Assembly: GCA_963736115.1 (NCBI GenBank) | Contig: CAVTNR010000012.1 | Location: 192,001-256,000, forward strand | Reading direction: 5' to 3' | DNA length: 64,000 nt | Source: an uncultured bacterium | GTDB taxonomy: Bacteria; Zhuqueibacterota; QNDG01; DTFT01 | Part shown: positions 1 through 64,000 of the stretch, piece by piece | Position numbering within the stretch: position 1 is the first letter of the stretch | How the letters are laid out: each line of letters starts with the position of its first letter | The notes under the pieces: generated by a model | Databases searched by the model: none | What the model was told of the DNA's origin: nothing | The model's input: only the letters and a program-made list of their open reading frames with translations | Translations under genes and position numbers: made by a program

Positions 1-1378
1 TCTGCACGTCTCCGTACATCGCGATGAAACCGCTGGCGCGGAGTTCACGGACCGTGTCCAGGTTCAAATCGATCACGGTCACGACCCGGCCCTGCTCCTC
101 GAGCACGCGATGCACGATACGGCCGACCGGACCGTAACCGACCAGAATGCAGTGATCCGGATCGACGGACGCGGGTAGAACCGGCTGGGCGGGAGTCAGG
201 CCCTTCATCCTGGCCGGAATCCGCCGGGCCAGCCGGTAGATAAACGGGTTCAGGCTGATGGAAATCATGGAAGCCGCGACCAGGGCGTTCCATCCGGTTT
301 CCGGAATCAGACCCAAGCCGAGAGCGACTGTGCCGAGGATGAAGCTGAATTCGCCAACCTGGGAGAAAGCCGCGCCGACCGGGAACGCCAGGGCCGGGGA
401 CGCGCCCAGCAGGCGCACCGTCGCGATTGCGATCAGCGGCTTGCCGAGTATCACCACGGCCGCCACGGTCGCCACGGTCACCGGTTCATGAATCAGGCTG
501 GCCGGAGAAAACAGCATGCCCGCGGCCACGAAAAAAAGCACGGAAAAAGCGTCCCGCATCGGCACCGCGTCCGAAGCCGCGCGCGCCGCGAATTCCGACC
601 GTCCCACGGCCAGGCCCGCGAGAAAGGCGCCGAGCGCGATGGACACGCCGAAACCCTTGGCCGAACCCACGGCGATGCCGATGGCCAGCACCAGCACGGC
701 CAGCGTGAACAGCTCGCGGAGCCGGGTCCTGGCGATGCGCTCCAGGGCCGGGGGAATCAGCCACCGTCCGAGAACGGCCACGAGAACCGCCAGCCCGACG
801 AGCTTGGCGGACGCCAGACCGAGCGCCGGAAGAATCCCCCCCTTCGCTCCCGCGGCTGGCCCGAACCAGATCGGCAGGATGAGCAGAAGGGCCACGGTGA
901 GGATATCCTCGACCACGGTCCATCCGATGGCAATATGCCCGATCGGCGCGTGCAGATCATGGTGCTCGTCGAGAACGAGCGCCATCACCACGGTGCTGGC
1001 CACGGAAACGGCCATGCCGAGGATGATTCCGGAAGTCCAGGACCATCCCTCCAGCCGCAAAAGGGCCGCCAGGCCGAGCGTGGACAGGGTGCTCTGGATG
1101 AGCGCGCCGGGCAAAGCGATTTTCCAGACAGCCGCCAGTTCGGACAGGTTGAAACGCAGGCCCGTGCCGAACAGCAGAAGGATGACGCCGATCTCCGCGA
1201 ACTGTTCCGCGACTTCCCGCTCCACGACCAGGCCGGGCGTGTGCGGTCCGATCAGCATGCCCGCGAGCAGATACCCGACGATCGGCGACAGCTTCAGCCG
1301 GCTGGCGGCGTATCCGAACACCAGGGCGCCCGCGAGCCCTGCGACGAGGGTGGTGAGTATGTTCAGTTCATGGGTCAT
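1..1378 (-). CDS. CPA2 cation:proton antiporter (YbaL/KefC-like) with TrkA-N domain, 3' end outside window
   Basis: Manual translation: MTHELNILTTLVAGLAGALVFGYAASRLKLSPIVGYLLAGMLIGPHTPG...AEIGVILLLFGTGL...HCILVGYGPVGR; no stop before base 1, so absent from ORF track. Confidence 0.9.
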   Translation of the reverse strand, partial: MTHELNILTTLVAGLAGALVFGYAASRLKLSPIVGYLLAGMLIGPHTPGLVVEREVAEQFAEIGVILLLFGTGLRFNLSELAAVWKIALPGALIQSTLSTLGLAALLRLEGWSWTSGIILGMAVSVASTVVMALVLDEHHDLHAPIGHIAIGWTVVEDILTVALLLILPIWFGPAAGAKGGILPALGLASAKLVGLAVLVAVLGRWLIPPALERIARTRLRELFTLAVLVLAIGIAVGSAKGFGVSIALGAFLAGLAVGRSEFAARAASDAVPMRDAFSVLFFVAAGMLFSPASLIHEPVTVATVAAVVILGKPLIAIATVRLLGASPALAFPVGAAFSQVGEFSFILGTVALGLGLIPETGWNALVAASMISISLNPFIYRLARRIPARMKGLTPAQPVLPASVDPDHCILVGYGPVGRIVHRVLEEQGRVVTVIDLNLDTVRELRASGFIAMYGDVQ

Positions 1379-1383
1379 CATTC

Positions 1384-1447
1384 AGTTCATAGTTCATAGT
1401 TCATGGTTCATAGTTGAAAAAAATGTTCCGAGTTACGGGTTCCTGGT
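1384..1447. repeat. Composite heptamer array: (A/G)GTTCAT x4, A-run, GTTCCGG-like units
   Basis: agttcat agttcat agttcat ggttcat agtt-gaaaaaaat-gttccga gttacgg gttcctg; near-identical block at 41387-41450. Confidence 0.85.
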
Positions 1448-1473
1448 CGAAAAAAACCTTTGGAATTGAAGTT

Positions 1474-1516
1474 GTAGGTCCGAAATGGCCCGCTTCCTCT
1501 CGCGGGCCTTTCGGAC
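1474..1516 (+). repeat. GTAG-type REP-like palindrome
   Basis: GTAG-GTCCGAAATGGCCCGC...GCGGGCCTTTCGGAC; almost identical copy at 3710-3752. Confidence 0.8.
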
Positions 1517-1601
1517 AATGAGGATCCCGTGTCTTTCAGGTCGAATATCGCAACGCTTCAATCTTTAATCGCAAATGCTTTTTTCCGGCGGATTCGGACG
1601 G

Positions 1602-3677
1602 CTATTCCCCAGGATGAAATGGATCCTTCCCATCCCACTTTCCTCCTCCCGCGAGAACCATGTACAGGGCGTCGTGCGCCATGGTCTCGAAAATCGTGAA
1701 TTCGGTGAACGAGATGACATCCCTGCAGTCCACGAATTGCCGCTGTTTCGGCAGATCCTTTACGACAGGCAGGGATTTCGCTCTTCCGCCGCCCCATCCG
1801 GCCACGCCCGGCCCAAAAACCGTGAGCCCCGGCTTCGGGCCCATGCCCTTTGCCGCGGTGTAAGCGCTTTCCCGGTCATGGATGTTGTGCACCTGGTGGA
1901 ACCCCAGGCCTGTCACATAGCTGATCCCGACCGGATTCAGGCCCAGCTTGTAGTCCATCAGTTCGGATGCGGCGTCGAGATACCGCTGTTCACCGGTCAG
2001 GCTCCATTGGAGCATGGGACAGCCGGCGTACTGGGGCTGGCGCACATTGTGCCCCCACGCGCGCCCGACCGGATTGTTCCCGACCGGATACGGCCGCTTT
2101 TCGAGCTCCGCGACGATGCTGTCCGCGGCCGCGCGCAATGCCGATCGGAAGAACGCCGCGACAACGGGATCCGTCGGCCGGTTCTTCTCCGCGATATAGG
2201 AATAGATATAGGCCGGGTTGTCGAACCTGAAATCGTTCAGCGAATATCCGGGAGTCGCGAAAAGATGAAAGCGGAGCGAATCCGCGATCGTGTGCAGTTC
2301 CTTCACCGTGCGGTGGGCGTCTTCGTTTCCGGTGAGAAGATACGATTGAACGGCATAGTAGAGTTTCTCCGGTCCGGCCATTTCCGAGGCTCCGAATGCC
2401 GCGGCCATCTCCGCGCGCCTCACGAGCGAGTCGGACAGCTCCGGCTTAAAGGGCTTGATCAGTCGGGCGAGGTGCATGAAAAGACCGGCTGACGAGCAGG
2501 TCGCCCTCGGATCCACTTTCACTGTCCCGTACGGCTTCGTATCCAGGTCGAGCGGCGCCGCGAACGGTTCGGAATATCCCTTGGTTTCGGTTCCGAAATG
2601 AACACTGCCGTCCGGGTTCTGCAGGTACTGCCAGACCAGGGCGCCCCACTCCGCCTCGTCCAGCAGGTCCGGTATGCCGTTCTCGTACCCCAGAATATTG
2701 TACTCGGAATCAAAACGGCCGGGCAGGTCGAACTGACCGTCCGTGAATACGGACGGAAAAGCCTCGTAAATCATCAGGTCGATAATGGGGTTTGAGATGT
2801 GATAAGCGCGCCGGTCCGCGTCACCGGCGTCGTGGTAACCGCCGTAGCAGGCAAAGGACGGTTCGTCCCCTTTCACGATGATGTTGGCCTCGCCGATCGG
2901 GCCGTCCGTGTCGTACACCAAAGTGTGGCAGGCCTTTTCACGGATGGGCGGAACATGGATCGGGCATCCGCATCTCTGCATGGTGTGGCCGCGAAAGAGG
3001 ATATAGGCGGCGCGCCTGGCGAATGCGCCGCCCACGCCGAAAGGATGCGAACAGCCGAAGCCCTTCACCGCGATCCGGTAAGGTCCTCCCTCCGGAACGG
3101 CCGAAAGGTCGATCCGGTAGGGGAAATCGGCCGAACTCGAATCGAAGGCCGCATCCTGAAGCCGTCCCCTGAGAACCGTCTTGCCGGATTCGGATGAAAA
3201 CACCTCAAACTCCGGCAGCGACCCCTCGATGCGCCTGCCCCCGGCCGTACCGAGCCAGATCGACAGCATGGCAAACCTGCGCTTCGACAAACCGCTGTAT
3301 CCGGCCTGGTTGGTCTTGATGGACTCGCAGAACGTCTTTCTGGACCGGAAGACGATGGTCGTGTCGCCGTAGGGCGTCGAAATCGCGTACTGCCTTCCTT
3401 CCTCAAGTTTCCCGGTGCGAAGATAAACGTGATGGTCGCAGGGGTCCGCCTGTGTGGCGAACACACTGATGCTGTCCGCGGGACTGCCGTTGATCCGCCA
3501 TTTCGATGGGTCCGAAACATCCGCTTCGTCGACATGCAGGGTATCGCTGGTCAGAAAAACAACCAGGACCCGGTCGGATGCGGTCCGAATTTCGCGAATC
3601 GTGAGCCCGGCCCAGACGGACGAAAATGAGCAGAGAATGCCGGCAGTACAAACGGTAGTGACAAACCGGAATCGCAT
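1602..3677 (-). CDS. Secreted glycoside hydrolase family 9 (Ig-like + GH9)
   Basis: Signal peptide, NQAGY Ig-like segment, GGYHDAGD motif, C-terminal GLNP..SYVTGLG and D......TEFTI motifs. Confidence 0.85.
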   Translation of the reverse strand: MRFRFVTTVCTAGILCSFSSVWAGLTIREIRTASDRVLVVFLTSDTLHVDEADVSDPSKWRINGSPADSISVFATQADPCDHHVYLRTGKLEEGRQYAISTPYGDTTIVFRSRKTFCESIKTNQAGYSGLSKRRFAMLSIWLGTAGGRRIEGSLPEFEVFSSESGKTVLRGRLQDAAFDSSSADFPYRIDLSAVPEGGPYRIAVKGFGCSHPFGVGGAFARRAAYILFRGHTMQRCGCPIHVPPIREKACHTLVYDTDGPIGEANIIVKGDEPSFACYGGYHDAGDADRRAYHISNPIIDLMIYEAFPSVFTDGQFDLPGRFDSEYNILGYENGIPDLLDEAEWGALVWQYLQNPDGSVHFGTETKGYSEPFAAPLDLDTKPYGTVKVDPRATCSSAGLFMHLARLIKPFKPELSDSLVRRAEMAAAFGASEMAGPEKLYYAVQSYLLTGNEDAHRTVKELHTIADSLRFHLFATPGYSLNDFRFDNPAYIYSYIAEKNRPTDPVVAAFFRSALRAAADSIVAELEKRPYPVGNNPVGRAWGHNVRQPQYAGCPMLQWSLTGEQRYLDAASELMDYKLGLNPVGISYVTGLGFHQVHNIHDRESAYTAAKGMGPKPGLTVFGPGVAGWGGGRAKSLPVVKDLPKQRQFVDCRDVISFTEFTIFETMAHDALYMVLAGGGKWDGKDPFHPGE

Positions 3678-3709
3678 ACAAAGACCTCCTGGGTGTTCTT
3701 CTCAATCCT

Positions 3710-3752
3710 GTAGGTCCGAAATGGCCCGCGCTTCTCAGCGGGCCTTTCGGAC
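3710..3752 (+). repeat. GTAG-type REP-like palindrome
   Basis: gtaggtccgaaatggcccgc-gcttctca-gcgggcctttcggac. Confidence 0.8.
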
Positions 3753-3878
3753 ACATTTACGTATCGATCATCAACTATGCGCCAGCCGGATACAAACTCC
3801 TCCGCGGGCGGGCACCGGCACGGGTGAAATAGGTCCGGTCAATTCCAGCAACAATGAACCATGAACTCTGAACTGTCT

Positions 3879-5582
3879 TCATTTCACCAGCATCATCTTC
3901 CGAACCTGCATCCGGTCCGCGGTGCGGAGCTTGCAGAAATACACGCCTCCGGGAAGTCCGGTTCCGTCGAATTCCGTTTCGTGACGCCCGGCTTCGAGCA
4001 CGCCGTCCAGAGGCACCGCCACCTCGTTCCCGACCGCATCATACAACGAGAGCCTGGCTTTTTCCCGGGACGGGAGGGTAAAGGCGATCTTCGTCGTTGG
4101 ATTGAACGGGTTCGGGTAATTGGGCTCCAGATAAAATCGTTCCGGGACAGGACTTTCATCCCCTTCAATCCCATCCTCCCACGGGCAGTCTCCGGCCGCC
4201 GGTTTGCCGCAGCAGACAGCCCCCGGGGAAAGATAGGCCGTCCCCCACAGGGAGGGATTGTGCCAGGTTGCATCCCCTGTATCAAGCCACCATTTCGAGA
4301 TATGATCGCGCTGAGTCCCGTCGTTGTCGTTCGACTGGATTTCAATGCCGAACTCACGTCCGGCGATGGGTTCGATAAAGAGGCTTGGCAGGGGCAGCTT
4401 GAATTCGAGCGTCCAGCCGTTTGGTTCCACGTTGTCCCGAACAACCAATTCCATGTATCGGCTGTTGAAATAGGATGGGCCAATGATCTGAGAAGGTTCC
4501 GTGAAATGGTGGTTGAATCGAAGCTCCATGTCATTCACGCCGTCGATGGCCGTCCCCTTGCTGTTGTCCCCGTCGATGAAGAATTCGAGTCCGTCCTGTT
4601 CGTAGGTATTGGAGTGCTCGTCTACGATGATGTCGTCCCATACCGTTGCGATGCCGTACAGGTAGCAATCATCCCAAGCCAGTGCCCCATGGAAATAGCC
4701 TTCTCTGTAATTGTCCGGCCATGGGCCCGGGGAGCCGATATTATCAAATGAGTTGGCCTGAAAAAGGCCCGCATATTCCCATACGTCATCCCGGAAACCG
4801 TCGATCACCGGCGGCTGGATGATGTTGGGAATTTCGAGTGTCTCCCCGATCGGCCGGCCGGTCAGGATGGCCGTTCCGAAGGTCGAGGCATTGTTCCACG
4901 ACGGATCGCCTTCGGCCACCCACCACTTGGAAACATGCTCACGGGCCGTGCCGTCATTGTCGTTCTGCTGGAGCTCGAAGCCGATCAGGGACTGCGCAAC
5001 CGGTTCCACGAAAATGCCGGCCAGCGGGAGCTTGATTTCGGTCATCCAGCCCGACGGAGCCTCGGCCGGATTGTCCACGATCGCGAATTCCACGCCGTCG
5101 CGGCCCCAGTAGGACTGGGCCTCGAGCGCCGCGACATCCGCGGCGCCGTGCCCGAAACGAATCTGCAGATCGTTCACGTTGTCATAGGCGCCTTCGGTCT
5201 TCGAATCGTCGCCGTCAAAGTACACTTCCCAGCTGTCACGCTCGTACGTGTTCGCGTGTACGTCCTGGATCACGTCGTCCTGCGTGTAGAGTAGAAGGTA
5301 AATGGCATCGTTATCCCACATCACACGGGACCAGCCCATCAGATCGGTGAAATCGTCGGGAGCCGATGTGCCGTTGGTATAGGATCTCTGAAATACATTG
5401 TCCGCATTATGCCACACGGCATCCATCTCGCCGTCTATCACCGGCGCGACGGTGGTAAACGGAATCTCGTACAGGTCGCCGATCATACCCGCGAAAGCGG
5501 GGACCACGGACGCCGGGATCGCAAAAGCCAGAATCGCGGAAATCCGCAGGTTCAACGCCGACCGGATGATTTGACGTTTCAC
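3879..5582 (-). CDS. Secreted protein with two CBM9-like sugar-binding domains and a T9SS-type C-terminal sorting domain (paralog A)
   Basis: Signal peptide; two PVIDG..D.VW / DSWEVYFDGD / GFE.Q.NDND repeats; NYPNPFNPTT...KMMLVK tail; GTG start after AAAGGAGG. Confidence 0.85.
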   Translation of the reverse strand: MKRQIIRSALNLRISAILAFAIPASVVPAFAGMIGDLYEIPFTTVAPVIDGEMDAVWHNADNVFQRSYTNGTSAPDDFTDLMGWSRVMWDNDAIYLLLYTQDDVIQDVHANTYERDSWEVYFDGDDSKTEGAYDNVNDLQIRFGHGAADVAALEAQSYWGRDGVEFAIVDNPAEAPSGWMTEIKLPLAGIFVEPVAQSLIGFELQQNDNDGTAREHVSKWWVAEGDPSWNNASTFGTAILTGRPIGETLEIPNIIQPPVIDGFRDDVWEYAGLFQANSFDNIGSPGPWPDNYREGYFHGALAWDDCYLYGIATVWDDIIVDEHSNTYEQDGLEFFIDGDNSKGTAIDGVNDMELRFNHHFTEPSQIIGPSYFNSRYMELVVRDNVEPNGWTLEFKLPLPSLFIEPIAGREFGIEIQSNDNDGTQRDHISKWWLDTGDATWHNPSLWGTAYLSPGAVCCGKPAAGDCPWEDGIEGDESPVPERFYLEPNYPNPFNPTTKIAFTLPSREKARLSLYDAVGNEVAVPLDGVLEAGRHETEFDGTGLPGGVYFCKLRTADRMQVRKMMLVK

Positions 5583-5708
5583 TTTTCCCTCCTTTGGACC
5601 ACGCTTGGGGTCGACCCCGGGATTCCGTGCAGAAAGACGGCTGAAGACGGGACCCTTCCGTCAGAGGGTTCCCCTCTTCTTTCCGTCTTTCTCCTGAAAC
5701 CAGCCGTG

Positions 5709-5746
5709 AAAAAAGCGCCCGCGGCCTTGACGGGCCGCGGGCGCTT
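5709..5746 (-). terminator. Intrinsic terminator after paralog B
   Basis: 12-bp GC stem gcgcccgcggcc/ggccgcgggcgc followed by U6 on minus strand. Confidence 0.85.
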
Positions 5747-5778
5747 ATAAACTCAGGCGAATAAACCGGAAAACCGGC

Positions 5779-7410
5779 TTATTTCACCAGCGTCATCTTG
5801 GTGGTCATGACGTTGTCCGCGGTCTGCAGCTTGCAGAAGTAGATGCCGCTGGACAGGTTGTTGGCGGTGAACTGGGCGGTGTAGCTGCCGGCGGGCATCA
5901 TGCCGTCCGCCAGAACCGCGACTTCCCGGCCCATCATGTTGAACACCGACAGGCGGACCTTGCCAGCGGACTTCAGGCTGTAGGGAACCGTCGTGGTCGG
6001 GTTGAAGGGGTTGGGATAGTTCTGGGACAGGCCGAAGTTCCGGGCGACCGGAGCCTGCTCGTTCACTGCGGTGGCGATACGCGAGCTCAGGTAGGCCGTT
6101 CCGAATGTGGAGGCATTGTTCCACGAAGGATCGCCGACTTCCGTCCACCACTTGGTGATGTGTTCACGCGCGGTGGCGTCGTTGTCATTGCCCTGAATTT
6201 CGAAGCCGAACTCGGAGCCGGCCACGGGTTCCAGGAAAATGCCGCCGAGCGGGAGCTTGATTTCCAGGTTCCAGCCGAGATCCGTGTCGACATTGACGAA
6301 TTCAACGCCGTCGCGTCCGAAATAGGACTGGGCGTCGATCTGGGAGGCGTCCGTGTAGGCATGGCCGAAACGCAGCTGCATGTCGTTCACGGTGTCGTAC
6401 GCGCCGTCCATCTTCGAATTGTCGCCGTCGAAGTAGACTTCGAAGCAGTCACGTTCCCAGGAGTTCGCGTGCGTGTCCTGGATGATGTCGTCCCAGGTTT
6501 CGATGAAGACATAAAAATTGTCGGCATCCCAAGCGGTCCAAGACTGCGCGAAATTGTCCTCGTAGCTGTCCGGCCAGTTGCCCGGCGAGCCCACATTGTC
6601 GAACGAGTTCTGCTGGAGCGGAGACGCAAACTCAAACCACGCGTCCTTTTCGCCGTCGATCACCATGGGAGCCAGGGTGGTCGGGACTTCCAGGGTCTCG
6701 CCGATCGGACGGTCGGTCAGAATGGCCGTGCCGAAAGTCGAGGCATTGTTCCACGACGGGTCGCCTTCAGCCACCCACCACTTGGAAACGGACTCACGGG
6801 CAGTGCCGTCGTTGTCGTTCTGCTGAAGCTCGAAGCCGATGAGCGAATTCGCAACCGGTTCCACGAAAATGCCGGCCAGCGGGAGCTTGACTTCGGTCAT
6901 CCAGCCCGACGGAGCCTCGGCCGGATTGTCCACAACCGCGAATTCCACGCCATCGCGGCCCCAGTAGGACTGGGCCTCGAGCGCCGCGACATCCGCAGCG
7001 CCGTGACCGAAACGAATCTGCAGGTCGTTCACGTTGTCATAGGCGCCGTCGGTCTTCGAATTGTCGCCGTCGAAGTACACTTCCCAGCTGTCACGCTCGT
7101 ACGTGTTCGCGTGGACGTCCTGGATCACATCGTCCTGCGTGTAGAGCAGAACGTAAATGTTCTCGCTATCCCACATCACACGGGACCAGCCCATCAGGTC
7201 GCTGAAATCATCAGGGGCCGCGGTGCCGTTGGTGTACGTGCGCTGAAAAACCTGGCCGCAGTTGTGCCACACGGCATCCATCTCGCCGTCGATCACCGGA
7301 GCCACGGTTGCCATCGGGATCTCGTACAGGTCGCCGATCATGCCCGCAAAGGCGCCGGTCGACAGAACGAGACAGCTCACAGCGATCAACACTTTCGCCA
7401 TTGATCTCAT
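5779..7410 (-). CDS. Secreted protein with two CBM9-like domains and T9SS-type CTD (paralog B)
   Basis: Same architecture as 3879-5582; ATG 7410 preceded by AAGGAG; NYPNPFNPTT...KMTLVK. Confidence 0.88.
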   Translation of the reverse strand: MRSMAKVLIAVSCLVLSTGAFAGMIGDLYEIPMATVAPVIDGEMDAVWHNCGQVFQRTYTNGTAAPDDFSDLMGWSRVMWDSENIYVLLYTQDDVIQDVHANTYERDSWEVYFDGDNSKTDGAYDNVNDLQIRFGHGAADVAALEAQSYWGRDGVEFAVVDNPAEAPSGWMTEVKLPLAGIFVEPVANSLIGFELQQNDNDGTARESVSKWWVAEGDPSWNNASTFGTAILTDRPIGETLEVPTTLAPMVIDGEKDAWFEFASPLQQNSFDNVGSPGNWPDSYEDNFAQSWTAWDADNFYVFIETWDDIIQDTHANSWERDCFEVYFDGDNSKMDGAYDTVNDMQLRFGHAYTDASQIDAQSYFGRDGVEFVNVDTDLGWNLEIKLPLGGIFLEPVAGSEFGFEIQGNDNDATAREHITKWWTEVGDPSWNNASTFGTAYLSSRIATAVNEQAPVARNFGLSQNYPNPFNPTTTVPYSLKSAGKVRLSVFNMMGREVAVLADGMMPAGSYTAQFTANNLSSGIYFCKLQTADNVMTTKMTLVK

Positions 7411-7451
7411 GTTCCTCTCCTTAAAATAGGATTGTTCAACCACCATCAACA

Positions 7452-7535
7452 TCAGAAAACGATTCCTTTCCCCTTTTCGCGTCCCTCGGAGTCCGGTGAA
7501 AGGGGAAAGGCCCCTCTGAAAAGGCCGGGCTCCAT
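7452..7535 (-). CDS. Putative 27-aa upstream ORF / leader peptide
   Basis: MEPGLFRGAFPLSPDSEGREKGKGIVF*; extended SD GAAAGGAGGTGA shortly upstream of the ATG; TGA overlaps an ATG in frame with paralog B (TGATG). Confidence 0.35.
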   Translation of the reverse strand: MEPGLFRGAFPLSPDSEGREKGKGIVF

Positions 7536-7773
7536 GCTCGCCTCACCTCCTTTCCTGCAATCCGTTCTTTAGATCAGGGGAGTACAGTATATGGCATTTT
7601 GGACGATCCACGGGAAGGCCCGGAACGGGTATTAAAAAAACGGGGATGAATAATCCTGTGGGTCGAGTCGTCATGTCTCTACCGAAACGAATGGACCTTC
7701 CCAACAACCGATTTGTGAAAGATGCCCGGCGGATGCCGCCGTTGGATGGAATTTTATTCGGGAAACGTATGTA

Positions 7774-7802
7774 AGTATACAATATTTTTTGAATTTTGTC
7801 AA
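7774..7802 (-). promoter_or_regulatory. sigma70 promoter for CBM9-like genes
   Basis: TTGACA-17-TATACT on minus strand. Confidence 0.8.
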
Positions 7803-8033
7803 GAAAATTTTCGTTCTAAATACTGAAAAAACCGGTGAGTAACACCCGGTCGTAACGCACCATTAACTCAATAATTACAATGCCTTGAATCGTATTTTTC
7901 ATATTATTCGTTATTTTGTTATACAAACGTTTCCGGTGTCCGGGATTTATATCGGCATGCCCGTTTTCGTGGTTTTGACCGGGATTTTCGTTTCGGGTTT
8001 ACAAAACCGGATCCGGATGCATCCGGATAGGCC

Positions 8034-8510
8034 TCAGCGGCGAACCGCTTCAGAGAGGAGCGTTTCGAGTTCTTCTATCTTGAACGGTTTCGAGAGAAAG
8101 GGCACCTGGGTCGATTTGAGGAATTGCATCGTCGGCGTGCTGATCGTATCGCCGGTCACGAAAATGATCCGCTTGAGCATGGCCGGCTGCAGCCGGGCGA
8201 TTTCCTCGTAAAAACGCTGTCCGTTCATGGAGGGCATGAGGAAATCGGAGAGTATGACATCGTAGCGGGTTTCGCGTATTTTATCGAGCGCGGTTTCACA
8301 GCTCGTCACCCATTCCACATCATAACCGAGATGACGCACGATGCGTTGGATGACATACCCCATCACTTCCTCATCGTCCACCGCAAGCACGCGCTTCCGG
8401 CGCTGCGGCTGGCCCGCCGCGGCCCTGGCCGACGGGCCGGTCTGCGGCGTCCTTACACGACCCCCTCCGGGGCCGTTGCGTTCAGGACCTGAAAGCCGGC
8501 TCACGGACAA
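8034..8510 (-). CDS. Stand-alone response regulator receiver protein
   Basis: VLAVDDE...YDVILSDFLMPSMNG...FVTG...KPF; start uncertain. Confidence 0.88.
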   Translation of the reverse strand: MSVSRLSGPERNGPGGGRVRTPQTGPSARAAAGQPQRRKRVLAVDDEEVMGYVIQRIVRHLGYDVEWVTSCETALDKIRETRYDVILSDFLMPSMNGQRFYEEIARLQPAMLKRIIFVTGDTISTPTMQFLKSTQVPFLSKPFKIEELETLLSEAVRR

Positions 8511-9219
8511 CCGCTCCCGCCCGTTCCGGATGCCGGAGCAGAACCGAACGTCGGATCATGATGAAGGGTCGGTCGCCGGACGGTCCGGGACAGGATACCG
8601 CGTCGTGTTCCGCGACCAGGAGCATGGGAACGGCCGGCATCGCCTGCTCGATGCCGTTCAGAAGAATCCAGCGGCCGTCGTCCAGCGCTGCCTCGTCCAG
8701 AACGATCAGGTCGAAGGTTTCCGGATCCTGAATTTTTCCCGAGACGTCCGGCCTCTCCACCCGGTAGCCGGCGCTCTCGAGTGCGGGTTTCAATCGGTCG
8801 TCCTGAAGCCTGTCGAAAAGCAGGATGCGGACAGGGGTCCGCGCCTCAGTACGTTCCGGGCTTTCCCGTCGTTCCGACTGGAGCAGACGCACCAGGTCGC
8901 CCACCGGAAAAGGCTTGGTCAGACGCGGGCAGTTTTCTATGCCGCGGCTATGCCCCTCAAGCGGATCCGCGGCGTATGCGGACATGAAAATGATGGGCAT
9001 GCGGGGATGACGCTCGCGTATGGCCGAAGCCAGCATGTAGCCGTTCATCGGCGTCATGCGGATGTCCGAAACCACGTAATCGCAGGGGGATTCGTCGAGC
9101 AGGCGCAATGCATCCGGCCCGTTCTGAGCCTGCATCACTGAAAAGGAATGCCGCTGAAGGGACAGTGAAAGCGTTTTCAGAACGTTTTTTTCATCATCCA
9201 CGAGCAGAATCGTGGACAT
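8482..9219 (-). CDS. Response regulator with one canonical and one degenerate receiver domain
   Basis: ILLVDDE...VVSDIRMTPMNG...MSAY...KPF, then RILLFD...FDLIVLD. Confidence 0.85.
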   Translation of the reverse strand: MSTILLVDDEKNVLKTLSLSLQRHSFSVMQAQNGPDALRLLDESPCDYVVSDIRMTPMNGYMLASAIRERHPRMPIIFMSAYAADPLEGHSRGIENCPRLTKPFPVGDLVRLLQSERRESPERTEARTPVRILLFDRLQDDRLKPALESAGYRVERPDVSGKIQDPETFDLIVLDEAALDDGRWILLNGIEQAMPAVPMLLVAEHDAVSCPGPSGDRPFIMIRRSVLLRHPERAGAVVREPAFRS

Positions 9220-9255
9220 CGGTGACTCCCAAGTTAAGATACAATAGATATATAG

Positions 9256-9270
9256 ACAAAATCCATGCCA
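9256..9270 (-). promoter_or_regulatory. Near-consensus sigma54 promoter upstream of the receiver genes
   Basis: TGGCATG-GATT-TTGT (correct spacing, -12 C replaced by T); palindrome ATTGCA-GGA-TGAAAT at 9355-9369. Confidence 0.5.
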
Positions 9271-9376
9271 TCGGGGATAAACGCTGACGTTTATTGATAT
9301 TTAAGAAGTTACGGAGATGTCACAATTCCGAAATTAGGCGGTTCCACAGCGGGGATTGCAGGATGAAATTAAAAAA

Positions 9377-9481
9377 AGTTCATAGTTTATAGTTCATAGT
9401 TCATAGAAAAAGAGTAATCTGTCAGTCAAGTATCCCATCTTTCTCTATTAACTATGAACCATGAACTATGAACAATGAACT
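9377..9481. repeat. Inverted heptamer arrays (foldback unit)
   Basis: (AGTTCAT)x4 ... spacer ... (ATGAAC[T/C/A])x4; same architecture at 31950-32057. Confidence 0.85.
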
Positions 9482-9485
9482 TGCT

Positions 9486-10850
9486 TTATTCTTTCTTCTT
9501 CGGCTCTATCCCGTATGTCTTCAGCTTCCGCCACAGGGTGGTGGTGGAAATGCCCAGCGTGTCCGAGGCCTGCTTCTGGTTCCACTGGTACTTTTCCAGC
9601 GTCTTGAGGATGTAATGCTTCTCGACTTCCTCGAGCGTCTGCTCCCCGAGGTTGTCCGGGATGTCCGGCCCGCGGCGCAGGGTGTCGCGGAGGGACTGGG
9701 GCAGGTCTTCGGGCGTGAGGGTATTGTGGTTCGTGAGAATCACGGCCCGTTCGATCACGTTCTCCAGCTCGCGGACGTTTCCCGGCCAGTGGTACCCGGT
9801 GAAAATTTTCATGGCTTCGGTCGAGATGGACGTGACGTTCTTGTTCTCCTTCTCCGCGAACCGCTTCAGAAAATGGTTGAATAGCAGGGGAATGTCGTCC
9901 TTCCGGCTCCTGAGGGCCGGCAGATGAATGGGAATCACGTTCAGACGGTAGAACAGGTCCTCGCGGAAGCGGCCCTCCTCGATGAGCTTGGGCAGTTCCT
10001 TGTTGGTGGCCGCGATGAGCCGCACGTCGACGTTCAGGGGATCCACGTCTCCCACCCGCCGGATCTCGCCGTCCTGCAGGAAGCGGAGCAGTTTGACCTG
10101 CGTGGAGAGCGCGGTCTCGCCGATCTCGTCAAGAAACAGCGTGCCGCCGTCCGCCTCCTGAAACAGCCCGCGCTTGTCGCGGATCGCCCCGGTGAACGAG
10201 CCGCGCACGTGCCCGAACAGCTCGCTCTCCAGGAGATTCTCCGGAATGGCGCCGCAGTTGATGGTGATGAAGGCGCGGTTCTTCCTCCGGCTGTTCAGGT
10301 GGATGGCCTTCGCGACCAGCTCCTTGCCGGTCCCGCTGTCGCCGGAGATCAGCACGGTGCTGTCGGTCTTCGCGATCTTCGACACCATGCCGAGCACCTC
10401 GAACATCTCCTTCGAATTGCCGATGATGTTCTCGAACTTGTATTTCTCCTTGAGCTCGTTCTGGAGCTGTTCGACCTCGCAGATGAGGTTCCTGTGCTCC
10501 AGCGCCTTCCCCACCAGCAGGAGCAGTTCGTCCTTCTCAAACGGCTTCTGGATGTAGTCGTAGGCACCCGACTTGATGGCCTCCACCCCGCTCTCGACCG
10601 TGCTGTAGGCGGTCATGACCAGGACCTCCGAGGAGGGATTCAGGGTCTTGACCTCGCGCAGAACGGCCAGGCCGTCCATTGGCTCCATCTTCAGGTCGGT
10701 GATGATGAGGTCGAAGAACCGGGTCTTGAACTTGTCGAGCCCCTCGGTTCCGCTGGACGCCTCCTCGACCCGGTATCCCATTTTCTGGAGCATCATCGCC
10801 AGGGTCGTGCGCACCGATTTCTCGTCGTCGATCAGCAGAATGTCCGCCAT
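9486..10850 (-). CDS. sigma54-dependent response regulator (NtrC/AtoC/ZraR family)
   Basis: REC + AAA+ ([29 protein letters not shown]) + Fis HTH. Confidence 0.96.
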
Positions 10851-10869
10851 GACCGGTCCCTTCCTCCCT

Positions 10870-13068
10870 CTATACTGTCTTGGGTGTGAGCCGGAGCCTC
10901 ACGATGAAGGCCGAGCCCCGGTCGACTTCGCTTCTCAGGATGATCTCGCCGTCATGCTCCTGAATAATGCGGCGGCAGATGGCGAGCCCCATGCCCGTCC
11001 CCTTCTCCTTGGTCGAGTAGAAGGGCTGAAAAATCTTTTCACGCTCCGATTCCGGCACGCCCGTGCCCGTGTCCGAAACGGAAACACAGGCGCACGCGTC
11101 CGCGTCGTCGCCGGAGAGAGTCGTGCGGACCGCGAGCGAACCGCCCGACGGCATGGCGTCCATCCCGTTCTGAATGAGGTTGGTCAGCACCTGCTGCAGC
11201 TGGTGCCGGTCGACGGGCACCTCGGTCACGGCGGGGTCGTAGTCCTCGACCCAGTCGATGCCGGGACGCGACGGCTCCCGGTTCCGCTTCACGATGTCGC
11301 GGACGAGCCGGTTGAGTTCCTCTTTCTGGATGGCCGGCTTTTTCGGCCGGGCGAATTTCAGAAAATCATCGACGATCGCGGCCAGGTGGTCCGTCTCCTC
11401 CTTGACGACGTCGAGGATCTGACGGCCTTCGGTCGTCAGTCCGGTTTCGTCCTTGAGGAGAGAGGCGGAGGTGGTGATGGCCACCAGCGGGTTCCGGATC
11501 TCGTGCGCGATGCCGGCCGAGAGCTCGCCGATGGCGGCCAGCTCCTCGCTCTTGAAAAGCCGCCGCTCGAGTTCGCGTTCGCGTGTCATGTCGATCAGCG
11601 ATACGAGCAGGTCCGCGGAGCCGGGTATGGGATCGGTGGTCAGGTGGACGTGGCGCAGGCGCCCGTTCCGATCCTCGAACAGGAACTCCCGGTTCTGGTT
11701 CCAGGCCCCGGCGTTTCCCGAGTAGAGCAGGGGAAGCTGCGATTTGCCGCTGAAAAACTGGAAAATGGACATCTGGCCTACGATCTCCTCACGGTCGTAT
11801 CCGCTGAGGGCCTCGAAGGCCCGGTTCACCTGCTTGAACCGGTTCTGATCGTCGAGGATCGCGAGGCTCATGCCGCCCGACTCGAACAGGTTCCGGTACC
11901 GCTCCTCCGAGGTTTTAATCTGCTCATAGAGTTGCGCGTTCTCGACGGCGTTGGCGGCCTGTTCGGCCACCATGACCAGGGTCCGGACGTCCTCGTCCGC
12001 GAAGACGCCGTCGCCGAGGTAGAAAACGCCGATCACGCCGAGCGTGTCGCCGCCGCTGAGGATGGGCGCGAATGCCCAGTTCGAACTCCGGGTCCGTTTC
12101 ATCCACTGCCGGAAAGCTTCGTCGGTGACCCCGTCCGGATCGGCGCAGATCACGGGCTTCTGCGCCAGAGAAGCTTCGAGCGCCGGATTGGCCATGGGCA
12201 GTTCGAGTGTGAACGCCACGTCGACGCACCGGGCCGTCATGCCCGCGCCGAATCCGGCCTTGCCCCGTATGGTTGCGGCCTTGACGTCCATCAGTCCGAT
12301 CCAGGCCTGGTCGAAACCCAGGGCCTGCACGAGGACCTTGGCGATATCCTGCAGGGTGCTGTCGAGCGTACCGAGATGCCGGGTGGCCGTGATGACCCGG
12401 CTCATCGCGATGTACCGGTGCGCTTTCTGTTCGGCCTGTTCATGGTCCGTGGCGTTCCGGAGGGCGAGCCCCAGTTGGCGGCCGATTTCCTCGAGCAGAA
12501 TGCGCTCCGCTTCCCCGAAAGTCCGGACGCGGTCCATGTGACAGGACAGCACGCCGATCGTCCGTCCATGGTCCATAACCGGAACGCCGGCGTATGTGAC
12601 GGTCTGCTCCGGGCCTGCCTCCTGCGGATCGGATCCGGGATGCTCGGGATAGCGGGAGAGATACAGGGGGTTTCCGTTGCGAATGATGCGCCCTGCCGGT
12701 CCGTGCTCGGGCGTCAGGTCGGACTCTCGGATGAAGTCCGGGGACAGCCCGAACCGGCCGGCCAGACGCAGGGTTCCGGACTCAGGATGGTTGAAGCTCC
12801 CCGCCGCAAGCGTCGGGGAATCTTCTATCCGTAGAGAAGAGACTTTTGATATTCGCTCGCTAGCCCCGCGGCAAGCCGCGGGGAATGCGCTCGCTGTCAG
12901 ATTCAGGTGGATATCCACGCCCCCGAATCCGAAACGGCGGCGCATCCACTCGCCCGCGGACCTGAGCACGTCCGTCGTTCGGAGGCTCTCATGGAGCGAG
13001 GCAAAAAAACGCCAGCCTTCGATCGTCGGATCGACCTGGGGCCCGGTGGGTGTGGTTTCTTTCCGCAT
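10870..13068 (-). CDS. GAF-GAF-PAS sensor histidine kinase
   Basis: H-box IAHEIRNPL, N-box, DTGTG, FYSTKEKGTGMGL; no obvious TM segment. Confidence 0.93.
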   Translation of the reverse strand: MRKETTPTGPQVDPTIEGWRFFASLHESLRTTDVLRSAGEWMRRRFGFGGVDIHLNLTASAFPAACRGASERISKVSSLRIEDSPTLAAGSFNHPESGTLRLAGRFGLSPDFIRESDLTPEHGPAGRIIRNGNPLYLSRYPEHPGSDPQEAGPEQTVTYAGVPVMDHGRTIGVLSCHMDRVRTFGEAERILLEEIGRQLGLALRNATDHEQAEQKAHRYIAMSRVITATRHLGTLDSTLQDIAKVLVQALGFDQAWIGLMDVKAATIRGKAGFGAGMTARCVDVAFTLELPMANPALEASLAQKPVICADPDGVTDEAFRQWMKRTRSSNWAFAPILSGGDTLGVIGVFYLGDGVFADEDVRTLVMVAEQAANAVENAQLYEQIKTSEERYRNLFESGGMSLAILDDQNRFKQVNRAFEALSGYDREEIVGQMSIFQFFSGKSQLPLLYSGNAGAWNQNREFLFEDRNGRLRHVHLTTDPIPGSADLLVSLIDMTRERELERRLFKSEELAAIGELSAGIAHEIRNPLVAITTSASLLKDETGLTTEGRQILDVVKEETDHLAAIVDDFLKFARPKKPAIQKEELNRLVRDIVKRNREPSRPGIDWVEDYDPAVTEVPVDRHQLQQVLTNLIQNGMDAMPSGGSLAVRTTLSGDDADACACVSVSDTGTGVPESEREKIFQPFYSTKEKGTGMGLAICRRIIQEHDGEIILRSEVDRGSAFIVRLRLTPKTV

Positions 13069-13083
13069 CGCTGAGACGCCCGT

Positions 13084-13641
13084 TCAGGCCCGGTGCGGCC
13101 AGACCACGCCGCCGGTTAAACGCCCGATGAGAATGAAGAGCAGGAGCATGGCGATCGAGACCAGAATGGCGATCGAGACCGCGCGCTCGGCCGGAACGCC
13201 GAGAACGGCCGGCAGGCCGCGCATCAGCAGAAAGATTCCGGCCATCCCGGCGATCGGGACGAGTATCATGAGCGGCGGAACCAGGTACAGGGCGCCGGCC
13301 GCGAACCAGGGCGCGAGCGAGTAGGCGGCAACCTTGAAACAGCCGGGCTCGTTCTCCTCGGCGCCGAACGGTGCGGCCAGCAGGCCGATCAGCCGCGACA
13401 CGGCCCAGACCAGCGCAATCGACAGGGCGTACAACAGGGCGGCCCGGGCCAGGGAGCCCCAGAATCCGGCGATCACCCACCAACCCAGAAAATGGGCGAC
13501 GGCCGGAACGGCCGCGAGCTTGAATACGACTTCCCTCAGCAGATCCGGGATGGCGTCTGATTCCGCCTTCACCGTCTGCCAGGTGGTGTCCGGATCGAGG
13601 AAAAGCCCCCGTATCCGGCTGATCAAAATCCTGTTGTCCAT
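13084..13641 (-). CDS. Yip1-family membrane protein
   Basis: LFLDP..TW..VK.E, AAYS..P.F.AG pattern, multiple TM helices. Confidence 0.75.
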   Translation of the reverse strand: MDNRILISRIRGLFLDPDTTWQTVKAESDAIPDLLREVVFKLAAVPAVAHFLGWWVIAGFWGSLARAALLYALSIALVWAVSRLIGLLAAPFGAEENEPGCFKVAAYSLAPWFAAGALYLVPPLMILVPIAGMAGIFLLMRGLPAVLGVPAERAVSIAILVSIAMLLLFILIGRLTGGVVWPHRA

Positions 13642-13675
13642 GGCTGTTCCGCTCCGCCGGTCAGGCGGCCTATGC

Positions 13676-14200
13676 TTACCGGGTTCTCTGAATGACGTGA
13701 AAACCGACAGCCGTGCGGATCGGACCGCCGACCTGCCCGACGTTGAGACCGAAGGCGACCTCCTCGAACGCGGGCATGAGGTCGCCGCGCTTGAAATCGC
13801 CCATGTCGCCGCCCCGGGCCGCGCTGGCCGCGTCTATCGACCGGCTCGCCGCGATGTCCCCGAAGGGAGTGCCGGATTTCAGGTCGCGGAGCACACGGCT
13901 GGCCTCCTCCTCCGTGGCCACGACGATGTGGCTCAGGTGGATGGAAAAGCCCGCGACCTGCGTCGGATCGGCGGTCAGTGATTTTTCCCATATCCAGCCG
14001 GTGACCTGCACTTTCACCCAGTCCGGACGTTTCTCGAGCACTTCCACCCGGGTTCCGGATGTGACCTCGCCGATACGTTCGCCGTTCGGTCCGTTCCGAA
14101 GGTTTTCCGAATTCTCCCGCACGTAGAGTCCGCCGCTCTGGCCGGACAGGCCGGCCGCGCCGGCCAGCAGGAACAGCATCCATACATTCATCGGTCTCAT
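13676..14200 (-). CDS. Secreted SH3 + parvulin (PpiC-type) peptidyl-prolyl isomerase
   Basis: Signal peptide; ENLRNGP...WVKVQVTGWIW; SHIVV...GGDMG.F....MPAFEEVAF...GFHVI. Confidence 0.88.
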   Translation of the reverse strand: MRPMNVWMLFLLAGAAGLSGQSGGLYVRENSENLRNGPNGERIGEVTSGTRVEVLEKRPDWVKVQVTGWIWEKSLTADPTQVAGFSIHLSHIVVATEEEASRVLRDLKSGTPFGDIAASRSIDAASAARGGDMGDFKRGDLMPAFEEVAFGLNVGQVGGPIRTAVGFHVIQRTR

Positions 14201-14222
14201 GAAGCACCGGCCTCCTGATGCG

Positions 14223-14849
14223 TTATCGGATCAAGGTCAATTTGCCGGACCGGCTTCGGGCCGCTCCGGTCAGCGTGGCGATGTACAAACCGGAACGGAC
14301 CGGCGATCCGGCATCGTCCAGTCCGTCCCAGATGAAAGCGTGCGCGCCCGCGGCCAGCGGACCGGAATGAACCGTGCGGACGCGGCGCCCCAGCACGTCT
14401 GAAATGCAGAGCCGTGTATTGCACGAATCGGACAGAAAAGCCCAGATGGCCGAAATGCCCCGGGATGGATTAGGGAAAACGGAAGTGATCCCCGGAGCCG
14501 CCGAGCCGGCCGGTTCCGGTCCGACCGTGAAGGAAATTTCATCGGAAAAGGCGCTCTCATTGCCTGACTCATCCAGGGCTGTGACCGCGCAGTAATATCG
14601 CTTCCCGGATTGAAGGACTGAAATGTCGAATAAATTGGCCAAGCCCGCATCGAACATTCTGGAATAATCGGAGGAAGCTTCACCGCAATAAACGCGATAC
14701 CCGTAAATATCCGATTCCGGGCTCAAACGCCAGGCAAGAACTTCCCTTCCATTCGATTTCGAAAAAATGGGATGGATACATCCAAAAAAGAAAGACAACA
14801 GGATGGCGATTCTTGCTGATTTAAAATAAATGGTTCGGGTATTTTTCAC
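14223..14849 (-). CDS. Secreted FN3 + FlgD-Ig/CTD protein
   Basis: GYRVY..., YYCAVTALD.SGNES.FS FN3 motif; FPNP...WDGLDDAG.PV.SGLY. Confidence 0.7.
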   Translation of the reverse strand: MKNTRTIYFKSARIAILLSFFFGCIHPIFSKSNGREVLAWRLSPESDIYGYRVYCGEASSDYSRMFDAGLANLFDISVLQSGKRYYCAVTALDESGNESAFSDEISFTVGPEPAGSAAPGITSVFPNPSRGISAIWAFLSDSCNTRLCISDVLGRRVRTVHSGPLAAGAHAFIWDGLDDAGSPVRSGLYIATLTGAARSRSGKLTLIR

Positions 14850-14930
14850 AATGAAATCAATCCGAAATTTCGTTCAACTTGGATCGGCAATTTCATATTG
14901 AAAATACGAAATTTCGTTTTAATTTGCAAG

Positions 14931-16220
14931 TTATTTCTCGTCAAATCCGGTGCCTTTCCACAATACATCGATCTGTTCCCTTTGACGTATCATCTTGAAT
15001 CCGCTGCCGCTGACCAGGACTTCAGCGGCCCTGGGCCGTCCATTGTAATTGGATGAAAGCGAATACCCGTAGGCGCCCGCCCCTGTGAGCGCCAGCAGTT
15101 CGCCTCTCCTCACTGCGGCAAGCGGCCGGTCATGCGCGAAAAAATCGCCCGATTCACAGATGGGGCCCACGATGTCCGCGCGTCCCGCGGGCTTGCCGCG
15201 TTTCTGACGGACAGGCACAATCTGGTGATAGGCGTCGTACAGGCTCGGCCGGATCAGATCGTTCATCCCCGCGTCGAGAATGACGAATCGGCGGCCCCCG
15301 TTTTCCTTGGTGACCGTCACGGATGCGACCAGGGCGCCCGCGTCCGCGATAAGGAAACGGCCCGGCTCGAAAAGCATCCGGATTCCGGCATCGGACAGAA
15401 TCGGCAGCACCTCATCGAACAGCCGTTTGGGACCGGTCGGCAAAGGCCTCTCCGGATTCGGATCCGCGCCGGTCTCGACGATGCGCTGATAATCGATGCC
15501 CCATCCCCCACCGAGATCGACAAATTCGAGCCGGATCCGGTGCGAACGCAGTTCCCGGACGAGGCGGGCCAGAAAACGCGCCGCTTCCGCGAAGGGCGCT
15601 GTTTCGAGGATCTGCGAGCCGATGTGGCAATGCACGCCGACCGTCGTGATGCCGGACAGGGATGCGGCGAGCCGGAACGCCTCCACGGCCCGGTCGGCTG
15701 GAATGCCGAATTTGCTCTCCCGGAGTCCTGTTGCGATATAGGGATGGGTGCGGGGATCCACCATCGGATTCACGCGGATGGAGACACGCGCCTTTTTCCG
15801 CATCGCTGAGGCGATGCGGGACACGGCGGAAAGTTCCTCGAATGACTCCGCGTTCAGGCTGTACACGCCCGCGGCCACGGCCGCGCCGATCTCGGCATCG
15901 GTTTTCCCCACGCCTGAAAATAGAATGCGGTCCGCCGGCACGCCGGCCATCAGGGCCAGCCGGAGCTCTCCGCCGGAGACGATGTCCGCGCCGGCTCCCC
16001 GTTCCGCGAGGATCCGGATGATGTGCGGATTGGCGTTGGCTTTGACCGCGTAGGCGATCAGGTGCGGCTTTTTCCCGAGGGGTTTTTCCGCCGCGTTCCA
16101 ATTGGCGATCAGCCGCTTTCGGCTGTACACGTAGAACGGCGTGCCGACTTCCCGGGCGATGCGGTCCAGGGGCGCCGACTCGCAGTGGAGAATTCCGTTC
16201 CGGTATTGAAAAACACCCAT
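14931..16220 (-). CDS. lysA: Diaminopimelate decarboxylase
   Basis: YAVKAN PLP lysine, HCHIGSQ, EPGR, GPICESGD, SSNYN; likely start MGVFQY at 16220. Confidence 0.96.
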   Translation of the reverse strand: MGVFQYRNGILHCESAPLDRIAREVGTPFYVYSRKRLIANWNAAEKPLGKKPHLIAYAVKANANPHIIRILAERGAGADIVSGGELRLALMAGVPADRILFSGVGKTDAEIGAAVAAGVYSLNAESFEELSAVSRIASAMRKKARVSIRVNPMVDPRTHPYIATGLRESKFGIPADRAVEAFRLAASLSGITTVGVHCHIGSQILETAPFAEAARFLARLVRELRSHRIRLEFVDLGGGWGIDYQRIVETGADPNPERPLPTGPKRLFDEVLPILSDAGIRMLFEPGRFLIADAGALVASVTVTKENGGRRFVILDAGMNDLIRPSLYDAYHQIVPVRQKRGKPAGRADIVGPICESGDFFAHDRPLAAVRRGELLALTGAGAYGYSLSSNYNGRPRAAEVLVSGSGFKMIRQREQIDVLWKGTGFDEK

Positions 16221-16305
16221 TCGGCCGTCCGTTTCGTTGGTTGATTCCGGCCAATTTAACAAGAATCGCCGGCATTTCAAAGGGGTTTGGAAGGGACGGG
16301 CTTTC

Positions 16306-16334
16306 TTGACATTCGGGAGGTGAATCGTTATATT
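16306..16334 (+). promoter_or_regulatory. sigma70 promoter for S41 protease
   Basis: TTGACA-17-TATATT. Confidence 0.7.
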
Positions 16335-16473
16335 CGTTAAGCCAACCGTATCATCGCGCCATGATCGGGGTTGGACGCCCCGGTCTTCGTCGCGCAAATG
16401 TCCCGCTCATCCCCGCCGCCGGACGGGCTCGTCATGATCTTCCCGGAGACAGCGCACAAACAAACGGAACCGG

Positions 16474-18090
16474 ATGATGAGAAATCGGATCTCGAATCAA
16501 AGAACCTGGAAGATGATCGTTCTGACCGCCGCTTTCCTGCTGTTCGCCGGCGCGACCGTGACGGCATTCGATGCCGGACGGTCGTTGTACACGAAACTGA
16601 AGGTGTTCGGCGACCTGCTCGAAAAGGTCCGCTCCGACTACATCGACGAGAAGGACCCGGGAACACTCGTGGACAGCGCCATCCGCGGGCTCGTGTCCGA
16701 CCTGGATCCGCACTCCTCCTATTACACCAAGGAGCAGTACGACCGCTGGAACCAGGATTTCGAGGGGTATTCCGGAATCGGAATCTATTTCGACGTGATC
16801 GACGGCCGCATCACCGTGGTTTCCGTCATCCGCGGCGGTCCGGCCGAGAAGGTCGGCCTGGCCGTGGGAGACCGCATCGTCACCATCGGGGGCGAATCGG
16901 TCATCGGCATCCGCCGCGACGACGTCCCGCTCCGGCTGATGGGTCCCCGCGGCACCAAGGTGGAGATCTGGGTTGAACGCAGCGGCTGGACGCGGCCGCG
17001 GATGTATTCCATCGTGCGCGAGGAAGTGCACCTCGAGTCCGTGGCCAATGCCTTCATCATCAAGCCGCAGGTTGGGTACATCGGCATCGGCCGCTTCGCT
17101 TCCACGACGGAGCAGGAGATGGAGAAGGCCCTGCAGAAACTCGAGCTGATGGGCATGCGACAGCTCGTGGTGGACCTTCGTCAGAACGGCGGCGGATACC
17201 TCGATGCGGCGGTGCGCGTGGCGGACAAATTTCTGCCCGGCGGCCGGAAGATCACCTACACCGAGGGGCGGAACCGGGAGTCGTCCCGCGAGTACTACTC
17301 CACCCAGCGGAACGGTCACCCGCTGCTTCCGATGATCGTGCTGATCGACCGGACCTCGGCATCGGCGTCGGAAATCCTGGCCGGCGCGCTCCAGGACTGG
17401 GACCGCGCGCTCATCGTGGGGGAAACGAGTTTCGGCAAGGGCCTCGTGCAGACGCCGTACAAGTTCGTCGACGGCTCTGCCCTCCTGCTCACCACTGCCC
17501 GGTACCATACGCCGTCGGGCCGGGTGATCCAGAGACCCTTCGACGGCGTTTCGGATGAAAAGTACTACGATGAAATATTCGACGAGACATGGCGCCGGAA
17601 GGAGCGGAACCGGACGGACCGCCCGGCCTTCCAGACGCTGATTCTGAAACGCCGCGTATTCGGAGGCGGCGGCATCTCGCCGGATGTCCATTTCCGGTCC
17701 GAACCGGACACCGTGCGGCGCGCCCTGCGCGAGTGGCTGGCCGCGCCGCAAAGGCCCTTCTTCACCTATGTCGAGCAGTTCGCGAACCTCCGCCCGGGCA
17801 TCGGCGAGATGGATCAGTTTGATTTTCTGAGGAATTTCCGGTTCAGCGACGCTGAAGTCACCGCTTTCCGCGGCTATCTGCGGGCGTCCGGCGCGGACGT
17901 CGCCGCGGCGGAATTCGAAAAATCCCGCGAGGACGTGGGATACTTTCTGAAAAAGACGCTGGCGGAGAAGCTCTGGGGAGACGATGCGGGATTCAAGGTG
18001 CAGGCCTTCCGCGACCGGCAGCTGCTCGAGGCGCTGAATCACCTGCCCGAAGCCGTGGACCTGCTCGAAAAGGCGTACCCGGTGCGGTAA
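16474..18090 (+). CDS. Carboxyl-terminal processing protease, S41A family (PDZ)
   Basis: LDPHSSY, DLRQNGGG, SASASEI, SFGKGLVQ. Confidence 0.95.
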   Translation: MMRNRISNQRTWKMIVLTAAFLLFAGATVTAFDAGRSLYTKLKVFGDLLEKVRSDYIDEKDPGTLVDSAIRGLVSDLDPHSSYYTKEQYDRWNQDFEGYSGIGIYFDVIDGRITVVSVIRGGPAEKVGLAVGDRIVTIGGESVIGIRRDDVPLRLMGPRGTKVEIWVERSGWTRPRMYSIVREEVHLESVANAFIIKPQVGYIGIGRFASTTEQEMEKALQKLELMGMRQLVVDLRQNGGGYLDAAVRVADKFLPGGRKITYTEGRNRESSREYYSTQRNGHPLLPMIVLIDRTSASASEILAGALQDWDRALIVGETSFGKGLVQTPYKFVDGSALLLTTARYHTPSGRVIQRPFDGVSDEKYYDEIFDETWRRKERNRTDRPAFQTLILKRRVFGGGGISPDVHFRSEPDTVRRALREWLAAPQRPFFTYVEQFANLRPGIGEMDQFDFLRNFRFSDAEVTAFRGYLRASGADVAAAEFEKSREDVGYFLKKTLAEKLWGDDAGFKVQAFRDRQLLEALNHLPEAVDLLEKAYPVR

Positions 18091-18094
18091 AAAC

Positions 18095-18380
18095 AGTTCT
18101 GAGTTCCGAGTTCCGCGTCAGTAGCCCACGGCTTCAGCCGTGGGTAGTAGCAGGTCCGATATGCCGAGCGTTCTATCCGCGAGGCTATCGGACATTCTTT
18201 CACGATTTCCGGGTTCCAATTATAAAAAACGGCAACCTTCTTCTGGAAGCTTGCCGTTTTTATCATTGAAATCCTGTTCTTTTGAATTCGGAACCCGGAA
18301 CCCGAAACTCGGAACCGTATGATCTCCTCGCAGGCCTTCAATATACCTCAGATACAATCGATTGGTCCCGCTCCACGGGA
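18095..18380. repeat. Cluster of orphan repeats between convergent genes
   Basis: GTTCCGA heptamers; GTAGCCCACGGCTTCAGCCGTGGG (18121-18144); REP variant 18150-18193; AACCCGG heptamers 18289-18316; CCTTCAAT-N13-TTGGTCCCG unit 18335-18380. Confidence 0.75.
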
Positions 18381-18503
18381 GGCTCCAGCCCCTGCGCCGC
18401 CGACAAACCGCGCATGTCCGCCTGCGTCTTCAGCCTTTCACGATGTAACTCTGAAGGAAAAATTCCGGAATTTAATGTAATCCATCCACTGACGGATTCC
18501 ACT

Positions 18504-18929
18504 TCAGCCCGGAACCGCATTTCTCCGCAATCTCCCGCAAACGGAACACCGGCGGTGATGCACGTCTACCGTCCCGCCGCACGCCGTACAGGCCCATCTC
18601 TTCTTCTCATCCGCGGTGAATTTCCGGATCCCGTGCTTCTGGATATTCGCGAGATTTTCAATCATACTCATTCCATAGCGGGTCCGGTACCGCTTGTCCA
18701 GATCCTTCAACCTGCGGCAGGGCAGTGTCTCACAATCGAAGCAGTACCGGATTGTCCCGCTCCTGATTGATTCGCAATTCTTGATTTTGCATCGGGCTAT
18801 CGAACAGGCATCCAGGACATTGTCGGACCTGCATCCCCCGCATCGGTTCTTCTCTCTGAGATACCCGGAGCAGATGCCGCAGTTCATGCCGCAGGGAGCG
18901 ATCAACGCGGTCGCATGGAGCCGTTTCAT
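18504..18929 (-). CDS. DUF3795 Cys-rich protein
   Basis: APCGMNCGIC...CGGC...CKIKNC...YCFDCE..PC; C-terminal CxxC pairs. Confidence 0.8.
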   Translation of the reverse strand: MKRLHATALIAPCGMNCGICSGYLREKNRCGGCRSDNVLDACSIARCKIKNCESIRSGTIRYCFDCETLPCRRLKDLDKRYRTRYGMSMIENLANIQKHGIRKFTADEKKRWACTACGGTVDVHHRRCSVCGRLRRNAVPG

Positions 18930-19903
18930 TCAGGAACCTTTTTTTGTGTTTCCAGCCGCCGCCGGGGATGATAATGCACATACACCTTCCGGAGCATGTG
19001 AATTTCGCGGACCAGATGCGCCTCGATTGCGTCGGCGATTCGATCGCCCTCGTACACGCTGAGGCGTCCGTCGATGGCGACCGTGATGTTGACCACGAAA
19101 TAGGGGCCGAACCGGTGCGCGTGAATGGACTCGATGCGCCGGATCGACCGGAATCCGGAGAGTTTTTTCCGGATCGATGCGTCGATTTCCCGGCTCGGGA
19201 CCGAGTCCATGAGTTCTTCCGAGGATTCGCGGAGTATATCCACTCCGGTTTTCGTCACCAGAACGGCCACGACGGCGCCCGCCACGGGATCCATCCATTC
19301 CACTCCGAGTATTCCGAATCCGATGCCGATGGCCGCGCCGGCCGATGCGAAGATGTCGTTCCGGTGGTCCCGGGCCAGCGCGGATATGGTGATGTTGCCC
19401 GTTCTCCGACTGACTTTCGAAGCCTGAAGCATCAGAAGGATCTTGAGAGCGATGGTGAAAAAGGCCACCCATAAAGTGAACCGCCGGATGGGCTCCTGGG
19501 GAGTGTTCCCGGTCCACATGTCGAAAGCCGCGTTCGCGGAGTCCCAGAAAATCGTCATCCCCGTGGTGATCACGAAAGCCCCGACCACGACCGCCGAGAT
19601 GCTCTCAAACTGGTGGTGCCCGTAGGGATGCTCCGGGTCCGCGGGTTTCGCGGAAAGGGACGTGAAAATCCGCACCACAATGAAATACACGACATCCGAG
19701 ATGGAATTGACTCCATCCGCCAGCAGCGCCTGGCTGTGGCCGAAAATTCCCGCCGCCAGCTTGGAAATGGCCAGCACGGCGTTGGCGGCCAATCCCAGAT
19801 TGACGACGAGCGCCGCATCCGAACGGCGTTTCCTCTCCGCCGATCTTTCCTCGCCACCCAGGAACTCTTGCGTCAAAATAGTGTTTTGAGATCCGCCTTT
19901 CAT
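18926..19903 (-). CDS. Cation diffusion facilitator transporter (FieF-like)
   Basis: SQALLADG.NS.SD, KPAD.EHPYGH, DHRND, C-terminal dimerisation domain. Confidence 0.92.
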   Translation of the reverse strand: MKGGSQNTILTQEFLGGEERSAERKRRSDAALVVNLGLAANAVLAISKLAAGIFGHSQALLADGVNSISDVVYFIVVRIFTSLSAKPADPEHPYGHHQFESISAVVVGAFVITTGMTIFWDSANAAFDMWTGNTPQEPIRRFTLWVAFFTIALKILLMLQASKVSRRTGNITISALARDHRNDIFASAGAAIGIGFGILGVEWMDPVAGAVVAVLVTKTGVDILRESSEELMDSVPSREIDASIRKKLSGFRSIRRIESIHAHRFGPYFVVNITVAIDGRLSVYEGDRIADAIEAHLVREIHMLRKVYVHYHPRRRLETQKKVPE

Positions 19904-19990
19904 TCAGCCTCATCTCTTGGAATCGTTTTCCGGTCAGGAAATCTTCTGAACGGAGGTTCCCTTCATGAAATATTTAAATGCCTGCAAACT

Positions 19991-20887
19991 TCACCCCGCA
20001 ATGAACAGCCCTGCCGTCAGAAGAGCCGGGGTCAGCAGGATGATCACAACGTTCAGCCCGAGCGCCGGAATCAGGGCCTCCGGATGCTCCGCGTTCCTCC
20101 GCGCCAGGCGGTATGCCTTCCAGGATAGCGGAACAGTCAGAATCATCAGGAGTGAAGCCGGGGGAAGCACTCGAAGCAGGACTGCGGCGGGAATGATCAG
20201 ATAAGGCAGAAGCAGGAAAACGCCGTATATCCCCGCGCTTCTTCTACGGCCGATGAGCACGGGGAAATGCCTCCGGCCCACCGAGCGGTCCGCCTCCACG
20301 TCCGGAAACTGGTTCAAGAGCAGGAGGTTGCTGACGAGGAAGAACGGAACCAGGGATGCGGTCAGGGACGCGGCCGTGACCGTGCCTGTCAGGGCGAAAT
20401 GACTTCCCGTCACCATCAGAACGCCGAAACCCAGGCCCGGCGCCGCGAGGCAGAGCACGGGATGCTTCACCCACCAGACCGTATAAGTGACCGCGATGAA
20501 GAGACCGGAAAGCCCGATCGGCAGAAGCAGCCATCCCCGCATCCGAATGAAGTAGAGACCGATGGCCGCTGTGATCATGAAGGACAGAATCCCCAGCACC
20601 AGGGCGGTCGCCTTTTTATTCGGATCCGCCTGGAGCGTGCCGCTTCCCCCGCTGAACGGCGTGCGCCGGGTTTTCGCGTCCAGGCCGCTGCGGAAATCGA
20701 AGTATTCGTTGAACACATTGACGCAGGCGTGGGCGGACACCGCTCCGAGCATCACCAGCAGAACAGACGGGAAATTCCATTCACCGGTCTGGTGATAGGC
20801 CGTGGCCGCGCCCACAGCCGCGCACACCGGAGCCAGGACCAGGAAAGGGGCGCGGATGAGGCCGAACACCTGCTTGAAAAAAACCAT
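19991..20887 (-). CDS. UbiA/MenA-family prenyltransferase
   Basis: NEYFDFRSGLD...RTPFSGGSG, NQFPDVEAD..VGR; ATG 20887 has GAGG SD. Confidence 0.88.
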   Translation of the reverse strand: MVFFKQVFGLIRAPFLVLAPVCAAVGAATAYHQTGEWNFPSVLLVMLGAVSAHACVNVFNEYFDFRSGLDAKTRRTPFSGGSGTLQADPNKKATALVLGILSFMITAAIGLYFIRMRGWLLLPIGLSGLFIAVTYTVWWVKHPVLCLAAPGLGFGVLMVTGSHFALTGTVTAASLTASLVPFFLVSNLLLLNQFPDVEADRSVGRRHFPVLIGRRRSAGIYGVFLLLPYLIIPAAVLLRVLPPASLLMILTVPLSWKAYRLARRNAEHPEALIPALGLNVVIILLTPALLTAGLFIAG

Positions 20888-20918
20888 GCGGGATGTCCTC
20901 AAACATCAGGAATACAAA

Positions 20919-20947
20919 AAAGTAGGAACAAAATGGGGGATTGTCAA
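20919..20947 (-). promoter_or_regulatory. sigma70 promoter
   Basis: TTGACA-17-TACTTT. Confidence 0.65.
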
Positions 20948-20976
20948 CAGGAATTCGCCGCGTACGGGATCATTTT

Positions 20977-21167
20977 TCATTGCGAGCCCCGTCCGTCCCC
21001 GGATCAAGTCAGGGGCAAGCTGTTCAGGACGGGGCGCGGCAATCTCAACATCAAACGGCAGGAATAGTTGATGGCGCCAGGGTTCAACCCTGGCGCCATC
21101 AAGGGAAATTGGTGAATCCGACCTATGCCGGACACTCAAGATCGGCAATCATCAATCTTCAATCGTC
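20977..21167. repeat. Nested palindromic repeats and heptamers
   Basis: TCATTGCGAG...CGCGGCAATCTC enclosing CCCCGGATCAAGTCAGGGG; perfect 17-bp-arm palindrome 21068-21102; AATCNTC x3. Confidence 0.7.
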
Positions 21168-21170
21168 CAC

Positions 21171-21199
21171 AAAAAAACCCCGGACCGACCGGACCGGGG
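21171..21199 (-). terminator. Intrinsic terminator after hybrid kinase
   Basis: CCCCGG.....CCGGGG stem then U7 on minus strand. Confidence 0.65.
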
Positions 21200-21229
21200 C
21201 GAGAAATGCCGTCACATCTCGGAAAAAAA

Positions 21230-23227
21230 TCAGGCTTTGTCCATCTCCGTACGCACGGTCTGCAGCAGATCCACAAGCGTGAAGGGTTTCTGCATAAAGC
21301 GGAATCCCTTCCGACGGATGATTTTCCACTGCGACTTCGTGTCCGTGTATCCGCTGGTCAGGACGACTTTCATCGAGGGCCGCTTTCCCAGAACATTCTC
21401 GATGAGTGTGATGCCGCTGCCGTCCGGAAGCACGACATCGGTGAACACCATGTCGAACGCGGCGCCTTCGTCCCGGAAAGCCGCGAGGCCCTCCTCGAGC
21501 GTCGACACCGCGCGCACCTGATATCCGTATTTTTCAAGCGCGCGCGTGCTGAATTCGCGAACCATCCGCTCGTCTTCGACGACCAGAATGCGTTCCCCCC
21601 GGCCCCTGAAATCCCCGGCCGCGACGATCGGCGCCGCAGGCTCTTCGACCGCGGCCGATGCCGCGGGAAGGTAGATCTTGAACTCGGATCCCTGGGCCGG
21701 TTCCGAGTAGACGCTGATCCACCCGCTGTGCATCTTCACGATGCCGTAGACCACGGACAGCCCCAGGCCGGTTCCCTTGCCGGGGCCCTTGGTGCTGTAA
21801 AACGGCTCGAAAATGCGCTCCCGGACTTCGCGGCTCATGCCGGACCCCGTATCCGAAATTGAGAGTCGGACGAACCGGCCCGGCCGGGCCTCGGGCACCA
21901 TGCGGCAGTAGAAATCGTCCAGTTCGACGTTCTCCGTGCGGATCGTGAGCTTGCCTCCCTTGGGCATCGCGTCCCGGCCGTTCACGGACAGGTTGACGAT
22001 GACCTGTTCCAGGGTGCCGCGGTCGGCCAGCACGTTCCACAGGTCCGGGTTTGTATGCGTGACGATTTCGATGTCCTCACTTATGAGCCGGTGCAGCATC
22101 TTCAGGAGGTCTTCCACTGTCCGGTTGACCTGCAGGGGCGCCATGTGGGTGAGGTGCCTCCGGCTGAACAGCAGGAGCTGACGCGTCAGCTCCGCGGCAC
22201 GCTGGGACGCGGCCTGGACCTCCTGCAGATCCCGGAGCGCCTCATGGTCTTCCGGAATCTTCATCAGGGCGAGATCCATGCACCCCTGAATCGCCGTCAG
22301 CAGATTGTTGAAATCATGCGCCACGCCGCCGGCCAGCGTTCCGATCGCCTCCATCTTCTGGGACTGGTAGAGCTGGGTCTGAATTTTGGCCTTCTCGGCC
22401 TCGGCCCGCTTCTGCTCCGTGACGTCGAGCCTCACTTCCACCGCGCCGATGATTTCGCCGTCGTCGCCCCGCACCGGATACGCCCGGCCGGCCCAGACCC
22501 TGCCGTCCGGCGCCGTGTGCTCCGTCCTCTGGGGGAACCCCGTTTCCAGAATGTCGGGGATCGGACAGTCGGCGCAGGGCCGGTCGGATCCGCTCCAGAG
22601 CTCGTGACAGCGCCGGCCTTCAAGCTGGCCGGGCGCGGCGCCGAAGGTCTGCTCGGCCAGCGGGTTCGCCCAGATGATGCGGCGGTCGAGACTCTGATAG
22701 GTGACGCTCTCGAGCACACTGCCGAGAATCAGGCCCTTCTCGCGTTCCGATTCGCGGAGCGCCCGCTCGCTTTTTCGGAGCGCCTCCTCGGCCACGGTCT
22801 GCTCGGTAACGTTCTGCGAGACGATGATGGCGCCCTTGGGAAAAGGCGAGATCGTCACCCGGATGTATTTCGACTTGTACCTGAGGGCCGGAAAGGTCTT
22901 GGAGGCGTTCCGTTCCATGCAGGCCATGAGTTCGGCGTGCATGTCGGTTTCGTGGTGGGCGGCATAGTCGACGTACATGAGGTCGCCCCGGTCCGGAAGC
23001 CGGCCCTCGGACGCCTTCTTGGCGAGGTTGAAGTCCGAGACGCGGCCCTGCCGGTCGACGATGATGGTTTCAAGCGGATGATAATGGAACAGTTCGAGAT
23101 CGAGCGAAGGATCGGCGGAGAGGATCCGGCCGTCGCGCGCTCCCGGCGAATGATCGTGCTGCGGAGAGACTCGGGAGCGCGCGCCGTCTCCCGCCGGCGC
23201 GGTTTCCCCTGGGGGTGGCAATTCCAT
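21230..23227 (-). CDS. PAS hybrid sensor histidine kinase/response regulator
   Basis: QSQKMEAIGTLAGGVAHDFNNLL, NGRDAMP.GG, KGTGLGL, C-terminal REC. Confidence 0.94.
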   Translation of the reverse strand: MELPPPGETAPAGDGARSRVSPQHDHSPGARDGRILSADPSLDLELFHYHPLETIIVDRQGRVSDFNLAKKASEGRLPDRGDLMYVDYAAHHETDMHAELMACMERNASKTFPALRYKSKYIRVTISPFPKGAIIVSQNVTEQTVAEEALRKSERALRESEREKGLILGSVLESVTYQSLDRRIIWANPLAEQTFGAAPGQLEGRRCHELWSGSDRPCADCPIPDILETGFPQRTEHTAPDGRVWAGRAYPVRGDDGEIIGAVEVRLDVTEQKRAEAEKAKIQTQLYQSQKMEAIGTLAGGVAHDFNNLLTAIQGCMDLALMKIPEDHEALRDLQEVQAASQRAAELTRQLLLFSRRHLTHMAPLQVNRTVEDLLKMLHRLISEDIEIVTHTNPDLWNVLADRGTLEQVIVNLSVNGRDAMPKGGKLTIRTENVELDDFYCRMVPEARPGRFVRLSISDTGSGMSREVRERIFEPFYSTKGPGKGTGLGLSVVYGIVKMHSGWISVYSEPAQGSEFKIYLPAASAAVEEPAAPIVAAGDFRGRGERILVVEDERMVREFSTRALEKYGYQVRAVSTLEEGLAAFRDEGAAFDMVFTDVVLPDGSGITLIENVLGKRPSMKVVLTSGYTDTKSQWKIIRRKGFRFMQKPFTLVDLLQTVRTEMDKA

Positions 23228-23394
23228 GGTTTCGTGGGTTCCTCATTGATGCTGCCCGGTGTTGCCGAAAGCGCGGCTGATTCTCGGAATCGGATACAGA
23301 AATCCAAGTTCAGGAAAAACCGCTGGAAATGCAAGCCCTTTGAGAAATGTGACGAAAATTTAACATCCGGCGCGCGCGGTTCCGCGCGCGCCGC

Positions 23395-23784
23395 TCAATT
23401 CCCTCCCGCCTGCAGCTGAGCTTTGCGGAATTCCAGCCCCCGTTCGATCAGGTCACGCATCTGATCGACCTTCAGGGGCTTCGTGACATAGGTGTAGGCC
23501 TCCTCCTCGATGGTCTCCGTGATGGCGTCGGCCGAGGGGAAACCCGTCACCATGATGATGACGGCGTGCGGGTCCTTTTCCTTGACCTTGTGAAGGAACG
23601 TGACGCCGTCCATTTCCGGCATCTTGACGTCCACCACGAACAGATCGATCGGCTGCCGCTGGAACTTCTGCCACGCCACTTCCCCGTTTTCCGCCTCGAC
23701 GGGTGTGTGGCCGAGATCCTCCACGATACGCCGGATGAACCGGCGGACCATGTCTACGTCATCCGCGATCATGATAGTGGCCAA
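23395..23784 (-). CDS. Single-domain response regulator
   Basis: IMIADD...DVKMPEMDG...VTG...KP; TTG start after GGGAGG. Confidence 0.9.
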   Translation of the reverse strand: MATIMIADDVDMVRRFIRRIVEDLGHTPVEAENGEVAWQKFQRQPIDLFVVDVKMPEMDGVTFLHKVKEKDPHAVIIMVTGFPSADAITETIEEEAYTYVTKPLKVDQMRDLIERGLEFRKAQLQAGGN

Positions 23785-23850
23785 GACAACCTCCCTTCAA
23801 GTATGACGGCGCCGCCGCCGCGTCCGTCCGAACCGGCCGGCCGCGGTCTC

Positions 23851-25725
23851 CTAGAATTGGTCCGGCGCGATCCTGGGTCCGTGTTTCGCCTTCGCCTCTT
23901 CGAGGCGCCGGATTTCGTCCCGGATCACATCGAACAGCTCCGGAGGCGCGTTCCGGACTTCGGTCCGGTAGATTTTTTCAATGCGTTCCATCTTCGCGAG
24001 AAATTGGTCGACGCGGATGGTGAACTGTTCGGTGTAGGCTTCGCGCGAATAGGTCCTGCCCTGGAGCGTCCGGAACAGCGCCTCCAGGTCCCCGTATTCC
24101 GGTATGTATCCAACCGGCGTCCGGATGGCGCCGGCCTCCCCATGCGTCCGTCGCTCCATCCATTTCAGCCACACGGCCTTGTCGGTCTTCTCGTTCAGCC
24201 AGCGGCCGTCGGCACCGCGCAGAAAATAATTCACGCCGAATACCGGCGGCGTCCGGCGCAGGCTCCGCCCCATGTCCAGGTTGTTCCGGATATAGCGCCC
24301 GAGCGGAACGGACACGAAATCAAGGTTCGACATCGGGTCGAAATTCACCACGCCTTCCTTCGAGAGCGTGGCGGCCGTGGTCTCCGATTCGAGCGAGGCC
24401 GCGATGGTGACGATGCCGTGGACCCAATCGAACGCCTGCCGCACCGGCACCCAGGCCGAGGAGTCCCGCGCCCCGTAGATGACGCCCCCCACCTCAACGC
24501 CCTCGGGATTGTCGAGATTGGGATCGACATTCTCCAGGCCGCTCAGGCTCAGGGTGAACCGGCCGTTCTTATGGGAGGGGTCGATTTCCCGGCCCTTGGA
24601 GTCCTTCTTCCCGGGGGTCCATTCGCCGGAATGGTTGACGCCCTTCGGGGGCACGGGGCCGTCCTTGCCGATCCAGTACACGGTTCCCTCGGGGGTCACC
24701 AGAACATTGGAAAAGATGATTTCATTCGGCGCGTGCAGGGTTTTCCACAAAATGGGATCGTCCTTCGAATTCACGCCCATAATGATACCGAACATGCCCT
24801 TCTCGACGTTGACCGCGCGGAGTTCGCCGCCGATGTTCCGGAGGTAGGCGATGTCGTCGCCGACGATGGACTCCCCGTTCATCATCGAAGTCGAGGTCTT
24901 GCCGCACAGGGAGGGGAAGGCGCCGGTGAAGTAGGTCTTTCGGCCGGCGGGGCCGTGCACGCCCATTACGAACATGTGCTCGCAAAGCCAGCCCTCGGAC
25001 GAAGCAAGGTGGATGGCCAGGCGCATCGAGAGCTTTTTCAGGCCCAGCGTATTCCCGCCGTACTGGGTGTTCGCGCTGTACACGGTCTGACCCGTGGTGT
25101 CCACGTAGACGCGCCTCAGCGGAATGTTTTTACTGACGCCGTTCTCAAGCTCGCCCTGGCTGTGCAGCACCTTGAAGAACCGGGCTTTCGAGCCCTGCCG
25201 CCTGAATTCCTCGTATCCCTGCCGGTACAGCAGGTCGAGGTTGTGGGCCACGTAAGTCGAATCGGTCACCTGACAGGCCAGAACCGTGAAAGCCGAACGC
25301 ACGGGGCCCAGGCAGAAAAACCGGACCCACATCTCGCGGCCTTTCATCGAGCCCTTCAGAATGCCGCGGACCTCCTCAGTTCCCTTGAGCCGCTCCAGGG
25401 TGTTGAAATGCGGACCCAGATCCTCCCCCTCCGGAATCAGGATCCGCGTATTCTCCTTGTCCCTGGCCTGGTCGAGCATGCTGTCGAAATGATAGGTATG
25501 ACCCGGAACCGGAAGCGCGAATTCCTCGCCGTCCGACAGCGCCCGTTCCCGGATGGTTTTCAGATCTTCCGCGGAATCCGTGACCACAAAAACCGATTCC
25601 GGATCCAGGAGTTCCACGGCATCGGCCACGAATGCATACAGTTCGTCGTTGCCGATCGCGGACAGACGTTCGAAGTGTGCGGGTGCGACGCGTTTTTTCA
25701 GGATTTCTTCAGCGGAAAGCGACAT
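23851..25725 (-). CDS. pckG: Phosphoenolpyruvate carboxykinase (GTP)
   Basis: YGGNTLGLKK, WLCEHM, AFPSLCGKT, VGDDIAY, FGVNYF. Confidence 0.95.
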   Translation of the reverse strand: MSLSAEEILKKRVAPAHFERLSAIGNDELYAFVADAVELLDPESVFVVTDSAEDLKTIRERALSDGEEFALPVPGHTYHFDSMLDQARDKENTRILIPEGEDLGPHFNTLERLKGTEEVRGILKGSMKGREMWVRFFCLGPVRSAFTVLACQVTDSTYVAHNLDLLYRQGYEEFRRQGSKARFFKVLHSQGELENGVSKNIPLRRVYVDTTGQTVYSANTQYGGNTLGLKKLSMRLAIHLASSEGWLCEHMFVMGVHGPAGRKTYFTGAFPSLCGKTSTSMMNGESIVGDDIAYLRNIGGELRAVNVEKGMFGIIMGVNSKDDPILWKTLHAPNEIIFSNVLVTPEGTVYWIGKDGPVPPKGVNHSGEWTPGKKDSKGREIDPSHKNGRFTLSLSGLENVDPNLDNPEGVEVGGVIYGARDSSAWVPVRQAFDWVHGIVTIAASLESETTAATLSKEGVVNFDPMSNLDFVSVPLGRYIRNNLDMGRSLRRTPPVFGVNYFLRGADGRWLNEKTDKAVWLKWMERRTHGEAGAIRTPVGYIPEYGDLEALFRTLQGRTYSREAYTEQFTIRVDQFLAKMERIEKIYRTEVRNAPPELFDVIRDEIRRLEEAKAKHGPRIAPDQF

Positions 25726-25830
25726 GCATGTCTCCGTTGTGGGGGTGATGATTTTTTCTACCGCACGCCCCCAATCGAGTCATACGACAGAATGGAAATA
25801 TTTCCGGAAGTGAATATGAATCCTTCCAAC

Positions 25831-25859
25831 AATTTAACACCCGTAATATTCAATGTCAA
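25831..25859 (-). promoter_or_regulatory. sigma70 promoter for pckG
   Basis: TTGACA-17-TAAATT. Confidence 0.7.
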
Positions 25860-25883
25860 CCGATAATTACCGGGCGTTCCGGC

Positions 25884-27155
25884 TCAGGCGTACAATCCCC
25901 GCATTTCCGAGGCCTTGACCACCCGCGTGATACCCACGATGAAAGCGGCCGTCCGCAAGGCCACTTTATACTGTCTGGCCGTGGCCATCACGTCATTGAA
26001 AGCGTGCACCATGATCCTTTCGAGGTCCTTGTTCACCTGTTCCTCGGTCCAGTAATAGCCGGTCCGGTTCTGGACCCATTCCAGGTAGGAGACCGTGACG
26101 CCTCCCGCATTGGCGAGAACATCCGGAATGATATGCACGCCCTTGGCCCGGAGAATCAAATCCGCCTCCGGCGTGGTGGGACCGTTGGCCCCCTCGGCGA
26201 TGATGCGGGCCCGGATGCGGCCGGCGTTCTCCTCAGTGATCTGCCCTTCGAGCGCCGCCGGGATGAGAATGTCGCAGTCAACTTCCAGGAGTTTCATCGG
26301 ATCGTCCAGCCGGCGGACCTTGCAGAATTTTTCTAGATTTTTCAGGGTCTTGCACGATCCGGACCGTATGCATTCCAGGGCTTTGTCGACGGGAATGCCG
26401 TCTTGATTCTCATAGGCTCCGTCCACGTCGGAAATGGCGACGATTTTCGCGCCCATGGATTCGAGTATCCGCGCGGCATGGGAGCCCACGTTCCCGAATC
26501 CCTGGATGGCAATACGGGCGCCCTTCAGCTCCATCCGGACATGTTCGTGCTGCACCATCTCTCGGACGCAGATCGCGACACCCAGAGAAGTGGAGCAGCT
26601 CCGGCCCTGTGATCCGTACAGTTCCAGGGGCTTTCCGGTGATCACGTCCGGGACGAACTGCTTGTAATGCATGGAATACGTGTCCATCATCCAGCCCATG
26701 ATCTGGGGGTTGGTGTTGACGTCCGGGGCGGGCACGTCCTGGTTCGGGCCGAAAAGATCGGCCAATTCGGCGAAATAGCGCCGCGCCAGACGCTCCAGTT
26801 CGTTCACGCTGAGCTTGGAGGGGTCGACCACGACTCCGCCCTTGCCGCCGCCGAAGGGCACGTTGACCACCGCGCACTTGTAGGTCATCCAGAAGGCCAG
26901 CGCCTTGATCTCGTCGGGATTCACATCCGGATGGAAGCGGATGCCGCCCTTGGCGGGGCCGCGCACCGTGCTGTGCTGGCACCGGTATCCCTTGAAGATC
27001 CGGATGGAGCCGTCGTCCATGCGCACGGGCAGGTTGACTTCGGTCATGCGCCGGGGCTCCCGGATCATGGCGACCTGGTTGTCCGTCAGGTTGAGGATTT
27101 TCGCGGCTTCGTCGAACTGCCTCATGGCGATGGAAAACGCGTTCATGTTCATCAT
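25884..27155 (-). CDS. gdhA: Glutamate dehydrogenase (Glu/Leu/Phe/Val family)
   Basis: GPAKGGIRFHP, GGGKGG, DVPAPD, QGFGNVG, EGANGP, NAGGVTVSY. Confidence 0.93.
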   Translation of the reverse strand: MMNMNAFSIAMRQFDEAAKILNLTDNQVAMIREPRRMTEVNLPVRMDDGSIRIFKGYRCQHSTVRGPAKGGIRFHPDVNPDEIKALAFWMTYKCAVVNVPFGGGKGGVVVDPSKLSVNELERLARRYFAELADLFGPNQDVPAPDVNTNPQIMGWMMDTYSMHYKQFVPDVITGKPLELYGSQGRSCSTSLGVAICVREMVQHEHVRMELKGARIAIQGFGNVGSHAARILESMGAKIVAISDVDGAYENQDGIPVDKALECIRSGSCKTLKNLEKFCKVRRLDDPMKLLEVDCDILIPAALEGQITEENAGRIRARIIAEGANGPTTPEADLILRAKGVHIIPDVLANAGGVTVSYLEWVQNRTGYYWTEEQVNKDLERIMVHAFNDVMATARQYKVALRTAAFIVGITRVVKASEMRGLYA

Positions 27156-27273
27156 CTGCGCTCCTTTGCTGGCGCCGGCGTTCCCTCGCGCATCCACGCC
27201 GGACCGGCCGTCACGAAGGACGGACCTTCAATTCCGAGCCCGCGTCGAAGCGAGACTGGACGTCCCTCGCCGG

Positions 27274-27438
27274 TTAGGTGGTTTCGGCCTCGTCGATCAG
27301 CATGATGGGAATGTCGTCTTCGATCCGGTAGCTGAGCCGGCAGGCCGGGCATTCCAGCCGGGCCTTTTCCGGTTCGTATTTCAGATCGCCCTTGCACTTG
27401 GGACAGGCAAGTATGTCAAGGAGTTCGGGTTTGAGCAT
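27274..27438 (-). CDS. Trm112-family protein (54 aa, below ORF-track cutoff)
   Basis: Manual translation [54 protein letters not shown]. Confidence 0.92.
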   Translation of the reverse strand: MLKPELLDILACPKCKGDLKYEPEKARLECPACRLSYRIEDDIPIMLIDEAETT

Positions 27439-27913
27439 GGGTCTCACTTTCTGTCGGTTGCTTCCGCGGTTTTGTCAGCAGGTTCACCACGCCGGGTTCC
27501 GCGCGGACGGGTTTTCCCGACGGGTTCGTGAAACAGTGCAGGGTCCGGCCGCGGGCCAGAATCCGGCCCGTTTCCGCCTCAGCCGCCTCGTAGAGCAGTT
27601 CGACGATGAGCCGGCTCACTTCGCCGATATCGGTCCGGATTTCCACCACATCGTCGTACCGCGCCGGCGCCAGGTACAGGCAAGAGACTTCCCGAACGGG
27701 CAGAAGGAAACCGCTCTCCTCCAGCGCCCGGTACGAGAGACCCATGCCGCGGAGCATTTCCGTGCGCGCCGCCTCGAACCACTCGATGTACCGGCTGTGG
27801 TAGGCCACGCCCATGCGGTCCACTTCGGCGTAGCGGACGCGCGTCCGGTAAACCGCCGAGGCCGCGACCGCGGGCTCCGGACTACCGGGGGCCGGGTTCG
27901 GATCCTTTTTCAT
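27416..27913 (-). CDS. Acyl-CoA thioesterase (YbgC/4HBT hot-dog family)
   Basis: [23 protein letters not shown]...PARYDD. Confidence 0.9.
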
Positions 27914-28869
27914 GCCTGCTTGTAGAATCCCATCCGGCCGTATTTTTCGAGCCGCAGGCGCATCAAATCATCAGGTTTCACCCGCGACAGATCATCGAGG
28001 TTCTTCAGAACGGCCGTTTTCAGCGAAGCCGCGGCCGCGTCCGGATCGCGGTGCGCGCCGCCGAGGGGCTCCCGTACGATTTCATCAATGACACCGAGTT
28101 CCAGAAGATCCGGCGCCGAAGGTTTCAGTATTTCCGCCGCCTGATTGGCCTTGGCCGCATCCTTCCACAGGATTGCCGCGCAGCCCTCCGGTGAAATCAC
28201 CGAGTACCAGGCGTTCTCCATCATGAGAATGCGGTCCCCCATTCCGATGCCGAGCGCGCCGCCCGAGGCGCCCTCGCCGATGATGGCCACCACGATGGGA
28301 ACAGGCAGGCGGGACATCTCGAACAGGTTCCGTGCGATGGCCTCGCCCTGGCCCCGCTCCTCGGCCCCGAGGCCGGGATACGCGCCCGGCGTATCAACGA
28401 GCACGACGACCGGGCGGCCGTACTTGGCCGCGAGTTTCATGAGCCGGATCGCCTTGCGGTATCCCTCGGGGTTCATCATCCCGAAGTTCCGGTGAATTTT
28501 TTCCTTCGTCGTCCGGCCCTTCTGCTGCCCCATGACCATGACGGGCCGGCCCTCCAGAAAAGCCGGGCCCGCGACCAGGGCCGAATCGTCCCCGAACAGC
28601 CTATCCCCGTGCAGTTCAGTGAACTCGGTGAACAGTCGTTCGATGTAATCGAGCGTGTAGGGCCGCTCCGGATGCCGCGAAAGAAGCACGCGCTGCCAGC
28701 GGGTGAGCCTGGAATAGGTGTCTTCCATCAGCCTCTGGAGTTTCGTTTCCAGACGCTTGATTTCGTCCGTGAGCTCGACATGCTGTTCCGCGGAATAGGC
28801 GCGCATATCCGCGATTTTCTTTTCCAGCGCGAGAATGGGTTTCTCAAAATCCAGGACGAATGAAGCCAT
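27910..28869 (-). CDS. accA: Acetyl-CoA carboxylase carboxyltransferase alpha
   Basis: [43 protein letters not shown]. Confidence 0.97.
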
Positions 28870-29100
28870 TCGTTTTCATACCTCTTGAAAAGACAAGGGG
28901 TTGAAGGACTCCGCCGTCCCGCTGTGCGGGACCAAGCTATTATATGCCTTCTGATTGAAGGCACACGGCGTGGGTTTACAGTAAAACTGGATGATGGGCG
29001 CCGCGTCCTGCGGCGATTTGACTCACGGAGCGGCCAGAAGCCCAATTTCCGATCATCCAGTAAATCATGGACCAGAAGGACCAGGCTTCTGGCCGCCCGA

Positions 29101-31187
29101 TTAAAGGCGAAAAACCGCCTTGAAAAGGATTTCTATATCCAAAAGATAAGAATAATTTCTGAGATAGTAAAGCCTTACCCGTTCTTTTTCCTCCCCGGAC
29201 ATACCTTTGCGTTCCCGTATCTGGACCAGTCCGGTCATGCCGGGCTTGAATCCGACCGGGTCCGGTTTTCCCTCCCAGGGCCGCATTTCCGACCCCACCA
29301 GGCTGATCCGTCCAGCCAGCAGATCGACGAACAAAGGCGACAGACCGGTCCAGCCGCCGGCTGGCACATCCCCCCGGAAAGCCCTCAAAACCCGGACCGG
29401 ATCGGCCGAGTCGCCGGCCACCGGGATGCGCCGCAAATGGATCCGCCTCCGCAGAAGAACGGATGCCAGGGATGCAAGCCAGGCCGGCGCCAGGAGAACC
29501 GCGGCGGAAATGTCCGTCAGCCGTTTGGCGATGCGGTTGTGTATCCTGTAGATCCGGTCATCCAGGTCCATCAGGGGCACATCCTCGATGGGATCGATGG
29601 ACGAGCTTCCGATGATCAGGTCGAGTCCGTGGGGCACCATCTTGAAGTCGAGCTGAGACCCGCGGCCTCCCGCGATGGCGGCCACGACCCGGTGGGTGTC
29701 TATCGATTCCGGGGAAAAGATGACCGTCTGGATCCGGTTGGACCGGGCGATGCGCCCCAGGTCCGCGAGCACGCCCAGCCTGGGCGGGCCGTTTCCGTCC
29801 GGCCGGTTCAGATCCTCCTCGGTAGTGGCGATCAGTCCGACCATTTCATAGCCCGCCTCGATTCTCCGCCTCAGGCGGTCGAACAGGGTCTCCGCGTCCG
29901 GACCCGTTCCCACCACCGCGGCCCGCCTCCGAAGCAAGGTCCGGCCGATGTTTCCCAGAAACGGAAGACGCGTGAATTGCGGCAGAAAACGGATGCCCAG
30001 CCTCCAGCCGGCCAGCAGGACCCACGCGAAGACGCCGGTCAGGACGACGACTTTCCGGGAGAATGCGTACTGGGGCAGAAAAAGGTCAGGGACGCGTTCA
30101 GCACCAGGCCGAGCAGGACCCCGGCCGATGCCTTGGCCGAGCTGAACAGGCCTTTCCGGTAGGCTCCGACCGTGTACAGGCAGATGAGCCAGACCGAGGT
30201 GTACAACAGGTCGACCACCCGGTACGAAGCCCAGTGCCGGAGTGTGCCGAAACGGACCCAGTGGGCCGCCGCCAGGCCGGCCTGGATCAGTGCCGTGTCC
30301 ACCGCGGCCGGGGCCAGCCGGCCGGCCAGCCGGGCCAGAAAATTCAGGCCGGAACGGAACCAGATGCCCAGCCGCAGCAGCCACATGGGCAGAAAGGACC
30401 AGCCGGTCCGGAAATGCTTGCGGACGAAGAGATGCATCGCATCGTCAAAAACGCGGATGGTGTCGAAAGAGGCCTCGTGCGCGCTCCGCCCCTTGTAATG
30501 CACGATACGGGCTTCTGGGTTATAGATGATTTTCCACCCGGCCTTGCGGATCCGGTAGCACCAGTCGAGGTCTTCCCCGTACATGAAGAAATCCTCGTCC
30601 AGGAACCCGACCGAATCGAGCACTTCCTTCCGGACGAACATGAAGGACCCGGACACCGCCTCCACTTCGGATGCCGCCTCGGGATCGAGGTAGGTCAGGT
30701 TGTACCGGCCGAACCACCGGGACCGGGGGAACAGGGCCGCAAGGCCGGACACCTTGGTGAACGCCACCCAGGGCGTCGGGAAACTCCTCCGGCACGCGGG
30801 CTGAAGGGTTCCGTCCGGATTCAGCACCTTGCACCCGATCATGCCGGCATCGGGCCTGGCATCGAGGGCGCGGAGGCACACCCGGAACGTGTCCTCGCCT
30901 GCGATCGTGTCCGGATTGATCAGGCAGACCGCGCGGCCCGCGGCCAGACGCAGCGCCTGGTTGTTGGCCCTCGCGAACCCCGCGTTTGCGTCGTTGACGA
31001 TCAGGCGGACGTCCGGGAACAGACCGCGGACCATGGCCGCGCTGCCGTCTCCGGACGCGTTGTCTACGACGAAAATTTCCGAGGGAATGCCGTCCAGTGC
31101 CCTTCGGACCGAGCGCAGCGCCTGTTCGAGGTAGGGCTTGACGTTGTAGCTGACGATGACGACCGAAATGTCGGGGCCGGATTCCAT
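29101..31187 (-). pseudogene. GT2 glycosyltransferase fused to membrane/CoA-binding and bacterial sugar-transferase-like domains; split by a 1-nt frameshift near 30079-30083
   Basis: ORF 30039-31187 (SVVIVSYN, VDNASGDGS, FDE-like FFMYGEDLD) joins ORF 29101-30384 (PQYAFSR...KPGMTGLVQI...LLDIEIL) if one base is added to the A5 run; may be an assembly error. Confidence 0.75.
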
Positions 31188-31191
31188 GGCG

Positions 31192-31911
31192 TCAGAGTTT
31201 CCCCGCCAGGCTCAGAATGCGCAGTTTCCACACCATCCAGGCGGCCTCCCGGACGATGCGCGAACTCATCTTGGAGTAGCCGACGTTGCGGTCGGTGAAG
31301 ACGATTGGAATTTCAATGACACGGAATCCCGCGCGCTTCGCCAGGAAGGTCATCTCGATCTGAAAGGCGTACCCGTCCGAGCGGATCCGGTCGAGCGGAA
31401 TCGCCTCCAGCACGCGCCGGTGAAAGCACTTGTATCCGCCGGTGGCATCCTGGATCGGAAGGCCGGTGACGAACCGGGTGTACCGGTTGGCGAACCAGGA
31501 CAGCAGGAGGCGGGACATCGGCCAGTTGATCACGTTCACGCCCTGGACGTAGCGTGAGCCCAGGACGAGATCCGCGGATTCAGCAGCGGCCAGGAAACGC
31601 GGGATGTCATTGGGATCATGGGAAAAATCGGCGTCCATCTCGAACACCAGGGGGTATCCGCGCTCCAGCGCAAACCGGAACCCCGCCACATAGGCGGTGC
31701 CGAGCCCCTGTTTGCCGGGCCGCGTGATGAGATGCACGCGGCTTTCGGTCCGCATGACCGCCTCGACCGCTGAAGCCGTGCCGTCCGGCGAGCCGTCGTC
31801 CACGACCAGGACCTCGACCGCCGGATGCTGTCCGAGTATCCTGGGAATCAGGGGAACGATGTTGCCGACCTCATTGTAGGTCGGGACGATGATGAGGATG
31901 CGGTCGGGCAT
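31192..31911 (-). CDS. Polyprenol monophosphomannose synthase (DPM1-like GT2)
   Basis: IIVPTYNE, VDDGSPDGT, GLGTAY.AGF, EMDADFSH.P, GYAFQIEM, SKMS. Confidence 0.92.
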   Translation of the reverse strand: MPDRILIIVPTYNEVGNIVPLIPRILGQHPAVEVLVVDDGSPDGTASAVEAVMRTESRVHLITRPGKQGLGTAYVAGFRFALERGYPLVFEMDADFSHDPNDIPRFLAAAESADLVLGSRYVQGVNVINWPMSRLLLSWFANRYTRFVTGLPIQDATGGYKCFHRRVLEAIPLDRIRSDGYAFQIEMTFLAKRAGFRVIEIPIVFTDRNVGYSKMSSRIVREAAWMVWKLRILSLAGKL

Positions 31912-31949
31912 GCGAGGGGTCCCGGGTTCAGGTTCCTGAATGGCAATGG

Positions 31950-32057
31950 AGTTCATGGTTCATAGTTCATAGTTCATAGTTGACAGAAAAAGAGTCGCCG
32001 CGGAATCTCGATATATTTCGCTCTTAACTATGAACAATAAACCATGAACTATGAACT
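31950..32057. repeat. Inverted heptamer arrays (foldback unit)
   Basis: ([A/G]GTTCAT)x4 ... AGAAAAGAGT ... CTCTTAACT(ATGAAC.)x4; sister of 9377-9481. Confidence 0.85.
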
Positions 32058-32062
32058 GTTTT

Positions 32063-32518
32063 TTATAGCTTCGCTCCTGCTTTTCGAAATTCGGATAGTT
32101 TCTTTTTCAGCTCCGGGTACTTGAGGGCGAGGATCTCCGCCGCGAGCACGGCCGCGTTCTTCGCGCCGGCCTTGCCCACGGCCACGCAGGCCACGGGTAT
32201 GCCGGGCGGCATCTGGACGATGGAATAGAGCGCGTCGACCCCGCCCAGCGCGGAGCCCTCGAGCGGCACGCCGATCACTGGCAGTGTCGTGTGCGAGGCG
32301 ATCACGCCCGGAAGGGCGGCGGCCATTCCGGCGCCCGCGATGATCAGGTCGAACCCGGCCGCTTCGGCGCCTCGGGCGAAGGCGGCAACGGCCTCCGGAT
32401 CCCGGTGGGCGGACATTACCGCCGTTTCGAAAGGAACGGCGAACGACGCCAGGCCGTCCGTGCAGGCCTTCATCACGGCTTCGTCGGACGCACTGCCCAT
32501 CAGCACGGCGACTTTCAT
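32063..32518 (-). CDS. purE: N5-carboxyaminoimidazole ribonucleotide mutase
   Basis: MKVAVLMGS.SD, SAHR.P, AGMAAALPGV, PVIGVP, SIVQMPPGIPVA. Confidence 0.96.
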   Translation of the reverse strand: MKVAVLMGSASDEAVMKACTDGLASFAVPFETAVMSAHRDPEAVAAFARGAEAAGFDLIIAGAGMAAALPGVIASHTTLPVIGVPLEGSALGGVDALYSIVQMPPGIPVACVAVGKAGAKNAAVLAAEILALKYPELKKKLSEFRKAGAKL

Positions 32519-33492
32519 CGGATCGTCTCCTGGTTTGGGCCGACGCGGGGCGATCCCCGCTTCAGCATGAACGAAACACCGCCCGGCAGGCTCGTGCCGA
32601 TGGCGACCAGATAGGCCATAAATTCCACGGCCACGGCCTGAACGGCGGTCACGCCCACGAGCCCCAGCAGAACCACGCCGGACTGCTCGCGCAGTCCGAT
32701 TCCCCCGATGGTCAGGGGCAGGGTCGCCAGAATGGCGATGATCGGTATGAAGAGAAAGTAAAAGACCGGCGGCACCGTCACCCCGAGCGAACGGCCGACT
32801 CCGTAATGCGTCAGGATGCGGGCGGACTGGACCAGAACTGAAACCGCGGCGACGGACAGCAGGAGCCGGCGGTTCCGGCCGAACGCGTGGATTTTGCGGT
32901 AGACCTCCCGCATTTTCACCTGCAGTTTCGCGGGCAGGAAGGGCCGGATCAGCCGCGTAAGCGGTTTGGCGAACCTCTTGTTGAAGAAGAAGAAACAGAG
33001 GAAGCACCACCCCAGCAGCATGGCCGCGAAGGGCAGCCAGAACGCGCGGCCGAACGGATGACGGAGGCAGGCGAACGGAATCGCCGCCACTGAGAGTCCC
33101 GACATGACCAGAAACCCCACCATGCGGTCCAGCACCACGGCGGACACCGCGGACGTGCCCTTGCGCGGCTGCCGGCCCATGTCGAGCATGCGGTACACGT
33201 CCCCGCCCGCTCCGCCGATCAGAAAATTGTTGAAAAAAAGCCCGGTGAAATAGCAGTCCAGAACTCTGCGGCCCGGTGGATGGATGTCCTCGGCTTTCAG
33301 CAGCATCCGCCACTGCACGGCCCCCAGCAGATGGCTGACCAGAAACAGCAGGAACGAGCCGGCGAGCCAGAGCAGGTTCGCTTTGCTGATCAGTCCCGTG
33401 ATCCGGTCAAGACCGATGCGGCTGAGCAGCCACCAGACGAGGCCCGCGCTCCCCGCGATTTTCAGGAACCGGATGCTCAGGCGCCGGATCAT
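32515..33492 (-). CDS. Lysylphosphatidylglycerol-synthase-TM (UPF0104) flippase-like membrane protein
   Basis: QWRMLL, GLFFNNFL.G..GGDVYR, DRMVG, LPLTIGGIGLRE. Confidence 0.85.
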   Translation of the reverse strand: MIRRLSIRFLKIAGSAGLVWWLLSRIGLDRITGLISKANLLWLAGSFLLFLVSHLLGAVQWRMLLKAEDIHPPGRRVLDCYFTGLFFNNFLIGGAGGDVYRMLDMGRQPRKGTSAVSAVVLDRMVGFLVMSGLSVAAIPFACLRHPFGRAFWLPFAAMLLGWCFLCFFFFNKRFAKPLTRLIRPFLPAKLQVKMREVYRKIHAFGRNRRLLLSVAAVSVLVQSARILTHYGVGRSLGVTVPPVFYFLFIPIIAILATLPLTIGGIGLREQSGVVLLGLVGVTAVQAVAVEFMAYLVAIGTSLPGGVSFMLKRGSPRVGPNQETIR

Positions 33493-34520
33493 CAGGCCCT
33501 CCGCCGCAGGTCGCAGGCGCGCCTTGCGCCGCGGACGTAATAATCCCACACAATGCTGCCCCGGTACAGTGCCCGGGGCATGCCTGCGCCCGGAGCCCTG
33601 GCCTGCGTATCGCGGCGCGCCCGTACGACGGACGGCAGCCGGCCGATCACGGCCGCGGCCGCCGCGGGAACGGCCCAAAACCGTTTCGGCTGGCCGATGA
33701 CGAGGCTTCCGCAGGCCGCGGCCGATTCAAGGAACAGGCGGACCGGCAGGATCCAGGCCAGATGCGCGGCCGGCAGGTTTTTAATCAGCATCATCAGACT
33801 GTTGCGGTGGTTCAGAATCATTTTGCGCATCCGCTCGCTCCCGAGCGTCCCGCCGGACTGATGCCGGACGATGGCGGACGGAACGACGGCGATGCCGTAT
33901 CCCGCCGCCTGCAGTCGCCAGGCGAGATCGATTTCCTCCATGTGCGCGAAAAAGGATTCATCCAGCAGACCGGCGCGGTCCAGCGCCGACATCCGGAGCA
34001 GACAGGCCGCTCCCGTGGCCCAGAACACCGGCCCCCCGGAATCGTACTGGCCCCGGTCCTCCTCCACAGTGTCGAAAATCCGACCGCGGCAGAACGGAAA
34101 ACCGAACCAATCCATTTCCCCGCCCGCGGCGCCGCTGTAGTCGAACCGGCCCGGCCGGTCCAGGGACATCATTTTCGGCGCCGCCGCGGCCAGGTCCGCA
34201 TCCGCGTCCAAAGCCGCGACCAGTCTCCGGAGCCAGTCCGGTTCCGCTTCCGCGTCGTTGTTCAGCAGGGCGGCGTAGGGCGTGTCCGCGTGCCGGAGTC
34301 CGAGATTGCACCCGCCCGCGAAACCGAGATTCTTCGGGCTCTGAACCAGGCCGGCTTCCGGAAATTCGCGCCGCACCATGGCCGCGCTTCCGTCCCCGGA
34401 CCCGTTGTCCACGACGAGCGCCCGGAAACGCACCCCCCGGGTCCGCCGGAGCGACAGAAGGCAACGGCGAAGGATGCCTTCGCCGTTCCAATGGGGAATG
34501 ATAACCGTGACGCGGTTCAC
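33492..34520 (-). CDS. GT2 glycosyltransferase (WbbL-like)
   Basis: IIPHWNG, VDNGSGDGS, NLGFAGGCN, LLNND, FFAHMEEIDL. Confidence 0.92.
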   Translation of the reverse strand: MNRVTVIIPHWNGEGILRRCLLSLRRTRGVRFRALVVDNGSGDGSAAMVRREFPEAGLVQSPKNLGFAGGCNLGLRHADTPYAALLNNDAEAEPDWLRRLVAALDADADLAAAAPKMMSLDRPGRFDYSGAAGGEMDWFGFPFCRGRIFDTVEEDRGQYDSGGPVFWATGAACLLRMSALDRAGLLDESFFAHMEEIDLAWRLQAAGYGIAVVPSAIVRHQSGGTLGSERMRKMILNHRNSLMMLIKNLPAAHLAWILPVRLFLESAAACGSLVIGQPKRFWAVPAAAAAVIGRLPSVVRARRDTQARAPGAGMPRALYRGSIVWDYYVRGARRACDLRRRA

Positions 34521-34560
34521 TGAACGCCTCCCGGAAACTGGCCGGTTTGACCGGGCGCGC

Positions 34561-37260
34561 CTATCGGGCCTTTTCCGCCCCCCCGACGGGGGCCATGGAT
34601 GCCTTGATGCGATTCAGCTCGCCCGAGGCGGAGGTGTCTCCGGGATGGAACGTCAGATACTCTTCAAGCATCGAAACCGCTTTATCGTGCTGTCCGGACA
34701 GGCTGAACAGCCGGAGCATCTCGGAATAAGCCTGGAAATCGTTGCGGTCGGCCTGGATCAGGCGCCGGAGTATGCCCTCCGCCGCGTCCCAGTCCTGCAG
34801 GTTGAACATGAAGTAATTCGCCGTCATGAACAGATCCTGGCGGTTGAGCGGCTGGCCCGGAATCACGCGCCTGAGCTGTTCGTTCAGGTCGAGCTTGACG
34901 CCCGCGTCGCTCGAGAGCTTGTGGATGTACAGGGCCGCGCGCTCGTCGCTGTACGGAATCACGTTCTCGGGCATGATTTTCGACATCTGATCGAGAGTTC
35001 TCGCGGCGTCGGCCTTTCGCCCCCGGTCCAGGTACCACTGGGTGAGCTGGAGAAAGGCGGAGCGGTAGTTCTGCAGGAGCTTCAGGATGTTGATGTCGTT
35101 GGTCACGCCCGGGTTGTTCAGGTTGCGGTACTTGTATTTTTTCAGGATGTTCTCCTCCAGCACCCGTCCGTCCACGTCGCGCACCGGGTACGGAAGCACC
35201 TTGAAGGCGAGCCCGTCCATGCGGAAATACGGGGCCAGGCCGATGAAATTGTCCTGCGATACGGTGACCGCGAAGTACACGGGCTTTTGCCACTGGTTCG
35301 CGTGCAGGATCTGCAGGATCATCAGATCCTGCACCCGTATGCCCTGGGTGCCCGAGGCGTTGAACGTCGGCTTGACCGGAAACACGAGCTTGTCCCCGAT
35401 CTTCACCGTGCTGGTGTCCCCGAGTTCCGCCCTTGCCTTTTTAACGGCCTCAGGAGGAATCGGAATCTCGACCTGCTGGGTCTGCCAGATCATTGGCTGT
35501 AGGCTTTCGATGGCACGGTCGCTCAGGTTGATCGGCACCTTCGGATGCTCATCGCGCAGCTGGCGGATGTACCAGGACGTGTTCAGCAGGGACAGGTTGA
35601 CGATGCGGACGTCCTTGCGGATGCCCTCCACCTCCTGCAGGTACCACAGCGGGAACGTGTCGTTGTCTCCGTTGGTGAAGATGACCGCATCGGGCTCGCA
35701 GGTCTGCAGGATGTTGTACGAGTAATCCCAGGCCACGTAATTGCCGGCCCGGCTGTGGTCGCGGTAGTTGAAGGCGAACAGGTTCAAGGGCACGGCGATC
35801 GTCAGCAGGAGGCCGGCCGCCGCGAACGCGGCGGTCTTCATCCGCGGCCTGCGCTTCAGGGCGTCCGAAATCCACTCGAGGACCGCGGCCATGCCGATGC
35901 CGACCCAGAGGGCGAAGGCGAAGAAGGATCCGACATAGGAATAGTCGCGCTCGCGCGGCTGGGGATCGGGCTGGTTCACGTACAGCACGATGGCGTAGCC
36001 CGTGACGAAGAAGAGCACCAGTACCGCGAGGGCGCGCTTCCAGTCCTTGATGAAGTGGTAGACGGCGCCCCAGAGACCCACGAGGAACGGGATGCCGTAA
36101 AGGCCGCGGAAGGTGATGATCTCGGTGATCCGGTCCTGCGAATCGAGGGTGACGCCCTTGCCGATGAAGTTCCAGGCGAAATAACGGTTGTACATGAGCT
36201 GGATCTGGTAGCTCCAGAAATCGGCCTTGCGGTGGAGAAAGGTGAGGATCATGTCCTCGTTGCCGTACTGCTTGCGGGCGAGATAGTCCTTCATCCCCAC
36301 CCAGGTCGACGGGTCGTTTTCATTGATGGGCGGATTCATTCCGGACCGGATGTAAATGACCAGATACAGGGAATAGCTCAACAGGCCGATGACCGGCAAC
36401 ACCCACCAGGCCGCGAAAACATGACGGTCCTTGAAATACATGTACACCAGGGTCGCAATCAGCCAGAATCCGCCGAAGTATTTCAGGAAAGTGACCGCGT
36501 CCGCCTGGCGCTTCATCATCTCCTCGTACCCGATTGTGGCGGGGTTGTACTGAAACAGGAGGAAATAGAGCAGGGCCGGGACCGCGATCTGCGCGGCCAC
36601 GAGGTTCAGCAGGCGCCGGACCGTGACGTTCTCGTGAAACCAGACGATCAGAAAAACGAAGGGAAGGGTCAGGAGATTCTCGAGATGGACGCCGTTGGCC
36701 AGCCCGAACAGGTAGAAAATCAGGAAAATCAGCACGAGACTGCTGGCTTTGGCGGACTGCTCCTCCCACTTGAGCGCCAGGTAGATCACCGACGAGGTGA
36801 ACAGCATGGACAGGGCGTAAACCTCGGCCTCGACGGCATTGAACCAGAAGCTGTCGGTGAAGGCGAAAGCGAGCGCGCCGAAGGCGGCGCTGCCGAAAAC
36901 GACCAGCCGGTCCTCCCAGGTGCGCGGCTCCCCGCGCCAGCGCTCAATGAGCTTGGCAATGATGAGAAAAGTGAACAGGATGGTCAGGCTGGAGGTCACC
37001 ACCGACATCATGTTCATGCGCAGGCCCACGTCCTTGAACAGGGGAATCATGGTCGTGATCCGGCCGAGCAGAAGCACCAGGGGGTTGCCGGGCGGATGCA
37101 TGACACCGAGAATGTGTGAAGAGGCGATGAACTCGCCGCAGTCCCAGAAAGAAGTCGTCGGCTGGACTGTTATGAAATAGACGATGAAGGAGACCAGGGA
37201 AACGAAAACGCCGAGGACCCACTGGAGCCTCCGGTTCAGCGCCTGGATGGTTAAATCCAT
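34561..37260 (-). CDS. DUF2723 / TMEM260-like GT-C membrane glycosyltransferase with C-terminal TPR
   Basis: SFWDCGEF..., HPPG.P, NAVEAEVY, RERDYSY, FTNGDNDTFPLWY.QEVEGIRKDV, NLSLLNT.WYI.QL. Confidence 0.88.
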   Translation of the reverse strand: MDLTIQALNRRLQWVLGVFVSLVSFIVYFITVQPTTSFWDCGEFIASSHILGVMHPPGNPLVLLLGRITTMIPLFKDVGLRMNMMSVVTSSLTILFTFLIIAKLIERWRGEPRTWEDRLVVFGSAAFGALAFAFTDSFWFNAVEAEVYALSMLFTSSVIYLALKWEEQSAKASSLVLIFLIFYLFGLANGVHLENLLTLPFVFLIVWFHENVTVRRLLNLVAAQIAVPALLYFLLFQYNPATIGYEEMMKRQADAVTFLKYFGGFWLIATLVYMYFKDRHVFAAWWVLPVIGLLSYSLYLVIYIRSGMNPPINENDPSTWVGMKDYLARKQYGNEDMILTFLHRKADFWSYQIQLMYNRYFAWNFIGKGVTLDSQDRITEIITFRGLYGIPFLVGLWGAVYHFIKDWKRALAVLVLFFVTGYAIVLYVNQPDPQPRERDYSYVGSFFAFALWVGIGMAAVLEWISDALKRRPRMKTAAFAAAGLLLTIAVPLNLFAFNYRDHSRAGNYVAWDYSYNILQTCEPDAVIFTNGDNDTFPLWYLQEVEGIRKDVRIVNLSLLNTSWYIRQLRDEHPKVPINLSDRAIESLQPMIWQTQQVEIPIPPEAVKKARAELGDTSTVKIGDKLVFPVKPTFNASGTQGIRVQDLMILQILHANQWQKPVYFAVTVSQDNFIGLAPYFRMDGLAFKVLPYPVRDVDGRVLEENILKKYKYRNLNNPGVTNDINILKLLQNYRSAFLQLTQWYLDRGRKADAARTLDQMSKIMPENVIPYSDERAALYIHKLSSDAGVKLDLNEQLRRVIPGQPLNRQDLFMTANYFMFNLQDWDAAEGILRRLIQADRNDFQAYSEMLRLFSLSGQHDKAVSMLEEYLTFHPGDTSASGELNRIKASMAPVGGAEKAR

Positions 37261-37320
37261 TCAAATCCTCCGGTTAAAGGGAAAAGCAATCAACTAAGAT
37301 AGTCGTTTTTTACAATGAAA

Positions 37321-37680
37321 TCAAGGATTTTCCCCCTTCGCGGGACTCGTTTTCGCTTCTGTTTTCGCTTCGGACTTCGTTTCTCCGGCCGGTGCCCCGG
37401 CCTTGGCGGACTCGTCCTTTTTCAGCTCATCGACGAAATTGAGCTGGAGTTCGCTGATCACGTGGCCGAGAAACTTCGTCTCATCCTCCGACAGGTTCCC
37501 CGCGGTCTTGGCGCGCAGCATTTCGAGCATGTCGATGGAATACCGCGCCTGCTCCAGGTTCCGTTCGATTTTGTCCATGACGGGATTCTTGATCTTCCCC
37601 ATCTGCTGCCAGGCCGCCGCCTGAAAGGTGATGGCAAGCTGCATGAACAGTGCTGTTTCCTTCGCGTTGCTTTCGGCCAT
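37321..37680 (-). CDS. DUF1844 domain protein
   Basis: AWQQMGKIKNP...NLEQARYSIDML.ML..KT.GNLS.DE...LQLNFV. Confidence 0.85.
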   Translation of the reverse strand: MAESNAKETALFMQLAITFQAAAWQQMGKIKNPVMDKIERNLEQARYSIDMLEMLRAKTAGNLSEDETKFLGHVISELQLNFVDELKKDESAKAGAPAGETKSEAKTEAKTSPAKGENP

Positions 37681-37821
37681 GTTCCCCTCCTTGCTGGGTG
37701 CCCTGCCGCCATTTCGATTGAAGACTCCCACGGACGGTCACTGCCGAACACGGGCGTCCTGAAAAACGATTCCCCCTTCCGTGTTCCTCCGTGCCTTTCC
37801 GTAGTGATCATTCCGTTTCGA

Positions 37822-40017
37822 TCACCCCACTTCGATCAATCCCAGATTTTTCCCGTATGCTTTTAAAACCATTTCGCGTATCGGCCGGTTCCGGATTTCG
37901 GACAGCCGGGGATCGGTTTCAACAACGGCCTGGGCCTCGTCCCGGGCGGACTCGAGGACGGCCTGATCCGTGACCAGGTCGGCGATTTTCAGGTTCAGCA
38001 TGCCGCTCTGCCGTGTGCCGAACAGTTCGCCCGGACCGCGCAGTTCGAGGTCGACCTCGGCGATCCGGAACCCGTCGTTCGTGGACACCATGGTCTTGAG
38101 ACGCTGAAGCGCCTCGTCCCCGAAGCCCGACTGGGCCAGCAGGACGCAGGTCGACCGGTTCCCTCCCCGGCCCACCCGTCCGCGCAGCTGGTGCAGCTGG
38201 GTGAGGCCGAACCGCTCCGCGTGCTCCACGAGCATCACCGTGGCATTGGGCACATCGACGCCCACCTCGATCACCGTGGTGGACACCAGCACGCGGATGT
38301 CCCCGGCCTTGAAAGCGGCCATGACCGACTCCTTCTCGTCCGCTTTCATGCGGCCGTGAAGAAGCGCGGTGCGGAATTCCGGGAACACCGTCCGGGACAG
38401 GGCATCGTGTCCCTCCGTGGCCGCGGCCAGGTCGACCTTCTCGGACTCCTCCACCAGCGGGTAGACGATGTAGACCTGCCGGCCGGACACCAGCTCGCTC
38501 CGGATGAATTCGTATATCGCCTGGCGTTTTTCCTCGCCCCGCCACACCGTCCGGACCGGCATCCGGCCCTTCGGCATGTCTTTCATCACGCTCACGTCCA
38601 GGTCGCCGTACAACGTGAGCGCCAGGGTGCGGGGAATCGGCGTCGCGGTCATGACCAGCACGTCCGGATGCGTACCCTTTCTACGGAGCACGGCGCGCTG
38701 GAGCACGCCGAAACGATGCTGTTCGTCGATGACCACAACCCCCAGTCTGTGAAAATCGACGCCCTCCTGCACGAGCGCGTGCGTGCCAACCGCGATGGAG
38801 ACGCTTCCGGACTTCAGACCTTCCAGGACCTCCCGCCTAGCGATCGAGCGCTGGCCGCCTTTCAGCAGGGCCACGGCGACACCCAGGGCCTCCATCCATC
38901 GGCGGATGTTGATGAAGTGCTGCTCCGCGAGGATTTCGGTCGGCGCCATGAGCGCGGCCTGACAGCCGTTCTCCACGGCGACGAGCAGAGCGACGGCCGC
39001 CACCACGGTTTTTCCGGACCCCACATCGCCCTGCAGAAGGCGGTTCATCGGATGGGGCGACCGCATGTCGGCCCGTATCTCCTCCAGCGCTCGCTTCTGT
39101 CCGCCGGTAAGCTCGAAGGGCAGGCTCTCCAGGAAACGCCGGACCAGGTCCCCGTCCCGGTCGAACGCGATGCCCTTCTTCTCGAGTTCGCGTCCCTTCC
39201 GCTGGAGCTGGAGAAACAGTTGGAGCGCGAAAAGCTCGTCGAACTTGAGCCGGTTTTTCGCGCGCTCCAGAGACTTCCAGTCGCGGGGATAATGGATGTT
39301 CTCGACAGCCTCGGCGACCGGAATCAGATCGAGTTTCAGCCGCATCGCCTCGGGCAGGGGCTCGCGGATCTGGCTTTTCAGCCCGTCGAGCAGGGGATGC
39401 AGGATGCGCCTGAACCCCCGGCTGTCCAGACCGGCGCGGCCGAGCGCGTCGGAGGACGGATACAGGGGCACGATGGCCCCGGTGTGAATGGGATTGAGCT
39501 CGCCTTCGTCGGAGATACGGTCGAATTCCGGGTGCACGAGCTGGAGGCCCCGGTACAGCGTCACCTTGCCGCTGAACGCCACGGTCTGACCCGCCTCGAA
39601 CGCCTTGGCGAGGTACGCGCCGGCCTTGAACCACACGCATTCGAGAAAACCGGTGTTGTCCCCGACCAGGAGCGTGAAACGCGCGGTGCGGCCCTGTTTC
39701 ACGCCGCCCGAGAACACCTTAGCCACCACGGTCGCCGTGTCGCCCGGCCTCAGGTCCTTGATCAAGCTCACGTTGCTCCGGTCGAGGTACCGGCGGGGAT
39801 AATGCGACAGCAGATCCTCGACCGTCCGGATATTGAAGGGATCCGCCGCGAGCACCTCGGCGCGCTTCGGCCCGATGCCCTTCACGTACTGCACGGGACT
39901 GTCGAGCGACAGGCGCTGAGCGGAAACGGGAACAGGAGCCGGCGTCATGCGGCGGCCGTCTTCCGGGCGTGCCGGAGACCCCGGGGTCTCCGGAATGTCC
40001 GGAAAACCCTTTACCAC
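37822..40017 (-). CDS. recG: ATP-dependent DNA helicase RecG
   Basis: RLLQGDVGSGKT, DEQHRFGV.QR, MTATPIPRTL, QLHQLRGRVGRG; alternative start ATG 39948. Confidence 0.97.
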   Translation of the reverse strand: MVKGFPDIPETPGSPARPEDGRRMTPAPVPVSAQRLSLDSPVQYVKGIGPKRAEVLAADPFNIRTVEDLLSHYPRRYLDRSNVSLIKDLRPGDTATVVAKVFSGGVKQGRTARFTLLVGDNTGFLECVWFKAGAYLAKAFEAGQTVAFSGKVTLYRGLQLVHPEFDRISDEGELNPIHTGAIVPLYPSSDALGRAGLDSRGFRRILHPLLDGLKSQIREPLPEAMRLKLDLIPVAEAVENIHYPRDWKSLERAKNRLKFDELFALQLFLQLQRKGRELEKKGIAFDRDGDLVRRFLESLPFELTGGQKRALEEIRADMRSPHPMNRLLQGDVGSGKTVVAAVALLVAVENGCQAALMAPTEILAEQHFINIRRWMEALGVAVALLKGGQRSIARREVLEGLKSGSVSIAVGTHALVQEGVDFHRLGVVVIDEQHRFGVLQRAVLRRKGTHPDVLVMTATPIPRTLALTLYGDLDVSVMKDMPKGRMPVRTVWRGEEKRQAIYEFIRSELVSGRQVYIVYPLVEESEKVDLAAATEGHDALSRTVFPEFRTALLHGRMKADEKESVMAAFKAGDIRVLVSTTVIEVGVDVPNATVMLVEHAERFGLTQLHQLRGRVGRGGNRSTCVLLAQSGFGDEALQRLKTMVSTNDGFRIAEVDLELRGPGELFGTRQSGMLNLKIADLVTDQAVLESARDEAQAVVETDPRLSEIRNRPIREMVLKAYGKNLGLIEVG

Positions 40018-41366
40018 TTCATATTCACGGTGAATGTCAGGACGCTTTCGCCGTCCGCCGGAACCGGCACCTTGAATTCCGCCGTGGTCGCGTTTTTCTT
40101 CAAGTAAGGATGGGACGAGGGATCGATCTTCCAGTCTCCCCAGAACCGTTCGAGTACCGTGACCTGCACAGCCTCCTTCTTGTGGTTGCGCAGTTTGACC
40201 TCGATGACATCCTGCCTGGACCGGTTTCCGGTTTTCCGGCTGTCCTTGACCGTGCGCTCGGGCGCCACGTCGAATGCGTTTCCGAGGAGGAGGCGGACCT
40301 TTTCATCCGCGGGCGTATGATCGATCTCATCCTCTCCGATGAATTCCAGCGAGCCGTCCGTGTCCTTCTTGTACACGCGCACCTTGCCCTTGGGCAGGGG
40401 CAGGCCGAGCCCGTCGGTCTTTCCATTCTTGAATTCCATGCGTACGGCGATCTTATCCGCTTCCTGGCCCGGCTCGTAGACGTACAGTTTCTCCGTTTTT
40501 ACGGTCGCCTGGGGAAATAGCGCAATCTGTTTGACCTGGTTGTTCTGCAGGGTCGACGGCCGTGTGAGGGTGTACAGGTGGTATTCGAAAAAAGATTTCT
40601 CCTCGAACTGCGGGGCGGGGGCCTCCTCCGCCATGGCCACAACGCCGGCCTGGCGACGGATCAGGTCTTTGGTGCGGACGACGTTCACGTCGCCGGCCAC
40701 TAGCTTGAGCTTCGCGTTCGGGTAGGTGATTCCGGACTGGTTCTCGACGGAAACCCAGCCCGAGAGATCCAGAGCCTTGTCGTCCGCGGCGGTCACTGCG
40801 ACGTATTCCGCGTGCCAGTTCATGCCGTCGGTCATGTAACTCACTTCGACGTCCTGCTTTTCGGCCCCCCGGTTGTCCAGCATCCAGACGAGGGTCGGAC
40901 GCGTGATCAGCCCCTCCGGCAGTTTGGGGAACTCGAAATTCTGCACCGCGCCGCGCTGGATGATCTTCACCCCGCCCGTGGCCGCATCCTCGATGACGAT
41001 GTCGCCGGACGCATTGAGCAGGCGGCCGGAGTACACCTGCCCCTTGTCCATGAGCACTCGGATTTCCTGGTCCACGTACTTGTCGAGAATCGTCTGCGGG
41101 CTCGCGAGGTCGTACTCGAAATTCTGCTCGAGCACGCGGACCCGGTCGGGGTCGGCAACGGCCTTGAAACTGACGCTGGTCGGGTCGATCCGCGCGGCCA
41201 CGTCACGGAAGGAAACCAGGGACTGGCCGGTCTTGATGGTCATGCTCCGGACCTCCCGCACCACGGCCCGGTTCTGGTTGTACACCGTGACGGATACGGT
41301 CTGGCCGGACAGGGACGTCACCGCGCCGAGAACGGCGCAGGTGGACAAAATGGCGATCAGGTGCAT
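40011..41366 (-). CDS. Secreted DUF4139 domain protein
   Basis: VTVYNQNRAVVRE, EQNFEYDL, GLITRPTLVW, FEYHLYTL, GEDEIDHTP. Confidence 0.85.
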   Translation of the reverse strand: MHLIAILSTCAVLGAVTSLSGQTVSVTVYNQNRAVVREVRSMTIKTGQSLVSFRDVAARIDPTSVSFKAVADPDRVRVLEQNFEYDLASPQTILDKYVDQEIRVLMDKGQVYSGRLLNASGDIVIEDAATGGVKIIQRGAVQNFEFPKLPEGLITRPTLVWMLDNRGAEKQDVEVSYMTDGMNWHAEYVAVTAADDKALDLSGWVSVENQSGITYPNAKLKLVAGDVNVVRTKDLIRRQAGVVAMAEEAPAPQFEEKSFFEYHLYTLTRPSTLQNNQVKQIALFPQATVKTEKLYVYEPGQEADKIAVRMEFKNGKTDGLGLPLPKGKVRVYKKDTDGSLEFIGEDEIDHTPADEKVRLLLGNAFDVAPERTVKDSRKTGNRSRQDVIEVKLRNHKKEAVQVTVLERFWGDWKIDPSSHPYLKKNATTAEFKVPVPADGESVLTFTVNMKW

Positions 41367-41386
41367 GGATGGCTCCTTGAAAAAAG

Positions 41387-41760
41387 GTTCATAGTTCATA
41401 GTTCATGGTTCATAGTTAAAAAAAATGTTCCGGGTTCCGGGTTCCGAGTTGTAGGTCCGATATGCCGAGTTTCTTTTCAGCGTGGCTATCGGACATTTCG
41501 AAGAAATCGTCCGAAATGGTCCGCGAAAACATGCGAACCTTCAATATTAAAAATTTTCCAATAACTTGGTCCCGCAATACGGGACCATTTCGGACCGACG
41601 GATTTTCCGGATCCGGCCTTATAGGCTCTTCTCCGCTCCTGGATCCCCGTCCGCTGACGCGGATGATAAAGACACGTGCGCGGGGATGACACAACTCCAC
41701 ATATTTGGAAAACCATTCGAAGGGCCCACTAATAGCTACAGGCCATTTCGGACCTATCGG
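41387..41760. repeat. Composite repeat region: heptamer arrays, GTAG REP, REP doublet (REPIN-like), reversed REP
   Basis: Heptamers 41387-41450; REP 41451-41494; inverted REP pair 41509-41599; reversed REP ending ~41757. Confidence 0.8.
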
Positions 41761-41779
41761 CTATGGACAAGGGACTTTT

Positions 41780-44518
41780 TCACCCCAGCGTCTCCCGCTG
41801 TTTTCTCAGCGTCGCGAGTTTCTCCTCGAAGTCCGCCTGCTTCCGCCGCTCCTTTTCCACGACCTCCTGCGGCGCGCGACCGATGAAATCCGCGTTGGAA
41901 AGCTTCCCCTCCAGCCCCTTGAGAAGGCTTTCCATGCGGCCGATCTCCTTCGAGATCCGCTCCTTCTCCACCGCGAGGTCGATGAGTCCGCCGAGCGGGA
42001 GAAAAAGCTCGACGTCCCCGATCAGGCCGGCCGCGGCGCCGGCCGGCTTCTGCCCGCCGGACTGTCGAATCACGGATTCAACATTCGCGAGCTTGTCGAA
42101 ATACGCCGCATTTTCCATGAGGAGGCGGCATTTCGACTCATTGCCCCTCAGGATGAGGCCGGCTTTCTTTTCGGGCGGCACGTTCATGCCGCTCCGGATG
42201 TTCCGCACCGCGCCGATGGCCTCCTGAATCAGGCCGACCGCGGTCTCGGCCTCCTCGTCCATCAGGGACGGATCGGTTTTCGGATAAGGCCGGTTCAGGA
42301 TGGTGTGGACTGCTGAAGCCGGATCGGCCGGAACCGGCAGGGACTGCCAGATCGCCTCGGTGATGAAGGGCATGAAAGGATGCCCCAGCCGGAGTATGGA
42401 TTCCAGAACATGGAGCGCCGTGGTCCTGGCCGAGGCCTGCGCCTCTGGATTCCCCGCGTCGTAGAGCCTGGGTTTCGCGAGCTCGAGGTACCAGTCGCAG
42501 TACTCCGACCAGACAAAACGGTATAGCGCCTGAGCGGCCTCATTGAACCGGAACTGCTCGAGGCTGGACCGGATTTCCCCGGTCGCGGCATTGAGCCGGC
42601 TCAGGATCCAGCGGTCCGCGAGGTCGGACCGGCCGGAGCCGCCGGGTTTGATCGGATCCTCCAGAACCTGGTTCTCACCGAGGTTCATCATCACGAAGCG
42701 CGAAGCGTTCCACAGCTTGTTCGCGAACTTCTGCCCCATTTCCACCAGCGGGTGGTCGAAGTGCACGTCTCCGCCCAGGGGCGTCTGAAACACCATGGTC
42801 AGGCGGATGGCGTCCGCGCCGTACGCGGGCACGCCGGCTTTATAGGATGGATTGTGCTTCGCGAATTCGCCCACGGTTTTCGCGTCCGCGCCGTCAATGA
42901 GCCAGATGGGATCCGGGGAGTTGCCGAGGGATTTGGACATCTTGCGGCCGGACAGGTCGCGGATCATGCCGTTGAAATACACGTCGCGGAACGGCGCCTC
43001 GCCGGTGAACTCAAGCGAGGCCATGATCATCCGCGCCACCCAGAAGAAAATGATGTCCGGACCGGTCACGAGCGAGTCCGTGGGAAAGAACGCCTTCAGT
43101 TCGTCGGTCTTCTCCGGCCAGCCCAGCGTGGAGAACGGCCAGAGCCAGGAGGAAAACCATGTGTCGAGCACATCCGGATCCTGCTCGAGCTTCCGGCTCC
43201 CGCACTCGGGGCAGGCCGCGGGCCTGTCTTCGCGGTGCACGGACATGTGTCCGTTTTCACAGGTCCATACGGGAATCCGGTGTCCCCACCAGACCTGGCG
43301 GCTGATGCACCAGTCGCGGATGTTCCGCATCCAGTGAAAATACGTCTCCTCCCACTGCTTCGGATGGAAGCGGATGCGGCCCTGCTCCACAGCGGCGAGG
43401 GCCGGCTCGGCCAGCGGCTGCATCTTCACGAACCACTGATCGGAAAGAAACGGTTCGACGATGGTATTGCACCGATAGCAGTGCGGAATGGGCGTGACCC
43501 GCGGCTCGTCGGACAACACGCGGCCCTGTTCCCCGAGGTCCCGCAGAATCCGCTTTCGGGCCTCGAACCGGTCGAGTCCATTGTACGGGCCCGCGTTCGC
43601 ATTCATTACGCCCCGGTCGTCGATGACCGATATCGCCTCGAGCCCGTGTCTCCGGCCGACTTCAAAATCGTTGAAATCGTGGGCCGGCGTGATTTTCACC
43701 GCGCCGCTCCCCTTCTCGGGGTCGGCATATTCGTCCGCAACGATCGGGATGCGGCGGTTCATGAGCGGCAGGATCACCGTTTTTCCGACCAGTGCCTTGT
43801 ACCGGTCATCGTCCGGATGCACCGCGACCGCGGTGTCGCCGAGCAGGGTCTCCGGCCGCGTGGTCGAGACGCGGATGACCTGGTCCGATCCTTCCAGGGG
43901 ATAGGCAATGGTCCAGAATTTTCCATTGACGTCCGTGGCGGGCGCTTCCTCATCGGCCAGCGCGGTCTGACAGCGCGGGCACCAGTTGATCAGGCGGCGG
44001 CCGCGATAGATCAGTTTCTTTTCATAAAGACGGACGAACACCTCGCGCACGGCTCTGGAAAGCCCCTCGTCCATGGTGAAGCGCTCCCGCTCCCAGTCGC
44101 ATGAGGCGCCCAGTTTGCGCAGCTGCTGGAGTATGATGCCGCCGTATTTCTCCTTCCATTCCCAGACGCGGGCGATCAGTTTCTCGCGGCCCAGGTCGTG
44201 GCGCGTCAGACCCTCGGCCTTGAGCGCGGCCTCGACCCTGTTCTGCGTGGCGATGCCCGCGTGGTCCGTGCCCGGCATCCACAGGGATTCAAACCCGTCC
44301 ATGCGCTTCCAGCGGACCAGCAGGTCCTGGAGAGTGTTATTGAGGATATGTCCCATGGTCAGCATGCCCGTCACATTGGGCGGCGGGATCATCACCGTGT
44401 ACTTGGGTTTCGGGCTTTTCGGGTCCGCATGGAAAAGCCGGTTGTCCATCCAATACTGATACCATCGGGATTCCACTTCAAGGGGATTGTACACTTTATC
44501 GAGAACAGGACGCGACAT
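41780..44518 (-). CDS. valS: Valine--tRNA ligase
   Basis: PPPNVTG.L.MGH, DHAGIATQ, DWCISRQ.WWGH, KMSKS, C-terminal coiled coil. Confidence 0.98.
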   Translation of the reverse strand: MSRPVLDKVYNPLEVESRWYQYWMDNRLFHADPKSPKPKYTVMIPPPNVTGMLTMGHILNNTLQDLLVRWKRMDGFESLWMPGTDHAGIATQNRVEAALKAEGLTRHDLGREKLIARVWEWKEKYGGIILQQLRKLGASCDWERERFTMDEGLSRAVREVFVRLYEKKLIYRGRRLINWCPRCQTALADEEAPATDVNGKFWTIAYPLEGSDQVIRVSTTRPETLLGDTAVAVHPDDDRYKALVGKTVILPLMNRRIPIVADEYADPEKGSGAVKITPAHDFNDFEVGRRHGLEAISVIDDRGVMNANAGPYNGLDRFEARKRILRDLGEQGRVLSDEPRVTPIPHCYRCNTIVEPFLSDQWFVKMQPLAEPALAAVEQGRIRFHPKQWEETYFHWMRNIRDWCISRQVWWGHRIPVWTCENGHMSVHREDRPAACPECGSRKLEQDPDVLDTWFSSWLWPFSTLGWPEKTDELKAFFPTDSLVTGPDIIFFWVARMIMASLEFTGEAPFRDVYFNGMIRDLSGRKMSKSLGNSPDPIWLIDGADAKTVGEFAKHNPSYKAGVPAYGADAIRLTMVFQTPLGGDVHFDHPLVEMGQKFANKLWNASRFVMMNLGENQVLEDPIKPGGSGRSDLADRWILSRLNAATGEIRSSLEQFRFNEAAQALYRFVWSEYCDWYLELAKPRLYDAGNPEAQASARTTALHVLESILRLGHPFMPFITEAIWQSLPVPADPASAVHTILNRPYPKTDPSLMDEEAETAVGLIQEAIGAVRNIRSGMNVPPEKKAGLILRGNESKCRLLMENAAYFDKLANVESVIRQSGGQKPAGAAAGLIGDVELFLPLGGLIDLAVEKERISKEIGRMESLLKGLEGKLSNADFIGRAPQEVVEKERRKQADFEEKLATLRKQRETLG

Positions 44519-44570
44519 GGACTCCTCGTCATTAGGAATGCGAAGGGGGGAGTTACAAGTAAATCATTGA

Positions 44571-44599
44571 AAGTTAGGGAATTCTGTATTTATTGTCAA
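44571..44599 (-). promoter_or_regulatory. sigma70 promoter for valS
   Basis: TTGACA-17-TAACTT. Confidence 0.7.
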
Positions 44600-45032
44600 G
44601 TCGGTAGAAAGTAAATGGAACACGGATGGACACGGGTAAAGAAAAGACTCTAAGCAGACCTTCAATACTTAACAAATCTAATTGCTTGGTCCCGCGTCGT
44701 GGGAGGCGCCTGCATCAACGCTGCATGACGCGCTCAGTACCACAGGAGCAAGAGGCTCCTGCCTCTGCGAGTCCGCGGGCTCTGATCGCTCGGGAGATAT
44801 CTCCCGGGCGATCCAAAAGCCTTCAGAAGGGAAATATGCGCAAAAAAGCGATTTCATATAGCAATTCATCAATTTCAATTTTATATATAGTATGTCGTTT
44901 CTGTCATAATTATTTCAAAACGGAATATCAATTTCATTTTGTTAATAAATATGTCAATTTGAAATCAGCCGTGACAAAACACGCACGTTCGTAAAGCTAT
45001 AAATTATAATTACATAGAAAAAGCATTCGTAC

Positions 45033-45048
45033 TGGCACCCCGTTTGCT
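45033..45048 (+). promoter_or_regulatory. Consensus sigma54 (-24/-12) promoter
   Basis: TGGCACC-CCGT-TTGCT; AT-rich upstream region with ATTTCA-N3-TGAAAT-like palindromes (44851, 44912, 44951). Confidence 0.8.
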
Positions 45049-45058
45049 TATCCTATAA

Positions 45059-45132
45059 ACAGTATCAAAAAACCTCCTTTCCTCACAACCCCTGAAGTCC
45101 GCATTGCCCGCAACGATGCGGACTTCTTTTTT
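45059..45132 (+). ncRNA. Putative sigma54-dependent small RNA with anti-SD seed
   Basis: No plausible ORF between promoter and terminator; unstructured AACCTCCTTTCCTCACAACCCC followed by 11-bp stem GAAGTCCGCAT/ATGCGGACTTC and T6. Confidence 0.65.
45094..45132 (+). terminator. Intrinsic terminator of putative sRNA
   Basis: gaagtccgcat-tgcccgcaacg-atgcggacttc-tttttt. Confidence 0.85.
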
Positions 45133-45137
45133 CTTCC

Positions 45138-45166
45138 TTGACTTCCTTTGAATTATTCAGTAGCAT
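45138..45166 (+). promoter_or_regulatory. sigma70 promoter for prenyltransferase
   Basis: TTGACT-17-TAGCAT just downstream of the terminator. Confidence 0.5.
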
Positions 45167-45253
45167 AATTTGTTGTGACAGTGCTGCTTCAGCGGTCCTT
45201 TCCGCGTCTGGTACGGGGAGCCAAGAACCACAGTTGAAACAGGAGGTAACGGG

Positions 45254-46234
45254 ATGCTAATGAATGCCAGCCACCCCGAAGACCGTCCCGGAGCGGCGAT
45301 GCCCGCCGGAAAGCCCTCGTTGATCCGAATGGTGCGCGCTCCGTTTCTTTCATCGATCCTGGCGCCGATCGTTGCGGGAACCCTGGTCGCGGTCTCCGTC
45401 ACAGGCGAATTCCGGCTTGCCGGATTTCTCCTGGCGCTGGCCCTGGGCGTCGGATTGCACGTGGCCACCAACGTGTACAACGACATCTACGACACGATCC
45501 AGGGATCCGACCGCATCAATATGCTCCGCAACGAATTCAGCGGCGGCTCCGGCATTCTGGTGGAACACCCGGAATTCATGAGCCGGATGCGCTGGACGGC
45601 CAGGGGCGGCCTGGCCCTGGCGACGATCGCGACGATCGGATTGATGTTCGTGATCCGGCGATCCCTGTGGCCTCAGTGCCTGGCGCTGTTCACTGTTTCC
45701 GTTTTTCTGAGTAAATACTACACCGCCCATCCGATCAAGCTTGCCTACCGGGGTCTGGGGGAATTTTTCGTGTGGTTCGCCTTCGGCCCAATGGCGGTCT
45801 GGATCGCATCCGTCAGCCAGAACCTGGGATGGCACGCCCTCATTGTCACGGCCATGCCTGCAACCGGCATCAGCACACTCTCCATTCTGCTCATCGGCCA
45901 GATCATCGACCTTCCAGCGGACGAGGCGACCGGCAAGCACGGAATCGCCGTTCGAATGGGAGTGCCTGCCACGGTCCGGGGTTTCGGCGCGGTTCAACTG
46001 GTTCTGGTGCTCAACCTGGCCCTTCTCGCGTGGCGCATGGGGCGGCACGGTTGGCCCGTACTGCTCGGCGCCGTGCCGGTCGCGTTTCTTTTGCCCGGGA
46101 TCTGGAAGCTTCTCGACGGCGGCAGAGCCGACACCGCGGCCCTCAAGGCGGCGGCGAAATCCAACGTCCAATTGCACCTTCTGTTCTCACTGCTGTTCAT
46201 CATCGGCCTGCTGATTTCACTGTCGCTGAAATAG
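45254..46234 (+). CDS. UbiA/MenA-family prenyltransferase (second paralog)
   Basis: RAPFL, NVYNDIYD..QGSD...FSGGSG, YTAHPIKLAYRGLGE, QIIDLPADE.TGK. Confidence 0.88.
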   Translation: MLMNASHPEDRPGAAMPAGKPSLIRMVRAPFLSSILAPIVAGTLVAVSVTGEFRLAGFLLALALGVGLHVATNVYNDIYDTIQGSDRINMLRNEFSGGSGILVEHPEFMSRMRWTARGGLALATIATIGLMFVIRRSLWPQCLALFTVSVFLSKYYTAHPIKLAYRGLGEFFVWFAFGPMAVWIASVSQNLGWHALIVTAMPATGISTLSILLIGQIIDLPADEATGKHGIAVRMGVPATVRGFGAVQLVLVLNLALLAWRMGRHGWPVLLGAVPVAFLLPGIWKLLDGGRADTAALKAAAKSNVQLHLLFSLLFIIGLLISLSLK

Positions 46235-46279
46235 CCAAGGGATCCGGATGACGGATCCGGCCGGCACCGAGGAGGATGA

Positions 46280-46882
46280 ATGCCCATATGGCCGAAGCGG
46301 CTTCTGGAAAGATACACCCGCCTGGAGGACGGCCGTGTCTCGATTGACGTATCCGTGGAGCGGGTGGAGGATCTGTACAACGATTTCGAACGCTCCGTGC
46401 CCTTCATGAAAAAGGATTTAAACGATGAATTCGCGGATTACCTCGCCGATTCGGGCCGCGAGATCGGGAAAACTTCCTTCGTGGTGCGCCTCAATCTGGA
46501 CCGATTCCCTGACGAAACGCTCATGGAGAGGGTCCGGCGGAGCATCCGGAGTTACTTTCAATACCGCGCGGAGATGGAAACACGGGAATTGAGAAAAATC
46601 GTCGAGACTTCAATCTGGCTGGGAACGGGCGGGTTCTTTCTCCTCGCCGTGGACATCACCCTGAACCGGCTGTATGCGGACACGGCGGGCGTGGTCGGCG
46701 GCATTCTGCTCGAAGGCCTCACCATCTCGGCCTGGGTCGCCTTGTGGGAATTTTTGGCCAACATCCTAGTCAACTGGGGGCCCCACCGCCGCGACATCCG
46801 GCTCTACCGCAGGCTGTCCGAAGCCGAGATCCTGTTCCGCGAGACGTTTTCGAAAACCCGGCCGGTTGAAGAACGTCCCTGA
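46280..46882 (+). CDS. Hypothetical membrane protein
   Basis: GAGGAGG SD; LYNDFE....KKDLNDEFADYL; two C-terminal TM helices with EGLTI..WVALW. Confidence 0.75.
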   Translation: MPIWPKRLLERYTRLEDGRVSIDVSVERVEDLYNDFERSVPFMKKDLNDEFADYLADSGREIGKTSFVVRLNLDRFPDETLMERVRRSIRSYFQYRAEMETRELRKIVETSIWLGTGGFFLLAVDITLNRLYADTAGVVGGILLEGLTISAWVALWEFLANILVNWGPHRRDIRLYRRLSEAEILFRETFSKTRPVEERP

Positions 46883-46992
46883 TCCGTTGCCGCATCATGA
46901 CCGGCAGAGATCTGTAAAACGCTCCGGGCCTTCAATATCTCGAAAATAAAATAGCTTGGTCCCGCGCAGCGGGACCTGATTTCCAGCATGCA

Positions 46993-47029
46993 AAACGCTC
47001 CGGGAGGTTTGGAACCTCCCGGAGCGTTT
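46993..47029. terminator. Palindrome between convergent genes (repeat-family member, likely bidirectional terminator)
   Basis: aaacgctccgggaggtt-tgg-aacctcccggagcgttt; near-identical core at 53891-53921. Confidence 0.7.
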
Positions 47030-47059
47030 CTTCTTTCGATAACCCGGAACGTTTTTAAC

Positions 47060-50017
47060 TCATTTTTGGATTTTTGGGCTTTCCGGCGGTCCGAGATAGC
47101 TCGGCTTCAGCCCGCCCGCGTCCACGACCAGCTTCTGCAGGACCAGGCCCGGATCGACCATCCAGAACTTCAGTACATGTTCACCCGGTTTTAAGCCCCC
47201 GTGTTTCGTCCGGAATATCCGGATGTTCTCACCCACCGCCTGATTCCACCACTGCGGGTATTTCCAGTCCGGAATGGTGTCATTTTCATGGACATTCACG
47301 ATCCGGATAGGCCCGTCGTCAAAGGAAATGCCGTACCGGAATCCCGGACCGGCCGTGAAATTCTGGGTCGGCGCAAAATACGCGTGTACCGTCACGTCGC
47401 CTTCATGGAACAGGTTCGTCTTGTATTCGATACGCGGCGAATCCCCTCCCGGAACGCGCGGTTCCGCTGTAACCGGCAGAGGCGTGACTCCGGACAAGGT
47501 TCTGCCGAATCCCGGAATCCGGTTCCACCGGATGGAATCCGGCTCGGTCACGGCGGACCAGTTCTCCGCCTCGATCGAGACGAAGCCTTCGCTCTCGACG
47601 AATGCGTCGCCGCTGCACTCCCGGAGCGCGGGGGGATTGAACACTTCCGCGTACACGATGACCCGCGTGTTCTCCGGACCCTCCAGGGTAAGGGGCACGC
47701 GATGCCTGCCCTCCGGCACACTGCGCCAGTTCACGCTCACGGTCAGTCTCTGCTCTTTCGCGATCGTTCCGCGTTCAGGTTGAACCGACAGCCAGGGCGC
47801 GCCGGACCGGATCTTGAATTTGACGCTTTTCTGCCCGCTGTTGAACACATCGATGAAGCGCGTCTGTTTTGCGAAAACGTTCATTTCCGGAAGAACCGCA
47901 TCACCCTTCTCTTCCGGCCACCACAGTTCGGACCCCTCGACAGCCACGCCCATCCCCCCCTTTTTCAGAATCCGGATTTCATCCACCTTCGGCATCACGT
48001 CCTTTTCCGGCTGCTGCCAATAGGTGTACCCGATGTGGGTCTGGTCCATCATGTGGTTCCACTTGCCGCCGGCCAGCACCTGGCTGTAAAAGCGTGTGAT
48101 TTCCGCGTCCCGGGCGAACAGATCCCGCGCTTTCTGCGCCAGGTCATTGGTCGAAACCCTTCCCTGCTTCGCGTACAACCGGTTTCTCGCAACCGTGACG
48201 TACAGGTCGTTGAGGTTCGCGCAGGCCTCGATGGGGTGCAAAACGAGCTGGTAGAACGCATCGTGATATTCCGGGGACAAAATCTTCTGAATGTCCCTGG
48301 CTCTCGCTTCCAGGGAGCGCCAATCCTCGACGATGCGATCGGCCTCCCGGTAATTCGTCAGTGAAAAAGTCTCCGGCCCCAGCATCTCGGGTTTACGCCT
48401 GGAGTTGTACCGTAAGTAATCGGTCAACAGATTGGCGATTTCGGTGTCGTGTTCATATCCGAACTGCTGTCCGGACCAATCCTCTGCATAGTCCATCAGG
48501 CGATCAGCCGACCATGGAGCCGGATCCCAAGCGTAATCCAGGAAGAACGAGATCGGGTATTCCATGGGCTTGATGTCGCCCACGTTCACGATCCAGATCC
48601 GGTCCACGCCGTATTCCAGGCAGAGGTGCATCTGCTCCCAGATCCTGGCGATGGGGTTTGTATTGAGCCACTTGTAATTCCGCGGCCCGCCCACAAAGTC
48701 GAAGTGGTAGTACATGCCATACCCGCCGGACCGTGGCGGATCCTTCGGATCGGGCAGGCGGCGCACGTTCCCCCAGTTGTCGTCGCAGAGAAGCAATGTC
48801 ACGTCGTCCGGCACGCGCATGCCCTTGTCATAGTATTCCTGTACTTCCTTGTACAGGGCCCAGTCCTGCGGCGTCTCGGACGGATCCTTCCCCGTCACCG
48901 CCCGGATTATTTGCCTCTGGTCCCGGACGATGCGCTCCAGAAGGGCGATGTTCGCGCCCTCGGTCATGGGCATGTCCCCATCGCCCCGCATGCCCACGGT
49001 CACGATGCTCTCATGACCGTCCATGTTGCGTATCCCCTGTTTCCAGAATTCCTTCAGTCCCTCCTCATTGTGGTCGTAATTCCACTGGCCCTTTCCAAAC
49101 TGCTTCCACTCCTGCTGGGCCCTCTGCATGGGCTCGTGGTGCGACGTGCCCATCACGATTCCGTATTCGTCCGCGAGAATGGGATTCAGCGGATCGTCGG
49201 TATTGAACGCATTCCCCCACATGGCAGGCCACAGGTAATTGCCCTTCAGTCTGAGGATGAGCTCGAACACCTTCTCGTAGAACAGGTGATTGAAGCCCCC
49301 GAATTTCTCGCGTGTCCAGCCGGATAGGCAGGGCGCCTCGTCATTGATAAAAATGCCGCGATATTTCACCGCCGGTCCGTCATCAACCCGCCAGCCGGGC
49401 GTGACAGCCAGCGATTTGCACTTGACGACCGGAACATCAGCCCACCAGGTCCAGGGAGACACGCCGATGTCTCCGGACAATTCATACAAACCGTAAATGG
49501 TTCCCCGCTTGTCGCTTCCCGCGATCACCAGCGCCCGGCGCACACTCGGAAAAGGCTTTTCAACGACCTGGAACAGTGTGGCTTCCCATCGACCGGAAAT
49601 CCGTGACGCCTCGATTCTGCCTTCCCGCGCAAGCCTATCGATTAAAACGCTTTTCCCGAGTGTGCCGGCGATGACCACTTCCCCGGAATCGGGAAGCCTG
49701 CTGAACAGGATTTCAGGTTCCGTGCCCGTCACGCGCCCGACGTCCGTTCCGAAGTTTTTCAACGCGCGGATCACGCCCGGAAAATCCGCGGAGTCCGCGG
49801 CCAGCGGAGTCGACCGGCCCCGGTCGTGCAGGAGGACAGATCCTTCCTGCAAGTCCTGCCAACTGGAGATTACGACGGCATGATCGCTGGGCGGCGTAGC
49901 GAACGCCGGTACCATGCTGAACAGGATCGGAAGGATCAGGACGGATTTCATGAACACGAATCGGCGGCTGCGCGATCCGCTCAGGCGGGCGAAAAGCTGA
50001 TGTTTTGCGGTATTCAT
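47060..50017 (-). CDS. Glycoside hydrolase family 115 (xylan alpha-1,2-glucuronidase-like)
   Basis: GSDKRGTIYG.Y, KYRGIFINDE, NYLWPAMW, GTSHHEPM.R, GMRGDGD, DDNWGN, YYHFD.VG.PR. Confidence 0.94.
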   Translation of the reverse strand: MNTAKHQLFARLSGSRSRRFVFMKSVLILPILFSMVPAFATPPSDHAVVISSWQDLQEGSVLLHDRGRSTPLAADSADFPGVIRALKNFGTDVGRVTGTEPEILFSRLPDSGEVVIAGTLGKSVLIDRLAREGRIEASRISGRWEATLFQVVEKPFPSVRRALVIAGSDKRGTIYGLYELSGDIGVSPWTWWADVPVVKCKSLAVTPGWRVDDGPAVKYRGIFINDEAPCLSGWTREKFGGFNHLFYEKVFELILRLKGNYLWPAMWGNAFNTDDPLNPILADEYGIVMGTSHHEPMQRAQQEWKQFGKGQWNYDHNEEGLKEFWKQGIRNMDGHESIVTVGMRGDGDMPMTEGANIALLERIVRDQRQIIRAVTGKDPSETPQDWALYKEVQEYYDKGMRVPDDVTLLLCDDNWGNVRRLPDPKDPPRSGGYGMYYHFDFVGGPRNYKWLNTNPIARIWEQMHLCLEYGVDRIWIVNVGDIKPMEYPISFFLDYAWDPAPWSADRLMDYAEDWSGQQFGYEHDTEIANLLTDYLRYNSRRKPEMLGPETFSLTNYREADRIVEDWRSLEARARDIQKILSPEYHDAFYQLVLHPIEACANLNDLYVTVARNRLYAKQGRVSTNDLAQKARDLFARDAEITRFYSQVLAGGKWNHMMDQTHIGYTYWQQPEKDVMPKVDEIRILKKGGMGVAVEGSELWWPEEKGDAVLPEMNVFAKQTRFIDVFNSGQKSVKFKIRSGAPWLSVQPERGTIAKEQRLTVSVNWRSVPEGRHRVPLTLEGPENTRVIVYAEVFNPPALRECSGDAFVESEGFVSIEAENWSAVTEPDSIRWNRIPGFGRTLSGVTPLPVTAEPRVPGGDSPRIEYKTNLFHEGDVTVHAYFAPTQNFTAGPGFRYGISFDDGPIRIVNVHENDTIPDWKYPQWWNQAVGENIRIFRTKHGGLKPGEHVLKFWMVDPGLVLQKLVVDAGGLKPSYLGPPESPKIQK

Positions 50018-50064
50018 GTGAATCCCTTTCTTCTGGATGGCATCGCCGGACCGCCCGGCCCGTC

Positions 50065-51330
50065 TTATTGACCCGTAGCCGCCGAACCCTCGGGCAAGTA
50101 AATCCTGAAATTCCCGCTCACGTGCAGAAAGGCCATCAAGTGCAGAAGCCCGTCGTAATAACGGTACTTCCCGTCAGGGACTTTCTGATCCCACAGGGCC
50201 TTCACGAAATCGGCGCGTCCGGGATCGGTCGCGGCCAGGCTCGCGACCGCGTTCGCCGCGACCAGGGCGCCGCTGTTCTCCGCGGAAAGCGGTTTCCCGT
50301 CCAGCGTGTACTGGTTGACATAGCGGTCCATTCCCTTCAACCGGAAAAAGCCCTGGAGCCGGTTGCAGGCCTCGACCTGCCAGGGGTCCTTTGAAAACCA
50401 GGCGTGATCCATGGCGATGTTCATGATCGTGCGAAACGCGTCGAACCGGAAATCCCGGTGCCCTCCGTTCCACAGGTCCGCGGGCGTTCCGTCGAAATGC
50501 GCGTAATCGGGGCTCAGGCCCGTGACCGGGTGGAGCGTTTTCCGGAAAAAGGAACGGCTGGTATCGGCGGCCGCTTTCCAGAATTCATTTTCCTTGTCGG
50601 CCCGGAGCGCCCAGATCTCGTAGAAGGACGGGAGGTGATAGGAGGGATCTGTGATGTCGTCCGCGAATCCCGTGGGCACGAACACCACCTGCTTGTGTTC
50701 GCGGTTGAACATGTTGGTGATGACCGAGTCCTCGTCCGCGGAATCGGCCTTGGACAGCATGGCGTCCAGAATGGCCTGTGCCTCGGCCCTGTAATTGAAG
50801 ATGCCCGCACCGTCGCCCCAGCGGGCGGACGCGAAAAACAGGGCGGTGACGATGTATTCCTCGCCGTCGGACGCGGAATTGGGATCCATCATGGCGCCGT
50901 CCGTCCTGAGCTGCCAGGAGAAGAATCCCTGCCGCGGCCCGGACCGGTGCTGCATATACATACTGGCCCATTTCCAGAGCCTGTCGAATTCCTCTTTTTT
51001 GTCCATCTGCACCGCGATCATCATGCCGTACGACTGACCCTCGCTCCTCACATCCCCGTGAAGGACGTCCAGGATGTAGGCCATGTCCGGACCGACCGGA
51101 TAATAGACAGATTGGCTATCCGCGTCCCCGTGGAAAAGCTGATTCCAGACCGAATCCAATTTCACCTGAACAGCGCCCTGTGGAATCCCGAGCAATTCGG
51201 TGAAGAGATTGGAGTACCGGCCGGTGCGGAAGGCGCCTGCGTCCGTCCTGTCCGAAACGCATGCCAGGAACCCGGCAAGCAGAACAGCCGGTAAAATGAG
51301 AATGAAATGTTTGCAGAATCCGGGATGCAA
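50065..51330 (-). CDS. Glycoside hydrolase family 8 (Rex-like exo-oligoxylanase/xylanase), probable lipoprotein
   Basis: DVRSEGQSYGMMIAVQ, ASDGEEY, TDPSYHLP.FY, RYYDGLL; TTG start 51330 after AGGAG; FLAC lipobox-like. Confidence 0.9.
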   Translation of the reverse strand: MHPGFCKHFILILPAVLLAGFLACVSDRTDAGAFRTGRYSNLFTELLGIPQGAVQVKLDSVWNQLFHGDADSQSVYYPVGPDMAYILDVLHGDVRSEGQSYGMMIAVQMDKKEEFDRLWKWASMYMQHRSGPRQGFFSWQLRTDGAMMDPNSASDGEEYIVTALFFASARWGDGAGIFNYRAEAQAILDAMLSKADSADEDSVITNMFNREHKQVVFVPTGFADDITDPSYHLPSFYEIWALRADKENEFWKAAADTSRSFFRKTLHPVTGLSPDYAHFDGTPADLWNGGHRDFRFDAFRTIMNIAMDHAWFSKDPWQVEACNRLQGFFRLKGMDRYVNQYTLDGKPLSAENSGALVAANAVASLAATDPGRADFVKALWDQKVPDGKYRYYDGLLHLMAFLHVSGNFRIYLPEGSAATGQ

Positions 51331-51522
51331 GGGAGGACTCCTGTCAGGGATGGTTTCACGGATGGTCAGGCCTGCGGATTTCTTCTTGAAATATATGGAT
51401 TTTAACAGGCCTGAAGCAATCAAAAGCGGACCTCCGGAGGGGGGCCTTCGGCCTTCGGGAGGTCCGCACTGTTTCCATCGTCCGCTGTTCGGCGCAACGG
51501 CTCCGAGCGGCCGGCGTCCGCC

Positions 51523-53765
51523 TCACAGCTGAGCGGCGTACCCGATCTTCGCGAATACGGTGCGGTCGGTCTGCAGCAGGGGAATCTCGCTGTCGCCGTA
51601 GGAATTGTCCGAATACCCGAGAAAGAAAACGGTCTGCGGATTGATTTTATAGGACAGCAGAACCTGGGTGAAGAGACCTTCGGTTTTCGATACCGTTTCC
51701 GGGTCGGTATAGAGCAGGGCGTTTTTCTGATATTGCCGGTACTGGACACGGACCTGAGGAACAGGCGTTTGCTGAACTGGTACATGATCCGGAGTCTCTC
51801 GATGTGGGCCGTGTAGAGCCGCCCCCCGTCCACGTCGAGCCGATCCCGATTGTGTTCGATTTCGGTCTGCAGGTGGCGGCCGAGCCGCAATTCCATCCAC
51901 AACCCCAGATTCCCGTTCCGGCCGGGCCGGCAGTTCTCGTAATCGATGAGGTCTCCGAACCTGCCGGAGACCTGAAATGCCGCGAATCCGGAAGGCCGCA
52001 GGAACGCCCACCCATTCACCCAGTTGGCGCGGAAAGACCGGCCCAGGTACCTGTTGCGGCCGATCTCGCCGTACACGCCGGCGCTCGATTGCAGGGGCCC
52101 CTGATAATTGACCCGGCTGGTCACGGCCCGGTGCAGAGCGGTTCCGTTCCAATCGTATTTCTGGTCAACACTGCCGTACAGACTCAGCCAGTTGTACCAG
52201 CTCCCCGGATCGCGTCTCGAGATGAGGGAGCCGCCCGTTTCCGAATACGTGAAACCGGCCTGGGTGATAAAACCAAGATCGGCCCGGAAACCCGGTTCCA
52301 CGCGCCTGAAAAACTGGTACGCCTCCCATGTCCGCGTGCTGTGGCCGTAGTACAGGTGAACGGCGGACGCCCGGAAAGCGTCCCTGCGCTGGCCGTACTC
52401 CGAGGCAATCGTATCCGGATAATCTGTGGACGACCCCGTCACCTGGAACGTCAACTGATCCTTTTGAGTGAACTTCACGTTGCCGTCCACACCCGCGACG
52501 CTGTTTCCGTATCCTCCGCTCCGTCTTTCGGTCATCACCAGGCCGATGTTCGAATTTTTCCCGACATCGGTCCGGTACCGAAGCACCGTTCCCTGGCTCC
52601 CCTCCTTCCGGGTCCCGGAATCGGAACCTTCCGCGCCGGGAAACAGGAAGTTGGTCAGATTGTCCCGGACCGTATAGAAACCGACGGCGTGGCGGCCTTC
52701 CTTTCCCGTGACCTTGACACCCCAATCCGGATCGGCGAGCGTCCGCGTGTATACCAGGCTGAAAGGCGTCTGAAAGAAGTCCGCCCCCTCGAGGAAAAAG
52801 GGTCTTTTTTCGGAATAGTACAGGGCGAACTGCGTGTTGATGTCGAGTTGGAGCGCGTCCGCCTCCACGTTGGAAAAATCCGGATTCGCTGTGACGCCGG
52901 CCGTCAGATTCGGAGTGAACCCCCACTTTGCGGTGAACCCGGGATCCATGCGCTTTTCTTTCTCAATGAACGGACCCGACGTTCCATCCTTCCTTTCCTG
53001 CGTCAGAACGGCCGAGACCGTGGGCGCGAGTTCGATGTTCCGGCCCGGCGTGGCGCCCGCGAATCCGATCAGCTTGAGAGACTGGCACATGTAGCAGTTG
53101 TTGTTCCGGTCGCGTGGGAAGGCGCCGATGTGGTGCCGGACGCTGCGCGGCAGGCTCCGGACCACGTCGAATCCCCAGATCTGATCCTCGTCGGCGCGCT
53201 GGAATCCCAGGGCCCGGAAGGGGATGGCCATTTCCACCACGTATCCGTCCTGCGTCACGCGCCCCGACGATTCCCAGATGGCGTCCCAGTCGTCGCCGCC
53301 GCCCGTCGTGCTTTCGATCATGTCGCCCTGGATCCCCAGGGGATTGCAGGTGAAATCGTACGTCCGGCGCTGGTCATTGAAGGTGTCGAAAAGAATCAGG
53401 ATCCAGTCGTCGTTCCAGATGGCGTCGCGGTCGCACAGGCGGGCACGGATCGCCGAGGGATCGGGATCGAAGCATTTGAATCCGGCGTAAATGGCCGTTT
53501 CGTCATAAACCAGATAAGCTTCGGTTTTGACCGGGGCCGGTATGTTCTCACCGGGTCGGACCTCGATGTCGGCCGGCACCACCAGGGCTTCCGCCCAGAA
53601 AGGCTCGTCCATCACGCCGTCGGCCTTCAGGGCAGCCTCATGAACGCGGGGAATACGCAACGGAGTCTTGGCTTGAACGCTGTCCGAAACGGACTGCGTA
53701 CCCGCAGCGGCCGGAACGAACCGGGCAAGAAACAGGACCACAAAGAATCGTGTCGATCGGGACAT
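51523..53765 (-). pseudogene. CBM9-like + DUF5916 outer-membrane protein with 1-nt frameshift near 51746
   Basis: DG.MDE..W, NPDFSNVEAD, EKRPFFLEG; after LFLRSV the plausible C-terminus (QYRQY...LSYKINPQTVFFLGYSD...FAKIGYA) continues in ORF 51523-52152. Confidence 0.75.
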
Positions 53766-53849
53766 GGGATCCTTTCATGGATGGCGTCAGTGGCGGGGGT
53801 TTCTATTGTAAACGGATACGAAAACGGAAGGTTACGTATTTTATAATGT

Positions 53850-53921
53850 CGGACCTCCCGAAGGTCCCGTTTTCGGGAGGTCCGCTTCAAGGCTCCGGGA
53901 GGTTCGGAACCTCCCGGAGCC
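53850..53921. repeat. Tandem ACCTCCCG(G/A)AGGT-type palindromes
   Basis: cggacctcccgaa...ttcgggaggtccg then ggctccgggaggttcggaacctcccggagcc; related units at 46993 and 51426-51467. Confidence 0.7.
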
Positions 53922-53932
53922 TGATACGGACA

Positions 53933-54736
53933 TTATTCCGGCATCGCCGCGAGCTTTCCGTTCAGGTAAACCGCGCGGCAAAGATCTTTCGGCAGCATGC
54001 CCGACAGCTTTACGAGCGCCTCTTTGGACCCGTCGTGATGCACCGGCACGATCAGTATCGCTTTGGAAAGCGCGGCCAGCTTGACCGCTCCTTCCGAGTT
54101 TCCGCCGCATCCCCAAAGCAGAGGGAATATCACGTCCGCTTTCAGTTTCGCCGCATCTTCGGTCGGCCCCGTGTCACCGGTGACGTAATACCGGCCGCCG
54201 TTGATCCGCAGGACGTATCCGGCCCAGCCGGACGCTTTCGGGTGATGATCCCCATCCGTGAAATAGGCGGGAACCGTTTCGAATTCGACACCCGCCAGTT
54301 TTGCGGTCTTGTTCAACGCCACTTCCCGCATGGAATCGAAACCCTTCTCCTTCGCGGCCCGGACCGCGTCCGCGGGTCCCGCGACGATCACTTTGGGATT
54401 CAGCTTCACGTACGCTCGGAGAACGTCCGGGTTCAGGTGGTCGCCGTGCGGGTGGGTGATCAGAATGAGATCCGGCTTCATGGCGCCGAGAGAGGCGACG
54501 AGCGAATCCTCGGGACCGGACATCGGGTCCACGAATATCGTCTTCTTGTCCTTTGTCTGAAACCGGATGTCATTGTCCGTGAGATGAACGATTCCCTTGA
54601 GCAGTTTCCCGGCCTTCGGGCATGCCTTTGCTTTCTCACAGGCCTTGTCGCCGCCGCAGGATTCGCCCGCGGCCGCCCACCCGGTCCATACGAGAATCAG
54701 ACCGGTCAACAGCATGGAAATGAGTCGAGTGCGCAT
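53933..54736 (-). CDS. Secreted MBL-fold metallo-hydrolase
   Basis: Signal peptide; ITHPHGDH, AYF...HHP, YVTGDT, PVH. Confidence 0.88.
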   Translation of the reverse strand: MRTRLISMLLTGLILVWTGWAAAGESCGGDKACEKAKACPKAGKLLKGIVHLTDNDIRFQTKDKKTIFVDPMSGPEDSLVASLGAMKPDLILITHPHGDHLNPDVLRAYVKLNPKVIVAGPADAVRAAKEKGFDSMREVALNKTAKLAGVEFETVPAYFTDGDHHPKASGWAGYVLRINGGRYYVTGDTGPTEDAAKLKADVIFPLLWGCGGNSEGAVKLAALSKAILIVPVHHDGSKEALVKLSGMLPKDLCRAVYLNGKLAAMPE

Positions 54737-54952
54737 GTTTTTTCTCCTTTTCTTTTCGCTGAAATGGACCAATTGAACGCACAACCGGTTCCGGTTTACG
54801 AAAGCCGCGGCCGCAGACCTTCGATCCGGATACCCGGACCTGATAAATTTTCAATCATGGCCGTCGGGCGATGGGTTCGATACCACCGCGGTCAGTCTGA
54901 AAACCGCCCTGTTCGGCCGCCCGTCCGCGGGAGGTCGGCCGGGACCTCGGAG

Positions 54953-56491
54953 TTATTGGTTGCCCTTCTCCGGACAGCTGACAGCCGACTCGGGGACCGC
55001 CTGTCTCGGCAGTCCGTCCGCCTCATATTCCACTTTCAGGCCGAATCCGCCGTCCTTCTGAAAATAGGAAATCGTGAACCGGTGCAATCCCTTCTCCAGA
55101 TACGCTTTGCCGGATTGACCGACCATGTCATGCAGGCCGTCGTTCGATACGACGGTCTGACCGCCGATGTCGAGCCGGCTGCCGTCGTCCGACGTCAGAT
55201 GGAAGCGGTATACGCCTGTTTTGGGAACTTCCAGATATCCGGTGTACGTCATGGCGAAATGGATATCCCTCCTCCGCTCCTTCATTTCAGCGTCGCGGGT
55301 GATTCCGGTTTTAACCGGAATCCAGGCGGACGCGTCCGGCAGCAGGTCCCAGTTTCCCTCGCCGTAAGCGTACCGCAGGCCGGGCGTCAATTTGGGCGTT
55401 TTCGTTTCAGCCTTCAGCCTGGGAAGGACGCGGAGGGTCAGGGAATCCGCGGTTCCCGGAATTCCATAGCCGAACACCGGCACGGCCTTGATCTTCAACG
55501 GCTGTGTCACGATCAGGGGTTTCTCATAGAGAGCCGATTTTTCGGAAGGATCCGATCCGTCCAGCGTATACCGGATGTCGCGTCCCTCGCCCGACAATTT
55601 CACGGTCACCGTGTCCCCGTCCTTCAGGAGATCGCCTTCGGTCTCGAATCGCGCCGGTGCGGAACGCCAGTCCGAAAAGGTGAATTTAAGCCCGTCGTAT
55701 GTGCTTTTATAGGAGATGGTGCCGTGAATCTCGTTCAGGTACTCGTCGAACCGCCAGGCCAGACCCTTCGGCGCGTGCTGTTTCAGAATCTCCGCGAGCG
55801 CGTTCACGCCCATACCCGGTCCCTCGTTTGCCACGGTCACGTACAGAACCTTGCGGAGCTCGGCCTTCGCTTTCAGAAAGGCTTCCGTTCTTTTCAGCAT
55901 GAGCCCGTTGTGCCACCACATGCTGGGGCTCAGCGTCAGGAAGGCGTCGAAGAGCTCCGGTTCGCTCAGAAACGCGTGCATGACGAAAACGCCCCCGTAC
56001 GAAGTCCCGGCCAGCACGCGCCGGGGAAGTGTTCTGTACCGGCCATCCACGAAGGGGATGAGTTCGTCCCGGATGAATGCCAGAAGCGAATCCGCGCCCC
56101 CTCCGGTCCTGGTGTTCGGATCCCTTTCGGGCAGAAGGTAAAAGTCACGGCGCTCGCCCGTGTGAACGGCCACGACGATCATCGGAGGAATCACGCCGTT
56201 GCCCGAAAGCGCCCCCGCGGCCAATCCACTCTGGTTGAAATTCCACTGGCCGTCGACAGCGACGAAAACCGGGTACCGCCGGTTGGATTCCGTCTCGTAA
56301 CCGGCGGGCAGGGAGATATAGACCGTACGGTCATTGCCGCAGGCCTTCGAGCGGAGGGTGTACTGCTGACCGATGATCACGGGACTGGACTTCAGCGTGT
56401 CCGCGGGCGCCTGGCCGGCACGGGCCGATGTGCCGGCTGAAAGACAGGCAGCCATGACCCAGACGGGGATGGTTCGAATCCGGTTTTTCAT
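54953..56491 (-). CDS. Secreted alpha/beta-hydrolase esterase with Fn3-associated and PA14 domains
   Basis: VYISLP.GY, GTSYGG nucleophile elbow, IRYTLDGSDP, SDDGSRL..., NDGLH. Confidence 0.88.
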   Translation of the reverse strand: MKNRIRTIPVWVMAACLSAGTSARAGQAPADTLKSSPVIIGQQYTLRSKACGNDRTVYISLPAGYETESNRRYPVFVAVDGQWNFNQSGLAAGALSGNGVIPPMIVVAVHTGERRDFYLLPERDPNTRTGGGADSLLAFIRDELIPFVDGRYRTLPRRVLAGTSYGGVFVMHAFLSEPELFDAFLTLSPSMWWHNGLMLKRTEAFLKAKAELRKVLYVTVANEGPGMGVNALAEILKQHAPKGLAWRFDEYLNEIHGTISYKSTYDGLKFTFSDWRSAPARFETEGDLLKDGDTVTVKLSGEGRDIRYTLDGSDPSEKSALYEKPLIVTQPLKIKAVPVFGYGIPGTADSLTLRVLPRLKAETKTPKLTPGLRYAYGEGNWDLLPDASAWIPVKTGITRDAEMKERRRDIHFAMTYTGYLEVPKTGVYRFHLTSDDGSRLDIGGQTVVSNDGLHDMVGQSGKAYLEKGLHRFTISYFQKDGGFGLKVEYEADGLPRQAVPESAVSCPEKGNQ

Positions 56492-56811
56492 CTTTTCTCC
56501 TTTTATCCGCGTTCAGATGGAGGGACCCGGGTCTGGAACAGCCTCGGTCTCGTAGAGTCCGGTCATTGTCCAGAGCGTCCCACATAGTGGATTACGAGCC
56601 CGCAGGTTGGAAGGTTTCGACATGAATTCGGACTCGCCATCCAGAGACGGAACAGGAGGATCCGCCTGGAAACCTCATATTTCATCCATGGGACTATCCG
56701 TTCACGGGTTGAGTCGGCTGAAATGCCTTCTTCCTGATCTTCCTGATAATTCCAGCGTTCACCAGGCAAACGTCTTTATCAAAGCCACGAAGAAATGATC
56801 CCATTACGAAG

Positions 56812-56824
56812 ACTACAATGTAGT
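56812..56824. promoter_or_regulatory. Putative BlaI-type operator (copy 2)
   Basis: ACTAC-AAT-GTAGT, matches copy at 58776-58788. Confidence 0.6.
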
Positions 56825-56884
56825 TTCCCTCGATAAAAAAATCCCCTCGCAGGATGCGGAAGCCGCCTGATCCGGCGCCTGGGA

Positions 56885-58369
56885 TCAGGGTTTGACGACT
56901 TTTCGCGTCAGCTGCCTGGGGAGAGTGAGAAACGATTCCGGATCCTGAACGATTCCGTGCTTCAAAACCTCGAAGTGCAGGCAGGACCTCGTCCGTCCGA
57001 TGACCTGCCCCATTTCGACCGTTGAGCCGGGCCGGACAGCCAGGCATTGGATATGAAGGTAACGCGTGCGCCATCCCTGGCCGTGATCAACCGTGACCTC
57101 GCTGAATTGCGGAAAAATCTCGTCCGTTCCGCATGAGATCACCCGTCCCGCGGCCGCGGCCAGAACCGTGCAGGGTTTCCCGCCTCTTCCGATGTCCACG
57201 CCGTTGTGATCATACCAGCCGTTCCCGTCCCAATCCCGTCCGCATTGCAGACTGAGAACGCCCCCCGGCACAGGCGGATCAAGCTGGATTTCAGCAACAA
57301 CGGCCGCTTCCGCGAGCCTCGCCATGGGAAGCGCGAACATCGCGAAAACCGCTAAAATCGCCAGGGAGAACGCGGTCCGCCCCCTGCCTGAAAACGCAGG
57401 ACGCTGGATATTTCTCAGCCGCTGGATCATCCGGGTCTTCTCGTCCGCGAAGCGCGGCAGGAGGACCAGGTCGTCGGACGGTTCCAGCCGCATCCGGACG
57501 GTCTCGAGCAAGGCGGTTCCGTACCGCTTGCCGGACATCAACCGCTTCGCCAGCACGGACGCGTCGCGGGACTCTTCGCGAAGCTGGTGCACCTGACGCC
57601 CGGCCAGCCAGACGACGGGATTGAAAAAATAAACGATCTGGACGAGGTTCTGGAGCCGGATCCAGAGATCGTCCCAGTGGCGGACATGGGCCATCTCATG
57701 GGCGATTACGGGTTCGATCGTCCGCTCCGGATCGCTTTTCCGCATGCAGGAGGGCAGGACGATCACGGGACGCAGAATGCCCACGGTAAAAGGCGAAATC
57801 CGGCACGGCCCGAAGGCGAGACGCACCTGCCGCCGGACGCGGAACAGGGTTTGCCATTTCGCCAGAATTTCCAGAAGCCGGACGTCGCGGCAGGATTCCG
57901 CCTCCCAGGCCATTCGCTCGTATTTTTTCAGACGCGTGGCGTATGTCGCGGCCGCGGCGAGCAGGCCCGACAGCCAGGCGAAAAACAGGACGGCGTGCAA
58001 AGTCTGGAACCCGTTTTTCCTCGGGGTCACGCCGGCTTCGACGTGAACAACGGCCGGCGGGGGGGCCGGTTTCAGGGTTTCTGGAACAGTCGCTGAAACG
58101 GCCACAGTCGCCGCGGCCGGGCGTCTCAGTACGGATTCGATCAGCATGCGTCCTGAAAAAGGCGCGGCCAGGTCCGCGGGAAGCAGAAGGCGGACGAACA
58201 CCAGGGACCACAAACCCGCTGCCAGCAGGCGGCACCTGCGGCCGCAGATCAGGGTCAGCGGGAGCACGACCGCGAACAGTACCGCAGAGAATACGGCCTG
58301 CGAGCCCAGGAATCCGACGACCGCGGAAGGCCATCGGACGGCCGCCACGGCCCATGATCCAAAGATCAT
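56885..58369 (-). CDS. BlaR1/M56 peptidase fused to M23-like domain
   Basis: LWSLV.VRLLLP, SPFTVG..RP.IVLP, AHEMAH, YFFNPVVW; then HNGVD, YLH, CLHFEV. Confidence 0.9.
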   Translation of the reverse strand: MIFGSWAVAAVRWPSAVVGFLGSQAVFSAVLFAVVLPLTLICGRRCRLLAAGLWSLVFVRLLLPADLAAPFSGRMLIESVLRRPAAATVAVSATVPETLKPAPPPAVVHVEAGVTPRKNGFQTLHAVLFFAWLSGLLAAAATYATRLKKYERMAWEAESCRDVRLLEILAKWQTLFRVRRQVRLAFGPCRISPFTVGILRPVIVLPSCMRKSDPERTIEPVIAHEMAHVRHWDDLWIRLQNLVQIVYFFNPVVWLAGRQVHQLREESRDASVLAKRLMSGKRYGTALLETVRMRLEPSDDLVLLPRFADEKTRMIQRLRNIQRPAFSGRGRTAFSLAILAVFAMFALPMARLAEAAVVAEIQLDPPVPGGVLSLQCGRDWDGNGWYDHNGVDIGRGGKPCTVLAAAAGRVISCGTDEIFPQFSEVTVDHGQGWRTRYLHIQCLAVRPGSTVEMGQVIGRTRSCLHFEVLKHGIVQDPESFLTLPRQLTRKVVKP

Positions 58370-58743
58370 TCCGATTCCTCCCGGTCCAAAAGCTTTTTCA
58401 ACTCCTCGATCTCATCCTCCGTGAGCCCCTTGGTCCCGGAGAACATGGCGACCACGGTGTCGGTATCCGTCTCAAGCACCCGGTCCGCGAAGAACCGCAC
58501 CATTTTCGTAAGACCCTCCGGCCTGGAAATCAGCGGCCTGTAGACGTACACGCCCCCGGATTCTTTTCTGGACAGCAGTTTTTTGCGTTCCATCCGGTCC
58601 ATCATGGTGCGGACCGTGGTGAGGGCCCAGCCCTGGCTGTGGCGGAGGCTGTCATGCACTTCGCGCACGGATCTCTCCCCGTGCTTCCACAGCACCCGGA
58701 GAATGTCATATTCGGCTTTGGTGAGATCCGGAATCTTTTTCAT
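58366..58743 (-). CDS. BlaI/MecI/CopY-family repressor
   Basis: LTKAEYDILRVLW, VREVH, WALTTVRTMMDRM..K.LL.R, Y.YRP. Confidence 0.93.
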   Translation of the reverse strand: MKKIPDLTKAEYDILRVLWKHGERSVREVHDSLRHSQGWALTTVRTMMDRMERKKLLSRKESGGVYVYRPLISRPEGLTKMVRFFADRVLETDTDTVVAMFSGTKGLTEDEIEELKKLLDREESE

Positions 58744-58774
58744 TCGGCACAACGCTCCGCATGGGCAGGTATCT

Positions 58775-58818
58775 AACTACAACGTAGTTAATATACGTTC
58801 TGAAAGTCGGATGGTCAA
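58775..58818 (-). promoter_or_regulatory. sigma70 promoter with operator over the start site
   Basis: TTGACC-17-TATATT immediately followed by AACTAC-GTT-GTAGTT. Confidence 0.75.
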
Positions 58819-58959
58819 GTCACAAGATGTAAAAAAAATGTATCCGGGAACGGGTTTTAAAAAAACAGAAACCTCCCGCCGGCTTCACCTGCCTGCAGGA
58901 GGTTCATGATACAACCCCGGGGTCGACCCCGGGATTCGTCCGGTTTTCTAAAAACCCGT

Positions 58960-59325
58960 CTATTCCAGCCCGGCCAGAAAGTCCAGGGCTTCCTCGCGCG
59001 AGGAGCAGACCTTGAAATCCCGTCCGCCGACACGCTGAACGGCCTGAAGGGCAATGGTCAGAAGTCCCGAGATGCCGACGACTGTAGCATATTTGACGTG
59101 GGGCGTGTTTTTTTTCACGAAATCACCCAGCGCGGTGAGCGCCTCCATGTCGAAATTCGCGTCTGTTGCGTCAAAAAGCGCCAGAACGGATTTCAGGGGT
59201 TGGGACCGGATGGCCAGTGCGGCCTTCTCCAATGTCTGTTGGAATTCCTCCCCCGGCTTGACTTCCGAGAAGTCTTCAAGCAGAATGTTCTTCCCCTTAT
59301 GCTCGATGAACCGGATTCTTTCCAT
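58960..59325 (-). CDS. Hypothetical protein (STAS/SpoIIAA-like)
   Basis: GGGAGG SD; FIEHKGK.IL..DFS...VVGISGL...EEALDFL. Confidence 0.7.
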   Translation of the reverse strand: MERIRFIEHKGKNILLEDFSEVKPGEEFQQTLEKAALAIRSQPLKSVLALFDATDANFDMEALTALGDFVKKNTPHVKYATVVGISGLLTIALQAVQRVGGRDFKVCSSREEALDFLAGLE

Positions 59326-59508
59326 ATCAAGACCTCCCGACTTCGGATGAGCGTTGCTCCGTATCTCGTCCCGCTCCGTATAAGATAATCATTTCGCACA
59401 CTCCGTACAAGTACGAAACCTGAGGAACAGTCGATGTGCCCGGTCCTCATCCCCGGACCGCCCGGCCGCGAATTGCCGTCGCGGCCGGGATTCGGGGAAC
59501 CACCGTTT

Positions 59509-60039
59509 TCAGTTCCGGCTCTTGATGCCGGTGAGTTCCTTGACGGCCTCAACGTCCGTCCTGGTTCTCACCTCCACGCCCAAGCCCCGGCCCTCGGCGT
59601 ATTTTCTGGATTCGCGCAATTCCTGCTTCAGGCGTTCCGGAAGCCGGCTCCGCATGATTTCCTCAGTCGCCTTTTCTCCGAACGTGAATCCCGCCATGAA
59701 TCCGCCTTCGCGGGGAACGAAGAAGAACAGGTTCCGCTTCCCGCAAAGAACCTTCATGCTCCATCCGTTTTTGACGCCATAAAACTTCCATTCCTCGACA
59801 ATGGGCGGATCGGTCGCGGCCAGATGGGACCGGAGTTCCTCCCACAACCCCATGGTTTTCCCCAGCATTTTCCGGAGCAGAACGTCGTCCGGCTTCCTGG
59901 ATCCGTCGTGCATGGGGTCCGGAGGCACCTCGGGTTTCGATGCGGGCTTCGCACGGACGGGTTTGCGCGCTTTTGCGGTTGTCGCGGATCGGGTCTTCGT
60001 CCGGCTCCTGTTTTTCACGCCGCTTCGTTTTTCAGGCAC
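59509..60039 (-). CDS. DUF3788-like protein
   Basis: EEWKFYG.KNGW.MK....RNLFF..P, KYAEGRGL; start uncertain (GTG 60039 or ATG 59913). Confidence 0.7.
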   Translation of the reverse strand: MPEKRSGVKNRSRTKTRSATTAKARKPVRAKPASKPEVPPDPMHDGSRKPDDVLLRKMLGKTMGLWEELRSHLAATDPPIVEEWKFYGVKNGWSMKVLCGKRNLFFFVPREGGFMAGFTFGEKATEEIMRSRLPERLKQELRESRKYAEGRGLGVEVRTRTDVEAVKELTGIKSRN

Positions 60040-60056
60040 TGGAGGATCCCCTTTCT

Positions 60057-60198
60057 CGCTTTGCGCTTTGCGCTTTGCGCTTTGCGCTTTGCGCATCGAA
60101 CCAGAAACCTTCTCTCAAGCGCAGCCTGAAGGCTGCGGCTACCAAAAACTTACGTTCTTTGCTTTCAACCCGGAACCCGGAACTCGAAACACGGAACC
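60057..60198. repeat. Heptamer arrays CGCTTTG x5 and AACCCGG-like x4
   Basis: cgctttg repeated 60057-60094; aacccgg aacccgg aactcga aacacgg 60166-60198. Confidence 0.85.
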
Positions 60199-60202
60199 TT
60201 TT

Positions 60203-61654
60203 TTAAACCGTTCCCCTACGCTTCTCGAGCTCGCATCGGATTTCCGCGCATTTCTCCCTGGTCAGGATCAGGCGCGAAACCAGCAATATCACGGCCAGCA
60301 GGCCGGCGATCGGAATACCGGCGAGCATGGCGCGTATCCAGAATATCGTCTTCGGTGTCTGCACAGCGGCCGCGGAATTGAAACCCGCCCATCCGAGTAT
60401 GAGCCCGGACACCAGGTACCCTCCCGAATTGCCGAGCTTCAGGATGTAGGAGGAACAGGCGGTGAAGGATCCCTCGCGCCGCTTGCCCGTGTGCAGTTCG
60501 TCGTAGTCGATCACATCGGCGCCGATCGAGCTGTGTACCATCCACAATCCGGCCGAAGCCATGCCCATCAGCCCGGAAGCCACGGTCTGGAGCCACGGGA
60601 TCGCTGGATTGTACAGGAACCAGGACCCGCCGTACCCGATAATCCCGATGGAAGCAGCCGCGATCATCGCATTTTTCTTGCCGATGTGACGAGCCACCTG
60701 TGCGAGAATCGGCGCGCCGATCAGCCCGCCGACCATGAACGCGATACCCATAAAGAAATTCCAGTTATCGCCCCGTATCGTACTGCCCCCGCACACGTAA
60801 TAGACGGTCGCGTAATAGCCCAGCGCCCCGACCATGCTGGTGCCGAGCGTGAACGCGCCGCCCGCGCCGAGCATCAGCCGGAATGGCTGGCATTTCAGGG
60901 TTTCGTAGAACGCGCTCTTGATGGAAATCTTGTCCTTCATCTTGAGCACGACCTTGTCGTAATACCGCTCCTTCACCCGCATAAAGATGATCACAGCGAA
61001 CACCGCCATGAGCACGCCCAGGATGGACGTGTACACCTGCATGCCGCGCAGGGTATTCTTCCCGCTCCCGTCCGGCAGGAGGAACCAGGAGAGGTTCGTG
61101 AAGCGAAGCGCGTAAAAATTGCCCACTTCGAAGATTTTCTGCATCACGCTCCGGTAGGTCATGATGGACGTGCGCTCGTCATAATCGGGGCTCATCTCCG
61201 CGCCGAGGCTGTTGAAGGGAACCGAGAACGCGCTGACAATCGGGAAATAGATCAGGGTGGACAGCGTCATGTACCAGAACACGACCGAGGCGCCGAGAAA
61301 CGTGCGGTCGGCCCACGCGGGCGACACCGCGAACAGCAGGGGAAGGCCGAGCCCGCTGGCGATGCCGGCGAACAGGATGAAGGGCCTGCGGCGGCCGTGC
61401 CGCGACCGTAGATTGTCGGACAGCCAGCCGATGATGGGATCCATCACCGCGTCCCAGATCCGGACAATGGTCAGCGCCAGGCCGACCAGCCACGGGCTGA
61501 CCCCGAGGTAAATGTTGAACACGGCGAATGCGACCCCGGGATACAGCCACAGTCCCCACATATCCACGGCCGTTCCCAGGCCGTATGTCATTTTTGTGAC
61601 TGGGGGGATTCGGTCCGCGGCCGGGCCCTGTTTCTTCTGATCTGCCTGCTTCAT
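60203..61654 (-). CDS. MFS sugar transporter, GPH (MelB-like) family
   Basis: RIWDAVMDPIIGWLSD..RSRHGRRRPFI, VPF.SLGAEM..DYDERT, DVIDYDEL.TG.RREG. Confidence 0.93.
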   Translation of the reverse strand: MKQADQKKQGPAADRIPPVTKMTYGLGTAVDMWGLWLYPGVAFAVFNIYLGVSPWLVGLALTIVRIWDAVMDPIIGWLSDNLRSRHGRRRPFILFAGIASGLGLPLLFAVSPAWADRTFLGASVVFWYMTLSTLIYFPIVSAFSVPFNSLGAEMSPDYDERTSIMTYRSVMQKIFEVGNFYALRFTNLSWFLLPDGSGKNTLRGMQVYTSILGVLMAVFAVIIFMRVKERYYDKVVLKMKDKISIKSAFYETLKCQPFRLMLGAGGAFTLGTSMVGALGYYATVYYVCGGSTIRGDNWNFFMGIAFMVGGLIGAPILAQVARHIGKKNAMIAAASIGIIGYGGSWFLYNPAIPWLQTVASGLMGMASAGLWMVHSSIGADVIDYDELHTGKRREGSFTACSSYILKLGNSGGYLVSGLILGWAGFNSAAAVQTPKTIFWIRAMLAGIPIAGLLAVILLVSRLILTREKCAEIRCELEKRRGTV

Positions 61655-61772
61655 GGAGTCTCCCGGTTGATGGGGATGGGATGCGGATCATAACCGCATC
61701 GGCGGCATTGGGATAAAGCGGTACGGTCCTCCAGTTTTCACGGGCGGACGGGCACGCACCTGCCTCAGCGGT

Positions 61773-62390
61773 TCATTCGTTTTTCCGACTGAAAAACATC
61801 CGGAACTGAACGGTGTTTGAATACACGGCCGGCGCCCGGTCGAAAGGCTGAACCCATGCCCGGGCGGCCATGTCCATAGGCGGGTACCGGACACGGCCGT
61901 TATCGATGACGGGTTCGCCCACCAGCGTCCAGACCGGCCGGTCCCGGTCGTCCAGCCAGGTCCGGCACACTTCGGCCAGACGCAGGGAATCGCCCGGACT
62001 GAAAATCAGCAATCCGTCCCACTGTATCGCATGCGTCAGTATCTCGTCCGACCGGTTCAGCCCGATCGTGATGAAGACCGTGGCATCGTCCCGCCCCCAG
62101 ATCTGCAGTTCTCCGAGCGGCTCTCGCGTTGTGTCAGCCAGGGTCTCGTCGAACACGTTCCTGAGGTCCATGCTGAAACCGAGCCCGCCTTTTCCAGCGG
62201 AGATGTCGTCCAGGTCGCGGTGCACGGCGTCGAGGTCCGGCTGATCGGCCCTCAGAGTCAGGGTGAACACTTCGGACGGCGTCCTGTATGGCGGCAAAGA
62301 TTCCTGGCAGGCCGCAGCCGTCAGCAGAAGGGCCGCAAAGACCGGGAACGCGGCGCATGCGCGGGCAGATCCGTTCGAAGGGCCCTTCAT
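61773..62390 (-). CDS. Hypothetical lipoprotein
   Basis: ATG overlaps TGA of TonB receptor; hydrophobic leader ending LTAAAC. Confidence 0.65.
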   Translation of the reverse strand: MKGPSNGSARACAAFPVFAALLLTAAACQESLPPYRTPSEVFTLTLRADQPDLDAVHRDLDDISAGKGGLGFSMDLRNVFDETLADTTREPLGELQIWGRDDATVFITIGLNRSDEILTHAIQWDGLLIFSPGDSLRLAEVCRTWLDDRDRPVWTLVGEPVIDNGRVRYPPMDMAARAWVQPFDRAPAVYSNTVQFRMFFSRKNE

Positions 62391-64000
62391 TTGAACTCCA
62401 CCCTCAGGCCGGCCCGCACGCGCCGCGGCGCGCAGAATCCGGACGGGTCGTCCAGTTCTCCGCCCACGCGGCCGGATGCGTCCATCCACACGATGTTTCT
62501 CTCGTTGAACACATTCCTCCCGTCCGCGTAGAAGACGACTGCGGACGGCAGCCGGACGCCGGTCCGTACCGTCCACGAGGCCTTGACGTTCACCATGCGC
62601 CACGATCGCATCCGCCTGTTGTTCGGCACGAAAGGCCGGTCCGGATCATCCGGCGTGAAACCGTCGGCCGACGGATACCGGGTGTACGGCAGGGGCGAGT
62701 GGAACTCCGCGAACACGCCCGCCTCCAGGCCGTGTCCGGGCGTCAGGTCGAGACCGGCCTTGAAGGTATGGCGCTGGTCCCAGGACAGCGGATAGAGCCG
62801 GGTCGCTGGCGGAAACCCCCATTCAAAGTATTGGATTCCGTTGTTCTCCGAGCCGCCGATGCCCTCGGCCGTCATATATGTGTAGGATAAGTTTCCATTG
62901 AGGCGCCGGCCGCGTTCGCGGCTGAGGCTGATTTCAACTCCGGACGCCTCGGTTCTGTCGTTGTTCACATATTCCGCGAAACCGTAATCGCCGAGCATAC
63001 GGCTGTTGGTCGGGATGAATGTTCGGGTGTCCACCTGGTTGCGTGACTGCTTGGAATAAACCGTCAGGGACAGCACTCCGGCCGGCGGCACCGACCATTT
63101 CAGCCCGGCCTCCCAGACCTGGTTCGTTTCGGGTTTCAGATCCGGATTGCCTTTGATGACGCTCATGCCGTTCCGCAGGGTGCGGTTGTCAAGACCGGCG
63201 TAGAGATAGTGGAAGGCGGGGAATTGGGCGTACCAGCCGAGATTGCTGAACAGCTGAAGCCTCGGCGACAGCGGCGCCGTGAATCCGGCCCTGGGGCTCA
63301 CCACGGACTTGAATGAAGCGGGCACGCGGCGGCTGACCCGGCCCTCATACTCGTCCGGCTTCACCGGAATCCATTCCACCATGGGCCGGTCAGCTCTGGG
63401 ATCGAGAAAATCCCAGCGCACGCCCGCGCTGATCAACCCGCCCTCGCGCGTCAGCTCGTACCGGTTCTGCAGGAACAGGCTCCCGGACACGGGCGCTGTG
63501 GAGTAGCGCGTGCTGAAATCGAGCGGCGGCCGGTCCGGCAGGGGCCGTCCGTAAAAGGTCGTCTGCGGTTCGGTCTTGGACCAGTCTCCGCGGATGCCGT
63601 GGAAACGGATTTCGAACCCGGTCTTGACCAGCGAATGGTCGTTGATCTGGCTGGTCGCGGTTCCGCGCACGATGCCGATTTCCTGGCGGTCGTCCGCGCG
63701 CCAGGCACGTCCGCCGGAGATCACATACTGGAGAAAAAAGTCGTAGCCATAGGGCACCGCGTCCGCAATCCACGCGTCGCTTCCGATGCGGCTTCTCATC
63801 CGGCAGTAGTTGAAATCGAGATTCAGCACCGTGTTTTTCGAAAGGACGAGAGAGAAGAGCAAGGCCGCCCAGGCCGCGTCCCGGTTCCGCGGGGGCAGGC
63901 CGTCGAGGTTGTACCGCCAGCTGAACTCGTAATCGCGCCACTCCCGGGTCGACGCCAGCGCCTGGCCGGAGACGCGCAGGGCCGGGCCGAACCGTCCGTC
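62387..64000 (-). CDS. TonB-dependent receptor, C-terminal part (5' end outside window)
   Basis: Frame open to 64000; SPRAG, GNPDLKPE, LSWDQRHT, NVFNERN, PRRVRAGLRVEF. Confidence 0.88.
   Translation of the reverse strand, partial: DGRFGPALRVSGQALASTREWRDYEFSWRYNLDGLPPRNRDAAWAALLFSLVLSKNTVLNLDFNYCRMRSRIGSDAWIADAVPYGYDFFLQYVISGGRAWRADDRQEIGIVRGTATSQINDHSLVKTGFEIRFHGIRGDWSKTEPQTTFYGRPLPDRPPLDFSTRYSTAPVSGSLFLQNRYELTREGGLISAGVRWDFLDPRADRPMVEWIPVKPDEYEGRVSRRVPASFKSVVSPRAGFTAPLSPRLQLFSNLGWYAQFPAFHYLYAGLDNRTLRNGMSVIKGNPDLKPETNQVWEAGLKWSVPPAGVLSLTVYSKQSRNQVDTRTFIPTNSRMLGDYGFAEYVNNDRTEASGVEISLSRERGRRLNGNLSYTYMTAEGIGGSENNGIQYFEWGFPPATRLYPLSWDQRHTFKAGLDLTPGHGLEAGVFAEFHSPLPYTRYPSADGFTPDDPDRPFVPNNRRMRSWRMVNVKASWTVRTGVRLPSAVVFYADGRNVFNERNIVWMDASGRVGGELDDPSGFCAPRRVRAGLRVEFK

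Follow-up and report, generated by a model that had tools for sequence, protein, structure and literature searches.

Comparison with related genomes indicates that the 735-bp gap between valS and a UbiA-family gene in the window (the whole 64,000-nucleotide stretch of DNA analysed here) contains a real, conserved small RNA gene, which is one member (type A) of a two-branch family. As far as searched, the family appears to be confined to one uncultured order related to Bacteroidota (among named organisms, its RpoN is closest to that of Bacteroidota, with 44-45% identity). We consider it probable that the gene encodes a non-coding small RNA (sRNA) of about 74 nt, driven by sigma-54 and an enhancer, whose pyrimidine seed masks Shine-Dalgarno regions. 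At the level of sequence, the comparison shows a -24/-12 promoter, a palindrome at a fixed position, a 35-nt unpaired region with invariant pyrimidine blocks and a covarying terminator.

Every element claimed by the original prediction lies in this gap. The promoter, the A/C/U-rich tract and the hairpin followed by T6 were all recovered where they had been placed, no ORF lies between promoter and terminator, and the 11 base pairs given for the hairpin are 11 perfect pairs within the 13-pair hairpin of the terminator scan. A sigma70-like promoter, said to follow the terminator, was also found there. The features of the locus are listed below.

41780..44518, minus strand: valS, the divergent neighbour (NCBIfam NF004349 equivalog; score 1215.8 bits, cut-off 704)
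44913..44925, plus strand: candidate enhancer (UAS) box 1, TTTCAAAACGGAA, a TTTCA-N3-TGAAA-type palindrome 120 bp 5' of the promoter (from comparison; activator binding presumed)
44932..44944, plus strand: candidate UAS box 2, TTTCATTTTGTTA, at -101 (box scan)
44952..44964, plus strand: candidate UAS box 3, TGTCAATTTGAAA, at -81 (box scan)
45033..45048, plus strand: sigma-54-type promoter TGGCAC-N5-TTGCT with -24 GG and -12 GC (exact pattern match and homologues); TGGCAC at 45033-45038, N5 = CCCGT, TTGCT at 45044-45048
45059..45132, plus strand: predicted small RNA of about 74 nt (fold and covariance-model matches)
45072..45084, plus strand: seed 1, ACCTCCTTTCCTC, predicted to be unpaired (fold; 45072-45081 identical to the 3' tail of the genome's 16S)
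45088..45093, plus strand: seed 2, ACCCCT, a predicted unpaired C-rich motif adjoining the terminator (CCCC conservation)
45094..45132, plus strand: intrinsic terminator, a 13-bp hairpin at 45094-45126 followed by T6 at 45127-45132 (terminator scan, fold and covariation)
45138..45166, plus strand: sigma70-like promoter TTGACT-17-TAGCAT, putatively serving the downstream UbiA-family gene (9 of 12 matches)
45254..46234, plus strand: UbiA-family prenyltransferase gene, a neighbour outside the unit (Pfam UbiA; below the MenA cut-offs)

The 5' end of the predicted RNA was placed from the -12 element, 11 nt past the -12 GC, and the 3' end from the T-run. The resulting 74 nt (45059-45132) fold as 35 unpaired 5' bases and a hairpin, with a minimum free energy of -21.3 kcal/mol (z = -5.7); 0 of 200 shuffled sequences fold as well. 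According to the terminator scan, the hairpin (45094-45126) consists of 13 pairs, 7 of them G-C, and a loop of 7. Across an alignment of 28 homologues, which was fitted to the covariance model and therefore favours the structure somewhat, 10 of 11 hairpin pairs change on both sides and 98.6% of hairpin cells are paired, compared with 29-47% when the partner is slid; the family value was reached in 0 of 500 shuffles. Compensatory changes in the hairpin were also carried by two distant-family loci from the first DNA search. The 28 homologues have no ORF in common, and the sole start codon in the RNA is inside the hairpin. What had been proposed as an independent non-coding unit, running from promoter to terminator, thus holds up as a conserved unit of about 74 nt with a sigma-54-type promoter and no common ORF. 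Contigs of two metatranscriptome and two DNA runs matched only short conserved pieces of valS or the UbiA-family gene, none of them within about 44402-45300, and are uninformative on expression.

The distribution of the family was followed by DNA search and by covariance models. When 41 relatives were searched at the DNA level, the stretch was recovered from three genomes of the same genus and, weakly, from two of another family; promoter, seed and hairpin were common to all six loci of this first comparison. The first model (R1), built from the transcribed part only, gave 27 matches in 23 of the 31 genomes of the order, and strong matches (E <= 0.01) to the second model (R2), run on 151 genomes of the phylum, were found only inside the order, in 26 of the 31 genomes. 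Of 17 weaker R2 matches that were inspected, 10 had promoter, seed and hairpin, including type-B copies in family f4; type A was absent from all four f4 genomes searched. After inspection, promoter and seed prove to be conserved in relatives, with at least one complete promoter-seed-terminator unit in 25 of the 31 genomes of the order; 12 carry both types, and no complete unit was found in G011, G013, G016, G017, G018 and G028. Matches to R2 in other families of the phylum were weak, and the seven best outside the order came without a sigma-54 motif. Metagenomes were scanned by seed pattern, which returned 42 matches; the seven with a hairpin all had the promoter and the upstream box as well. 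The remaining 35 are unrelated CT-rich DNA, so the seed pattern alone is not specific.

Taken by itself, the promoter match is not significant, because the strict pattern TGGCAYN5TTGCW, with one match in the 64-kb window against 0.12 expected, occurred at least once in 11 of 100 shuffles, and a wider pattern (TTGCH) has 13 matches in the 3.34-Mb genome. The unit is placed beyond chance by the joint recurrence of promoter, seed and terminator in relatives. A sigma-54 element stands upstream of all 28 first-round units, though the search model held no promoter: TGGCA-N6/7-(T/C)TG(C/T) was present 0-18 nt 5' of the model start in 27/27 R1 matches, and the type-B copy of the window's own genome likewise carries the element. 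It was also found in the 10 further units among the weaker matches and in 7/7 metagenome units, and some type-B copies have TTGT, or TGGTC at -24.

Further upstream, 16 of 19 type-A loci carry a TTTCA-N3-TGAAA-like palindrome (counted with at most 2 mismatches) 120-125 bp 5' of TGGCA, and the seven metagenome units all have a box at the same place. A second box often follows 20 or 40 bp after the first in type-A loci; one about 20 bp past the first is present also in G002, G015, G023 and G030, and the box at -81 also in G001 and G003. The upstream palindrome is described here as a positionally fixed candidate activator site. Among the seven type-B loci, no such box was found at -120 to -125, and several of them have in common a GGAAAAA(A/T)(G/T)TGCC-like motif about 100-150 bp upstream that is unlike the type-A box. 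The genome encodes one rpoN and has 19 PF00158 matches, of which about 15 are full-length sigma-54 activator genes. When other members of the UAS regulon were sought, 12 of 170 relaxed sigma-54-like sites in the genome had a box (at most 2 mismatches) 75-135 bp upstream, and among these 12 only the valS-side sRNA locus had three boxes. The sole perfect box elsewhere in the genome is inside an archease ORF. Outside this locus, no second convincing promoter with the same UAS was found in the genome.

The two branches are told apart by seed and hairpin. Type A reads AACCUCCUUUCCUC..ACCCCUUG with a GUCCGUG hairpin, and type B reads AUUCCUUUCCUCUUCCCCU with a GCCGUUGUU hairpin. A scan for sibling copies in the window's own genome found one, of type B, on contig C14 at about 77612-77702 on the plus strand (locus L089, about 1473-1563), which has the promoter TGGCACACGTTTTGT (TGGCAC-N5-TTTGT), the type-B seed and its own hairpin.

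Relatives were also checked for a unit beside valS, and it was present there, divergent from valS, in 17 of the 21 type-A loci (16 by Pfam, the window's own by NCBIfam); the valS neighbour is an exception or unknown in G002, G003, G015 and G020. The genes downstream of type A vary (UbiA, DUF438-hemerythrin, radical SAM, DUF6599, GT2, S41 and S9 peptidases, FGGY kinase, UvrC), and 12 of the 18 loci with such a gene carry it on the opposite strand, which argues that the unit does not act as that gene's leader. Type B lies upstream of a MutY-like gene in four of seven loci and after an M20 peptidase gene in three of seven. In this genus the candidate valS -35 hexamer, ATGACA at 44907-44902, lies beyond the boxes, with box 1 at 5 bp from it, so that the valS mRNA should not overlap the RNA.

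Several minor features of the flanks may be recorded. On the valS side the best sigma70-like site is ATGACA-18-TAAAAT (44907-44878, minus strand), which, if it is the valS promoter, would give valS a leader of about 350 nt; a second candidate valS promoter is nearer the gene, with TTGACA at about 44598. Positions 44519-44907 (minus strand) of the window hold GC-rich palindromes, for example around 44790-44815, with no Rfam match. On the other side (45133-45253), the sigma70-like block right after the terminator (CCTTGACTTC...) recurs in all three same-genus relatives (L002-L004). The untranslated region past this block in G001 also aligns with that of the window, and the first downstream ORF is UbiA in the window and a DUF438/hemerythrin/PAS protein in G001 and G002.

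The original prediction described the RNA as a mimic of the 16S anti-Shine-Dalgarno tail. The identity itself stands: the genome's 16S gene ends GGATCACCTCCTTTCTA, ACCTCCTTTC in the RNA is a 10-nt copy of this 3' tail, and relatives of the same genus copy 11 nt. Mimicry is, however, not what the family conserves, as ACCTCCTTTC is found in 15/21 type-A and 0/7 type-B copies, and the CCUCC core is absent from 6/21 type-A and 7/7 type-B copies. CTTTCC is present in 15 of the 21 type-A and all seven type-B copies, CCCC in 18 and six, respectively, and the best conserved block of the 28-sequence alignment is TCCTTTCC. Relatives that differ from CCUCC read, for example, CCUUC or UUUUUC, and this replacement of C by U fits pairing with a purine-rich partner because U still pairs with G. 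Shine-Dalgarno sites are in real use in this genome, where GGAG peaks 9-14 nt ahead of ORF starts and is found at 29% of longest-ORF starts, compared with 14% of internal control positions. No Hfq (PF17209), ProQ or RRM_1 gene was found in the genome, which at 87% completeness does not prove their absence.

By analogy, the RNA most likely acts like other sRNAs with CU- or C-rich seeds, which mask ribosome binding sites. A response-regulator-type enhancer-binding protein would bind the palindrome and allow sigma-54 RNA polymerase to initiate in response to a signal. The unpaired pyrimidine seed (CCUCCUUUCCUC followed by CCCCU) would pair with purine-rich Shine-Dalgarno regions (GAGGAAAGGAGG-like) of other mRNAs and block 30S binding there, probably without Hfq or ProQ. 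The type-B RNA has the core UCCUUUCCUC in common with type A under another upstream motif; with different upstream motifs and a common core, the two copies would feed different signals onto overlapping targets.

Candidate targets were ranked by short-seed duplexes against the 2539 ORF starts of the genome; a ranking by long-window duplexes was left unused, as it was dominated by long interior loops in GC-rich DNA. Type IX secretion cargo genes (PF18962; 57 in the genome) are over-represented among the best 2% of sites, with 5/55 for type A (p = 0.007), 7/53 for type B (p = 1.4e-4) and 3/52 for the 16S-tail control (p = 0.11). Cargo genes differ for the 16S-tail control too (Mann-Whitney p = 1e-4), and the sRNA exceeds the tail only marginally (p = 0.058); the enrichment largely reflects stronger Shine-Dalgarno sites in cargo genes. 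Envelope and polysaccharide genes are among the top candidates, as are genes for an Orn/Arg decarboxylase, a 1276-aa cargo protein and a GH11-BACON-CBM60 cargo xylanase (contig C31:13358-14935). A CBM9 type IX cargo gene in the window (5779-7452) is another of them.

The leader of this CBM9 gene (about 7400-7560, minus strand) has three purine-rich boxes, CAGGAAAGGAGG, GGGGAAAGGAAU and AAGGAGAGGAA, with which its CU-rich stretch, GGCCUUUCCCCUUUC, could form pairs in cis. The leader may be subject to regulation and may also be a target of the sRNA. In the surrounding minus-strand cluster (3879-13068 of the window), two paralogous CBM9 type IX cargo genes stand with genes for a GAF-PAS histidine kinase, a stand-alone receiver protein and a sigma-54 response-regulator activator.

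Individual mRNAs were considered as specific targets. One hint points to rpsU: in 29/29 genomes of the order having the gene (loci L295-L323), it is preceded by an extended GAAAGGAGG-type Shine-Dalgarno site with the consensus (G/A)AA(A/G)GGAGG, which lies 10-14 nt ahead of the start codon wherever the latter is clear; the site in G024 is a perfect 12-mer complement, and the genome's own rpsU (G000:C3:135785-135946) ranks 69th of 2539 for type A. This rank and the proteobacterial type of the genome's bS21 speak against rpsU as a specific target, as does the finding that cognate pairs are not more stable than non-cognate ones (mean -19.6 against -20.3 kcal/mol; permutation p = 0.88). Perfect 12-mer complements are not enriched in the order (28 non-sRNA matches against 38 for the reversed control), and of eight ORFs scanned downstream of such complements the one with a Pfam family is rpsU. 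Duplexes of the sRNA with the start region of its own valS were no better than shuffled controls across 17 loci, and valS was rejected as a target. Feedback on the activator gene in the window (9486-10850, minus strand) was likewise set aside: this gene ranks 12th of 2539 in its own genome and has orthologues in all 31 genomes (identity of 63-98% for the 28 in which orthology of the top match is clear), and the complementary site is kept only within the genus. As the searches established no target, the original term 'translational repressor' remains an inference.

Other readings of the locus deserve to be weighed. It is unlikely that the RNA serves as a signal-induced, soluble copy of the 16S 3' tail which competes with ribosomes for the longest Shine-Dalgarno sites and, with only some of this lineage's genes using such sites, shifts translation away from a strong-Shine-Dalgarno regulon (the rpsU leader, conserved throughout the order, and the leaders of type IX-secreted glycan-degrading proteins). 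If it did, bS21 supply could even alter ribosome composition and the two paralogues, with their different enhancers, would feed two signals into the switch. We regard it as quite unlikely that the RNA is instead a protein decoy, in the manner of GlmY and CrcZ, which titrate proteins; the free tail copy would then titrate a factor whose normal ligand is the tail or CU-rich RNA, for instance an S1-like protein, a maturation RNase or a protein of the ribosomal platform. The ten nucleotides identical to the genome's own tail, the failure to find a conserved mRNA target and the lack of any Hfq or ProQ gene among those found would suit a decoy, as would the finding, in a section of PMC9976891, that the proteins bS21, bS18 and bS6 of Bacteroidia have the 16S tail as a ligand. 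Against this, tail identity is missing in the 6/21 type-A and 7/7 type-B copies noted above, and the genome's bS21 is far closer to proteobacterial bS21 (E = 1.6e-16) than to that of Flavobacterium johnsoniae (7jil_z, E = 1e-3). Since Shine-Dalgarno sites are in use in this genome, it is unlikely that the tail is sequestered as in Bacteroidia. Each RNA, moreover, holds one short copy of the motif, whereas known decoys are not limited to one.

The remaining readings concern the neighbouring genes or chance. That the unit mainly serves valS, with activator binding or divergent sigma-54 transcription modulating the valS promoter and the RNA as a by-product, seems improbable: the divergent arrangement in 17 of 21 type-A loci and the 5 bp between box 1 and the candidate valS -35 in this genus speak for it, but no other part of the unit is as conserved as the transcribed seed, and the hairpin covaries, neither of which a by-product would need. 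The distance from the valS -35 to the UAS also varies widely among families, and type B, with the same RNA design, stands beside other genes (MutY-like in 4/7 loci). We hold it to be very improbable that the unit is a sigma-54-driven leader or attenuator of the UbiA-family gene, in which the CU tract would pair in cis with an AGGAGG site after read-through. The next gene here is indeed on the same strand, 121 nt past the T-run and with an AGGAGGT site, but even members of one genus do not have the same downstream gene (in G001 and G002 it is DUF438/hemerythrin), this gene is on the opposite strand in two-thirds of the type-A loci (12/18), and the unit ends in a strong terminator with a separate sigma70-like promoter after it. 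The chance pairing of a promoter-like motif with a neighbour's terminator, with no gene between, is scarcely credible. The weak significance of the strict promoter pattern in 64 kb (11/100 shuffles) would allow it; the joint recurrence of promoter, UAS, seed and covarying hairpin in 25/31 genomes and 7 metagenome contigs would not, nor would the position of valS, which is on the other strand and ends 2.7 kb away. Comparative data already contradict this reading. The preferred explanation is still that of a sigma-54-dependent sRNA masking ribosome binding sites.

Judged by database searches, the RNA belongs to no known RNA family and is wired like Qrr. Its novelty was examined against Rfam: no family matches at its gathering score in the 64-kb window or in 20 homologue loci, the best sub-threshold match being CyaR_RyeE (RF00112; 17.5 bits, E = 2.9, gathering score 47), and the Qrr covariance model gave none at E <= 10 in 44500-45300. 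Like the Vibrio Qrr RNAs, this is a short RNA with its own predicted sigma-54 promoter, paralogues with one common seed and an intrinsic terminator. Unlike them, it has a CU-rich, anti-Shine-Dalgarno-like seed and belongs to another lineage, with no match in sequence or structure; no Hfq gene was found here, and the gene adjoins valS rather than its activator gene. Qrr sRNAs have four hairpins, and this RNA has one. The geometry of the upstream palindrome is alike, 5-3-5 in both, with LuxO boxes at qrr1-4 given as TTGCA-N3-TGCAA in Table 1 of PMC10328515 and TTTCA-N3-TGAAA here, a resemblance that is not evidence of orthology.

Like RsaE/RoxS of Firmicutes and CyaR of enterobacteria, the RNA has unpaired motifs, rich in C/U, that are the complement of GGAGG or GGGG within ribosome binding sites; it differs from them in lineage and architecture, CyaR scoring far below the gathering score and RsaE giving no match. 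RsaE/RoxS and CyaR use sigma-70-type promoters, and the C- or CU-rich seed sRNAs of Firmicutes act without obligatory Hfq. Pxr of Myxococcus is a sigma-54-dependent sRNA. Passages of PMC3045617, PMC11187230 and PMC10117139 describe further ones: GlmY/GlmZ, CJnc230 of Campylobacter and NcS25 of Burkholderia. The RNA studied here would resemble these four systems in promoter class and in dependence on an enhancer-binding protein; it differs in having no homology to them and unrelated seeds and targets, and all of them are from Proteobacteria or Myxococcota.

A parallel of another kind is bS21 autoregulation. An extended rpsU Shine-Dalgarno site is reported in sections of PMC9976891 for many Flavobacteriales and Chlorobia; PMC13000453 and PMC7797042 also bear on it. 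The long rpsU site in 29/29 genomes is a likeness, the sRNA seed being its complement. The Bacteroidia/Chlorobia system, as outlined in the same sections of PMC9976891, acts via ribosomes without bS21 and not through an sRNA; here, unlike the Bacteroidia system, Shine-Dalgarno sites serve many genes, bS21 differs in type from that of F. johnsoniae, and sRNA and rpsU do not covary.

The unit represents a previously undescribed sRNA family of a known kind, with two paralogous branches, and it would be the first small regulatory RNA family found described for this uncultured lineage. A full-text literature search found no sigma-54-dependent sRNA for Bacteroidota-related phyla and no paper on such an RNA in these lineages, though papers beyond its coverage could hold one. 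The unit would be a complete regulatory design of enhancer box, promoter, seed and terminator, and would extend to a distant branch a plan familiar from Vibrio Qrr and a handful of further Proteobacteria. With the covariance model, annotators can label the gene in metagenome-assembled genomes.

Beyond the order, R2 recovers CU-rich tracts with a terminator behind them and no sigma-54 motif, as at L126 (G140), L131 (G083) and L130 (G121). The copies in G140 and G083 resemble each other (..CUUUCCUCCUCC..AAAGGCUGGUG hairpin) and may represent another small RNA family, in family f8.
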